DNA from: Microthyrium microscopicum
Taxonomy: Eukaryota
Direction of reading: 5' to 3'
Assembly: GCA_010405405.1 (NCBI GenBank)
Contig: MU004234.1
Span: 957,275 to 1,021,274, forward strand
DNA length: 64,000 nt
Shown here: positions 1-64,000 of the stretch, one piece after another
Layout: the number at the start of each line of letters is the position of its first letter
How positions within the stretch are numbered: position 1 is the stretch's first letter
Program-made: the position numbers and the translations under genes
The notes under the pieces: generated by a model
The model's input: only the letters and a program-made list of their open reading frames with translations
What the model was told of the DNA's origin: nothing
The model's database searches: none

Positions 1-1295
1 ATTACTGGATATTGAAGCAAAAGCACCACTCTATACTCACTTTATAGAAACGATCCAAGGCATCTCGACCATTCGCGCCTTCAATTGGCAACCGCGCTTC
101 CAAGAAGAGAACCAGGCACTACTGTCGCAATCGCAGAGGCCAGTCTACATGCTCATGTGTATTCAACAACTACTAGCACTAGTTTTGGACTTGATTGTGG
201 GAGTAGTTGCGGTCGTCTTGATTGCAATAATCACTTCCCAAAAGGACAAATTTAGCCCGGCTTCTGTTGGAGTGGCGTTGAATGTGGTACTTACATTGAA
301 CATGCAGCTTACGCATCTCATCAAGATGTGGACGAATATGGAGGTCTCCATCGGTGCGGTTGCTCGCATTCAGACTTTTGTTGAGAAAACACCTACAGAG
401 AAACGGATTCGTGTTCAACCAGCTCCACAGGCGCAATGGCCTTCTCAAGGAGCTGTAGAGTTTCGCAATCTCACCGCCAGCTTCAAGTAAGATCAATGCT
501 GTCAAGCAATTCCATTTCTAGCTCATAGAAAAGTCGTGCTAACTAAACGTGTCAAAGGCCGGAAACTCCATCTACTCTAAAGAAACTGAGCCTTAAGATC
601 ACGCCTGGTGAGAAAATTGCCGTATGTGGTGCATCAGGCAGTGGAAAGACGTCCTTAGTTATGGCGCTGCTCCAGATGATGGATATCACAGAAGGCAATA
701 TCGTCGTAGATGGAATCGACCTTGCCACAATCGAGTGCAACGACATCCGGTCAAGTGTGAATGTAGTTTCCCAGGATCCGCTGTTTCTGCCAGGTACTTT
801 AAGATTCAACCTTGACCCTCTTGGACTTGCACAAGATCACGAGATACAGGTAGCGCTTGAAAAAGTTGGACTGTGGGCTAGATTTGATTCCAGTGAGAGT
901 CTTAACATGGACTTCTCTCCCTCGGAGTGGTCTGTTGGGCAGCGACAACTATTTGCTCTGGCTCGAGCTGTTCTAACAAAGAGTTCTATTTTGATTCTCG
1001 ACGAAGCAACGAGCAGGTATGTCAATTATCCTAGAGAATTTCTGTGTTGGCAAGGATTAACATGTCTGTTAGTGTTGACAGGGAAACTGAAGCCACCATG
1101 CAGCAAATTATCGAGAGTGAGTTTGCGGAGCAAACAGTCATTGCGGTGATCCATCGCTTTCGATTCATCAACAAGTTCGACCGGGTAGCGTTGCTCAGAC
1201 GGGGTGAACTTCTCGAATGTGACAGTCCTGAAATTTTGTTGGGCACAAATTCGGAATTCAAGAAATTGTACCTGGCTTTGCAGCGAAAGAATTGA
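1..1295 (+). CDS. ABCC/MRP-type ABC transporter, 3' part (end of TMD2 and NBD2); truncated by the window start
   Basis: Reads LLDIEAKAPLYTHFIETIQGISTIRAF from base 2. After intron 487-557: Walker A GASGSGKT, Q-loop VSQDP, signature variant WSVGQRQ, Walker B ILILDEATS. Intron ~1017-1072, then SVDRETE and H-loop IAVIHR; TGA at 1293-1295. Confidence 0.95.
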
Positions 1296-1507
1296 TAACA
1301 ACTAGATCATCTAACTCTATGATATTTAGAAACATGCTAGGCCGTTCTGGCACTGAGCTCGCTCACTGCCAATAAAGGCATTTCGTGAGAACATATAGAT
1401 TCCAGATAGGCAACATCGTCATCTTCGTAGATCAAGATCAATGAAAAATAAAATACCCGAGAGAAGTTTTCACAATGCTCCATACTCCAGTGCTATAATC
1501 ATCCCCT

Positions 1508-2167
1508 CTAAACATCAACCATAATCATTGTGGGAGCTGGATACACAGAAGTTGCCTCACTCATCGCCGAGTTGAAGTTCTCCCAATCCCCAGCTGTTCG
1601 TTCTTTGATTTCGTGATATCGTGCCTCGATTGCGGCGCGGAACCGGTCGAGCGCCCGGCGTTCTGTATCTAAACAGCGACCAACACTGTCAAAGAGCGGT
1701 CCAGTTGTCTTGAGTGTTTTGTGTTGAGTCGCGAGTACTGCGATGGCGCGGCGGTGTTCGTTCAAGAACTAGAACTATTTAATATTGTATGGCGCGGGAA
1801 ACGAAGACAAAACTTACACTGTACAGAACGAGTGCAAGCAGATTGGAATCAGCCAGATCAAACGCTTCATCGTCAAAGGTGAGATCTTGTACGCTGTTGA
1901 GAAGTAGGCTTGAGATACGTTCTAAGTTTTTGATAATTTGCTGGTTTCGTTATTAGACGCTATTGATAATGCCAGAATCGTAGGACTTACTGGTGCATTC
2001 TCCAAGTATGTGTCAGTTGAAAGTAGGCCGAAAGTCTCTCCATCTTCGACGACATATTTCAGATCTTCTTCCAATTCTGTTGTGCAGTTCACCATATCAT
2101 CAATGTTGGCTTTGAGTGGGATATATGCATCTTGCTGGCGAGCGGCTGGGTTGATGAAAAGAGGCAT
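1508..2167 (-). CDS. Hypothetical protein, ~186 aa, 3 exons
   Basis: ATG at 2167. GTAAGT introns at 1990-1941 and 1817-1769 join three stop-free segments in phase 0 (MPLFINP...NAP / QIIKNLERISSLLL...VLYS / FLNEHRR...MVDV*). Confidence 0.65.
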
Positions 2168-5100
2168 GTTGAAGATTTTGTTTCTTGTAGAACTGTTACA
2201 AGATTTAGTCAAAGTTGTGATATGAATACTAGAAAAGAGGAGTAATCGAATATTCGGCTTCAAAGCAAGTAGCGTGCTTGTTCCTTGTCATCTGACAAAG
2301 AGGTTTGCGGGGAAGTAAGACGATGGATGAGCAGCTGGGGGTCGACAAACATTTTAGTACTTTGCAGGAATGGTGGCTTGTTTCGTGAGCCTTGAAGGAA
2401 CTTGGGGATTTAAAATAACGCCAGTTAATTCACAACTTGGGCAGTTGGGGCTGATAGGAATGCTGGGGAGGATTTGGTGGCAGTCGTTTCCTTTTGATGC
2501 TTGATGCTGTTGGAACCACGTCTGAAAGCTGGGAGGTTAATCAAGAAATACGGGCAGGGTCATACGAGTTAATGAAATAAGACCAGGACCCTGGGCAAAA
2601 CAACTTTTAAGTATGCCATGCAAACCAAGGTATGGTTTGAGTGGTGGCATGCTTGATAGCCAGCTGTAAGCATAAATCGTGGTTGTTTGTCCACTCATTC
2701 GCGAGCAATCGTCATGATAGTCCTCTCTACTTCCCCTCCACTCCATTCCAGCTTGGATAGTGTACATGTCGGTATGTCGGCGTTTACAAACCTCCTTCAG
2801 GTCAAGGCACCATTAACCTCATTGGGAGTGGAGCGAAACGGATCAACACCATGCCACCGATCTGGTTCTGTCGATCCATCCCTCAATGCGGGAGCGGCTC
2901 TGGCGAGCACGCGGAAACAAAGCATGCTTAGCAACATCTTGCTGCAGTTCTACTACGGTTACCAATGAAGTTGTGAAAGATCGATAAAGGAATGGGTCTT
3001 TTGGATCCTCTTTCGTACTCTGAGCTGCATTTAGGAACAGATAACAGAATTGTATGAAGTTCAGCCTCGTACCAGATATGGCTGCAGGGAAGTTGGCAGT
3101 GCAAGAACGGCGTGAACGGGTCCTCGGAGTCCCACAAGAAAGCTGTCAAAGTCAAGCCTAGAAACTACCAAGCTGTGACCCATCTGCCACTCAATTGTGG
3201 ACTCCAAAGCTTGTTTACTTCCCATCTTCCTATCGCAGCTACAGTAGCACGAGTAGTCACAAGAACAACTCAACATTCCATAAGCTACGGATACTTTCAG
3301 TAGCGGCTATGCCAAGGGGAGCCGAAGCTGCATACTTGCATCAAAATCGCAGTATTTGGTTAGGAAATGATAGCTGCATAATTCAATCATGTTGGACCAG
3401 TAGTAGTAAAGGTCGGCTCTTGGCCCCGGATCTGCAGATTGACAGCTTTCCACTTGTGGCGGCTGAGGCTTCGAATTGAGTTATTTTAGGGCTGATCTCC
3501 ACGACTCTGGAGTCTGCCGTTTTGAATAGCACAATGGCGTCAATCATCAAGTTGACAGGTGGTACAGGCGTCAATTATGAATTTTGGAGTGATAAGGTAC
3601 CTACTCCTGCTTGCCATTTTGATAGAGACTGGGTTTGTGGTTACCGTACTAGCATGGTCAATGTCAGAACGCAATCTTAGCGAGAGGCCGGATGACAGGG
3701 GAAATGACGGGAAAATCGACCAAGAGGGAGCTTGGGAGGCCTTAAACTCTATGTTTCTGTGCCGCCGAGATAATAATCCTTCGGCAAGAAGGATTCTGAA
3801 TCAATCGCCCGCAAGAAATATCTAGGCTGGGATCATAATTTGCTTTAGTGCTTACGGTGCTTGAGGAGGTAATAAGAGGCGCTCATTGAACAAAGGCTGG
3901 CCCACCCAGTCGATGCAGATGTGTTTGAAAGTACAGTATGCGAAAATGGATTGGACCTTTCGTCTTGTATTATGACTGATTGTCCGCAAGAATGAAATGA
4001 TTTTGGGCCGGAAATGCTTCCATCACCCTGATGACTGCATCAAGTACCTCATTATGGCCTCTGGCAACGTCACTGCTAGTTGCTCATGTGCCCGCACTTT
4101 GGAGGCTTGCATTTGACAGTCCAACGGCTCTGAAGCGGCGTTTCTGCGTTGGAGGCGTTTGCTAGTTGCGGGGTTCGGAGAGTCGGCGAATCTGCCCAGC
4201 ACGCACGAGAGATATAAACTTTGATTCATGTCCAGAAGATCGGAAGAAACTTCGATATGCGCTCCATATTCTGGAACTTTTCAATGGAGCTTAAACCAGG
4301 CTCTACAATAAATCACCTTACATGTATTTTGAGGTTAGAATTAGGTATTCTATACCTCGTGTCAGCCCATATATATGGGCTTTTAAGCGAGATCTTGGTA
4401 AATTCTGCCAAATAGGACTTACCTAACTTCCTACCAAAATTGGAAAAAATCACTCCATCATTAAAATCAATTTGCATTGCCATATTGCTTGGCTACCAGG
4501 ACTCCTTTAATGCGTTCTTCCAGAATACCCTTCGTTTCAAACCCATATGCGATCATATTGGTAGGCCATGAATGTTGGTTAGCATGTCAAGCAGGGCTTG
4601 TATGCGAGAGACTATTCCAGAAGGGCTTGAAATTAGAACGAAGTTTTAGATCCCGGGTGATCTATGTCAGATCTCTCGGCGCGTTTATGCGATAGATCTA
4701 ACTAATGCAGCTTGTAGAAACAACTGTGCGGGAACGATCTGTTTTCGACCTAAATCCCAAGACTCGTCTACTTGTTGTGTATCCGAGGGCGACTTCGATG
4801 TTCAACAATCATTCTACCTCTGAGAAGAAATCAGATACTCACTTGGACGCCCGATTTTGCATGGGAGACTACGTGCTAACACGTCAAACTGGCTATTCAT
4901 TTTAATTTCAGAGACTTTAGCAGAATCAGCTACTAGCGAAGACAGTCCTCGCCGTCATACCGCCATAATGGAAGTGAACTTCATCTTTCTCATGTGGCTA
5001 AGAATTCGAAAATCGCCGGAGTGTTCTTCAAGGGGATTTGCGTAGAAAGACGGACTTCCGAAGAGAGAATTCGATCTCATTAGCGGTTTTTTCACCATTC

Positions 5101-5543
5101 GAGCCTCCTGACAATAAAGCTTCTAGAGAACTTCTATTCAGCAAGTTGAGGCTAAGCGATCACTAAGCCCTTCTTCCTCCATTTGCAGTAATTAGACCAA
5201 CCTTCAAATCAAGACCCCGTTCGTGTAGTAAGTTGCCACTGCTGAACTATTATTGGTCTGGGAAATTTTAAAGTATTCCTTTCAGCTCACCTCTTATATA
5301 GCATCGGACGTAGACTCTAACTCTGGCAACATAATGGTGCAAGTCGATCTTTCGGGTCAAGGTGAGTTGCATTTCGGGCAAATAGTGATCATTTGAGGTG
5401 CTATAGAAATATAGATTAAGTATTTCCACCTTATTTCCCTTGAATCTAGATTCCAGCCATACGCTACCATAAGTTGTCTTTTCAGTGACAGCAAATTGAT
5501 CCGGTGGTTGTCTAATTTGCTGGCTCATTCAACAAAAAGAGCC

Positions 5544-7193
5544 ATGAAATTCGGCTTGCCTCGACCAGAAGGTCTACTGCTCCTGGTGAACGCAGGCCAA
5601 GTCGCCACTGAAGTCATCAATATCACTATTCCAAAAGGCCTAGAAACAAGAATCTTGCCTCGCGATGTAGTCGGCTACTCCATTGAGCCTACATGGGTCG
5701 ACACCTTCATCAGAAATTCCAAAACTGCAACACTGCTAAGTGCAATAGCCAACATCACTGGTATTGCTCCTCCCATAAGGATAGGAGGAAATACGGCAGA
5801 TCAGACGTACCTCCAAGATATGTTACCATCTGGTCATGTTTCAGAAGCATTCTCGGATCCTGGGACGACTTCCAGGTTTAATGTTACTCGGGACTGGTTT
5901 AGAACTTGGGGAGACTACTTTCCGCCAGGTACCAATTTTATATACACGCTCAATTTTGCAGACAACACCTCTTCATGGAAAAACGCGGTCGAGCAAGCCG
6001 AAGCTGCGTATGCAGGCCTAGGCGACAAATTGAGCCAGTTCGAGCTTGGTAATGAAATCGATCATTTCATCAATAAAAGCTGGCGACCTCCCTACCCGTC
6101 CTGGGGAGTAGCAGTGTACATTGAGCAGTTTCGAAACTTGACAGGTCAGATCACAAGCTCGGCGTGGTACAAACAATTATCGCATCCTCCAACATTTCAG
6201 GCTGGCGTAATTGCTGATCCACCTCTTGTAGAAGACCAGCAAGACGAGATAGATGACTTCAGCATTGCGAATCTTACTGCCAACGGCACAGGTGGTCTAC
6301 TGGAACGTCCGGAGGATAGAGCACTCATTTCGAGTTTGGCCGTGCATCTATACCCACAATCTACTTGTGATGCACCACGGTGGAATCGCATGAGACTCGA
6401 CTTGTTAAGCAACCACAGTACCTTATGGCTCAACGTATCTCAGTTTATCCCGGAAATAGAAGCTGCAGATCATGCAGGCATACCTTTTATCATGGGAGAG
6501 ACGAACAGTGTCAGTTGTGGCGGCCGCAGTGGTATCAGCGATACATTTGGTGCTGCGCTATGGGTTGTAGATTATGTTTTGCTTGCCGCAAGTCTTGGAA
6601 TGCAGAAGATATTCTTTCACTTAGGCGCTCAAAGCGAGTATAGTGCCTTCACACCAGAACCGTATTTTTATAAGAACGAGAGTTTGACTGCAGGTATACG
6701 AGCTACGTGGTACTCCCATTACTTTCTGGCGAAAGCAGTAGCTTCATCCAAAAACGAAACTTTCAGGATTGCGGCTTTACCAAGCGCCAATTCGAGCACA
6801 CTTGCTGGATATGGTATTTATGCTGGAGTTACTCTGAAGAAATTGGTCTTCGTGGATATGGGAGTTTGGAATGGCACAAAGGGACTGAGTAATCCCTCCA
6901 CTATTAGCTCGACAGATGGGAATATGTTTAGCAATACGGCAAGATCCAGTAACACTCTGACTGTCTTTACTCCTTGGGCAGTCGGACAGAACGTTGCCGT
7001 AACCAGGCTTTCGGGACCAGGAACAAACAGTAAAAGCGAAATCTTAGTCTCCGGCGTGGCATTTGATATGGGAACTGGGATGAAAATTGGAGATGAGGCT
7101 TCGGAAGCCTTATATGTTGGAATAAGTGGACAACTGAATATAAGTATAGCAAGGGCAGAAGCAGTTCTACTCGAGGTCGAACAGCATTTGTAG
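5544..7193 (+). CDS. Glycoside hydrolase family 79 (beta-glucuronidase-like), probably secreted
   Basis: Motifs IRIGGNTAD, FELGNEID (acid/base), MGETNSVSCGG (nucleophile), GISDTFGAALWVVDY; many NxS/T sites; no intron. Confidence 0.92.
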   Translation: MKFGLPRPEGLLLLVNAGQVATEVINITIPKGLETRILPRDVVGYSIEPTWVDTFIRNSKTATLLSAIANITGIAPPIRIGGNTADQTYLQDMLPSGHVSEAFSDPGTTSRFNVTRDWFRTWGDYFPPGTNFIYTLNFADNTSSWKNAVEQAEAAYAGLGDKLSQFELGNEIDHFINKSWRPPYPSWGVAVYIEQFRNLTGQITSSAWYKQLSHPPTFQAGVIADPPLVEDQQDEIDDFSIANLTANGTGGLLERPEDRALISSLAVHLYPQSTCDAPRWNRMRLDLLSNHSTLWLNVSQFIPEIEAADHAGIPFIMGETNSVSCGGRSGISDTFGAALWVVDYVLLAASLGMQKIFFHLGAQSEYSAFTPEPYFYKNESLTAGIRATWYSHYFLAKAVASSKNETFRIAALPSANSSTLAGYGIYAGVTLKKLVFVDMGVWNGTKGLSNPSTISSTDGNMFSNTARSSNTLTVFTPWAVGQNVAVTRLSGPGTNSKSEILVSGVAFDMGTGMKIGDEASEALYVGISGQLNISIARAEAVLLEVEQHL

Positions 7194-7663
7194 AGCATTG
7201 TAGTCATGCGTCTAGATTCACACCAAAACAAGAGATACATTCTTCTTTGCGATAGGATGATGAGGAAGGCTATGACATATTCACAGAATGCGCGTGACTT
7301 TTCATGATCTCATCCAAGTTTACGGGCTTCTATACCTCTCTCTTCAGTGTAACCTCCTCTCTCATGGGGTTTCTTTTTCTGCTCTAATCTGAACACATGG
7401 TCCTTCAGCCAAGAGGAAAGATAGCTCATTGTGGATAGTAAACCTTACAAAGAAAGAAGTATGGCATTATGAAATTGCATTTCGAGGAGCATGTTCAAAA
7501 TACAGGATACCATTTATGGCCTTTAGATCTACGTCTATGTCAGAACGTCGTTACTTCAATCAAAGCATTGCCCACTAATAACTACAGTTCGCAAGCGCAC
7601 TCTACCCAGAGAAAGAACTGGAAGTTTTCCACGATCAGCCTATTACAGCCACACTCACGAGCA

Positions 7664-8224
7664 ATGAACCAAAAACCACCAGTCTGCTTTGTATCCGGGC
7701 ACAAGAATCTTCTTGATCACGACTTCGCCAAACGCTACGTTCCATATGTAGATGAAGCTACCAAGTCAGACCACCACTTTGTCGTGTCCAGTTCACCTGG
7801 CGCAGACAACAAGCCCATCAACTATCTTCTCGAAAAGTCGGACTTTGGTCCTCGTCGTATTACCATCTACCTACGAAGCTGTGATCCTCAATTTTTCAGC
7901 ACTCTGGCTCATCAAAGAGGTACAGATGTGAAAGTAGTTCCCGGATCTCGTACTGCCCGCGACGCCTGGATGACTACTGACTACGATTATTACCTAGGTA
8001 TGATATCTTGTGGGTAAGATCGTATAAGAAAACCGAAAGCATTGCTTGGAAACAAACGTGGTACACCTGGACGTGTCAGTGGTATTGAAAAGAACAGACT
8101 CCGTAGAGAATCTCGAGGAGAAGTTCTCTCTGAAAAGAACTATAGCAGAGTTATGGAAAATGGTAAGAATCAACAAGCACATTATAAAGAACAAATACTT
8201 TGTTGCTGCTTGGCCAAAGGATAG
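7664..8224 (+). pseudogene. Frameshifted gene for a small Rossmann/SLOG-like protein
   Basis: CFVSGHKNL...HHFVVSSSPGAD...RITIY...RDAWMT in frame 2, stop at 8015-8017. YDILWVRS is in frame 1 from 7999. GRVSGIEKNRLRR returns to frame 2. Confidence 0.55.
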
Positions 8225-8753
8225 ATTCAAAATCGAATAAAATTCTGTTTGTCAAATAATGATTCCAAATTGTGATTGAAGAATTTGAATTGTAAAGCTT
8301 ACTACGTGTGAATTATATTCTGATCGGAAGCGATCTTGTGAAATACTACCAGATACAGCAGGCTAATGCCGTGAAATATAGACACTTTGGAGCAAAAGGG
8401 TCTCCATCTCGTTAGAACTGTTAAAGAAAACTGTCGTGAATCTTAGCTTCTCCTTATACTTCAGGTGTCGATGACATTGCTCAGGTGAAACACACATTAC
8501 AGTCAAACATCCATTCCATCTTCTCCCTTGAGTGTGTTACCGGTAGTCTGCAGGTTCTGGCTAAAAGTGCAAGTCATATATCCACAGACACTGGCTATGT
8601 CGTTTGAAGCCAGTGAATTTAACACTCCTCATGCTACGTATAAAACTTTGAAAGCTCTCTGAGATTCCCAGGCCATTATCTCCACCGTCAGAAATAATTT
8701 ATACCTTCATCAGATCGAGTTCCACAAAATCATTTATCCTACAACATATAGTT

Positions 8754-10976
8754 ATGGATCCACGGCGTCAAGGCCGTCAAGGCTATGGAGCCGCCCAACC
8801 CAGAAACCACCCTCATGGAACTACTCAATCCAGGAATCCGGTACCGCCGCCTAGGAATCCAGCACGACCTCAAGTCGTTGCGAGGCAGACAAACCCAAAC
8901 GCATATGGCATGCGCTATGTAAAGGTACCAAAGAACATGAATCTTCAGGCCGCGTTTAGAGCATTCGCGCCATATCTTGCACCCGTATTCATCGAGCATG
9001 ACAGTATGTATTTTTTTGAGAGAATGAATTCCGATAGTAGCTAATGGATCTAGACGCCTACTTCTGGCTCCTACCCACTGAAGATCCTTTGCAGCCGCTC
9101 TTCGTCCGCCTTCCCACACCTAGAACCGTGGGTGGGTTCTTCTCCGCAAATGATGTTCGTGGCGTCTGGGATATCTTCTTTGGATTCAATCCCAACTTGG
9201 AGCCCATCTATCCCACCCAGGGAGACATGTATGAATTCGAATTCCTAGTGCACATGCCTCAGCCGGAAGAAGATGTAGCATATTGTCGACGTGTTATGCT
9301 GAATCCAGCGACTGGCCAGTACACAGTACAAGATTTCAAAGAGGATCGCGAGGGCCGAGAGATGCCGCTTCGTTTAGAGTTGAATGAGCCAGGCTACGGC
9401 AATATTGTACATTGGCGTCCAACAGTTGATGTGAATACTGGCAATGTTTCTATGAAGCCAACAGAGCTACTTCTTGAAGAGGCTGGCGAACATTATGAGT
9501 TTGGTGATCACTGGAACGTCAATCACGATCATCCAGCTTATGTCCAGCACGTTCATGAGCAGCAGCACCAGACCCAGCAGCAGCAAGCTCAACAGCAGCA
9601 ACAAGCTCAACAGCAGCAACAAGCTCAACAGCAGCAACAAGCTCAACAGCAGCAACAAGCTCAACAGCANNNNNNNNNNNNNNNNNNNNNNNNNNNNNNN
9701 NNNNNNNNNCAGCAACAAGCTCAACAGCAGCAACAAGCTCAACAGCAGCAACAAGCTCAACAGCAGCAACAAGCTCAACAGCAGCAGCAAGCTCAACAGC
9801 AGCAGCAAGCTCATCAGCAGCGAGCCCAGTACCACCATCGTGGCAACAGCGACTTAGCCTCTACAAATGAGTCACGCTCCCAACGCCCAACTAGCGTTCA
9901 CACTCAGGCCTCACGAAATGTTGCCGACCGACAATCAGCCCAGGCCCTAGGTGGTCCTTCATCTGACCAGCCGTCAGGAAGAGATTATCCCCGTCCGGCG
10001 CCTATTAGCTTATTCGACTATCTCGATAACCTAGAAAGGGAACGCAAGATCAATTTCGGCATCGAGCAGGCGGACACCGCTGGAAGCGCCAAAGATAAGC
10101 CAGTTCGATCCCGTGCGCCTGAACTTCACTCAGGCACCAAACCAAGTGCTGCCGAGCCAGAAGCTGTCAGTCCATCTGCCCATTTAAAGGCAACCGAAAA
10201 GCCAAAGAACACTCCAGGCGCCACAAACCGGCCTTCGCAATCGCAGGCACCCGCGGCACAAACGAGGAAAACCATCTGGGCGATTGACCCATTTGATGAG
10301 TACGTTATTGTCGGCCACCGCAACGAGCAAACCGCTGCTACCAACGAGCCTGGAAGCGCAGTCAACGATTCCGCTTCTATCACCGAAACTCCAGCAAAGC
10401 TTTCCAAGGGCAAAGAACGCGCTGTCGATACAAGTTCTCCAACAGAGTTGCCGCCTCGCAGTCATGAAGCTAAGCAGACTCCAGTCGCTAACATGTTCGA
10501 CTCGATCAAGCAGTCCCAAGACGCACTGCTAGTAGCCCACAAGAGTCTCATAGACGCTATAGCTATCCACCAAGCGACGTTGGAAGCGCATGACAACGAC
10601 CCACCTGCAGACGAGGAACATCCCGAGGTTACGCAGACGCTTGCCATGGTCTGGGAAGCACGTAGAAACGAGTATGAGGCTTGGCTTGAAACGGGCGAGC
10701 AGTTGACGAAGATGGGAAAGGGTGATGTTGGACATGGTCAGTCATCTGATCGGATGGAGAGGAGTCAGACCATAGAGTAAGTGATATTGGTTGTATGGAT
10801 GGTTACATGGAATGCTAATAAATTTACTTAGATTTACGGACGATGGTGGTTCCGATTGTGACTGCTCTGAATGTGAGGGTGCAGCTTCGGAGTCTGAGGA
10901 TGGTGCTGGAGATGAGATTCCGGATATGGAGAAAAATCAACCAAGAGTGGAGGACGCCGATCCAACTGACGTCTAG
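8754..10976 (+). CDS. Orphan low-complexity protein with a (QQQQQA)n tract, 3 exons
   Basis: ATG 8754. Introns 9004-9053 (GTATGT..GCTAAT..TAG) and 10777-10831 (GTAAGT..GCTAAT..TAG) join three track ORFs in frame. An assembly gap lies inside the repeat. Confidence 0.75.
9575..9820 (+). repeat. 18-bp coding minisatellite (GCTCAACAGCAGCAACAA)n with a 40-N gap at 9670-9709
   Basis: Near-perfect tandem units visible on both sides of the gap. Confidence 0.97.
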
Positions 10977-11167
10977 CCTTTGTCTGAGGTATTCGCTCAG
11001 TCTGCCAGCGTTTGCGCTGACGGCACTGGTAATGGCGAAATGGATTGACGAGAACGTCACCAACGATATGTATGGAGTTGTATAGTGGAACGATTCGAAT
11101 AGCTCTTTGCAGTTAGGTACTGTGCTATCAACGCCTTTCTAGAAGCTCAGGGGGGCGGCATAGACAC

Positions 11168-12979
11168 TTAAATGCTGCCAGGCTTTGCCATGGTATCTTT
11201 GGTGTCCTTGGGCGATTCCGCAGATGTTCGAGTATTGGTGATTCTTTGCATACATATTTCGTAGCCTAGTATTGACATTGAGTGATGGAGGCTTGGCCCA
11301 GGGAGTCCCCAAGTAATCCAAGCGCGAAGGTACTTGTAGATAATCCTACGAGCGGCTGGGATTGGATGAAACTGTCCTTGAACAAGCTCGTCGTCATAGC
11401 CCCGATACTTTCTTGCAAGTTTATCAACAGTATCTTTCAAACATTCTTGCAGGTCTTCTGCGGTGAAGGCACGCCCGTCACTCTCGGCTATTGCCCATTT
11501 GCCCATTGCTTCTGTCATCAGCGTGCGAATGCTTTCTTCGGTTGGCTCAAAAGTGGCTTGCTCTCGTAGAAACCTTTCAGAGGGTTCTGAAGCTTTGATT
11601 GTAATGATCTGTGGAGGGTTGTTGGTGAGCAGGTAGCGCCTACCATCGATCCATTTGTCTGTAGAAGCTGGGACATCGTTGGCCTGTTGGATAATCTCGG
11701 CGATCCTTTGATCCAATTTCCGGGCATCATCCATTCCAAGTGACGCCAGGTCTGCCCGGGAAACTTGCTTCCGGACAGCATTTGCGATAAGTGATATAGC
11801 TTCTTGGGCTTCACTGCCGCCTTGCTGCAGCTGTAGTTTGATATGTTTCATCTGCAGGTTTTCCAATCTCTCCAAGTCGACTATAGGCATCGATTTTTTG
11901 AGCTTGAAATCAAACTATCATGCAATTAGCAAGCGTCAACATATATGACACGGACATACCTCTTGGACCATATCCTCCAAAGTAAAGATTTCACCCGCTT
12001 CTCGACCTTGGATATGCTTCCAGCCCAAAAGGGCTAAATAGTTCATCAACGCGCCGGGAAGGACCTCATCCTTCAGATTACCGAGATTGAAGACCTGAGC
12101 ACGCTTGCTTAGCTTACTCATATCCTTATCACGCAGCAAGCCAACATGCGCAAATTCGGGTGGATCCCAGCCAAATGCTCGGTATAACGAGAGATGTTTC
12201 GGCGTCGACATGATCCATTCAGCGCCACGAATAACATGCGTGATCTCCATAAAATGGTCATCCACGACATTCGCCATATGGTAGGTGGGGAATCCATCAG
12301 CTTTGATCAAAACTCCATTGTTAGCAGAGTTACGTTCCCGCCCGAGTCTGTGTTTCTTCTCTGGCGCAATTTTCCCGAAAACCAAGTCCTTAAAGCCTTG
12401 TGGCGGTGATTTGTCTATCAGCCTGATGATGTGAGATTCGCCTGCTCTTTCTTCTGCTTCATCGTTTGAGATATTGGTACAAGTGCCATCATATTCTACT
12501 GGTAGGCCCTGCTTGATTTGGAGCGCTGCTTTCTCGCGCAAAAGCTGTGGTGAGCAGAAGCATCGATATGCATGCCCTGTGCGCACCAATTCCTCTGCAT
12601 GTTCGCGGTAGATGTTTCTTACGCCCTTGACCCTCTCCGATTGTTTATAAGGTCCATGAGGCCCACCGACTAGTGGGCCTTCATCCCATTGTAACCCGGC
12701 CCATTGGAGATCGTTGATTATCCGCTGCTCCGCTCCAGGTACTGTTCGTTTGGTGTCGGTGTCTTCGATGCGCAATATAAACTGACCACCGGTTTTCTTC
12801 GCCCAGAGATAATTGAGAAGCGCTGTTCGAAGCGACCCCAAATGAGTAAAGCCAGTGGGAGATGGCGCGAATCGCGTTCGAGCTGGTTTCAAGGTACTGG
12901 ATGACAAGAAGCGAACGGCGGTCGTGAGAGGAGAGAGCCCGTGGCGCGCTGGTATTATACGCGTACTATGAAATAGCAT
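11168..12979 (-). CDS. MSE1: Mitochondrial glutamyl-tRNA synthetase
   Basis: RTRFAPSPTGFTHLGSLRTAL (HIGH-type), LRIEDTD, PTYHMANVVDDH, ITHVIRGAEW, KLSKR; Arg/Ser-rich presequence; intron 11915-11959. Confidence 0.95.
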
Positions 12980-13375
12980 CACATCTGATGCATTGAAAGA
13001 AGCGAACGGAGAAAACGGTTAATCCTGAGCAGCTGGAGGTTCTATAGGTGTGGCATTCGCGATGGATGACTCTCGTGTATAAATTTCTGGGGTCGGAAAT
13101 AACAAAAGTCAATGACCCGGGAATAACCGAGCTCCTACTTTTCTCCAACATGAGGTCTGTGGTCAATTCCTACTCGACGCGCTCAAACACGCACATCATC
13201 AATTCTATCTTGGAAGTTATAATGAGAATCTATTAGACAGTACGCCATCACAACAATCGATGAACGAACTACTCCCTTAGCCCAAGATATGATCTTGATC
13301 TTGGAGACTGACATATAAGGTACCGCATTGCGCTGCTTCACGCGCCTGCGCCAGCTAACATCATGAGAACATCTC

Positions 13376-13542
13376 TCAAAGCTTCGATGCTTTGGCTGTC
13401 TTTTTCAGTACTTCCAGCGCATCTCTTCTTACTTCTTCCGTGATCTGTCGAGCAGACATCGATTGCGTCACTAATCCAACACCAGTCCCTGCGTAGGTCG
13501 TCAACCGCCCGTTTTCTCCCCATCCGCTATCTCTAGCTTTTA
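13376..13542 (-). pseudogene. Detached 3' end of the nitronate monooxygenase gene
   Basis: Minus strand reads KA(R)DSGWGENGRLTTYAGTGVGLVTQSMSARQITEEVRRDALEVLKKTAKASKL*, the in-frame continuation of the ORF broken at 16685. Confidence 0.93.
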
Positions 13543-16500
13543 GGCAATTGTTAAGTGGCCTCAGCTAATTCTGAGGTAGCCCTAGAAGGATCTTAGGTAG
13601 CCTCAGCCGCCATTATCTAAATAATTATCTACCAATCCTATATTAATCTAACCTTAAGTAGCCTTAGTCTAACCTAATATAGTAATATCTTAAAAAATAA
13701 AAATAGATTACTACTAAGCCTTACTTCTAACTTTATATCTAACTTTATATCCTTAATTATTACTACTATTACTATAACTACTACTTCTTTATAATATAAT
13801 TACTTAACTATAAACTAACCAAAATAGACTAATTTAACGTTTCTTATATCCTTAACCTTTTCTCTACTAACGTTATTTATCCTACCTAGTAAAAAGGCCT
13901 TAACGCTATTTATGTTTATAGTAAAATCTATAAATATTATATTAAATAAAAGCGTAGTTCTCCCTCTAAATTAAATCCTAATAATGTATATATTTAGTAT
14001 ACTAAAACTAGTAAACCCTTTTACTATAGAGATACCTTCTATAATATTAAAAGCGTAAAAGATTATTATCCTTATAACTATTAAATTATATAAAGCAAGA
14101 ATAAAGCTCTTCTAAGATAAATTATTAATTATTAAGGTACCTATTATAACTATCCTATAGTATAAATAGATACTACTTATGCTACTATTTAATTATAGGC
14201 TTAAGAAGCTTTAAGAATCTACGACGAAGTTACTACTTTATCTTTAAATAAGAGGACGTTACTAAGTAAGATAATAATAACCCTTTAATGTAAATATCCT
14301 AACCTTATAATTACTATTTAGGATATCTATAATATAAGAAGCCTTAATAAGATAATTTAACTTACTAGATATACCTTAATTAATATTATAGTAGCTAAAT
14401 TATATACGCACCCTAAATTTATATATAAAATCTAAGTATGCTAAAATAAGCTTATAAGCCTATTATTAGTATCTAAATAGTCTATTAAGCTTTATTAAAC
14501 TTATCCTAATATTTTACTCTTTAATTTAATATACTAAACTAATAAATATAAGATGCTAATATTCTATATTAATATAGTAATAGCAATAAATAAATACTTT
14601 AGCGTAGCGTTTATATATATAATAAGTAAAGATAAAGTATAATATTAATAGGTGCTAAAAGCGTTTAATAAGAAGATTTAACTAGGAATTTCTCTCCTAA
14701 ATATTGTCCTTATAGACTACTACTTAGTGCTAAAGAATGCCCTTATAATGTTAATTCCTAATTCTTAATTAATATGTTAATATTACTATAAAGAAGCTAT
14801 TTATCTTTATATTAAGACATGTTAGAATTATCTTTAGTATCTTAAGGATCCTATAGGAAGGGCTATTACTACGCAGACTTAAGAATTAGCCTATAAGCTA
14901 TAGTTAAAGGTAGCTAAAATTCCCCTACTATTAGAGTTAATTTACTAATAAATTTATAGGTTCTTTACGCTTTAATAAAGCTTAAACTAAACGCTATATA
15001 AGAATATCTTAATACTATATTAAAAGTAGATAATAAAGGTCTCTACTTTATATTATATCTTAAGAAGACCTAGATGCTATAAAAATATTAACTTTATAAC
15101 GTCTATATCTCTAGAGTCTACTATTTAGGTATAAAAATAATTTCTCTACTAGAAGGATTATATAATGCTATTAAAGAATAGATTTAAAAGAATAGTAATC
15201 TTCTCTCTATCTTAAATACTCTAAAGGACGCTATTAAGGTTTAATATAAATAACTAAAAGATACTATAGGCTATGAAGCTAAATACGCGCTATATAATCT
15301 ACTACTATAGTATCTTCTTATTATATTAAGAATATTCTACTACTTTATTAGTAACTACGCTCTAGATTTAATAAAGAAGCAATATCTTAAGTATAAAAAT
15401 AAGGAATCTAGATAAGTTAAATATATAGAGTACTCTTTAACTTTTACTACTACTATAGGGTTATTATATAGTTATACTATTAAGCTAAAGCTTACTAAAG
15501 ACTCCTATTAGGTTCTTAATAAGGCTAATATTAATCCTTACTAGTTTTATAATTAATTTAAGTCTAGTAGAGAGTTAAATTATCCTTTATAATATCTTAT
15601 TAGTTAAGATCTATTGCCTAAAGTTACGTTAGGAATTTAGCCTTTAGATATTATTTATAGTAGTAAACGTCCTTAAGCATCTTAGTCTAATGCTTAGCCT
15701 AATTAACGCCTATAGGCTTTAATAAGTTAAATACTATTTTATACTAAGCTTTAGCCTATTCTATTGCTAGTGATAGTTAATATAGTAGCTATAGTAGCTA
15801 TAGCGTCTTAAGAATTTATTAATATTAAAGATTTAGATACTAAACTTATATAGACTTATACTATAGAACGCTAGCTACTACTAGAAGCTATAGAAGTAAT
15901 AGATCTTATAGTAGAATTAGGCCCTTCTTTATGACTTTAGCTAAATTTAAGCTTATAATCTTCTCTAGCTAAATACTAACGCTAAAATACTACTCTTTTT
16001 ATTTAATCTTTACCTAAATAAGTATTAAGTAAACGTACTATAGCTTTATTAAAGAAGGTACTTTAGATTAAAGTAGATTATTAGGCTATATAGATTAAAG
16101 AGCTAGAACGCTATTAGGCTAAGCAAGAGCGCTATTAAGCTAATCTTAAAGAACATCTTACTAAAGCTAAAGCTATAGCTATAAAGGCCTAAATTATTAC
16201 TTTAATAGCTATTACTATTATTAAGATAATAACGTATAAAGAAGTTACTACTACTACTACTATTTGCGTGCTAATTTAATTAACTAGAGGCTTAAATAAG
16301 AGAAGAAAGAGGCCTATTTAGTAGTATCTAGATAAATATTCTTAAAGATAGTTTAATACTAAGAATCTATATAAAGATTGTATATAAATTAGCTATAGAA
16401 TATATATATTATCTTTAATAATAGCTAGTAAGTCTAAATCTCTCTAAGGGCCTAATTTAGGTATAAAATTAGTATTTTTAAAGTTAATAATCTATATGCG

Positions 16501-16684
16501 CCCTTTAGGCGTTAATATAATATAATAACTTAATTTTAAGTAATATTTAACTACTACTAAGGCTACCTTAGATCTATAGTTAATTTCCTATTTAGGTTTA
16601 GATCCATTAGATAACGGCGGCTAAGGCCACCTAAGATCCTTCTAAGGCCACCTTAGAATTAGCTAAGGCCACTTAACAATCGCC
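13543..16684 (+). mobile_element. Mutator-like (MULE) DNA transposon inactivated by RIP
   Basis: 78-bp TIRs (13543-13620 and 16607-16684) differing only by transitions. 9-bp TSD TAGCTTTTA (13534-13542) / CAGCTTTTA (16685-16693). Interior is extremely AT- and TpA-rich. Transposase relics: Y*TNKYKMLIF...YFSVAF (~14530-14615), IVLIDY...LKNAL...C*YY (~14700-14790), YLGIKIISLLEGLYNAIKE (~15120-15180). Confidence 0.93.
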
Positions 16685-17609
16685 CAGCTTTTACTGCTTC
16701 GGCATACTTCGACTTGTTTTCTGTCCAGTCTATTCCCGCCATAGCATCATGATAACTCTGGTTGATCACACCTCTTCCACCATACTCTTTCGGCCAATCC
16801 GTCGTCCCTCGCAATTGGTCGTAGATACTACTTCTCACAGTACACTTTCCTCCATTATGCCTCTTGATGATCTCGTCCTTGTAGCCCTTTGAGAGGTTTG
16901 CCTCGTGGCTTGCAAGATATCTCGTACCCATACAGACGCCATCCGCACCGAGAGCCAAAGCAGCCGCGACTCCTCGCCCTTCGACGATACCACCAGTGGC
17001 AATCAGTATTGGATACTCCGCTGCCTTCAGCTCGCCGCTTTCTACTAGTGTTCCCAGCCCTGACGATACTTCCGGCAGCAATGAGATGATACTCGCAGAT
17101 TGATTCAGTCCATGGCCACCAGCATCACAGCCTTGCACGATGAGAACGTCTGGTTTGCATGATTTGACGACATCCATGGCGTCGTCAACACAGCCAACTT
17201 GTATCCAGATTTTCGTCGCGCCATTAGTGAGGCTCCGAGTTCGCTGTGTCCATTCTACAAGATTATCGTTGTGCCGAGGAGCAAAGAGCCAGATTGCTGC
17301 TGGTTTGTATTTCTTGATAGATGAGAGAGCAGCCTTGAGATCAGCGCCCCAGTTGAGAAATCCTACACCAACTGGAAGAGTTCCGTGATTTGCGACAAGT
17401 GGTGGTTCAATTTTGCTCAGAAGCCTGCGCGAATCCTCAAGAATTTGGTCGAGGTCGCTTTGATCACTGCCCGAGCCTATAAATCCAAGTCCTCCGGCCA
17501 ATGAAACCTCAGTTGCCAGCTCCGACAGAGCTATTTGCCTCATCGGGGCACTGACAATGAGAGGGGCTTTCGCCCAAGGATATTGAGCGATTATCCGGCG
17601 AGTTCCCAT
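16685..17609 (-). pseudogene. Nitronate monooxygenase (2-nitropropane dioxygenase) family gene, 5' 309 codons, interrupted by the MULE
   Basis: IVSAPM, AGGLGFIG, IWIQVG, QGCDAGGHG, IATGGIVEGRGVAAALALGADGVCMGTRY. The frame runs into the TIR and ends RLLSGLS*. Confidence 0.93.
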
Positions 17610-18499
17610 GGTAAGGTCAATATTGTCAATATCAAGAGAACTCTGACTGTTGATATCGAGTTACAGAAAGTTATGTCGGTAACAGTCATGTCGCAGCGAC
17701 TCTGCATTTAGACTGCTAAGCTGAGGAGATGCAGAGCACAACTTACTTCCCTACAGCCGTTGAGCGGCATGACAGATGATTCACCACCACTAGCAGCGAT
17801 ACTTGTCGGTACGTTACCGTAGTGGGTACAATGCTAGTTGAGATCCACTTAATTTGACTGTATGCTTTAGTCTGTAAAGCTAAATGCATAACCTACTTTC
17901 ATTACCCTAGTTACTTTACGATTTCAACATTTTCAGGACCTCGATATTTAAATCATAGACGTGTATGACATTGCAGCTCAATGTCGCAGTATAAAACCCT
18001 AAAATGCACCACTTCTTGAATTGAGCGGGAGGTATAGAATATGTCACCCAGGTCGACAATTTGAACCAGAACAAACTATGGATGATATCTCTCGTACGTA
18101 TATGCTATAAGAGGCTGAATGACTTCTTCTCCAGCATTTTACGATGAGGGATCATTCAATGTTGCTAGATTAAAGATAATTTTGATGGTTGGGCTTTGCA
18201 CATTGATAGGTTCGTGTCGCTTTCTCAAACATGATTAATCTAAATTTTGATTGCTATAGGAATATCATCCATCAGGAACAGAACAAAATAGCAAGGGATT
18301 ATAATTCACTCTTGTAGAAAATGGCTACGTCTAGTTCGACGTCTTCATACGATTCTTTCGGAAGGCGCGAGCAAGAAGCATGTTTTCGGCGTGACAGTAG
18401 GCGCGCCGTAACTTCCATCACTTCACGGGACTATCGCGGGCTGGTCAAGAAATTGCCAGACTTCTAAATAGTCTCCAAACCTTTGCTGTATGGGGCGAG

Positions 18500-20284
18500 A
18501 TGAAGGTGTTCTCCAAGTCGGGAGGGTCTACTCCCCACGAGCCGCCTCAGCAAGCCGATTCCGTTCACAGTAATGAAACTCCATCCAACTCATCACAAGG
18601 GAAGAAGGAAGTGAAAACCAGAAGGCCACCCAGTTCGTTGACCCTGACTATCTCGCGTAAAGCAGGAGAGCTAAGTGTATAAACAGATTCGGCTTTCCGT
18701 CAGCAGAGATTAAAAGCATGGATGTATGGGAGTTTTGATCTTGACCCAAAGGTTCTGTTCACTGACTTTTGACCAAGGCCCATTCTTACCATACGGACAG
18801 TGGTGCCGTTGTATTTTGCTGCTGGTCTTGTTCTTAGTCCTATTGGAGGATGGTTTCTCTATAATAGTGCAAAAGTAAGTCCTGTTTGCCCAATCGAAGA
18901 GGCGCAGGTTGACTAATGGACTTCAAGGTCAAAGAAATTGCGCTCGATTATTCAAATTGCGCCAATGAAGCAGATGAAACATATGCCGACATGCCATCTA
19001 AGCTCGTTGAACATCATTTCAGATCTAAAGAAAAAGTCCAGTCGCCGCAGTGGAAAGTAGAGCACAACACCACAGTGCAATATATGGACAGTCTGGTAAC
19101 AGTGCCTGACACAACCAAATGCTACCTCCAATTCACGATCCCCGAAGACATGCATCCACCCGTTCTTCTGTACTATCGACTAGAAAACTTTTACCAAAAC
19201 CACCGATTCTATCTCGCCTCCTTCAGCGCCAATCAGCTTGCAGGAAAGGCCATCACAGCTACCCAAGCCACCAACAGCGACTGCTCCAGACTTGCAGTAA
19301 ACGAACATGGAAAAGTGATCTACCCCTGCGGCTTGATAGCGAACTCCATGTTCAACGACACCATCCTCTCACCTCGCGTACAGTTTCCGGCAGCTGGGAA
19401 TCTCAGCCATGTATCGATAGTCTATCCCATGTCAAGACGAAATATTGCATGGGAACATGACAAGAAGCTCTACAGTAGAACAAATTACCAGCCTGGTGAA
19501 GCAGTGCCGCCTCCGCACTGGGCTCGGAGATGGAATTACACAGTCAGGATGCCTGACCTTACGAACGATGAATCATTCCATGTGTGGATGCGAACTGCAG
19601 GACTGCCCAAGTTCAGCAAACTGGCCATGCGCAATGACCAGGAGACATTGAAGAAAGGCGTGTATGAGCTTGAAATCTGGGATGGTAATTCGGTTCACCA
19701 AGACCCAGAGTTCAACAGACTAACTGTGCCGCAGAGTTCAACACCACGCTTTACGGTGGCAAAAAATCTATTCTTATTTCAACAAGAACTGCTACTGGTG
19801 GAAGAAATCCATTCATGGGCATTGCTTATGTTATCGTCGGCGTTATTTGCATCTTGCTGGGGGGTACTTTCACCATTTTGAATGCCCTCAAGACTAGGTA
19901 CGTAGTGTCTCCAGGGACAAAACAAGTGAGCCTTTTGGATGGAGTTCCCGTCTTCTACGATGGCTGCCGTAACACTTATAACAGAGTGACTGCTTCAATT
20001 ACTATCGTAGTCGATCATCTCACGTAAGTTCTACGACATTGATGGGCATTAAAGCAGTCACTCTTCAAGAAATGTTATAGTAGCCATGGTAGGATGAGAA
20101 TAGTCATCGAAACGGCTGACTTATTTTTTCCCTGCAAGCTATCCTAGGTGCTGTCTTTCTTCTGCATTTATTGACTTTTCTTAGGAAACTCGGCGATGAC
20201 AGCCAGTTATCTTGGAATAAAGCAAGATCGAAAAAAGTCTTGAACCCGCCTCCTGCAGATTCTCGAGTGCTAGACAGTTTCTAA
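18500..20284 (+). CDS. CDC50: CDC50/LEM3-family phospholipid flippase beta subunit, multi-exon
   Basis: KTRRPP/DSAFRQQRLKAW/PILT, YYRLENFYQNHR, YPCGLIANSMFNDT, FHVWMRTAGLPKFSKL, GGRNPFMGIAY. The last exon RKLGDDSQLSWN (20185-20284) follows intron 19898-20184. Confidence 0.93.
19898..20151 (+). repeat. Long imperfect inverted repeat filling the last CDC50 intron
   Basis: AGAGTGACTGCTT (19983-19995) pairs perfectly with AAGCAGTCACTCT (20052-20064). CAGGGACAAAACAAGTGAGCC pairs with GGCTGACTTATTTTTTCCCTG, and further co-linear helices are present. Confidence 0.9.
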
Positions 20285-20890
20285 CTTCAAAGTTGCGGAA
20301 TTCGTAGAGCCTGTCATTGGTTTCTGGTGTCGATATTGGTGTTTGTATTCCTAGGTTTCCTAATGTCAGAATCCGCACTTGTTATTCCCTACATTTATTC
20401 ATTATATCTCTAACAGCCTCTCCGGTTCATAACTCACTCACTTTATCGATATTATGACCTGAATAAGGTAGTCGTATTCTGTCAAGACAATACAAAGTTG
20501 ATTTCTGAGTAGTAGTCTTCCGTGTTCATGAAGGAAAATGCATTCGCAAGTACACTGTACGGCCTGATAATCCCTGATTGATAGCCAATCAAAAGAACTG
20601 GCTAGAGTGGGCGCACGCTAGTGTCTAGCGTCCCGCGGCCCGCATCCCTAACCCACTCCTTTGCGCGCCAGGGTATCCACTTACGTCAGCGGCTGTCAGC
20701 TCCCATTGAGGCCATTCACTGAGAGACGAGCAGTAGATGCGATGAATAAACCAGGGAATACGTTGGTATCGTTTTGTTTCGATTACGATATAGCTAATTT
20801 GATGCGAGTGCAGCGTGTTCGTCCACTCTTCAAGGCTAAATCAGAATGCAGCCAAAGCTCAAAAGAGCGACCATGCATGCCACGAAGCAA

Positions 20891-21262
20891 CTACTTGCCC
20901 GAATTATATCGAGATCCACCTTGTCCATCGTTGTAGTAGTTCGAGCCGTTGGAGTTTGAGTAGTAATAGCTGCCGTTACTGGGACTGATCAGGTACATAT
21001 ACATTGAATTTAGTTCGCAAGACATACGTGTTGGAATAGTGGTAGGAGTTGGAGTTAGAGGCATTGGAGCCGTAATCGCGAGAACAGTAATGGTTTCCCT
21101 AAGCACGTTAATTATGATTTAGAGATGATTGACGTTCATGGCTCAACTTACCTGACTATTGGTGCCAGAAGAGGTGGTGGTGTAGCTCTGGCCATTACCA
21201 GATGAGTCGGAGCCGGAGCTAGCGTTGGAAGACGAATTGCCGGAAGAAGAGTTGCCAGCCAT
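20891..21262 (-). CDS. Small (89 aa) Ser/Asn/Gly/Tyr-rich fungal protein of unknown function, 3 exons
   Basis: ATG 21262; introns 21151-21099 and 21027-20979. Product MAGNSSSG...GTNSQ/GNHYCSRDYGSNASNSNSYHYSNT/NGSYYYSNSNGSNYYNDGQGGSRYNSGK*. Confidence 0.85.
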
Positions 21263-21723
21263 GTTGACGAAGTGTTGTGTCTTGAATGATCTTTGGAATT
21301 ATTTTTGTTTGGGTTGAGAGAGCGAAAGATTAGGAGAGATTGAGCTGGTAGGTGGAAGTTAAATACACATGTGCACCTGCTGCGGGGTGCAGATTCGCTA
21401 ATGTGTTGGAGTTTCCACTTTTCGACACCATTTAGGAATGGTACAGTATTGGATGAGAATTGACTTGGAGGGCACCAATGGAATCAAGCACTTTTATCGA
21501 CATTCTTCCCAAGTGTCCTGATATCAAGATGTTCAGGTCCTTCCGACGCCGGATCAACGATCGAATCAAAGTGTTTGAAATGATACAGAACTGCTTGGAG
21601 AAATTCCAGATGAAAATAGCAAGAAGCTTTCATTCATTTCTTGTTTAGATATGCTCGAGCTCCTGAGCCGCGTTGTGGGGACAGAAATAATTGGCCATGA
21701 CCTGGACTCGGGAGACTCTTCTT

Positions 21724-22300
21724 TCATGATTCTCTCTCTTTGAGCAACGCCTTGACTGGATGTCCAGCTCTTGTTTCCAGTTCTTTAGCCCCAAGCAACT
21801 TCATATACCACTTTTGAGCCTGTTCGCTACTTGTTACAAGCATAAGACCTCGCAGTGATGGTAAAGAGTTTGAATATTCGTTGACGCATTCCATCAGGAA
21901 ACTTCCAAGACCTTTGCCTTGATATTCATCCAAAACATATACATCCGTAAGGTAACAAAACGTAACGTAATCGGTGATGAGTCTGGCCAATCCAATCTGT
22001 AGCATCTGATCTTGACCATCTAGTAAACCATCAACATCCCAGTAGTCTTTTGGCGCATCGCAAGATTTCTGAGCGTAATTACTTACCAGGAGCTTCGAGG
22101 ATCTTGTAGAGTCCAAAGCACAAAGAGTTTTGTAGCATCGTGCGTAGTTGATTTCCGGAGAGTGATTCTGCCCACCATATTACATCTGAGCCCAAAGCCT
22201 TGTTGATTGCGTCTGGTTCTAGATTGGAATGGTTCGTCGAGACAAGAAAACTGTCCTTTCGCCAATTTAATGGTGCTTCCATCTCTTCGCTGTATGGCAT
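21724..22300 (-). CDS. GNAT-family N-acetyltransferase
   Basis: FLVST...NSLCFGLY, intron 22086-22020, then QIGLARLITDYVTFCYLTDVYVLDEYQGKGLG (acetyl-CoA motif A). Confidence 0.9.
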
Positions 22301-23639
22301 GAGCTTTTTCAAAATCAAGAGTGGCACAATTCAATTCTATGCTGTGTTTTCTTAAGAGAATTCGGACCTTCAAAACCTCGTGGGTCAAATAAGAGTTGTT
22401 GATGAGTCACCCGCCATCAGGCTAGAAGTTCCTTTCTAGCTTTAGCGGATACTGCTCCTTATTGAGTCCCTGCCAACATTGTTCTACTCATTTGTGAATA
22501 TGTCATAATATTTATGTGGAGGAAATGACGACTCATGTCGATTGAAACAATGAAGGCTGGGATTTGTAGCTGAAAGTTCGTCCATCAATATGTACATTGG
22601 CAATATGCCTACCAGAGACTGAGACTCTAATAACAAAAATGAGTAATGTAATTTGTTCTCTTGACTCTTCTAAAGAATGAGGAAAACAAAAATATATAAA
22701 CAATGAACACTTTATCTTGGTGTTAAAGTTAGTAGGTTTTTCGTACTATAAATCAACTTCTACTATGATAATCATGCCATGGCCTATGGCAGAGAATACA
22801 TGAAATGCTTTCAGCGTAGCCTATATTCAGTGGTAAGAACTATAATTATTAGTGCCGTATGCTAATATAGATGATATAAGTTGTCCACTACTATAATATT
22901 CTTGGAGATGACAGTCACACTACTATTGAATACTATGCGGCTAATGCCAATAGCACCTGGTAGTAGGCCGACTTACCAGGAAAGAACCTAAGACAACTTA
23001 ACATACTGGTACACCCAGATCTAAGATGTGGTTGCGAAAAGACAAACACTGAATACAAATATATTTCTTGGTACTTGTAGCAGAAATTGACCAACCATAT
23101 TAAGAATAGCCTCTAGTTTTGCAAGGCAGAGCTCCGGCTTAGGACCCAAACTTCAAATTCTTACGTTAAACGGGCTCGATGCCTGTGAAAACAATACATG
23201 GGGGGGGGAGTGTGGTTCGCGCAACTACATTCTACATCTGGGGGTAATGTGATTAGCCTCGTACTAGTTATAGAGAGCGCTAGTAGCATAATCTTTGCTG
23301 CTTAAGCCTACATCTTGCACTTGGGGAAGTATTACTTTTCTGTAATTGACTAGTGTTGTGAAGAATTTAAGGCAACTCCATCAAAGGCTTAGAATAGTTA
23401 CAAACGGATGAACGAAATGGATGGTAATCTACACCAGTGAGTCCTTTAGTAGTAATACAAAAAGCTTCATTTTGTGGATTAGAGTACCGACATTTCGAAA
23501 TGCCATACATGTGTCAATTGAACCATGGACTTAAAAGACACATAATTCTCGTCAGCAGCTAGAGTCAGTCTGACCTTTGCTTCATGATTATTCGTTACCT
23601 AGCATCGAAAGCATCGACTATTATTTTCACAGTCAAATA

Positions 23640-24238
23640 ATGAGAGTTCTGTCCGCCATTGCAAGCCTTCTTGCCGCCACGCCAACCTTTGGCATTGCGC
23701 TAAACAAATCTGCCTCAACGAACGACACATCAGCAAGCAGTTATATGACATTTCTCCGCACGCCGCCAGGTCCAAAAGATCCGGAGCCAGCTTGGATCGC
23801 ACACACGCGTGGTGCTCCACATGCCCCAGACTATAGTGAAAATTGCAATGCCAAGTTTGTCGCAACTTGCCTCCATTCCGTGTACGGTGAAATACTCGCT
23901 TTTCCAAGATCTCTTCTAATATGGGTGCACTTAGCAACTTCGTTCTTTTATTTAGACACCACATAACTGGAGTTGAACGTTACTGTCCCACTAACAACAA
24001 TGACAATTGCTGGGACTGGAAAAAGGAATTGGGCCACGATGGCTCGAAACTCAAGGCTATCCTATCGCCCGGAAGGTGCTGGCCTTCAAACTTCACCTTT
24101 GAGGTTGGCTACAACCACGAGCGAAATAATGACAAGGCTCCATACGGATTCTTTTGGGGTGCGAGTATACAAACGCCTCTCTGGTGTGACGATAGATATC
24201 TAAGAAAGAGAATGGACTGGCACGGCATACCTGAGTGA
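23640..24238 (+). CDS. Small secreted protein, ~174 aa, 6 Cys (effector-like)
   Basis: Signal-like MRVLSAIASLLAATPTFG; intron 23882-23955 (GTACGG..TTTAG) joins two ORFs in frame. Confidence 0.7.
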
Positions 24239-24657
24239 GTCGAGACTCAACTGAAAACCATTCCCGTTTCAGCTAATTTTGCACCCTTAGTCGGCGTAGG
24301 GAGGGAGACAGAGTCGTTGGCTTAGAAAAGAATCGGCATCTTCTGAAGTCAACAGGATTGCAGCAAATTAATGGGTGGGTGTAGATTATTAATGGTGAAC
24401 GGATGCAGAAACATTGAAGAATAAGTGGCTACATTGAGCTTGAAAATGCAATCTAGCAGGCATCCAGATGCTGATGGCAAAACCGGGGTTTGTATCAAGA
24501 AGGGCCTGGCTATCAAGTCAATGAACTTCGGCATACTGCTTGGTGATGAGACGAACTCGGCAATGTAAGGGAGTCATTCCTACATAATCTTGCGATCTTC
24601 GACACTTCCTTATATGTTTTCTCGATTAACAATGCCATGGCTCGCTTCACTGGACCA

Positions 24658-25532
24658 TCACCACTCTCTGTCAATGTGCTCATGGGATGCAAATCGAGAT
24701 TGCTCGGTTCGAACAGCGTGATCAATCTAGGCATGATTAGGACAAAGCGCCTGAAGATGGGTGATGTCTTACCTCTGTCACAACGCCCTTGATACTGATT
24801 TCCAAAGGCACAGGAGGGGCTTCAAGTCCTGCGGCTCGAGCACCTGTAGCACCCATATCTGTTTGTGTCCATCTGTTAATGTTAGCGCAATTTGTTGGCA
24901 CGTATTCAGTCTTACTCACCCCGGACAAATTGGCATTGCAATCAGATTGGTATGTTCAATGTTGATGATCTTGGTAAGATAGTTAAGGGCAGCTTTCGAA
25001 GCTCCATAAGCAGCAGATGGCAAGCCATATTTAGGTGCTTCAACAAGGCTTCCCAAGGTAGACGAGATGACGATGAACTTTGGCTCCTTCGCTTTATTAA
25101 GCAACGGCCAGGCTGCTTGAAATAAAAGCATTGGCCCAATAGTATTGACATTGAAGTGCTGTTGTAGATCTTCAGCAGTCCTTGAAACGACTGGACCAAA
25201 TTCGCAATGGCCGGCATTGGCAATGACTACGTCAATATGATCGATAGAGTTTTCTTGGACGTCTTTGATTGCATGACTTGGATCGCTGGTCGAAAGACTA
25301 TCGACTTTCACGAGAATTACTCTGCTGTTCTCTCCAGTGGGCAATGTCAACAAGCTCTTCGATGTGTCTTTGCTAGGATCGCGGACGGCGCCGATAACAA
25401 TGGTATTGTCACGAGAGACATACTCAGTCACGAGCGCTCGGCCAATGCCTATAGCCATTAGCATGGATTCAAGCAAAAGTCAGGTATATTACCTCTGTTC
25501 GCTCCGCTGATTAAGTAGACTTTAGGAACCAT
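24658..25532 (-). CDS. Short-chain dehydrogenase/reductase (nor-1-like ketoreductase type), 4 exons
   Basis: YLISGANR/GIG, IANAG, ISSTLGS, YGASK (YxxxK), ICPG/WTQTDMG. Confidence 0.92.
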
Positions 25533-26701
25533 TGCTGCTCGTAAGAGTAGGTAGTTTCCTCAGCCAAACCCGTGCAGAACGGGATAAAACAAGTTTCAGT
25601 CTGAGATTGGTACAGTTGTTGAGCTCGATAAGTTGAAGGCATAACTTCGAAAAGAACTCTTTACGTTTTATACAATTGTGATATGGCTTAGCGTTTGATA
25701 CTTACCCGCTCCTCCATCGGTCTACACGCCTGGAACACTAAATCGGAGAAGAATGCATCCCTTTCGACCCGGTCGGTGTTATTTGGTATACCGCACCCAG
25801 CATGTGGTACAGTTAATCTTGCCAGGACGCGGATAGTCCATGGTACGTCTTACGAAGAATGTTCTTCTGGCAGCCGGGCGGCATAGAAGCGCTCCTAAGA
25901 GAGTTCTAAGGCTCGCATGACACCAAGTCGGAGACTACACTGCATCCGAGGGAAGAAAGGGTTCCTATGAATTTCTCCGCAGAAGGATCTTTGCAAATCG
26001 AGCAGCAACAAGGGGCTTTGGGCCTTGAGTCGCGAGTGCTCCACCTTAGTGCAAAAGACCTCTTGAGCTCGAATACGTTGCTGGAAATACGCTCTGAATA
26101 TCTCAGCGATGGCAATGCCATTGCTCGATACCGTGATGAGGAGGAGAAGATATGTCGCTACTCGCGACGGGAGGTCGGAAAACAAAACGACTCCGTTCCG
26201 CGCACGGACGTACAAATCAAGCGATATGTCAGCCGCCTCCGTAGCCGCCTGGCGATCTGGAGGTGGCGAATTTATCAATCGTGGCGTGCGCGGACAACTT
26301 CCATTCTTCGGATATTAATTTGCTGTGAGGTCGATTGCAAATACCCCGGAATTTACATGAATAGTTGATTGAGATCCAGCTAGCTGACATAGCATTCGTA
26401 AAGCCAGGTTTCATACGTTTCGAATCACTATCGCTTGCGCCACCTCCTGCGATATCTCCTCCACAATTATGAGAAGTTCGATTTTGGCAAAGCCCCGTTC
26501 CGAAGGCAGGTTGCCAATTTCATCATTTCTAAGCATGAAACACGAATTGACAATTTATGTGCTGAAAATGGATGGGAAAGCAGGTATATAAAAATGAGGA
26601 ACATTGTTGTTTTCACATAGCATCAACAGTAAACCATCATATCTCAATTTGAAAACACATACTACATATATAATCATTTCAATCTCAAAACCTTACGAAT
26701 C

Positions 26702-27514
26702 ATGTCTCTATCATCCCCAATCGCCCTCATCTTTGGGGCCGGCAAGAACACTGGAGCTGCCGTCGCTAATGCTTTCTTTGCCAAGGGATACAAAATAGCC
26801 ACAGTATCAAGGACTACTTCTACCGACTCAGCAGACAATGACAAAAGACTACACATTCAAAGCGACATGGCGGATCCAAAGAGCGTTTCTACAGTTTTCC
26901 AAACTGTTCGAAAGCACTTCGGAGAGCCCAGTGTTGTGGTATACAATGGTCTGTCCGAGCTTAGATTTTCAATGAATCTGCGTGATTTCAATGCTGACGG
27001 AAAACAGCTGCTGCGAATGCACACATGAATAAATCAGATCCATTACAAATACCACTAGATGTGGCAGCAAAAGAAATCAACATCAACGTACTCAGTGCCC
27101 TTGCGGCTGCCAAGGAAGCAGTTGTATCTTTTGAGTCATTGAAGAGCGGATCCAAATCATTCATCTATACTGGCAACATACTGAACCAGAAAGTGATACT
27201 ACCACTACTAAGTAATGGAATGGGAAAGAGTGCTGCCGCTCATTTGATGCATGCATCATCGGATGCGTACAAAGATCGTGGATATAGGTACAAGTTGCCA
27301 CCGAATATACTTTCCACAAATTCTAATCAAAAACAGATTCTACTATGCGGATGAGCGTACAGAAGCAGGCGAGCCTGTATATTCAGCCATCGACGGGAAG
27401 GCCCATGGCGCTTTTTATGTTGAGCTCTCTGAGAAAGGTGCTGGATCATGGTTGGCAACTTTTGTTAAAGGAAAAGGCTATGTGGACTTTTCTGCTCAGC
27501 GTTCAAGCATTTGA
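26702..27514 (+). CDS. Atypical fungal short-chain dehydrogenase/reductase, 3 exons
   Basis: LIFGAGKNTG, VVVYN/A, FIYTGN, GMGKSAAAH, RFYYADER; two short GT-AG introns. Confidence 0.88.
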
Positions 27515-27673
27515 GCGTACGTGGCATGACTTTGAACAACAAAATCTTGTTCCTCGGTCTAGTTTAGCAAAATATGAACCCGTCCAATCTCTGAAACAAT
27601 TATTCATCATTGTTAGGTTCCAATTGAATGTTTTATTCTTGACTAGCAGGTATATAGGCTAATTCATAGTGAA

Positions 27674-29942
27674 TTATATAGCCCAGTCATTGCCTATTGC
27701 TATCTCATTCTCAAAACCGGTGTCAAAAATCGTATCCAACGTCCAATTTTGGGTACTGGTATTGACGGGTTGATCAGATGGCTCTGTGTAAAGTTCATTC
27801 TGTGAATGCCCAAGTCAGTCTCTAGTTCGCAGCAAGCTTCTGTTGTGGAGCATGTGACTTACCAATGCTGTCAAGTCAGCCTCTGAGAGGGTCATCTGGT
27901 CGGAATATGCGGTGGTAGAAGGAAAGAATAAAGGCTGTTGTGAGGCTCTTGGTAGCCATGATGTGCTCCTCAATTGTTGGGTAGTTGGTGGTTGAGCTTG
28001 AATCAAAGCCGCTTGAGCTTTTTCTGCCAGCTCATTGCAAATATCTCGCATGCCTTCAAGATCTTCCGTACTTTGCTTCTCGGAGAGAGAGTTGAGTAGT
28101 CGAATTTGGGGTTTGACAAGATCCATATCTGTCAGAGCCAGCCGGTGGGTTGGCTGATGCAAAATCCTTGCAAGTAGGATCACCATTGCCGATACACAGT
28201 AGGAGAGCAACGTCCTACAACAATGTCAGTACAACGACGTTTTCTGAATGAGATGAAACTTACCAAGTGCACATCAGATCTCCCTGAGGGGCGATTGACA
28301 TCAATCGCATCGAAGCACGAGCACCAGCGACGCATCTGACGGCTGCGTAACACAGTTGATGATCGTATTCGCTGGTTCTGGTATTTGGTTCCCGCAAAAC
28401 CACTTTCATCCAGCTCTGGTTCTGGAATGGTACTCGGTTTACTGTTGCCATGCAATGGAAGTATTGAAGATGTAATGAAACAATGTGAGAACTGATGAGC
28501 GGAGACATGATTGTTAGTCCATCAACTCGAGCTCCTACCAAGAATCGATCTTTCCAGTCCTCCAGTAGGGAATTCAAGTTCTGGAGAGCCGGCATTCTTT
28601 CTTCTTCGGTCATTTTGAGAGCACGTACAGAGTAAAGCTCGGAGTACGCCTTGCTCTGAATGACGGCAAGATGAACGCGAAGGCGGAAATAGTTCACTGG
28701 AGAAGCTCCTCCAGCTCCATGAATCAAGCCTAAACCATCTCGTGGTTCTAGTTCAGGAAGATCCACATCCATGTCGTTGTCGTTGATGACTGGCGGTTGC
28801 TCATATCTCAGGCTGAAATCTTTGTCTAGGCAATAAGCTATCCAAAATGCTCTTTGGCGTTGATCAACTTGCTCAGCTGGCAGACCCTGATTGAACTGCC
28901 TTTTGTGAATTCCAAGCAGGTATGCTAGACGGATAGCTGAAGCAATTAAGACCGACGCTGGACGAGGATTTGACGATCCTCGTAGGAACATGCACATCAA
29001 AAGGAGAGCTTGTATAGTCTTCAGATTGGAGTTCTTCATGATCAAGTTCGGGAGAACATCAAAGGCATTTTGTGCGTACAAACAGGCCTTGTGATTAGAA
29101 TTGCTCCGGTTGGGATTTGATCTGATTGACAAAGCTAGTACCATATTCAAGATTGTCCACCAGTCTAGGTCTTCAGGTCGATCTTGGCTATAGTCTCGCT
29201 CAAAAGCTTCCAGAAGAATTACTGGTTGAAGTAGTGGGATCATGTTATTGCATCCCTCGAGATATTCCGTTACAAGTGGAAGAGCCACGTCTTTAGGTGG
29301 TAGACGTGTATACACATGATTGTGAGGAAATGGATCAGGGCCGCCCATAAGCGGATGAGAGACTTTGTTTACTTGATCATAATCAAAAGCTTCGAATGTT
29401 GGTATGCTAGCGGTTGACCTAAGTAGGGGATCCAAAATATCTGTGTTTAAAGTAGTGGAACTGGAAGCCGGTGTCAGACGACTCCGTCGATCTCCTCTAA
29501 CAGATGTATCTGAATGACTGGATTGAGGAGTTGATTTTGATGTTCTAACACTGGAGGAATGAAGTTCGGTGAGCATATTCTCCATTCTTCCCAGACGAGA
29601 CTCAAGCTCATCAATTCTTTTGCCACTATTCGTCGTCAGATACGGTAGACATCATGAATCACAACGCAAAGTTCCTCGAACCTTCTTCTGGGTGTTTTCC
29701 TGGGTTTGTCCACTCGTGTAAAAACGCATGGTACTTGATAATTGACGCAATTCAGACAAGGATTTGTGGCGGCATCACAACGGATTTTCTTCTTTCTGCA
29801 TGAATCGCAAGCCTTTCATAAAGTCAGTTGTATGTTACAGACATCAAAGATGTTATCTTACTCTAGAAGTTTTCTTTCTTTTTGGTGCATTCGTTTCGCC
29901 CTCGCTCGAATCTTCGGTATCACTTATGCGGACTTCCGACAT
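27674..29942 (-). CDS. Zn(II)2Cys6 transcription factor with fungal-specific middle domain, multi-exon
   Basis: Exon at ~29725-29812 encodes ACDSCRKKKIRCDAATNPCLNCVNYQVPC (absent from the ORF track). Middle domain AIRLAYLLGIHK...RQRAFWIAYCLDK. Acidic/aromatic tail WTLDTIFDTGFENEIAIGNDWAI*. Confidence 0.93.
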
Positions 29943-30119
29943 ATTGAAGCTGGTTAGAAGGTCCCTAGGTATTTGAAGTTTGAAGTTGGAAATAGAGTAT
30001 GTTCGTGTAGCAGAAAACAAAAGAAGCGGTTGTATCTTGCGACTAATGGTAGAACAAGCCACTTAAGAGCTTATTATGCAGGTTCCAGTTATTGTATGCT
30101 TACAGCGGGGTAGGAGATA

Positions 30120-30452
30120 CCGTAAGAATCCGGTGAATTGAGCACGATGAAAATGGGCGTTTTTTGGCGTCCCTATGGCGTTTTTCTATACTTCATATTA
30201 TCTTTGATTTTCTTCCCCATTTCCCTAAAAAATTGCTTTAAGTTCGTGGAATAAGATACTTATAATAAGTTCATTAACCTAGCCAAAAATCTAGCTCAAA
30301 ATTGGTTATAATCTTGCTATTTTCAATTGTTCAAAGATTGACTAGGAAAATTGGGCTTAGAAACCCTGTAATTTTCGACGCCCCTTATAACGGCACTCTC
30401 CTTCACGGCACTTCATTGGCTTCATCGTGCTCAATTCACCGGATTCCTACGG
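30120..30452. mobile_element. MITE (non-autonomous, Tc1/mariner superfamily type), 333 bp
   Basis: 32-bp TIRs CCGTA(A/G)GAATCCGGTGAATTGAGCACGATGAA at 30120-30151 and 30421-30452 (1 mismatch); TA on both sides (30118-19, 30453-54); no ORF. Confidence 0.9.
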
Positions 30453-30974
30453 TAATGAACTGAGTATTTCTAATGACATAGCGATTGGCGTTGAAAGAAC
30501 GACAGTGCTCGGCTTATTATGGTCGTTGATTTGTAATACACCTTGCACAGTCCCATCAACCCCTAGGAAGCCATACATCGTCTATTTGCGACTGAAATGT
30601 TGACTCAGCCTTGTATTTTTATTCTATCTTCAACTCAGCATTTCTTATAAAGCTTTGGGTAGGTTTGTGTTCCCGCATCAACCTGAATCGCACCGATTCG
30701 TGTGGACTGGACCTAAAGGTAGGCTGGTAGCAAATTAAGCTACATCTGACATAATATACGTATGAGCAAGTCCCGGTATCTGCTGTCATCTTCTCATTAT
30801 AACAATTGATTAGAAACGTTCGAACCATCTGAAGGTGGATATCAGCTTAAACATACAAAAAGTACAGTAGGTGGAAGCGACTGTCTTCCTCTTTTCTCAG
30901 GTTTCTTCTATTGAACATGATATATTGTTTTACAACTAGAGTGGATCTTCAACCTTTGATCAAACTGCCTAATT

Positions 30975-32141
30975 TCACACCAGTATCCCTCCGTCTTCTG
31001 TCAGCTGCAAGTCTTCTACATGCAACGAATTGCCAAAGTCACCAACGACTTGACATATAATACTAGTGGAGTGCTTTCCAATCGTCAAAACTATCGTAAC
31101 ACGAGGCGTGCGACGCTCAAAAGTCGTAGTGGTGAACTCCCAAGACATTTGAACATTGTCAAACAATCCCGAGCGGCGCATCTTGTCAGCCAAAAAGTTC
31201 ATCTTCTGCCGGTGAAGGTTGAAGTTATCTGGCAGATGCCTGGCCTCCACGAGCTCAGCTGGAGCAATACCTCGTTCGAACGTAGCCCGCCTTGCTGCCG
31301 GATTATTGGCGAATATGTCATCCCAGTATTTGATCACCTCCTCCGGCTGAAACCAGTTCGCATAATCGCTATTCGGCATATCAGCTTCATACTCTCCTGA
31401 GTTTTGAACTATGCACGTCAAACTTTTCAGCGGCGGTGATCTAGCTTGATATACGCTCAGGTTTCGTAAAGCTGGTGTTGTGCTTAACGCTTGGGCGTGT
31501 AAGCCACTCAACATCTGCTCGATGCTCCATGGTAGCCGAGTTTGGAGAGTAAGCAAGCTCGGAAACGTACGCAAGAGCATATTCGGATCTCTACCTCGTC
31601 TGCTTATCCAGTTATCCTCAATGTGACGGATAATACTAATATGATAGGGATCTACGCGCCGTCCACGAAGGTTAAAGAAGCCGAAATATCGATTGACTGT
31701 CTCTCCGAATGAAAACCTATTCTTTGTGTAAAAGATATATTTACTCTCTTCGGCCAGTTGGCGGTTTGCGTGGAAAATTCCCGGCCATTCGAAGGCGCCA
31801 ACATCGGCTAGATTACGTCCATATCCAAGCACTGGTAGACCTACTTCAATTATTACATATCTGCCATCTGAATCATGCTGGGGTGAACAGAGGGTTAGCC
31901 AGGCAACGGAATCGGGCCATTGAACAACAAGGTATTCGTAGATACGATTTCGAATTTCTGATGGTAATTCGAAGAATCTCTCGAAACGGTCACGTCTCCT
32001 GCCTTGTTCACGTCTTGAGTCTCTGTCCTCTGATCGGGTACGTATAGCGCCGGTGTCTCGTCGTCGCGGCGAGCGTGAACGAGAGCGTGCCGGTGATCTA
32101 GAAGGACCAGTACGACGACGGGGTGCGTCAGGCGGGTCCAT
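30975..32141 (-). CDS. F-box-like (LPxEIRNxIY) fungal protein with Arg/Ser-rich N-terminus
   Basis: 388-codon ORF; FFELPSEIRNRIYEYLV...ANRQLAEESKYIFYTKNRFSF. Confidence 0.75.
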   Translation of the reverse strand: MDPPDAPRRRTGPSRSPARSRSRSPRRRDTGAIRTRSEDRDSRREQGRRRDRFERFFELPSEIRNRIYEYLVVQWPDSVAWLTLCSPQHDSDGRYVIIEVGLPVLGYGRNLADVGAFEWPGIFHANRQLAEESKYIFYTKNRFSFGETVNRYFGFFNLRGRRVDPYHISIIRHIEDNWISRRGRDPNMLLRTFPSLLTLQTRLPWSIEQMLSGLHAQALSTTPALRNLSVYQARSPPLKSLTCIVQNSGEYEADMPNSDYANWFQPEEVIKYWDDIFANNPAARRATFERGIAPAELVEARHLPDNFNLHRQKMNFLADKMRRSGLFDNVQMSWEFTTTTFERRTPRVTIVLTIGKHSTSIICQVVGDFGNSLHVEDLQLTEDGGILV

Positions 32142-33286
32142 GATGTACAATTAGTGATAGATCCCGGACACTGCTTACTTTGACCGAAATAGATATGCTT
32201 GAAATATCAAATCTTTCTTTCTAGAAAAGTGCTCAGTCTTTAGTAATGAACTGACTAAGGGAGTTGGCCTAAATTGTATTGTCCAAAAAGCTAACAAGGA
32301 GCAATCACTGTCCTTAATCACCGTAGGTTGAGAAGAAAACTTTCGAAAGAAATCCCCAAATACTTCTTGGTCGACTTGTTCACACCTATTTCCTTGTTCA
32401 CGTATCCGGCGATTCCATCTTTTGATTCTTTGTTCTGGTCATATCAGATCTCGAAGAACCGCAGATAGCACGGCCAGTATCACTGCTCAAAAACTCTTTG
32501 TGCGATACATACTATTTCAAAAGAAAAGGGTAGCATAGAACCATAACAGTGAGAGAGGCCTTTAGTTAGACAAGCAAGTATCTCGATACTGGTTGCATTG
32601 TAATCACTGAAGTCCCATTTTGGATGCGAATGCTTAATGGTCATCCCGCTTCAGATGGAATTCGGAGTCTGCAAGTTCTTTGTATATTTAGCAGTGTACC
32701 TATAAGTTCAGCATTTCAAAAAGTGTCTAAGCGATAATAGCAGATAGTTAAATCCTACTAGCATCTGATGTTCGTATAAGTACCAACTGGACTCCATTGA
32801 CCTAAATCCTTCGGGAAGGAACGTCCTTTTCCCTCTGAGCTACTAACATGTATGACTTTGACTTCCAGAATCTTCAGCAATCTAAAGATTTCGCGAGCCT
32901 ACTACCAATACACTGGATCCACCCTTGTCCAATTGGGATGAAGAAGCCTAAAGGGCTCAGTTGCTCTATCCGACCCCGCAACGATCCACAGCAATGAAAT
33001 AACTCTACAACTTTTCGTTCATCAATTGAGTACTCTTTGATGTGAGAGTTTGTTCAAGATCTCTAGACTGGACCTCAAGGAGAAGATCGGGGTTAGAAAA
33101 GGCCACTGTACGTCATCGCTAGCTATCGTGAGTGACAAGTGTCCTGGTGAGTGCGAATCAGCCTGTTCGCCACCTCCCCCATTGATACGCGAGTCCTGAC
33201 ATTCATTCAATAGTTCAATCATCTTTGACGAGACAATCTCTGGAGAATCGCAGCAGTCAGCTCCACGATTGAAAGCCACGTGAAGA

Positions 33287-33667
33287 ATGGGTCGAACACT
33301 TCAAGATCTGCCACCAGAGCTAAAGTTAGAGCTCATCGACCATTTGGACCTGGATTCAAAGATATGCCTCCGCCTCTGCTCATCATTCTTCTTCCACATG
33401 ATACCCCCAGCAACAAATGAGGACCTGATCGCACAAATACCCGACGCAACCTTGGGAGGACTGAACTATCTGCACTGTGTACGATGCAAGCGGTTCAGAT
33501 CATGGAAGCGATTCAATGTCTTGATCAAACTTCGGCATGCGAAAACGACGAGCAGACGACTGAGACTGGATGCTGATGACAATGATGGTCTTGCCATCTC
33601 TAGATTCTTGCTTGTGAAGAGAACAAGACGAATTGCAAAGTGCAAGGATTGCGTACAGGTCATGTAA
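33287..33667 (+). CDS. Small F-box protein with CxxC pairs; 3' end uncertain
   Basis: LQDLPPELKLELIDHLDLDSKICLRLCSSFF; CVRC and CKDC. A GTAAGT overlaps the stop, so a further exon is possible. Confidence 0.7.
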   Translation: MGRTLQDLPPELKLELIDHLDLDSKICLRLCSSFFFHMIPPATNEDLIAQIPDATLGGLNYLHCVRCKRFRSWKRFNVLIKLRHAKTTSRRLRLDADDNDGLAISRFLLVKRTRRIAKCKDCVQVM

Positions 33668-34516
33668 GTATTGATGGAGTGCCCGTCAGGGGGTTTGAGA
33701 GCTTGTTTCGGGTGGCAGGATGTTGAGCATCTATGCGTCGTTTTCTTGCAATTGTACTCTACATGTATCTCAACGGCAATCGATTTCTGAGGGTTACATA
33801 TAGCAGATAATAAGCCATACACGACATTCTCGAGCAACAGGAAGTATCAACCTGTCAAAGTACTGTTCATATCATGATCAACAAAATTTGTCGAAACAAT
33901 TGAGATCGGAAATTAGTATTGAATCAAGCCAACTCATCTGAGGCTTGCTGGTAGACTATGATTTGTATCGTGACTTTTGCTGCCATCTGCGATCAGGTTG
34001 CTGGAGTATGGTGTAGAGAATCAGAGGAGCGTAAAGATTCATATATCGCATGTATTGATGATTGCGCTGATGAGATGGACAAAATATTATTGCATACATA
34101 TTTGAGACGCGAGAGAGAGAGAGTGGAGTGAGGAAACAAAAGGCCCTAAAAGTTGGAGGCCTTGGCCAACCACCAACCACTTTCCCCTGAATACAGTGAA
34201 TAGCCAATTATCTCCAATCCATTTGCTTGGAACAAAAAACGCTTGCCTCTCATCTCTTTGCTGTCATCTTGATCTGTGCTTCTATCCGAAGAGGTGTCAG
34301 GGGCTTATCCGTAACCCACAATCCTTCCACCCGCTGCCCCAAGCATTGACTCTGCAGCATCACAACCGCCATCGTACCATCAAGATATCCCTCACCATCT
34401 GTCTCCACCTGCGGAAGCACATATTTATTCAATAGATTCTCACCCTTCTTTCCCTCGATCCTCTTAATCACTTTCCTCTCGTCCCACCCAAAAATCGTTC
34501 CCTCAACCTCCGAACC

Positions 34517-34894
34517 ATGAATCCGCCGGCTCGCCGCCTACAAGTCCGCAAATCCGACGACCTCTCCGCCGAACCAGCAGACAATGATCCAGTCGGGCGG
34601 TTACTCGCAGCCGGAGCAGCTGTTATATGTTGTTATCTTCTCTACAGGTTGGCAAAGGGCTTCTGGAGGAATTATAACCGTCCTGGTCGATCGCGATCAA
34701 GTCGAAGAAAGTTTTACGGGCGAAAAGATGTACGATATTCGGTTCTAGAAGGGAATGAGGAATCATTTGAAGATGAGGATGAGGGATATCATGATTCGGA
34801 AGATGGCAGCTTGCCTCCATTGCCAAAAGTCAATCTCAATCGACCGCTACCCGACAAGCCACTACCACCTCTTCCCCAACGAGAAGGAACCTGA
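34517..34894 (+). CDS. Small single-pass membrane protein with Pro-rich tail
   Basis: ATG after a CT-rich leader; hydrophobic LLAAGAAVICCYLLY, then basic and acidic patches, then LPPLP...RPLPDKPLPPLP. Confidence 0.7.
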   Translation: MNPPARRLQVRKSDDLSAEPADNDPVGRLLAAGAAVICCYLLYRLAKGFWRNYNRPGRSRSSRRKFYGRKDVRYSVLEGNEESFEDEDEGYHDSEDGSLPPLPKVNLNRPLPDKPLPPLPQREGT

Positions 34895-35630
34895 AACCTT
34901 CAGCAGAAAAGAGCTTCGAGTTAAACACACTAAAAATCATGGAACCGACGAAGAACAGACCGTTCAGAGGCAACACAAGGTCTATCTAGGCATGGTGTCG
35001 GAAGCGGGCCCAGCCACCACCAGGTCTTAGAAACAAGCACCAGCAATGTTTTCGGCCATCTGGCTTCATATCCATGGCTTGCTGGCGAACCATCAGCATG
35101 TCAAACATTTGACAAAGCTCCGCAAGGACAAGGGGCAATATCTCTCACCGACCAAAATCTAGTTGTAAATTCACATACGATATATGGATCTCCAACATTT
35201 ATTGTCAGGATCTCTTGCAACACAAACGCTGCGAATCACGGACAACACTAAACCTACATATTCATCATCGGATACTGAAATGGCCAGGAAAATGTAAATA
35301 CATTGTGGAGGTTAGAAGAGGGTCCCGTAAAGAGCCGTTGGGAGGATATAGTTGACGCACTTATCCGGCCAACTGTTCTCCATTTCACTGAAAATCGTTT
35401 GTCACCGTTCTTTCAGCTTATCTGCACTGTCCCGAGACATGTTGATGATATCAACCAATGGAAGTAGAAGGAGGAGGAACTCTAGGCCCAAGCCCAAGAG
35501 ATCCAAACAGAGTCTTGTTCGTTCAGCCGCAAGAGCTGTTTTTTGTCTGCACATAACGCACAGCTTAAATACAAACTGGTGCACAATGTCCTCTCAATTC
35601 TGTCCCCATATCTCTTGTTCTTCTCATCGA

Positions 35631-37280
35631 ATGTCATTTGCCAATCAGCTCGAATCGCATATCGACAACTTCAATCAACCAAACTGGTACCTTTGTGAAG
35701 ATTTGTCTAACGTGGACCTGAGTGCGTTCTTTGCATTTGAAAATATGAATGCTCTTGGAGTGCATGAAGACATCAAGTTTGAAAGTGGTGACCATGAGGA
35801 GGATACCTTCTTCGCTACAGGCGGTGGGTTCGATCAAAGCTTGTTCGACCCGCTGAATTCCACGGATGACATGTCTAGTGGCTTTGGTGATAATTCTCTT
35901 GGTCTTTTTGGACACCACCATGATTCCATATTCGATGGGAGTTTGAAAAGTTCTACCGTGGAAGCGCCAACTACTCTCATTGAACCATCTTCACCGAAAG
36001 GAGAGAGCTCCGGCGACAGATCACCAACGAGTCTTGCTCCCAGTACTGAGCTCTTCGGCGATTCCAAAGACCCCCTTTCAGCTTCATCGGCCACTTCATC
36101 GTCAACATCCCGTTCAACGGAGACATCAAGGAACGAGGCCACAACAGCTCCCAACGCCTCTCCACCACTCACTTCAGGCATGATCGCAAACGACCATTCC
36201 TTCCCCTCAGCATACAGCCAATCTTCAAATTCTCGTCTTCACCAATACAGCAACTCCCAGCCCAACTTCCACCAACCTCTACTCGCCTCCGACCACATGG
36301 ACATCGACCAGCACACCTTCACCGATCCCTTCAACCTCCAGTCCTCCAGCAGCAGCGACTTTGATTTCTCAAGCATGCTCGTAACCTCTCCTCAAGCAAC
36401 CCCCGAAGACCGCGACGACGACCGCAGCATGATGCCTCCCCCACCAGCACCACTTTCATCAACCTCACTCCCACACACGCCGATACCTTCAACACCACTT
36501 CAAATAGTCACTCCCCAACCCACTCGTCCCCCATCCAATGTCCTCCGTACAACATCCCCTTTCATCCCACGCCGCCGGTCCGTTTCCATGCCTCCAGAAG
36601 CATCCTCTTCCTTCACCCGCCGTCTCAACGGCACCGGCGACTTACGCCCGCTCGGCCAACCCCGCAACCGGCCAAGCCAGAATTCCGCACCGGCGAGCAT
36701 GCGTGCCCATCCGTACGAAAGTGCAAGACGCCAGCGATTTCAAACGCCTCCAACGCAGTCACGCACAGTACCGCGTCGGGCGCCAACGAGCCCGCAAGAT
36801 GGAAGCAGGCCGTTTGCTGATGGAAGTGGTGCGGGCTACACAGACGCATATAGCGTGCGACGAAGTGGTGTAAAGGGCAGGGGAGTTCCATCGAATGGTC
36901 TGCCGGGTGTGATGGCACCGAAGAGTAATGTGGCGAGACATGTGCATAAGTTGATGGAGAAGATTCTGCATTCAGCACATGATTTGGAAGTGCTAAGGCG
37001 GGAGGCGGTTGTGTTGGAAGTAGAGCCTGAGTTGCGAGCGTATGTCAACGCCTCTTCTCCCAATCTCTTGCACTTTGTGTTTGTCTGACGAGTGAACTCT
37101 AGGCAACGGGGACCGATTCGTATGGCAAATTTCACGGTTTCAAGTATTGATCAGCCATTACAGCTGATTGAACCGGTGGCGGCGTGCAACATCCAGTTAC
37201 CGCAGAATGGGCTCATGATTAATAAGTTGACTCGTAAGTACATTGTGTTGAGAGTTTTCGTGGAGAAGAGGATTGGTTAA
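35631..37280 (+). CDS. Ser/Pro-rich, largely disordered hypothetical protein; start uncertain
   Basis: Long ORF with acidic N-half and Pro/Arg-rich C-half; intron 37040-37102 (GTATGT..CTGAC..TAG) joins the last exon in frame. Confidence 0.7.
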
Positions 37281-37681
37281 CAATGGCGTAGGAAATGGAG
37301 TGGATGAGCTGTTGAGGGTGTATGATCTGCCCGTGCCAAAAGAATTGTTTCTGCATGAGAAGAAGATCATTTATATGAACTTTATTGGTCTGAGTCCGGC
37401 GATGATGCATTTGATATTGGACAATTTCTATCAGATGTAGTTGGCTTACTAGATTTTGACTGAAAGAAAGAACTGGGGGACGGGATTTTTAGACCGAGAA
37501 TGATGATTGTGACGACTGGAAGATGACTGGAGAGAGAACTGTAGAGTTCTGTAGATGGTTAGATATCAAAACGGTCATGTCTTGTAGAGTTCTTAATCTG
37601 AGGAATATACATATGATGATAATGATGATGATGATGGCAATAGCTTCATTACGTTCATTACATAGATTATAGCCGAAGATT

Positions 37682-39220
37682 TCATGCTACCATCATTGTA
37701 TCATCACCATCATCTGCAGGTAATGGTTCTCCAGCAAGCTCTCCTCGCCCTCGGCCAGCGAGTAGTTCTCTTCGGATCTCCGGGCTAATGTCTTTGTGAC
37801 CACGAACCAGCAGAAGATCTAGTAGTGCTTCTCGTTGTTCCTCCGCAATCTCATCTCTATATCTCTGTGCAAAGACTAGTAGACATTGATGCCATATAAC
37901 TGGTAACCGGTCGCTGGTTTCTGTATCTCGGCCATGGCCTAGCTGTTGCGCAGACTGCGGTCGAAAGCGAAGGAAATGGAAGACCAAAGAGTCGATTGTC
38001 TGATATGGTAGCGCATATCGCTTGTCAAGCAACGCCTTGATCACCAAGTTGGCTGGACCGGCGGCGTCCACATCGTGACCCATTTGGTCTGCGGCAATCT
38101 CACAGCATTTGGAGAGCGCAACAGCACTGTGAAGTACTGGAACGCTCGTTTTGGTGATTACGCTTGCCACGATTGTCGCTTCGCGGAGAGTACATGTGCC
38201 GCTTTCGAGGAGCGGAAACAGTATGCCTTTGAAAAACGCTGCTGGTTTGTAGAAGGCTTTTTGAAGAGCCTTGTAGAAGTGAATGTTAAGGTGTTTGTTG
38301 TCGTAAATATCTTCCCGGATCCGTTCAAGGACTACTGCTTGTAGAAACTGTTCGGCCGTGACAGAAGTAGCAGAGATGAATATTCGTGTTGCTGCGTAGA
38401 CTGCGTGTGGTGTCCATGTATCCGGCCGAGTAAGGTGAACTACTTCGGCCTGCATTGCAGGAGGAAGAGTGGGTATGATTTTGAAGGCTTTTGGCAAGGG
38501 ACCAGACCGATATCGAGAGAGAATGTGACCAATTTTTGTATATGCATCGACGACCTTCTCCGGTAAAACAACCGGACCTTGTTCATCGAGCGGATGATCC
38601 TCAAAAACCGCGCCTCCAGCGGCTGCCTCATGTTCTGCGATCTTTGCAAGTATTATGTCTGCTAAGTTTTTTGTTTGCCCTTGTGGCTCTAGATCACCAG
38701 GCCGTAGCATGGGATCATCCGGTTCTGATTGTTCCGGGCGCAGGATAGGGTCATCGAAGGTTGAAGGGTTGAAGCGATTGAATATGTCTAAATCCTGAGG
38801 GTCCGTATCCTGTGGATGTTAGTAACAATTTTAAACATAACACTCTGACCGTACCATTTCTATCACCTCCTCCTCTTCATCCATCCAATTGTCCTCGTCC
38901 TCATACTGGCCAGGAGCTTCATCGTGCTCCGAGTCGTCGTCGAAGGCAGGGCGCGGATCGAATGAGAATGCGCTGTTGGTGGATGGTGCGGTTTTTGGCC
39001 TTCGTTCTTCTTCAGCCTCTGCTGCAAGGTCTTGTCCAAGACTTAGAATCTTTCTCGAGGCTTTAGTGTCTACAACATTATTTCCGTCGGTTTCATCGTC
39101 GTGACGTTGCTTTCGTTTCTTTGGGCTCTTGTGTTTTAATGTGCTGGAAACAGAGTATTCTTCAGAGAGTGGGTTGTGTCGTTGCGTGTCCACAGCGCTG
39201 GTGCGCGGCGCTTTCGGCAT
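37682..39220 (-). CDS. ENP1: Bystin, pre-40S ribosome biogenesis factor
   Basis: SRKILSLGQD, LSRYRSGPLPKAFKIIP, YKPAAFFKGILFPL, CTLREA, LPVIWHQCLLVFAQRY; one intron near 38812-38870. Confidence 0.96.
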
Positions 39221-39485
39221 GGTGTCTGATCTACAAGGCGGTCGAAGTTTTGTGTTGCGCTGAAGGGTTCAAGAGTGTCAAAATAAAAAAAAGTTTGGTG
39301 GAGTAAAGATGGAGGGGCTATCGACATGGAAGTGTGGGGCTTGAGATCAGCCAATCAAACACGCCTATCAACCTCACCTTCAATCGAGTGTTTATTCTTG
39401 AACCACAGCGCATTGAACCAACCCTCCAACACCTCTCCACTTCAGCAATCTCACATTCTCATCCTCCTTCTAGCTTGATGATCTG

Positions 39486-41113
39486 ATGGCCGACTCACAT
39501 CCTTCGCCAGGAGGGACTCCTACTGCTATACGGCGGCTTGATGAAGACCATGCGCCGCCTGTTCCGTCACCATTGAATCCAGATCAGTCAAGATCGAGAG
39601 CTATACCAAAACCCGTTGCGCGTGAACAGCGCGAGAAAAAAGATTCTCTTAAGAAACGAGAATCGGTCGCAGGAGCTAGAGGAGCAACACCCGATGTTAA
39701 GCAAAACTTCAAGGCTCCGCCAGCCTCTGGTCCCAAGCGCGTTGTTCTTCCTGCTCCAGAACCACAAGCATATCTCGCACCAAGAGATTCTATATTTGCC
39801 CCACACGAACCTGAGCCTATATATACTCCTGATGGATCTGCTCAACTGAAGAGGCCGGTAGATATGTAAGCGTTTATAAGTTAGTCCTCGCAACTTCTGC
39901 TAATTGCATTAGAAATTACAACAACAAAAATACACGTACTGCATACTGCGTCGCTGATCCGCTATTCCCTCATATGCAACTATATCGTCAAACGGAGGTT
40001 ACACCTTTTACTCCTCACATGAGTGTACACGATTCCGATCGAAATATACACTTCGACTCCTCCTGTCGCACGATAACCAACGTCAAAGGATGGCGAATGG
40101 CACGCGCCAATGTTTTTGCAAGAGAAGGCAGTCTTTACTACGAGGTTAAAGTGGTACGTGGTATACCGGAAAGCTCTCAAATCGGATTTCAAGAAACAGA
40201 GGTACAGCCTCACGTTCGTATGGGATGGACGCGCCGAGAAGCGCCACTTGATGCGCCAGTGGGATTTGATGGCTACAGCTATGGAGTTACCGACACGAGA
40301 TTCGATACCATGCATCGTTCTCGTGTAGGCAAATTCCTAGCTCCTAAGACTAAGAATAAGGCAAAGCCAAAGACACCACAAACCGCGAATCCAGATGCAC
40401 CAATGGAGCCTATCCGGACTGGAGATGTGATAGGCATGATGATCACATTACCTCCTCTCAATCTCCATCGCAAAGTTGTCGCAGGCACATATAATCCTGC
40501 GGTTGACCTTTACTCCTCTACGCCAGATCCAGATGCGCCGCCTCCAGATATAATTCGCGACCGAGCTCCTATCATCTCAAGACACACCTACTACCTTGAG
40601 CACTCCGAATACCAACCCACCAAGATCATAAAAGCATACGGCGATCGAGCGCCTGTCAACGCTCACCGCCCATACTTCAACCACGAAGAAATACCACTTC
40701 GTTCGCTGCCACATAGCAATATCAAAGTGTACAAGAATGGTGAGCTCGTCGGCACAGCCTTTGAGAACCTACTTGCCTTCCTTCCGCCTGCCTCTATGCC
40801 AACCGGCGAGCATGGAGTAAGGCAGGGCTTTGACGATGGCAGCTTGGGCTACTACCCAGCAATCTCGGTGTTCAGTGGTGGTATTGCAGAGGCCAACTTC
40901 GGTCCAGACTTCTGGTACCCGCCGCCTGATCTGCAAACGCAGTCACAGGATGTCGAGATGGGAAATATTGAGCCACAGTTTCCATCATCCTCAGACGATG
41001 CACCCAAGCCTCGTGCCATCAGTGAGCGTTATGCTGAACAAATTGCTGAAGATGTTGTTTGGGACATCATCGACGAGGCTGGATTCTTTGCCCAGGACGG
41101 TGGATATCGCTGA
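39486..41113 (+). CDS. BRE2: COMPASS/Set1C SPRY-domain subunit (Ash2/Bre2)
   Basis: GWRMARANVFAREGSLYYEVK, PHVRMGWTRREAPLDAPVGFDGYSYG, GDVIG, GYYPAISVF, ANFGPDF, ERYAEQIAEDVVWDIIDE; intron ~39866-39912. Head-to-head with ENP1 (265 bp between ATGs). Confidence 0.93.
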
Positions 41114-44100
41114 GCTTTGGTCCCTACTTCCATCTCCTAGACTATTTGCTTATGGCGTGAAGCTTCAGCTTATACGAATTCTGGTCTTGCTCCTGTGGTG
41201 CCACAGCACTGTCAAACCATCATCTCGCCAAAAGAATCAAACAGCTGTGCCAGCTAGGCAGAACCATACTTACAGCATGTCATTAGAATAGGCAAGATTA
41301 GACGAAAGCGGTGAGCTGTCCACTTTCCCAGGCCCCGACTAAAGAACCATGGATGTATAACCATATTGCAACAGAGATCTCCCGAAATTAAGACAGCTGC
41401 CCTGCGGCCTGCCCAGAAAGCGATCTGCCGCTAAACCAGGCACCACCTAAACGGCAAATACTTAATGAAGATCTCGCTCGACTCATCACTTACCATCTAC
41501 TCCAGGAGGTTGTATTAATAGCCATGAATATTCCAGCCTGACTGACTGATCATGTATCCTAGACTGCGGTACGCATCCATGAGGTCAGCTCCCATGTTGT
41601 AGCTCTCGGCAAGCAAAATATCAAAGATTATTATTACATTATGCTGTGTGTTTGTAGAACCAGTGATCCAGTCCCTAGGTCTTCAGGTCTTCACCGCCTG
41701 CTTTTGGCATCCTCGTTGCACATCCCCCTGATAGGTTTTCTTCTGTCCAGCTCTCGTGGAGTTGGTGTCACTGCATTCTTCTCGCCATCGCTTACTCGAT
41801 CTCTTCATAACCTTCCCATCAATCATCTCACTGTCTAGAATCCTTGATAAACTACACGAAGGGCCACATACCCCTCTTCCCTCTCAAAGGCCGAGAATCT
41901 ACACGCCCACGCCCCCTAGCCGCAGATCACCGGGGATCCGGTCCGACACCCTTCCCATTCTCCTCTTTCGCTCTCCTCTCGTGACAACCCTCCAAGCAGT
42001 CCCGTGAACGTTGCACGAGAACGCGGGTATTTAGCGAGTCTCGTTGCTTAAACGGGTAGGCGTATGTTGAGTGTCGCACACACTACATGTTGGGTGGATC
42101 GATATGCTGTGCGACCAGCGGAAATCACAGGAGGTGTGGATCGTTCACCTCTGCGCTGCGCTGTGATGTGATGTGTTCCTGGGAATAGGTGTTGTTTTGT
42201 TTTGGAAGATATTTGGAAGACTTGACTTGCGCGGTCTTTGGGTAAGGGGGGTCAGGGGAGGATGTTGTCGTTCTGGGGTGACATGATACGCGCTCATTAT
42301 ACTAAGTATGATGTCTACCATCTGTTACGCTTTGCATCAAGGTACTTCATTTGCTAGGTGATCGATGCGTATGGTACTAGAATCCCTATCATATACGGTG
42401 GGATTTCGGAGAGCCTTTTTGTTAAGAAGTGCGATGGGAGTCATCATACTTGATGGGAGTGCGCCATTAATCTTTTCATCTTTTCGGGGAGTGAGATTGA
42501 TAGGTCTTTGTCAATTTATATCAACTTATCAAGACATTTGGGATCTGCCGTGGAAATACAACGCGACATATTGTTGCCAAAAAAAAATTGACAGAAGATA
42601 CGAAAGACAATGCCTACCGTCACCATCGCCTCAATTCTGACGATTTTGTCCTTTTAGTTCTGGCAACAGTTGCAACAGCCTCGAGGCCTCACGACGTACA
42701 CGATCCTGCAGCTCATTTAGCGCAACCGTCCGCAGCTGTCCGCATCGTAAGGTCTGTACCCCGTTCTGAGCGTTACACAAAATGTATCCGACAATCACCT
42801 TGAGCATACATTACCACATATCCTGACGATAATTCCTGCAACGCTGATAATTCACTCTGTGAGGCGAGAATGCGCATAAAAGTTCGATTGGCATTCTCTC
42901 CCGAGCGGCAAAATGCAGGAGGCCATGCCCGCGCGTCTTCTGGAAGGTCAGGTCGAGACAGTCCCGTATGCCGGGCAGCCTAGCAGCCGATGCAATGATG
43001 CAGTGCGGTGATAAGAATAGAATGGATACCGGTATGCGGCGCTGCTACAAAGTCGCCCAGGTTTGATCGGTGGAAGGAGTGTCTTGACTGTGTGTTGGGT
43101 CTATGGCGATTGGAACTTCGATGTTCCGCAATATCTACATTTATTCTCAGCCTTGTGTTCCCTAGGCTTAAGAGTTTTGTGGCAATCGATTCAGCCTAGT
43201 AGACGCCAAATTTCATCTTATCGTTCGCGGAAATTGGCTTGGTGTGGGTTAAATGAAAGCAACCCATAGCTTTTGGTGCATAGGCTGGCCAGACCATGTC
43301 GGTAATCTGTACGACTCACAGACTTTGTTAATTTTGTCTTTTGTCGATGTTTAGGTTGGTAGGCGGTAAATTAATGGTGATTTGAGCAGTTCATGCAGTT
43401 CTTTGAAGTCATGAAATTTGGAAGAGTGTGTGAGCGGTATGCAGGTACCATACCGTACCATAACGATGCGTTAGCTTACTGCATTCGGCAAGGGACAATG
43501 CGGACTAGGCCGAGAAGATGCGCCACTAATTTTGGTTGGTTGCGAGCTGATTCGGTATCGTTGCCTGTGTTGTCAATTTGGTGCAGATGAAGCTAATATC
43601 CCCCGTCTCAGTCATTTTGTGACCTACCAAAAATTTGAGATGTGTAACGTAATAGTTCTAGCTGGGATAGAAAGGAAGACAACGAAAACGGGTGGTTTAG
43701 AGTCTCGATTTGGTCTTGCTGGGTTAGTTTATTCGGATGGTTCCTGTTTGATCTCCATAATCTAAACCAGCTTTGATGCGGGCAAAAAAGACTCGAGAAC
43801 CAAGGGAAACCCTCGCTCCAAGCTTCGAGGATTTGTTGTCTGGGACGCACGTGTTGGGGCTTGAGTGCCACAAGGCCGTTTCGAAAGCATCGATCAAGAT
43901 GGTTTCACAATCTCATCTGCTCTTACTGGCTGGGGAAGAAGGGTTTCAACTGATCTTTTGTTTGCTGCGCTTCCAAACCTATTCTTCAATATTCCCGCTC
44001 ACAGCCAGTCGCTTTCAAGGTTCAGCATCCGATGTTTCCGAATTGAATGTTGGACCAAACTTTGAGAGCCTTGACAGGTGTGGAACACTAGAACTGAACA

Positions 44101-45834
44101 TGATTTGAAGGATGGCAATTTTTATGATGTCTGTGAGGAACAACGCATTGATGTGTGGGTGCACTTTGCTTGAGCCTTTGGCTAATTTCAACAAAGAAAT
44201 GTTGACTGTTGCCTGTCAAAGCTGCTGACCGTGTGTACAACGATAATCTCCGGGAGATTGTTGATTTGTTGAATGCTAGTTATACTTTGGCTGGGAAGCC
44301 TGTTGGCAGCTGCAATAGTAATTATGGCATTAAGCAAAAAAGCGTTTAAACTTTGATAAATGATGGTCGATTGGACGAGCAACTGCAATTAGACATGAAG
44401 TAATGGTTCAAGCAATCTATCTCAATAAACCCGTAAAACAAAGTAGTTTGCCAACTTTAAGAAGGCCAGTAAATTTAGTGGTTTGTTATTTCCAAGAAGA
44501 TTGATTGCGTTTGATGAGATTCGCAATATCCCATTGGTACTTGGCGGTTGATGAGGAAACAGGGCTGCTGGTTGTTTTTGAAGCTTAGCAAAAGGTTGGT
44601 TTAGCTTTGGGGATATTGATTAACAGCTTGTGATTGGGGCGCATTTGATGGTTTCTCTGCGAACACTGCTGTCGGATACTTTTGTCGGATGGACAGGGCA
44701 GGGCGATCATGAGAAGATCAGTGGGAGAAGTTACAGAGTTATGCTATTTGATAATTGATAGACGGGATGGGTTTTGGCTGGGACCTGTTACGGACCGAAA
44801 GATGCAGTCAAGTCACAGATTTGGGACAAGGCTGAAGACGAACGGAAACGTCAAACAAGCAGTGCGGAGGACTGGGGGATAAACAGTCGTCAGCTGGCGT
44901 GTTCATGATGAGGCAGTGTAATGTTAATAATGTCATCAGATGGATCATGGCGATGAGGAGAGAGTGCCACTTCTCTGTTGCTGTAGCATCGATTGTCAAA
45001 TTGAGATGATCTTGTAATCGCTGTAATTTAACAAAGAGTCAGTGGGCGTCTGGATCATGAACTAATCCGCTTTTAGCTAGAGACATACAGTAGCTGACGG
45101 CTGACGCAGCGACAAATTCAGAGGAGGAAGGAGCAACGAACCATGTGAGTTCCTAATGTGGTAATCGGATCCTGCATACTTTTTGCGCTAGCAAGCAAGT
45201 GCCCGCACTGGCGTCCAATGAGGTCGCTCAACAGGGCTCATTTTCCAGTCTTCGCTCCTGCCTTCCGGGATTCTGGCTTGAGTCTTGTGGCCTAGCAAAA
45301 GACTGGACTGGCAGATTGCTTGCACACCAAAACCAAACATTCTCTTGCTCGCTTCATTCTCCTCCCTACACCACCATAACCCTCTATCGACACTCTTCAA
45401 AATCGCCCACCACCCGCTATCCTCAATTCTCCTCCATTTCTCCTTTGCCGCCGCTCTCTAGCCGGCCTCTCACCTACGCTCTCTAACTGAGTCACTTTGA
45501 CTCGTCCGATCATTCTTCGTTATCCTCGTTTTGAAGCCTACAGCAGCCGGTCCCTGCTTTTCCCCTTATCCTATTACCGCTGCTTGATGTACGTTGGACT
45601 TCGTCGCTCGAGGCCGTGATCCTCTGCTAATTTGCTCAAACAGTGATGCGTGTATTCTCTCACGATTTAATCAACTTAGTCTCTCTTTTAGTCCTTTCAC
45701 CCGCGCGCACCTCTAGCCGCTCGCAAACCTCCTCACAACCTCATTCTTGACCACTTTCTCCTTTTGGGTCAACATTGCCTCACTGCGATTTGCATATTAC
45801 CAGTCCATGTTCTAAATTACACTTTGGCTTGACA

Positions 45835-48567
45835 ATGGCAGCCTTTGCATCACAGCCTGCTATGGCAATGGATATGGGCTCTGAGATTTACTCCCAGGAA
45901 TCCGTTGGACCTGTCGAACTATTTCCCAATCCAACCTTCGTTTTTCCTGCTCGGCCAGACGTCCCTACATCACAACCTGCCTTTACCATGTCCTCAATCG
46001 CACGACGACCGCGCTCAGATCAAAATCTTGCTAGTTCAGCAAGTGCCTCCATCCCTCGAACTCGTGCCTCTGTCAGTGCTCTCCCGAGCTTTTCCTTTAA
46101 TCCTGCTGGTACCACTCGGGACTCTACACCGCCACATTCCCCATCATCACTCAATGCTCCATCTACACCGTCTCGCTCTGCAAGACATCGACGAGGAGGC
46201 AGTGAATTTATTGGTGGACAGTCTGGAAATGTGAATTTGGTTAGCACAAGCCCGGCAAAGGCGGAATTTGGCTCAGTACAACCCCCCTTGCATCTTGGCC
46301 CTCCAGCTGGACGTCGACATGCTCACCGCCGGTCTGGTGCCATTTCGTGTCACGATCTCAATTCCATCCTCCAACCGAAAGATAGCAACGCTCAGATGAG
46401 GGCAGGAAGTGCTCCAACCTCACCTATGGATCTCGATGCCAAGTCTTTCTTCCCCGGACTACGACGTGGTTCTCAACAATCTTTACGTGATACTACAATC
46501 GCAGAATCACCAAAGGAGGCCGATGTGGACGATGACTCTTCTCGACGACCACCCTCTCGTGCAAGAGTTGGCTTTGCCGATCGTGTCGAGTACATTCGAC
46601 CGCTGTCTACAATCTCGTCGGAAACGGAAAGCTCCATGTCAACGATTAGAGGACATTCTGTTACTAACAGCTTCTCGTCTGTGGCTTCAGTTGGTGCAAC
46701 CAGTCCATCCCCTGCTCGCATGGCGCGTCCATCTCTCAATACAACATTTGAGGATGAGCCACCACGGCCACAAACCTCTCAAGCACTGTTTGGTAGTCCT
46801 TTGGAATCTCGACCATTTCTGTCCGTTGGTTCGCAATCTGCCGAGCGTCCAAAGTCTGAAGCTGGCCTGTCTTCTTCGACCTCCAACTCTCCGATTGATG
46901 CTCAACCGAAACGAAAGAGCTTTGGCTGGTGGGAATCAAAACAGAAGCGTTCAATATCGCCGCACTCTTTTAAGCCTTCGCCCAACTCGTCACAACAACA
47001 TCTCTCTGTGAACGTTCCCAGTTCTCCACATTCCTCGGACAAAGCAATCGAGAGTGATCAAGAGACTGTCAAGGATGTGCTTTGCACAACCAAAAAACCA
47101 CGTAAAGTTCGCTCTTGGGCACATTCTCTGTTACCTCGAAAACATAAGACTAAGAAGACTCGATCGACCACGCCTCCACCTCAATCTCAACCCTCTGACA
47201 GTGATACTGAAGACACAGAATCCAATGCCTCTCAGTCTGAGGCTGAACAGCCAACACTGGATGCTAACTTTGAAGTAAATTTTGACGAAGACAACACAGT
47301 GACCATTATCGACGAAGCTGCTCAGCAACCTGCATCCCTGCGCGTTAATACCGTTGCATCACGCCCTATTCGAGGATTCCCTGAACCTGACGTACTGAGC
47401 CCTGTTATCGATCTGGATGCGGCATTGGGACCTTTTAATACTCCATTTGGTCAACCTGCTTGGAACGGACCTCGCCAAACCCGTGCCCGACGATCGATGC
47501 ATAGCTCGAACGCTAGTTTGTCCATTGCTGCCTTTAGTGCTGGCCAGCCACATCGCCGAACAGAAAGCGCACCTGAGCTTCTTCCATTTGATGCTCGCAA
47601 TTCAAAGTTCGGTCAACCTGCAATGCCAGATGTGTTTGAAGAGGAAGATGAAGAACTCGAGGCACAAGATGATATGGCATCCTCACCAATCGAAGACTCC
47701 GAGACCGTCGAACACCAGGAAGACTCAATCGCCTCAACGGGTGTCCATGTTGTCGATATCGATGAAGCTGTAGTCGCCGCTGGTCCTTGGCCGGTTGTAT
47801 CAGGATTTGGATCTGCACGGAGAAAGAAGTCTGAAGGCTTGTCAATTGACACAGGATCCAGGCCAAGCTCGATGGTTTTCGATGGCCAGTTACAAATTTC
47901 GTCTAACCGCCAATCCCTTGTCGTGGTGGATGATATCGAAGTGGTTGAGGATTATGAAGAAGTCCGTGGAAGTAAGTCTTCCGATGACACTATCACACCT
48001 CCCCATACAGGCGACAAGATTTCTGTTCCTACAGCACCGCTACGGTTTGCTATGCCCTTACCACCGGAGCATATCATGACACCCGATTCCATCAGCGATG
48101 CATCATTACGTAGTCCATTCTTTAGTCCTAGTACGTCTTCGCTGGACACGTCTCGACTTGATACTGGCGCATCTTCGGCTACCGACGCTCCTTCGTTCTG
48201 CTTTGGAGAGCCTGGCCCCGAAGTTCGTGTCTCCGTGGATGATGTACCAAGTCTGACAAGCAGTCGCTCTACGATGACTAGTCCCGCCAATCAGCAGATG
48301 CCACCTCCATCCTCAGCAGGACGAACCCCATCCGTCTACTCAGTCCGTAGCACGGGCACTGCAGACTATGCCACTCATAAGAGAGGAAGCATAGCTAGTC
48401 TTTCCCGACTTGTGGCTTCTGGGTTTGGCGAGCGAAGCAAGCTCTCAATCGAGAGTCGACCTCAATCACAACAATTGATGACGGAGCCAAAGAAGGAAAA
48501 GTCGCGACACCGCATCAGCAAGCGCTGGCAATTCTGGAAGAGCAAAGAGAATATCAGCACTGCTTAA
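45835..48567 (+). CDS. Ser/Pro-rich protein of filamentous ascomycetes (from memory often labelled 'cell wall proline-rich protein'; function unclear)
   Basis: 910-codon intronless ORF with motif islands HRRGGSEFIGG, HRRSGAISCHDL, RPLSTISSET, VIDLDAALGPF, HRRTESAP, VDDVPSLTSS; no signal peptide. Confidence 0.85.
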   Translation: MAAFASQPAMAMDMGSEIYSQESVGPVELFPNPTFVFPARPDVPTSQPAFTMSSIARRPRSDQNLASSASASIPRTRASVSALPSFSFNPAGTTRDSTPPHSPSSLNAPSTPSRSARHRRGGSEFIGGQSGNVNLVSTSPAKAEFGSVQPPLHLGPPAGRRHAHRRSGAISCHDLNSILQPKDSNAQMRAGSAPTSPMDLDAKSFFPGLRRGSQQSLRDTTIAESPKEADVDDDSSRRPPSRARVGFADRVEYIRPLSTISSETESSMSTIRGHSVTNSFSSVASVGATSPSPARMARPSLNTTFEDEPPRPQTSQALFGSPLESRPFLSVGSQSAERPKSEAGLSSSTSNSPIDAQPKRKSFGWWESKQKRSISPHSFKPSPNSSQQHLSVNVPSSPHSSDKAIESDQETVKDVLCTTKKPRKVRSWAHSLLPRKHKTKKTRSTTPPPQSQPSDSDTEDTESNASQSEAEQPTLDANFEVNFDEDNTVTIIDEAAQQPASLRVNTVASRPIRGFPEPDVLSPVIDLDAALGPFNTPFGQPAWNGPRQTRARRSMHSSNASLSIAAFSAGQPHRRTESAPELLPFDARNSKFGQPAMPDVFEEEDEELEAQDDMASSPIEDSETVEHQEDSIASTGVHVVDIDEAVVAAGPWPVVSGFGSARRKKSEGLSIDTGSRPSSMVFDGQLQISSNRQSLVVVDDIEVVEDYEEVRGSKSSDDTITPPHTGDKISVPTAPLRFAMPLPPEHIMTPDSISDASLRSPFFSPSTSSLDTSRLDTGASSATDAPSFCFGEPGPEVRVSVDDVPSLTSSRSTMTSPANQQMPPPSSAGRTPSVYSVRSTGTADYATHKRGSIASLSRLVASGFGERSKLSIESRPQSQQLMTEPKKEKSRHRISKRWQFWKSKENISTA

Positions 48568-50011
48568 TCACACTACACTCAATGTATATCACGACCCCAT
48601 TTTTCTACAACTTTTACTACACGACATTGATTACGAAATTCACTCTGAGATCGAAAACAGTTTCAACCGTCTATGATATTATACACGGACCATCTTTTTC
48701 CAATCCTCTACGCTTCTCTAATGTCTGATTCGAACACAAATTTCTTCCTCACATTCTCTTACGCCTCTTACATGGAGTCTCAGCAACAGCTGAGAAAACA
48801 CTTCATTACTCTCTCTACCAACGAATGAAACTCCCACAGCCTGATAGGAATGGTTATGCGGAATGGGATAAACAGACACTATTTGTCTGGATGTGAATGG
48901 CTACGGCGCTCACGATCAATGTATGTGAACGAGGTCACCTGGTGTTGGGGCACTATGTGCAATATTACTGTCATGAATGACTGGGCTTTTTTCTTACTTC
49001 TCTTCTACTATTATGCAAAGCGACAACATCGCATTGGTATTTACAAATATCATCCAACGGTTGTTTCTTTTCTATCTCTGATTCATGTGTTTTATCCTTG
49101 TTGCTAGGCATCGTTAGTATATAACCGGACTCTATTTTTGAGTAGACAGAGCTGGATGGGCATCGGAACGCCGCTCCTTGGCTTATGAGATGGGATTTGG
49201 CGATATTTGTTGTTGGGCTGATATGAGCGCTGTGTCTTAGGCTCTTAGCGGCTATGATTATGAATTATAAATATATTTTTCTCCTCACAACCATTCTTTC
49301 TTGATCGTGATTTATGAAATGATTGGATGGTCTTCTGGCAATGCGCAAAAAAATGTTAGTCTCATTGAAAAAAGATGAATACTGCTCTAAGTACTCTAGT
49401 TCTCAAATTGTCTCGTGTTACCTTGCCGCCATGTTTCAGTAGATGTTCTGTTACTAACTTTTGATATCACATACATTTTATCCGTTCAAGAGCAGGACAA
49501 CTCAGTAATTTATCAATGGAATATCACTACAAACGATGCGGCTATTGTGTAGAGAATAAGCTCGTTCAGACTCCAGAGGTAATTGCTGTTGTGATGGACT
49601 TGTTTATCTACAGTAACAACAAGAAATACACAGCGAATTACAAGTCGAGATATTTTAGTTCACAGAAAAGAACGAGAGATGAAGAGAGAAAGATGGTGGC
49701 TGGTAAGGTAGTCAGTCAAGTTTATCAAATGTTTAATGCAGTGGATCCATCCCCTAACGGCATGCCGCATTGGTGCAGCGCTGTGCTGTGCTTGGGCTCG
49801 AAACTCCATACTTTTGATGCAACAACGACAAACCACCACTAAAATCCTCCTCGAACCAAGGCAACAGGCCGCTCTTATACTTTGCCAAGCGCCTCTTGCC
49901 CAAACCATACACCATCTACTGTTCTGAATAACCTTTACCATCCTTCCTCTTCTCCCATCAAGCGCCCTCCCATTAGCCCTGCCAAATACTCCAGCAATTG
50001 CTCCATGATCC

Positions 50012-52005
50012 ATGTCATCCTTCCAATCCTCCGCAAATTCTGCCTTCCCGAGGATTGGCAATAATATTCCACCCGAGATCCGTTTGGTGTCAGCTGCACC
50101 TTCTTTTCCCTTGCAAGGCCATATACCCATCAATCTACTCTTGTTGATCATACAACAGGTAAGTTCTAGTCCCTTACGGACACTGGGGTGCTACACTAAC
50201 CACAAATCTCCGATTCACTAGCTTGACGACATTGAGACTCTCGCGAATGTCACTCGAACTTCCCGATTACTCTATTACCTCACGATTCCGCGCCTATATG
50301 AGGTCGTCACCTTGAAAGCCTACTCCGCCATTCGATATATCAATGACCGTCCCGAAGGTTTCGGAGGGGGAAGTCCCTTTGCTATGGGCCTTGATGGTCT
50401 CATCAGCAGTCCGAACAACGTAGCGCAATATGTCAAAACCCTTCGTATGTGCGGCGACTGGCGCGAAGTTGATACAGGTGACTTTGAGCGTGGTCGCGTG
50501 CCCGATAATACCATGATCTTGAACGTCACAATCAAGGCAGCCATATCGAGGGCAGATAGGCTGGAAAGCTTCATGTGGGTGTACATCTGTCTGACTTTTG
50601 GAGATGGCAAGCTGACTTGACTAGCTGGGAGATGAATACCAAGCCCATGAAAACGATATATCAAGGACTAGCAACGCGAAAGCACCTGACCCACCTCAAA
50701 ATACATTTTCCATCGTCAAGAATACCTCGACCGACCGTCACAATACCTGGGCTTCCTAGACTGAAATCGCTCCATGTTGTCAATATAGACCCACTCTGTT
50801 ATAATGACGATATTTCTCTTTTACTGCTGGAAGCTCAGAAGCTAGAAACACTCACGTTGCATTGGTCGCCAAGAATGCGCAATGAACGGGAACCATCTGT
50901 GGATCTGCAGAGCTACTTTGGTCGTATTGTTGCGGAAAAGAAACCACTCAGTCCGAAGCATATATCCTTTTTCAATATGTTTGCAAAGAATGACGGTACC
51001 TTGACGAAGAGTGTACTGTTTACGGAAGCTCGGAGTTTATGCTTCATGAATTCGATGAACCATAATGATCCGACGACTGTTTTCTGGGATCATACATGGA
51101 ATCCACGCGGCCAAAGGATTGATTTTCTGTCAAACGTAGTCAAGATTCGAAGCGACTCGATAGACACGAGTATGGTCAACGTCTTAAAAGCTCTCCAAGA
51201 TCTGCAAGAAGTATATCTCGTCAACAACCGAGACTTCTCTTGTAACTCGTCGAATTCCTTAACCACCCAGAAACTACTGGAGCCTGGAGTCAGCCCGTCC
51301 AGTGTAAGCTCCGGAACCCCAACACCATATCGTACAAACGGCAACGAAGGCGCATCAGTCACGATCGCCGACCTTGGGCAAGATATTTCCACTGGAGCAG
51401 GTGCCGCACATAACGAAACTCTTAACCCTCCAACAATAGACGCTCCTCAACCGTCTCCAGTATCCTCCGAATTCATAAACTCCCCACTTGGCAGTTCGCG
51501 CACTGGCTCAGCTCAAAAACACATCTCCCTCGCCTCAGATTACATCGCAGCCATAACCTCCCACCACGGCCAATCACTCCGCATTTTACTTCTTCGCGAT
51601 ACATGGACCCTCGGCCGCGATGTAGTTCTCCACATTGCCAAATCATGCCCGAATCTAGAACAGCTCGCATACGCTCCAGAGTCACCTGGTAGTGAACTCA
51701 CCCGGACGATCATCAAAGCATGTCCGAAGCTCTATGCGGTTCGTCTGTTATATACTCCCGACCACCCCTTTTGGTTGACTATGCGGCACGAGCCTCAAAC
51801 ACATGTGGAAATGATGGGCTTGGAACTTTGGAGAGATGAATATCTCGGAATGAAGTATTTGGGCGTGGGTGGATTCATTGCCAAATTGGGTGGGAGAATA
51901 AGAGCGACTGAAGGGCCGAAGTGGAGGAGATCGGTTAAGTTGGTTACTTGGGAGGAGGCGAGACATGTTGAGATATTCGGGTTGGATAATATTGAGATAT
52001 CATGA
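50012..52005 (+). CDS. F-box/RNI-like repeat protein, 3 exons
   Basis: IPINLLLLIIQQ/LDDIETLANVTRTSRLLYYLTIPRLY; GGGSPFAMGL; LRR-like LxxLxL segments and SCPNLEQL; introns 50159-50221 and 50575-50623. Confidence 0.85.
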
Positions 52006-53202
52006 ATGTACGGATAGTGGTGGAGAAGTGCAGGCTTTTGGCTGCTTTGTATGGTAGCCTTGTTGGCAATGATACGAATGTCTTCTCAGAAGCTTTCTTG
52101 TACCTTCATGACACCTCTTTCATATCACCACTTTGATATTTAAATCGTACCAGCTTGGCTTGTTTTGTTCTAGATCATATCGTCACGAGGATTTCCTTTT
52201 CATCAACATTCCGTAAGAACCTTGGAAGCACTGAAGTGTAAATCAAGGCCCTCATGAATTAATCCATAACCGATGAGAGACTTGTTTTCCATACTAACAA
52301 ACATTTGTGTCACCAATCAGGTATCCCAAGCCTGAAGTACCATATTTGTCGTTACTCTGCAGTAATACCTCCGCCCTAAATCCTCCCGAGGCCAGAACTC
52401 TCTCGTTTCAAGCCAAAGACCCTGACTCTGTTCCATCCAAGATCGACACCAGGTTTACCCGTTGAATCCGCCATCCGCCAGCGCGTGAGCCTCAAGACCT
52501 TCCTGTTACTGTCAACGCTGGCCAGGAGTTCCAACCCTACGGTCGCTTGGCTCCCTGCACAAGTTATTTTCGACCCATTCTCGCCTTCTCACGCGCCCAA
52601 CTTGCCAGTTCGCAGTGCCACAACAACTGCCTTTCAAAGCCAGCCTTTGCAAACACTGTCTGTGCAGTACAGTCAGTACCTTCATTCAAGTCCCACTTTC
52701 CTAGTCTGGCTTCGTCAAGCAAACCTTGGAACCTCGTGGTGTCTTTTGATACCTCCTGCTAGCTATTCCCGCTGGATGGGATTTTCGCCCGCTGAAGCGG
52801 TTCACTATGCAGGAAGGAGAGGCCGTTTGCCATGAAGACCACGAGATCGCAGCACATGGATCCAGCAAAGGTGAGAAATCTCCGCTTCCGGTATCGTCCC
52901 TGCCAGTACATGGGCACCAGCTGCCCACAGGGCTGCGGGCTAGTGATGGTCTTTGGCGAAGGATCATCGGCTCGTCTATCTACGATGCCTGGTTTGCTAC
53001 TGCTTCTTTAGCGCATAATGCGGGAAAGAAGGATCTGGACAAGGCGATCAAACTATGTTGGCATGGTAGTTGTTGCGGGTGCAAGTTGTGCTATTTAGAC
53101 TATGGGAATGCCCGCGCGCGAGAGCAGTATGGGTTCGTCTTGTTTAGTAAAGATCGTCTGCTTTTAATTTGTGGATGTTTGTTTATTTATGTTGCGAGCG
53201 AA

Positions 53203-55502
53203 ATGTTTGGTTTGAGACAGTTATTGATTGCTGCGATTTGTGGTGAGTGGACTTGGTGGAAGCATACATCGCGGCTTTATTGATGTATCATGGTGGCTAA
53301 CTTCATTTCTTGCAGGGCTGAGTTCTCAAACAGCAGTGGCACAAAGTGCGAAAAATGACCGTACGATTTCTCTCGAGTTTGCTGTTCGGTATATCTGACC
53401 AAGTACAGTTGCGCCTTTCACATTTGCTCCACTTCCTCTGGGAGCGATAACACCAAAGGGATGGCTGCAATCGCAACTACGTTTGATGGCCGATGGACTT
53501 GCAGGCCATGAATATGAGTTCTATCGTTATGTCTCCAAATCATCGTGGCTGGGAGGCTCTTCGGAATACTCAGACTTACACGAAGGATTTCCATACTGGC
53601 TGAACGGAATCGTACCATTAGCATACAGCATTGGAGATGACAAACTTAAAGCTCAAATCAAAGAAAGCGTGGAATATGTGTTGAGCCATCAAGCCGACGA
53701 TGGTTGGCTAGGACCAGAGACTGTTTCCAGTGGTCTTCGAAATCTTTGGGCTCGATACCCATTGCTACTAGGACTTACTCAGCTATTGGAAGCAGACCAA
53801 AGCTACGAATCTACTGTGTTGCCAGCCATACGGAAGTTTACTGATCTTACTCAAAACATGCTGCAAGACAATGGAGCCGGGCTGTTACCGAGGCCAGGTG
53901 ATCATCTCTCGGATCAGGACCATGGCTGGGGAAGAATAAGAATTGCGGATTTGATTCTTACTATGCAGTGGCTATATGAGAATGATGAAGAAGCAAAACA
54001 AGACCAGCTACTTGAAATTATGGGCATGCTGCGAAAAGGAGGTCTGGATTGGGCGACTTGGTACACCGACAAGCAGTATATCAAGGGAGACTTGAATGAT
54101 GCCGACCAAGCATATGTGGAAGCATGGTTCCCGTTTGAGCATGGAGTCAATGTTGCTCAAGGTTAGTTCTTCAAGCTTCTACTGTGTCATAGCTAATAAG
54201 GAAAACAGGCCTCAAGACCGGCGCGGTCATCAATCGATTTGAGCATAATCAGACAATGATTGATATGGCAAGAAGGGCAGTCGATTGGACATTCAAGTAT
54301 CATGGATCGACGTCGGGCACTATTCTTGCGGACGAAAGACTCCAAGGTCTATCACCATACTACGGGTAGGTCTCCAGATGGTTTTGTAATTTATTGCGCA
54401 AGCTGACCAATTGGATAGATCTGAATTGTGTACAACCGTAGAGACCATGTACTCCTTGACTTATCTTTACCAAGCTCTGGGTGATAGAGACTTTGCAGAC
54501 CGAGCAGAATTGGCAGCATTCAATGCCTTACCAGCCGCGGTACTGGGCGATTGGTGGTCTCATCAATATGTAACTCAACCTAACCAGCCATACTCAGTCA
54601 CACTGAATAAAAGCAAAGGCCTGCCTTTCTGGAACGTCAACGAAAAGGGCCAAACATTCGGATTGGAGCCAGATTATCCTTGCTGCACAGTCAACCATCC
54701 ACAAGGCTATCCAAAGTTTTTGGCAAACTCTTGGGTAAAGGTTGGAAGTGATGGCGTTGGCCATGCGCTTTTGTCACCAAGCTCGCTGACATGGAAGTTG
54801 GACAATGGTGCACAAGTTACCGTTGACGCGAACACCAACTACCCCTTCTCCGACAACCTTGATTACGAAATTGTGGCTTCGAAAGACTTCACGCTTCATG
54901 TTCGCATTCCATCATGGTCCAAGACAGCTTCTTGGTCCTATTCTGGCCCTGGCGACAAAAATGAAGGCACTGCACAGAATGCTGAACCAGATGCGCGAAC
55001 AGGTCTTATATCCATCCCGGTCAGCGCGGGCAAGTCCACAGCCAGATTGGTTCTTACCAGATCCATCGAGACGATATCTCGAATGAACGACGCGGTGGCA
55101 ATCATGCATGGTCCTCTCCTATACACACTGGATGTCGGATATCATGCCACCAGCTCGCCACCCAAATGGTATAATTCTTCAGCCGATGTTTCCGGCCCAC
55201 TTCCAACCGAGTCCAAGGACTGGGAAATCAGAAACACGACATCGTGGAATATGGCTATTGATACGAGCACCATCCAGGTGAAATCGCAAGATAACTCTGG
55301 CAATCTTCCAGACGAGGTTTGGAGTCGAGGCGCAGTCCCAATTCACCTGGAAGCAGAAGGTCGAGAAGTTGATTGGCCATTGTGGAGAGGTGTTCCAGGC
55401 CAAGTGCCACTCAAGAAGAATTACTTGAGTGACAGGAGACCGATTACGCTTGTGCCGGTGGGAGTTGCAAAGATTGGCATGGTTGAGTTGCCAACGTTAT
55501 GA
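53203..55502 (+). CDS. Glycoside hydrolase family 127 (beta-L-arabinofuranosidase-like), secreted, 5 exons
   Basis: Signal peptide split over two short exons; PLGAITPKGWL, EGFPYWLNG, EHGVN, ILADE, SELCTTVE, AELAAFNALP, YPCCTVN (Zn/Cys catalytic motifs), TNYPF, LHVRIPSW, HGPLLY. Confidence 0.9.
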
Positions 55503-55642
55503 TACCCCTTGTTGCATGGATGATGATAAATGAATTTGCATGATATGGCGTCCGAATACTGCATTGCGACATATGATTATGGAAACCATTGGTAGCATTG
55601 GTCCAAGGAATGAACTTGGAAATTGATCATCTTTGTTCTTTA

Positions 55643-56030
55643 TCAAACTGGGGTAGTTTCTAGTCCTTGTACGCGGTCGAGTGACTCCTTTGTGTCCTGG
55701 GCAACAACATCAAGGTCCAGATCTTCCATGCAATGAACGACAAGTCGCAGGCTTTCCATGAACCCATTTACAGCAACCCGGAGCATGCGATTGGTTGTGG
55801 CAGCATAGTTGACAACCATGGTGGTTCCCTCCAACGCGAAGGTCCGACTTACGAGCGCGGAGAGCTCCTTGTCGACTTGTAATGCTCGAATGGCGGTGTT
55901 GGCTAGATGCGCGGAGGGATAAGGAATTCGCAGGATCCTTTTCAAGTCAGCGAAACTTGTAATAATGAAATGTGATCCAGGGAATGAGCATGACATACAG
56001 GCTACAGGGAAAAGGTTGCTTTGGAGCCAT
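55643..56030 (-). CDS. PCC1: EKC/KEOPS complex subunit Pcc1
   Basis: ATG 56030, MAPKQPFPCSL; intron 55998-55938; LRIPYPSAHLANTAIRALQVDKELS...YAATTNRMLRVAVNGFMESL. Confidence 0.9.
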
Positions 56031-56429
56031 CGTGATCTAATGATATGTGGACTATGTGGAGGCTTACAATGTTGCGATGTTAATGTCAGAGTGGAGGATC
56101 TCAAGCCAAGTTGAGTCAACAGAAATGTGGTGTGGGGATGTACAGGTCCGCGTGTGGGGCAATTAAGAGGGTAGTGGTACTGCAGTTTGTGGAGACAGTA
56201 TCTCGATGTGGGGCTTGTGGAGCAGGGGGCTGCGAGGGGAGCTGACCCCCACATTAGATCTTCACGCTCAGCCAATCAGCGACTAGCTCTTATTCTCAGC
56301 CTTGTCCGTCTTGTGCCTGATAGATCACGAATTCACGATTACAACTTTAATTATTTGCGCAGGCCAAATACCAAAAAAATGCAGTAAATGGAGTCAAAGA
56401 ATGGTTAACTACCCTCTACTATAACAAAT

Positions 56430-58045
56430 GATAGGCTCGAAGCCGAAATGCCGCTGCTATACAACTTTTCCCTGCTTCGACTCCATAGAGCGATGACTGC
56501 TCCTAATGTTCTTGCTCTCCCTCTTCAATTTGCCAATAATGCTAACTAAATTGAACTGTGCTAATTGATATACCACAATCCATATCCCTCCGATGACAAG
56601 ACCGCCCACGATGAATCGTGCTGAGCGAACTAGTTTGACTGGTGGAAGACATTGACTGAAAGCTTCACCTAGTTTCCTATATCTTGGATGGCCTGGAGTG
56701 CTGTCCAGACAAATGGCTTTGCACGGCAATTTTCGTCCCCAAGTCTTCAGATACGACTATGAGCCATTTCATTTTCCGTGATATCGTTCCACTTCGTCAA
56801 CGACCAAAGTATTTTTCAATGGTTTTGGGCTCCTCGGGTCTCGGTAAGGCTTCAAAAGTAGAGTCTGGCAGCTCTTCTTACTAACGTGTTATTCACGGGA
56901 TCAGTCATTGGCCCCGTAGTTGGCGGTGCTTTGTGCGAGCATTTAAAGTGGAAATGGATTGTCTACATTAAATTTCCATTCTGCTCACGTGGCTTCTTTT
57001 TGATACTCAACTTGGTTAAGCTAAAAGCCATGACAGAACTCTCGTGGATCGACAAGCTAAAGAGAACTGACCGGATTGGAAGTATCCTCTTTATTGGTAG
57101 TACCTATGACTTCCATTGTATTAGGGATCTCGTCGGGAGGCATTCAGCATCCTTGGACAAGCTTCTAAACTCTAGGTCCTATTTACTTCGGTCTTACTGA
57201 ACCCGGCCTGTTCCTATCATGGCAGATGAAAAGAGCATCAAACTTCTTGCTTCCATCATCATTGTTCTACTGTCTTTCTGCATATACTGCATTTTACTGT
57301 GCAATAATCAATCGCTTACTGGTAGGTTTCCAAATTCATCAGACTACATCAATTATTGCTGGACTAACCTCTTCAATTTAGCTCTTTACTGGACTCTATT
57401 ACGCACCCTTCGATTACATGTCAGTGAAAACACACTTTCCCACGAGAGGTGAAGTAGGTATGCTTCCAACTTTAGTTTTTATATTACTAGGTACGGTCGT
57501 AGTTCCGCTTCTTACCGCTCGTTCGGTAGATTTCGTGGGGCAGTTTGGACTGGATGGACAATAACAACAGCTGGATCAGGCTTGCTTATTCTATCGTACA
57601 CAGAGACTAGACCAATAGTTGGTGAGATTTGTTAGGCAGCATTTGGTATTGGAAGTGGAATGGTCTTGTCAAGTATAAATTTCGCCATTCACGCCATCTC
57701 TAGAATCGAAAATTGCGCCATATGGTAGCACAAGTTAACGAAGATAGATATCTGGAACCATTTTCCAGAATGCGATGACCTCAAATTTAGAATCACTGGA
57801 TTTTCCTACCCGTGTACTCCAAGTGCACATGAAACGGAGGGATATGTTGCGAAACTCATCCTACCTAATTCTAATGATTCATTGCGTGTTGGAATGACCC
57901 AAGCGTATGAGCATGGTTTTCGAAGTATTTAGATTTTTATGACCGCATACTCTGCCACGACTCTAGTGGTAAGCATGACCATCAAGATATTTAGTCTAGA
58001 CAAAGTACTGCTGGCGACATGTACAGCTCGAAACAGGCAAAATAA
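56430..58045 (+). pseudogene. Decayed MFS (DHA2-type) transporter gene; ends approximate
   Basis: Fragments FRDIVPLRQRPKY, GSVIGPVVGGALCEHLKWKWIVYIKFPF and DRIGSILFIGS lie in different frames, separated by stops and frameshifts. Confidence 0.8.
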
Positions 58046-58721
58046 GATGGCTCGTATCTCAAGGTACATGCTAACTAACTGGATATAAAAAACCTTCTTG
58101 ATGAGGAATCAAGATTGATGAGAATGAGTATAGCTGATTAGATATCCAAGTGGGAACGTGTATAGTTCGTATACCGTAAGAGGTCGAAAAGCAAGGGAAT
58201 GCAATGTAACGTTATTATCAGGACAAGGAAGCGCCGGATGCTATTTTATACTCTCAGACTCGGAGAACGCCGCAAAAGATACAAGAAAAGTAGGATCTGG
58301 AAGACTGACTTGCCATTAATGGACTACCGCACAAACAATTTACATTGTAACATTGCTTTTAAGGATGTAAACGAATCTATTCGTTGCCCGGTAAATCCTT
58401 TGTACTATTATCTTCCATAATGCTTCAATTCGAATGGGTGGACACTAATGCAAATGATCTGCAGGCGAACTCCATCGCCATCTAGCCCCGGTCAGGTACG
58501 TCCAATTATAACACAGTTTTGAGTCTGGCTCAACATGTAAGCCGTTCACCTTACCTAAATCTGCTTGGTCGCAAACTAAGAATGCAACGCAAGCTTTATA
58601 GCTTATCTTGTCGATCATTCCCTTTTGGGATGATAATTGCGCTTCAGTTGGGATGATATAGAGCACAAGACATCCGACCCGGAAACGGGGTCGGTCACTA
58701 CATTGATCGCCCTAGTTCATC

Positions 58722-60584
58722 ATGTCGGATATTGAGAAACGGGATGTTGAGGCATATGCTGCCCAGGATTCTGAAGTCGGGACAGCTGAGGAAGTCTTAC
58801 CAGCTCGGAATCTCCAGAGTTCCCACAGGGCTTTGAGGGTTCTGCATCAAAGTGAACAATGGCTGGACAGAAAGATGGGAGTCGAAACCCAGGGGATCGA
58901 TCGAGTTCTGGAGGAAAATAAAGAGCCTCCATCTATTTGGAATGTAAGTATCGTCAATATTTAGCCAAAGAATACTGCTAAAGCGAATAGGTTTTCTTGC
59001 TCTGGTGGTCACTGAATGTTCACGTAGGCGTTGTGCCCCTTGGTGTCCTTGGTCCTGAATTTGGACTCTCACTTAGTCAATCCATTGCTGCCAGTGTTGT
59101 CGGAACTATTCTTGGAGCACTCTGTACAGCGTTCGACGGAACACTCGCTCCAAAACTCGGTTTACGACAAATCGCATGTTCACGATATTCATTCGGCTTT
59201 TGGGGCGCCAAACTCTGTAGTGTGCTGAACGTCATTGTCGGTGGTGGCTTTGCCGTTGTGAACTATGTAAGCTCCGCAGCTTTGTTTTCCAATTGTTCAA
59301 TTGCTAAATACCATAGGTCGTTGTCGGCCAGATACTGAGTGCGGTATCCGACTACAAGATGTCAATAACGGTAGGAATCGTCATAATCGCTGTTCTATCC
59401 TACATCATATCTCTATTTGGGTTCAAGCTCATCCACACATTTGAGAAATACTCGTGGATTGGAACTTTGATCCTATTATTGGTACTCGTTGGACAAGTGG
59501 CTCCCCACGTGGATCCCAGTATTCCTGGGGAGGTTGGAAGCTCTGGTCTTGGATTTGCAGGAGCATTTCTGACGATTTTGGCCATCAACTTCTGTAAGTT
59601 TTCTTACTTGAAATGTTATCCGCACACATAAGAAAAGATTTGGACTGCTAACGAGTTACAGCAAACGCTAGCGGCTGGTGTTCGATAGCAGGCGATTACT
59701 ACTGTCATTACCCGGCCAACACATCTTTTTGGAAGATCTTCTCCCTGACCTGGCTCGGTATTGTGATACCTACGAGCTTCTCAATCATTGTGGGAGCTTG
59801 CCTCGGCAATGCCGCCTTGTAAGTATACCTCAAACCCAATCCTTTGTGGATCTCATCACACTTGCCAAAGCCTACTACAAGAAACCATCATGTAGCGAGA
59901 CCTGAGTGGATGACATAGCCTGACCCCTAAATGTTACGTCTGATAAGACTTTATACTGACCACTTTAGATCTGCTGCTTACCCACCATATGCCGCTGCGT
60001 ATACAGATCATGGGCTAGGCGGTCTCATTGCTACCGTTTATCATCCAACTGGGTGGTCAAAATTCGCTCTTGTCATCTTGACCTTTTCGGTTCTCGGAAA
60101 CAACGTCGCAATCAATTATTCCAGCGGACTGTCGATTCAGCTACTGGGCCACTTCTTCCATGCTGTGCCTCGATTTATCTGGTCCCTGATATTCGTCATC
60201 GTCGTTGCCGTTCTTGCCATCGCTGGCCAGGAACATCTGTCTACAATTGTGTCCAACTTCGTGTCTCTCTTAGGATATTGGACAGTGTCATTCACCATCA
60301 TTCTTCTAATTGAAGATCGTCTCTTCCGAAGGCGGACTGGCTACAATCTTAGCGCTTGGAACCAGAGAAGTAAGCTGCCCTGGGGAGCTGCAGCTGTCTT
60401 CTCTTTGCTTGCTGGATATCTTGCCGGTGGAGTAACTGGTATGGCTCAAACTTGGTATATTGGCCCCATTGCAGCAAAGTTTGGAGGCTATGGCGGAGAT
60501 GTTGGGATTTACCTCTCTGGAGTGATTACGCTGATTGTGTATCCCATTGCTCGGCATTTCGAGATCAAGTTAACTGGAAGATAA
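58722..60584 (+). CDS. NCS1-family purine-cytosine permease (FCY2/TPN1-like), 5 exons
   Basis: VETQGIDRV, GLRQIACSRYSFGFWG, HTFEKYSW, NYSSGLSIQ, NFVSLLGYW, LPWGAAA, GMAQTWYIGPIA, GDVG. Confidence 0.93.
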
Positions 60585-60991
60585 GGTGTAGTATGAGCCG
60601 CACCGCAGTAATGTATAAATCCATCAGGCTTTGAGTAAATCGCTAGACCCCGAAACATCAACATTTGCTGAATTGACACTCTGAGCCTATTCCAGTTGTG
60701 GTACTTAATTCGAAGCATATGAGATTCGACATTTCGTGATACGTTGAACCTATTCGCCTAACTTTGACTTCTAACATTACAATATAGAAATAACACCTGT
60801 CCAGATGGCTTGGACAACGATTTCAAGGAAAGAAGTCTTGTTCTTTTGAGCATATGCGAATAAATAAATGCGAGTAAATTAAAGATTAACAAGAATGTTT
60901 CTACATCACGGCACTCAATTCGAGCCCGAAAAGGGGGCAATAATTCGAATTGCATAAACGTGTCCATTGTCCTCTAATAAGACCTCTTTCC

Positions 60992-62482
60992 TTAAGCTGA
61001 TAGACCGGTGATAGGTCGTAGCGGACTCGTCGCTGGCTTGGTGGCTTTTGTATACAGCCATCTCGAAAATTGTATGGTAGGATCGTCGATGAGAACCGTA
61101 ACGACTTTTGCAAACCACAAGGTGAGTGGCAAAAGGATAAGTTGAGCAGCAAGGAAATTGAATTCTAGTCCGAGTGGTCCGAAATTGGGAAGTCTTGCGA
61201 CGTTTGCCCAAGAGGAAATGTTGATTGCATGAGCTGCTCTGGTCCAGCCGACTGCTGCATATACTCGGTCGCCAATGCACCATAAAACCGGTCCATGCAC
61301 GAGATAAAAGGCATAAGAGACACGTCCCAGATATTGATTGAAGGGAAGTTCGAAAAATCCTCGGAGCCAAGAGATACGTCCAGAGGCTACCACCATGAAA
61401 ATGCCAGCCCAGAACAGATAGAACGACTTGACCATGAAAACTGCTTGTGGTTTCAGGAATGAGAGGTAATACCATCCTGGAGAATCTCTCAAGACTTGAA
61501 GATCGGGGCTGAATGCAGGTACGCCGCCGAGATAAAGGCCAACAACAAACATGCCAATGAGTATAGAGTCCTTGTGAGGCTGAAATAGGTTGAAAAAGTC
61601 CGGGAGATTGTCGCTTTGAGCTAACAGGTCAAGATCGCAAAGGAGCATGCCAGCAACAAATAGCGAACAATACCATCCATCTACGATGTAGAGGAAATAG
61701 TATACGAGGCCAAGTTGGCACCACAGGCGAGTGTTCCTAGTGCACCGAGAAAAGGCCAGAAGTGAAGTGAAGACCACGATGGAGCCTTTGAATTCTAGTG
61801 GAATGGTCCAGACGTGAAAGTTGTAGGTAAACCAGGGTTCTCCACCCAATCGAAAGATGAAGCTGAATCCTTTCAATTCGTTATACCAGAGTGTAAACTC
61901 GTCCAGGTACCTGGGCTCGGCTTTATTGATTGTTAAGCCCCGGATGAGATAGTTTAGAGTCATCCAAACAAACGTTGTGGCAATGACAGGAAGGTAGAGT
62001 CGAAGCCAGCGTCTAAAAAAGGCAGAAGCGAGATTATCTCCCAACTTGACAAGCTCGCCATCGTGTATAAGTCGCAATGGCTTGTGAGACAAAACGTAGC
62101 CTGATATGACAAAGAAGACTGCCACAGCAAAGTGACCGCCAGAGAAAAAGGTTCTGATTCCAGGGAGAGTTGCGAAGTAAAATTGACGGTCATATCCAAA
62201 GCCGTTTTCGAAAATTTTATCCGATTTCAGAGAGTCGTGAGCCCATACCTGGTTATGTAGTATATACACTAGTAAGGCTGCAAATCCTCTCAAGCCGTCG
62301 AGATATGCTGTTGGTCGAAGGGTGCCACTTCGTCTCCATGACTTTGTTGAGAGTAATGACCGAAAGTGTCGAACTGGATTGTAAGCCCATTGCGCTGCCC
62401 GACCGTATATCGTAGATTTCCAGTTTGGACCCAGTTCGAACCAGGAAACCTTCTCAAGTAAAGCTTCTTGATCAAAGGTCAT
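60992..62482 (-). CDS. Acyltransferase family 3 (OafA-like) integral membrane O-acyltransferase
   Basis: YLDGLRGFAALLVYILH, GHFAVAVFFVISGYVLS, FRRWLRLYLP, WTIPLEFKGS, YLGRVSYAFYLVHGP. Confidence 0.92.
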   Translation of the reverse strand: MTFDQEALLEKVSWFELGPNWKSTIYGRAAQWAYNPVRHFRSLLSTKSWRRSGTLRPTAYLDGLRGFAALLVYILHNQVWAHDSLKSDKIFENGFGYDRQFYFATLPGIRTFFSGGHFAVAVFFVISGYVLSHKPLRLIHDGELVKLGDNLASAFFRRWLRLYLPVIATTFVWMTLNYLIRGLTINKAEPRYLDEFTLWYNELKGFSFIFRLGGEPWFTYNFHVWTIPLEFKGSIVVFTSLLAFSRCTRNTRLWCQLGLVYYFLYIVDGWYCSLFVAGMLLCDLDLLAQSDNLPDFFNLFQPHKDSILIGMFVVGLYLGGVPAFSPDLQVLRDSPGWYYLSFLKPQAVFMVKSFYLFWAGIFMVVASGRISWLRGFFELPFNQYLGRVSYAFYLVHGPVLWCIGDRVYAAVGWTRAAHAINISSWANVARLPNFGPLGLEFNFLAAQLILLPLTLWFAKVVTVLIDDPTIQFSRWLYTKATKPATSPLRPITGLSA

Positions 62483-64000
62483 TTTGAAAACGAGAGGCCT
62501 TTTGATCATGCCAACACAAGACCGTCAAAACAGAACCGGGAGAGGCGAACTTGTAGTTAAGATTCGATATCTTCGGTTGAAAAGAACCGCTGGAGAAATT
62601 ACCGACGCACATGTTAACCAGGTGGCGATGACGGCTGAGGAACAATCGCTGGAATGGTAAAGATATGAGAGTATTGTGAAAAGGGATAGACAGCATGGTA
62701 ACCAAACAGGCAGGACAGGCTACCTTGAATCGTGTACACCGCGAAATGATGCCCGCAGCTACGATAGCAGCACGTGTATCGTACCAGTGGATTGCCACAA
62801 CTATACAAGGTTTAACTGAGCTGAGCAAGGCTGAGATAGCAAATGAAGTGCTTGAAGAGCCGCAAAGTCTAACAGGTCCACATCATCACTCGTCCCCACA
62901 AAGTTTATCAGCAATTGAATTCTGATAGCCTCTGACAGGCAAGTGAAAAGAGGGGTTCATTACGGGGGAGCTACATGCATTAGGTTTGAATATGCATGGT
63001 GATTGCCAGGTAGAAACATGGCAATGAGATATCCAGTATTCAGGGGTAAGCGCTGGATCTACATTTAGTATGCCAACATTAGAAGCACGCGGCTGCCAGA
63101 AGTCTCAAATCGGATACATTCATGGGTCATAATGGTACTTTTGAGTACCCTTGGTGAGGTTAAGTTGAACAAGGGAGGTACTTGAACTTCAGTACAAACA
63201 GGGTAGATGATAAAGATAGTACCCGCCTTCTATTAGTATAACTTGACTACATGTCATCATAAATCGTCCACGTTTCTCCTTACCCTCCTTATACCCTTGA
63301 TCCATGGTTGGGAAGGCTGGGACCTGCAGGGCTACTTGTGGTGAGGTATAGGTACCTAGTTGGTAGGTACAACAAAGAAGGCTGCTGGAAAGACGCAAAT
63401 GCTCATTTACTTCTCAAACAAAACGATTCGCAATACGATATAGCTCAGGAGCAGTTTCAACCTGCAGAAGTACTTCATTCAAAGCCGTGAGCCCACATTG
63501 TTGTTCAGTGATCTCATTTGATGTTGGAAATTGGACACGATGTACCAGAGTCAACATCCCCGTCCTCGGATTCTAGCCCTGTCGTTATGATGTGAACTGA
63601 CTCTTTGATCCATACATTCATCCAGACAATCCGGGCATACCAGGCTCAGTTGAGAAATTCTAACTCTTCTGGGGAACTCATACCTGCCATTTCCTCCCCG
63701 ATAAACCGTTTCGCTTGTGATAACCTTTCAGAGATCTACCCCGAGCTATTCTCTTTCAACCTTCAGTATCTCTGCTATCTTCTAGTATCTAGCTTGCATG
63801 TGGTATTCTCGTCAAGCTTGAATATTCAACATCCCCACTGCATAACTGGTACTTTGAATATGCGCAGTCGTTTTCCTTTCATCAAAGTTCCTTCTTGAGC
63901 CTTCATTCTACGGTCATGATTGATACCAAAGGGCTACCTGCCTCATCTCCCTTTGAGGGCCTCATGACCAAACAAATTAGAAGAATATTACCAACTTGTA

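Follow-up and report, generated by a model that had tools for sequence, protein, structure and literature searches.

The hairpin in intron 5 of a Microthyrium microscopicum CDC50 paralogue: very probably a decayed fold-back element in an old intron

The last intron of a Lem3/Cdc50 gene of Microthyrium microscopicum, a Dothideomycete, carries a long hairpin that is very probably a decayed, MITE-like fold-back element residing in an old intron, and not a regulatory switch. The gene occupies 18500..20284 on the + strand of the window (the whole stretch of DNA analysed, 64,000 nucleotides), where a six-exon model (CDS exons 18500-18632, 18687-18723, 18778-18874, 18928-19684, 19735-19897 and 20185-20284) gave a clean translation of 428 aa. 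Once spliced, this model was identical, letter for letter, to the public protein P0001, the Lem3/Cdc50 of M. microscopicum. Exon 4 alone was 100% identical to this NCBI protein and matched the Pfam CDC50 family (PF03381) with an E value of 3.5e-68. The gene is a divergent paralogue. A second, more canonical CDC50 gene (P0004, 413 aa) is present in the M. microscopicum genome and is 52-55% identical to the window copy. The window copy deviates at several near-invariant positions of the CDC50 protein alignment (A1); for example, it reads KTR-KLGDDSQLSWN, whereas the P0004 paralogue and 11 other fungi read KPR-KLGDHTYLSW.

The five introns of the gene measured, in order, 54, 54, 53, 50 and 287 nt. 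The unusual length of intron 5 (19898..20184, + strand), already pointed out in the first-pass annotation, was thus evident against siblings of 50-54 nt. Intron 5 has GT..AG ends and interrupts the gene in phase 2, inside the R codon (AG|G) that precedes KLGD. It can be divided into three parts, namely a 5' remnant of the original intron (19898..19911, + strand; the donor GTACGT plus 8 nt), a fold-back, MITE-like insert of 223 nt (19912..20134, no strand assigned) and a 3' remnant (20135..20184, + strand) that holds the branch motif TTGAC, whose A at 20174 stands 10 nt from the end, along with a pyrimidine run and the TAG acceptor. The insert was delimited from a self inverted match, RNA folds, the alignment of its arms and DNA contigs, and comprises a left arm (~19912-20023), a right arm (~20024-20134) and an apical loop (~20011-20033). 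Removal of the 223-nt palindrome left 64 nt (14 + 50 nt), which retained their own donor, branch motif and acceptor. The insert is short (223-237 nt) and non-coding, with only short stop-to-stop frames in the six-frame list.

The RNA of intron 5 was predicted to fold as one long imperfect hairpin with a minimum free energy (MFE) of -107.8 kcal/mol. Across 200 dinucleotide shuffles the mean was -68.4 ± 5.1 kcal/mol (z = -7.77) and none of the 200 folded as well, confirming the initial reading of a single hairpin beyond shuffled controls. Per nucleotide, intron 5 reached -0.376 kcal/mol, compared to -0.12 to -0.19 kcal/mol for its four siblings (50-54 nt). The self inverted match covered 19912-20134 at 70% over 226 columns. 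Since a DNA palindrome folds on both strands, the antisense strand gave a value close to that of the sense strand (-95.0 kcal/mol, z = -6.8); the sense fold was 12.8 kcal/mol better, a difference that the count of co-linear mismatches does not explain. Several details listed from the sequence were recovered here. The helices proposed for the stem were found in or adjoining the MFE structure, the second donor consensus GTAAGT was in the apical loop (20025-20030), and the internal CTGAC..AG was present in the sequence. Downstream of the stem, most of 20152-20184 was free of pairing in the ensemble, at a mean unpaired probability of 0.76.

Of seven sequencing runs listed for the locus, none recorded as RNA, four were aligned to 18400-20600 at a likeness of at least 80%. 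One contig of run X5 (record 9, 2442 nt, 0 differences) joined the exons across all five introns at GT..AG and skipped exactly 287 nt at 19897|20185, the same joint on which the public protein P0001 is built. In the DNA run X3, one 12209-nt contig spanned the whole stretch with 0 differences and had none of the five joints; X3 may be the source of this DNA and hence does not count as independent support. The RNA status of X5 is a guess by the search tool, supported by the five exact intron joints that were absent from the DNA. Because the five GT..AG joints occurred in X5 and none in X3, X5 behaves as RNA of M. microscopicum, and the annotated splice sites are in use. This RNA evidence consists of a single assembled contig from one run, and such contigs are blind to minor retained or alternative isoforms. 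Similarly, no X5 contigs lay over the bin 20102-20175, but contigs cannot show absence and this is therefore not evidence against a retained form. The two remaining runs covered only 19320-19504 (X6) and 20358-20508 (X7) near the locus, with the intron outside both. X6 contributed 172 identical nt at 19333-19504 (depth 3.7) and X7 151 nt with 7 differences (depth 3); these low-depth contigs from unrelated runs suggest that this fungus, or one related to it, left traces in other samples.

The hairpin is not unique in the genome but one member of a dispersed family of repeats. Copy number was judged from the contigs of X3, 21 of which aligned to the gene; one was the locus itself, one a paralogue exon (at 19567-19643, with loose ends that read as paralogue coding sequence) and 19 matched the hairpin only, although contigs break in repeats and one copy split over two contigs could count double in this figure. 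These 19 were confined to 19880-20175 and matched parts of 19908-20101 at 80-95% identity; 18/21 contigs were less than 90% alike. X3 depth exceeded 960.7 only at the paralogue exon and in the bins 19880-20175, which places the other 19 contigs on the hairpin, and the three bins spanning 19880 to 20101 had summed depths of 5342, 7480 and 6341. Among the matches listed, six element pieces lay between 19908 and 20091 and carried 10-19 differences in 70-109 nt; the contigs bearing the listed pieces were 635-9701 nt long and had depths of 892-1087 versus 960.7 at the locus, as expected of single-copy loci. The first-pass annotation had stated that many dispersed copies would make the hairpin a plain MITE, and it is these 19 other contigs that were found. 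No second copy of the hairpin was found within the 64-kb window.

Eight records (5 from X3 and 3 from X5) all began matching at exactly 19908, and the letters upstream of this position agreed at only 0.53-0.6. These alignments place the sharp edge of the repeat at 19908, 10 nt into the intron, and show the upstream flanks to be unrelated. A branch site and acceptor read in the reverse-complement consensus before 19908 were considered and rejected, in view of this flank agreement and the ancestral position of the intron (see below). Copies of the element also occurred on nine contigs of the RNA-like run X5, in one case close to the end of a contig of 5587 nt. With regard to a target-site duplication, no direct repeat adjoins 19908/19912 and 20134 in this copy. 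TA dinucleotides occur symmetrically at 19903-19904 and 20140-20141, which fits a TA duplication and could also be chance. Two odd X3 contigs (19915-20130) were observed, one joining 20130 back to 19915 and the other joining 19942 to 20009 with a change of strand; elsewhere in the family, copies may be arranged in tandem or as palindromes of another layout. Among the matches listed for papers naming Microthyrium microscopicum there was no title on its repeats, and the family appears to be undescribed in this species, though its kind is well known.

Divergence was apparent on both arms of the hairpin. The co-linear arm alignment contained 79 Watson-Crick pairs (of 107 ungapped columns), 6 G.U, 7 A.C, 18 transversions and 3 gap columns, giving a stem that is 72% paired with many bulges. 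Transversions, which had been noted among the mismatches from the start, made up 18/31. There was no excess of sense-strand G.U among the arm mismatches (6 G.U vs 7 A.C, the latter being G.U on the antisense; binomial P = 1.0). The consensus behind 20091, built from 3 X3 and 2 X5 records, had an agreement of 0.85-0.86. By hand count, family right-arm letters complemented the left arm at 19926-19955 in 24/30 positions, rising to 28/30 (also by hand count) with the family majority letters at 19950, 19953, 19954 and 19955. Because the family letters raise complementarity in this way, the ancestral element can be reconstructed as a better palindrome, from which the window copy has decayed on both arms. 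Of seven substitutions private to the window copy, three kept a pair and four fell at positions unpaired in the MFE structure, a split that speaks neither for nor against maintenance of pairing.

We further investigated the age of the intron position with a profile of 13 CDC50 proteins (alignment A1), which retrieved 80 CDC50 loci from metagenome contigs. Loci were classified by a pair of motifs, FLGIAY-like and KLGD-like, that are 87 nt apart if contiguous. This classified 45/80 loci; the 35/80 without the motif pair were left out of the intron count. Twenty-seven of the 45 fungal loci were interrupted in the same R codon at the same position and phase (24 as AG|GT..AG, 2 as CG|GC and 1 as CG|GT), whilst 18 were contiguous, most of them on short, cDNA-like contigs. 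By comparison across these loci, the position and phase of intron 5 are ancestral. The interrupted loci comprised 23 distinct orthologous introns of 37-122 nt (median 62), with a median MFE of -0.15 kcal/mol per nt and a minimum of -0.319, compared to -0.376 for intron 5. A hairpin of similar length or stability was absent from all 23, and the element had no significant match in the 80 metagenome loci (best E = 0.74). Since the 64-nt remainder is complete and its position is shared, an ordinary ancestral intron would have received the insert, rather than having been created by it.

Three other explanations for the hairpin were weighed. The first, the reading preferred in the first-pass annotation, is a structure-gated splicing switch; the stem would control access to the donor or branch site, for example by temperature, and so tune production of the conserved C-terminal tail. 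Retention would indeed replace this tail, and the predicted replacement of ~42 aa was reproduced (42 aa following the R codon); GTAAGT and CTGAC..AG both occur internally, and donor positions +6 to +8 were paired at 0.96-0.98 in the ensemble. The central claim of pairing between the stem and the 5' splice site of the same intron was not confirmed, however. The helix proposed for the donor (19898-19905/20144-20151) had an ensemble probability of ~0.33, compared to ~0.65 for a competing 5-bp helix (19902-19906/20138-20142). When the donor and palindrome were held fixed and the 47 nt of 3' flank before the last three were shuffled (n = 100), the mean paired probability of donor positions +1 to +6 was 0.485 observed versus 0.484 ± 0.24 shuffled, and 45/100 shuffles equalled or exceeded the observed value. 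Donor contact at chance level, the near-equal G.U and antisense G.U counts, membership of a dispersed repeat, absence from 23/23 distinct orthologous introns, and the assembly of only the fully spliced form in the RNA-like run X5 together leave a regulatory switch unsupported, and we regard it as extremely unlikely.

In a second explanation, small RNAs would arise as a by-product when the imperfect duplex (~100 bp) in the pre-mRNA or excised intron is diced to siRNA or milRNA against family copies or other targets. The gene is expressed, and its sense transcript includes a long stem that is mostly paired. The only Rfam matches resembled a microRNA precursor (mir-7131-like); found on both strands at 20.4 and 19.7 bits, they fell below the gathering score of 74 and mean no more than a hairpin. 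The stem itself is heavily bulged, there is no conservation in other fungi (80 metagenome loci, 23 distinct introns), and, unlike in a mirtron, the ends of the hairpin are not those of the intron; the stem spans 223 nt and leaves 14 and 50 nt of intron outside. This explanation is distinctly unlikely. In a third, the whole 287-nt intron is itself the mobile unit, an introner-like element or proliferating symmetrical intron gained at this site. The host belongs to the Dothideomycetes, intron 5 greatly exceeds its siblings in length and in stability of folding, related copies are present elsewhere in the genome, and no flanking duplication was seen here, as in the Hypoxylon sister introns (PMC8469720). 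The proposal nevertheless fails on position and boundary. The same position and phase are common to 27/45 classified CDC50 loci, so the intron was not gained here, family homology starts at 19908 inside the intron and is preceded by unrelated flanks, and the 14-nt and 50-nt remainders already form a complete intron. Moreover, element copies on nine X5 contigs, including that near the end of the 5587-nt contig, are unexpected for efficiently spliced introns. A newly gained introner is thus very unlikely. An old fold-back element, also among the alternatives originally offered, is the one that the evidence supports.

We propose that a short, non-coding fold-back repeat (~223-237 bp) was inserted, presumably by transposition, long ago in the ancestral last intron of this CDC50 paralogue, at a point 10-14 nt downstream of the donor and 50 nt upstream of the acceptor. 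After insertion, both arms would have drifted as neutral DNA. The whole 287-nt intron with its insert is removed by normal GT..AG splicing, and the insert is most likely passive cargo with no demonstrated function. Tolerance of such an insert may be explained by its own structure. In the pre-mRNA, the arms would pair and loop out the 223 nt, returning the donor-branch spacing to roughly that of a normal short fungal intron, and intron-definition splicing could thereby still work. The linear donor-to-branch distance was 276 nt in intron 5 versus 38-41 nt in the four siblings, whilst the shortest path through the predicted fold was 13 steps in intron 5 and 8-11 in the siblings. On this modelled geometry, and by analogy with known intron stems, self-pairing probably keeps the splice signals close.

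For CDC50 biology a decayed fold-back insert would be of little consequence, since a normally spliced message encodes the flippase subunit. It does provide an example of a 50-60-nt fungal intron made five times longer in one step with splicing kept, and argues that striking intronic hairpins should be checked for membership of a repeat family before they are called regulatory. The family could also mark transposon activity in the isolated Microthyrium lineage. A bolder extension, which we consider unlikely, is that the fold-back family is adapted to very short introns, where self-folding would let it evade limits on intron length and colonise harmlessly, and where the excised duplex might be diced to police the family. 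If most copies proved to be intronic and sense-oriented, the family would be intermediate between plain MITEs and introners.

Other inverted repeats were present in the window. An element at 30118-30454 is 337 bp long and ends in inverted repeats of 34 nt that are 97% complementary; its interior is AT-rich and not palindromic, and a TA stands at both outer ends. It has the appearance of a younger Tc1/mariner-type (Stowaway-like) MITE and is unrelated in sequence to the CDC50 hairpin. Two AT-rich inverted-repeat pairs, at 15481-15758 and 16202-16431 (27-29 nt, 74-76% complementary, 176-220 nt apart), could be either chance matches in low-complexity sequence or additional fold-back elements in decay.

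Amongst known systems, the hairpin resembles MITEs and fold-back elements found in introns. Like these, it is short and non-coding, its arms are inverted over the whole length, its dispersed copies are 80-95% identical at single-copy loci, and it is intronic and removed with the intron; it differs in that neither a target-site duplication nor a defined terminal motif is apparent in this copy. The introner-like elements of Dothideomycetes, as outlined in PMC3609843 (summarising van der Burgt et al. 2012), are multi-copy, longer than regular introns and stably folded. They share with the present case the fungal class, the multiple copies, the extra length and the stable predicted structure, but are whole introns at newly gained positions, whereas intron 5 occupies an ancestral position and the repeat begins within it.

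Two systems of intronic pairing offer further parallels. The sister introns of Hypoxylon have terminal inverted repeats of 45-55 nt that are ~73% identical, with no flanking duplications (PMC8469720). These Hypoxylaceae sister (stw)introns are similar to intron 5 in being spliceosomal, in their imperfect inverted symmetry (~73%) and in normal splicing, with neither an Rfam family nor flanking duplications recorded (PMC8469720). Their symmetry extends to the intron termini and they occupy novel positions, in contrast to the internal palindrome here, which leaves 14 + 50 nt outside and lies at an old position. In the yeast RPS17B intron (PMC2536676), pairing of segments after the donor and before the branch site promotes splicing, presumably via a shorter distance. 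Both the RPS17B zipper stem and, as predicted, the hairpin shorten the effective distance, which falls in the modelled fold of intron 5 from 276 nt to 13 steps. In yeast, efficient splicing depends on the stems, and mutants were used to test them (PMC2536676), whereas in intron 5 the effect is only predicted and the stem would be a side effect of a palindromic insert.
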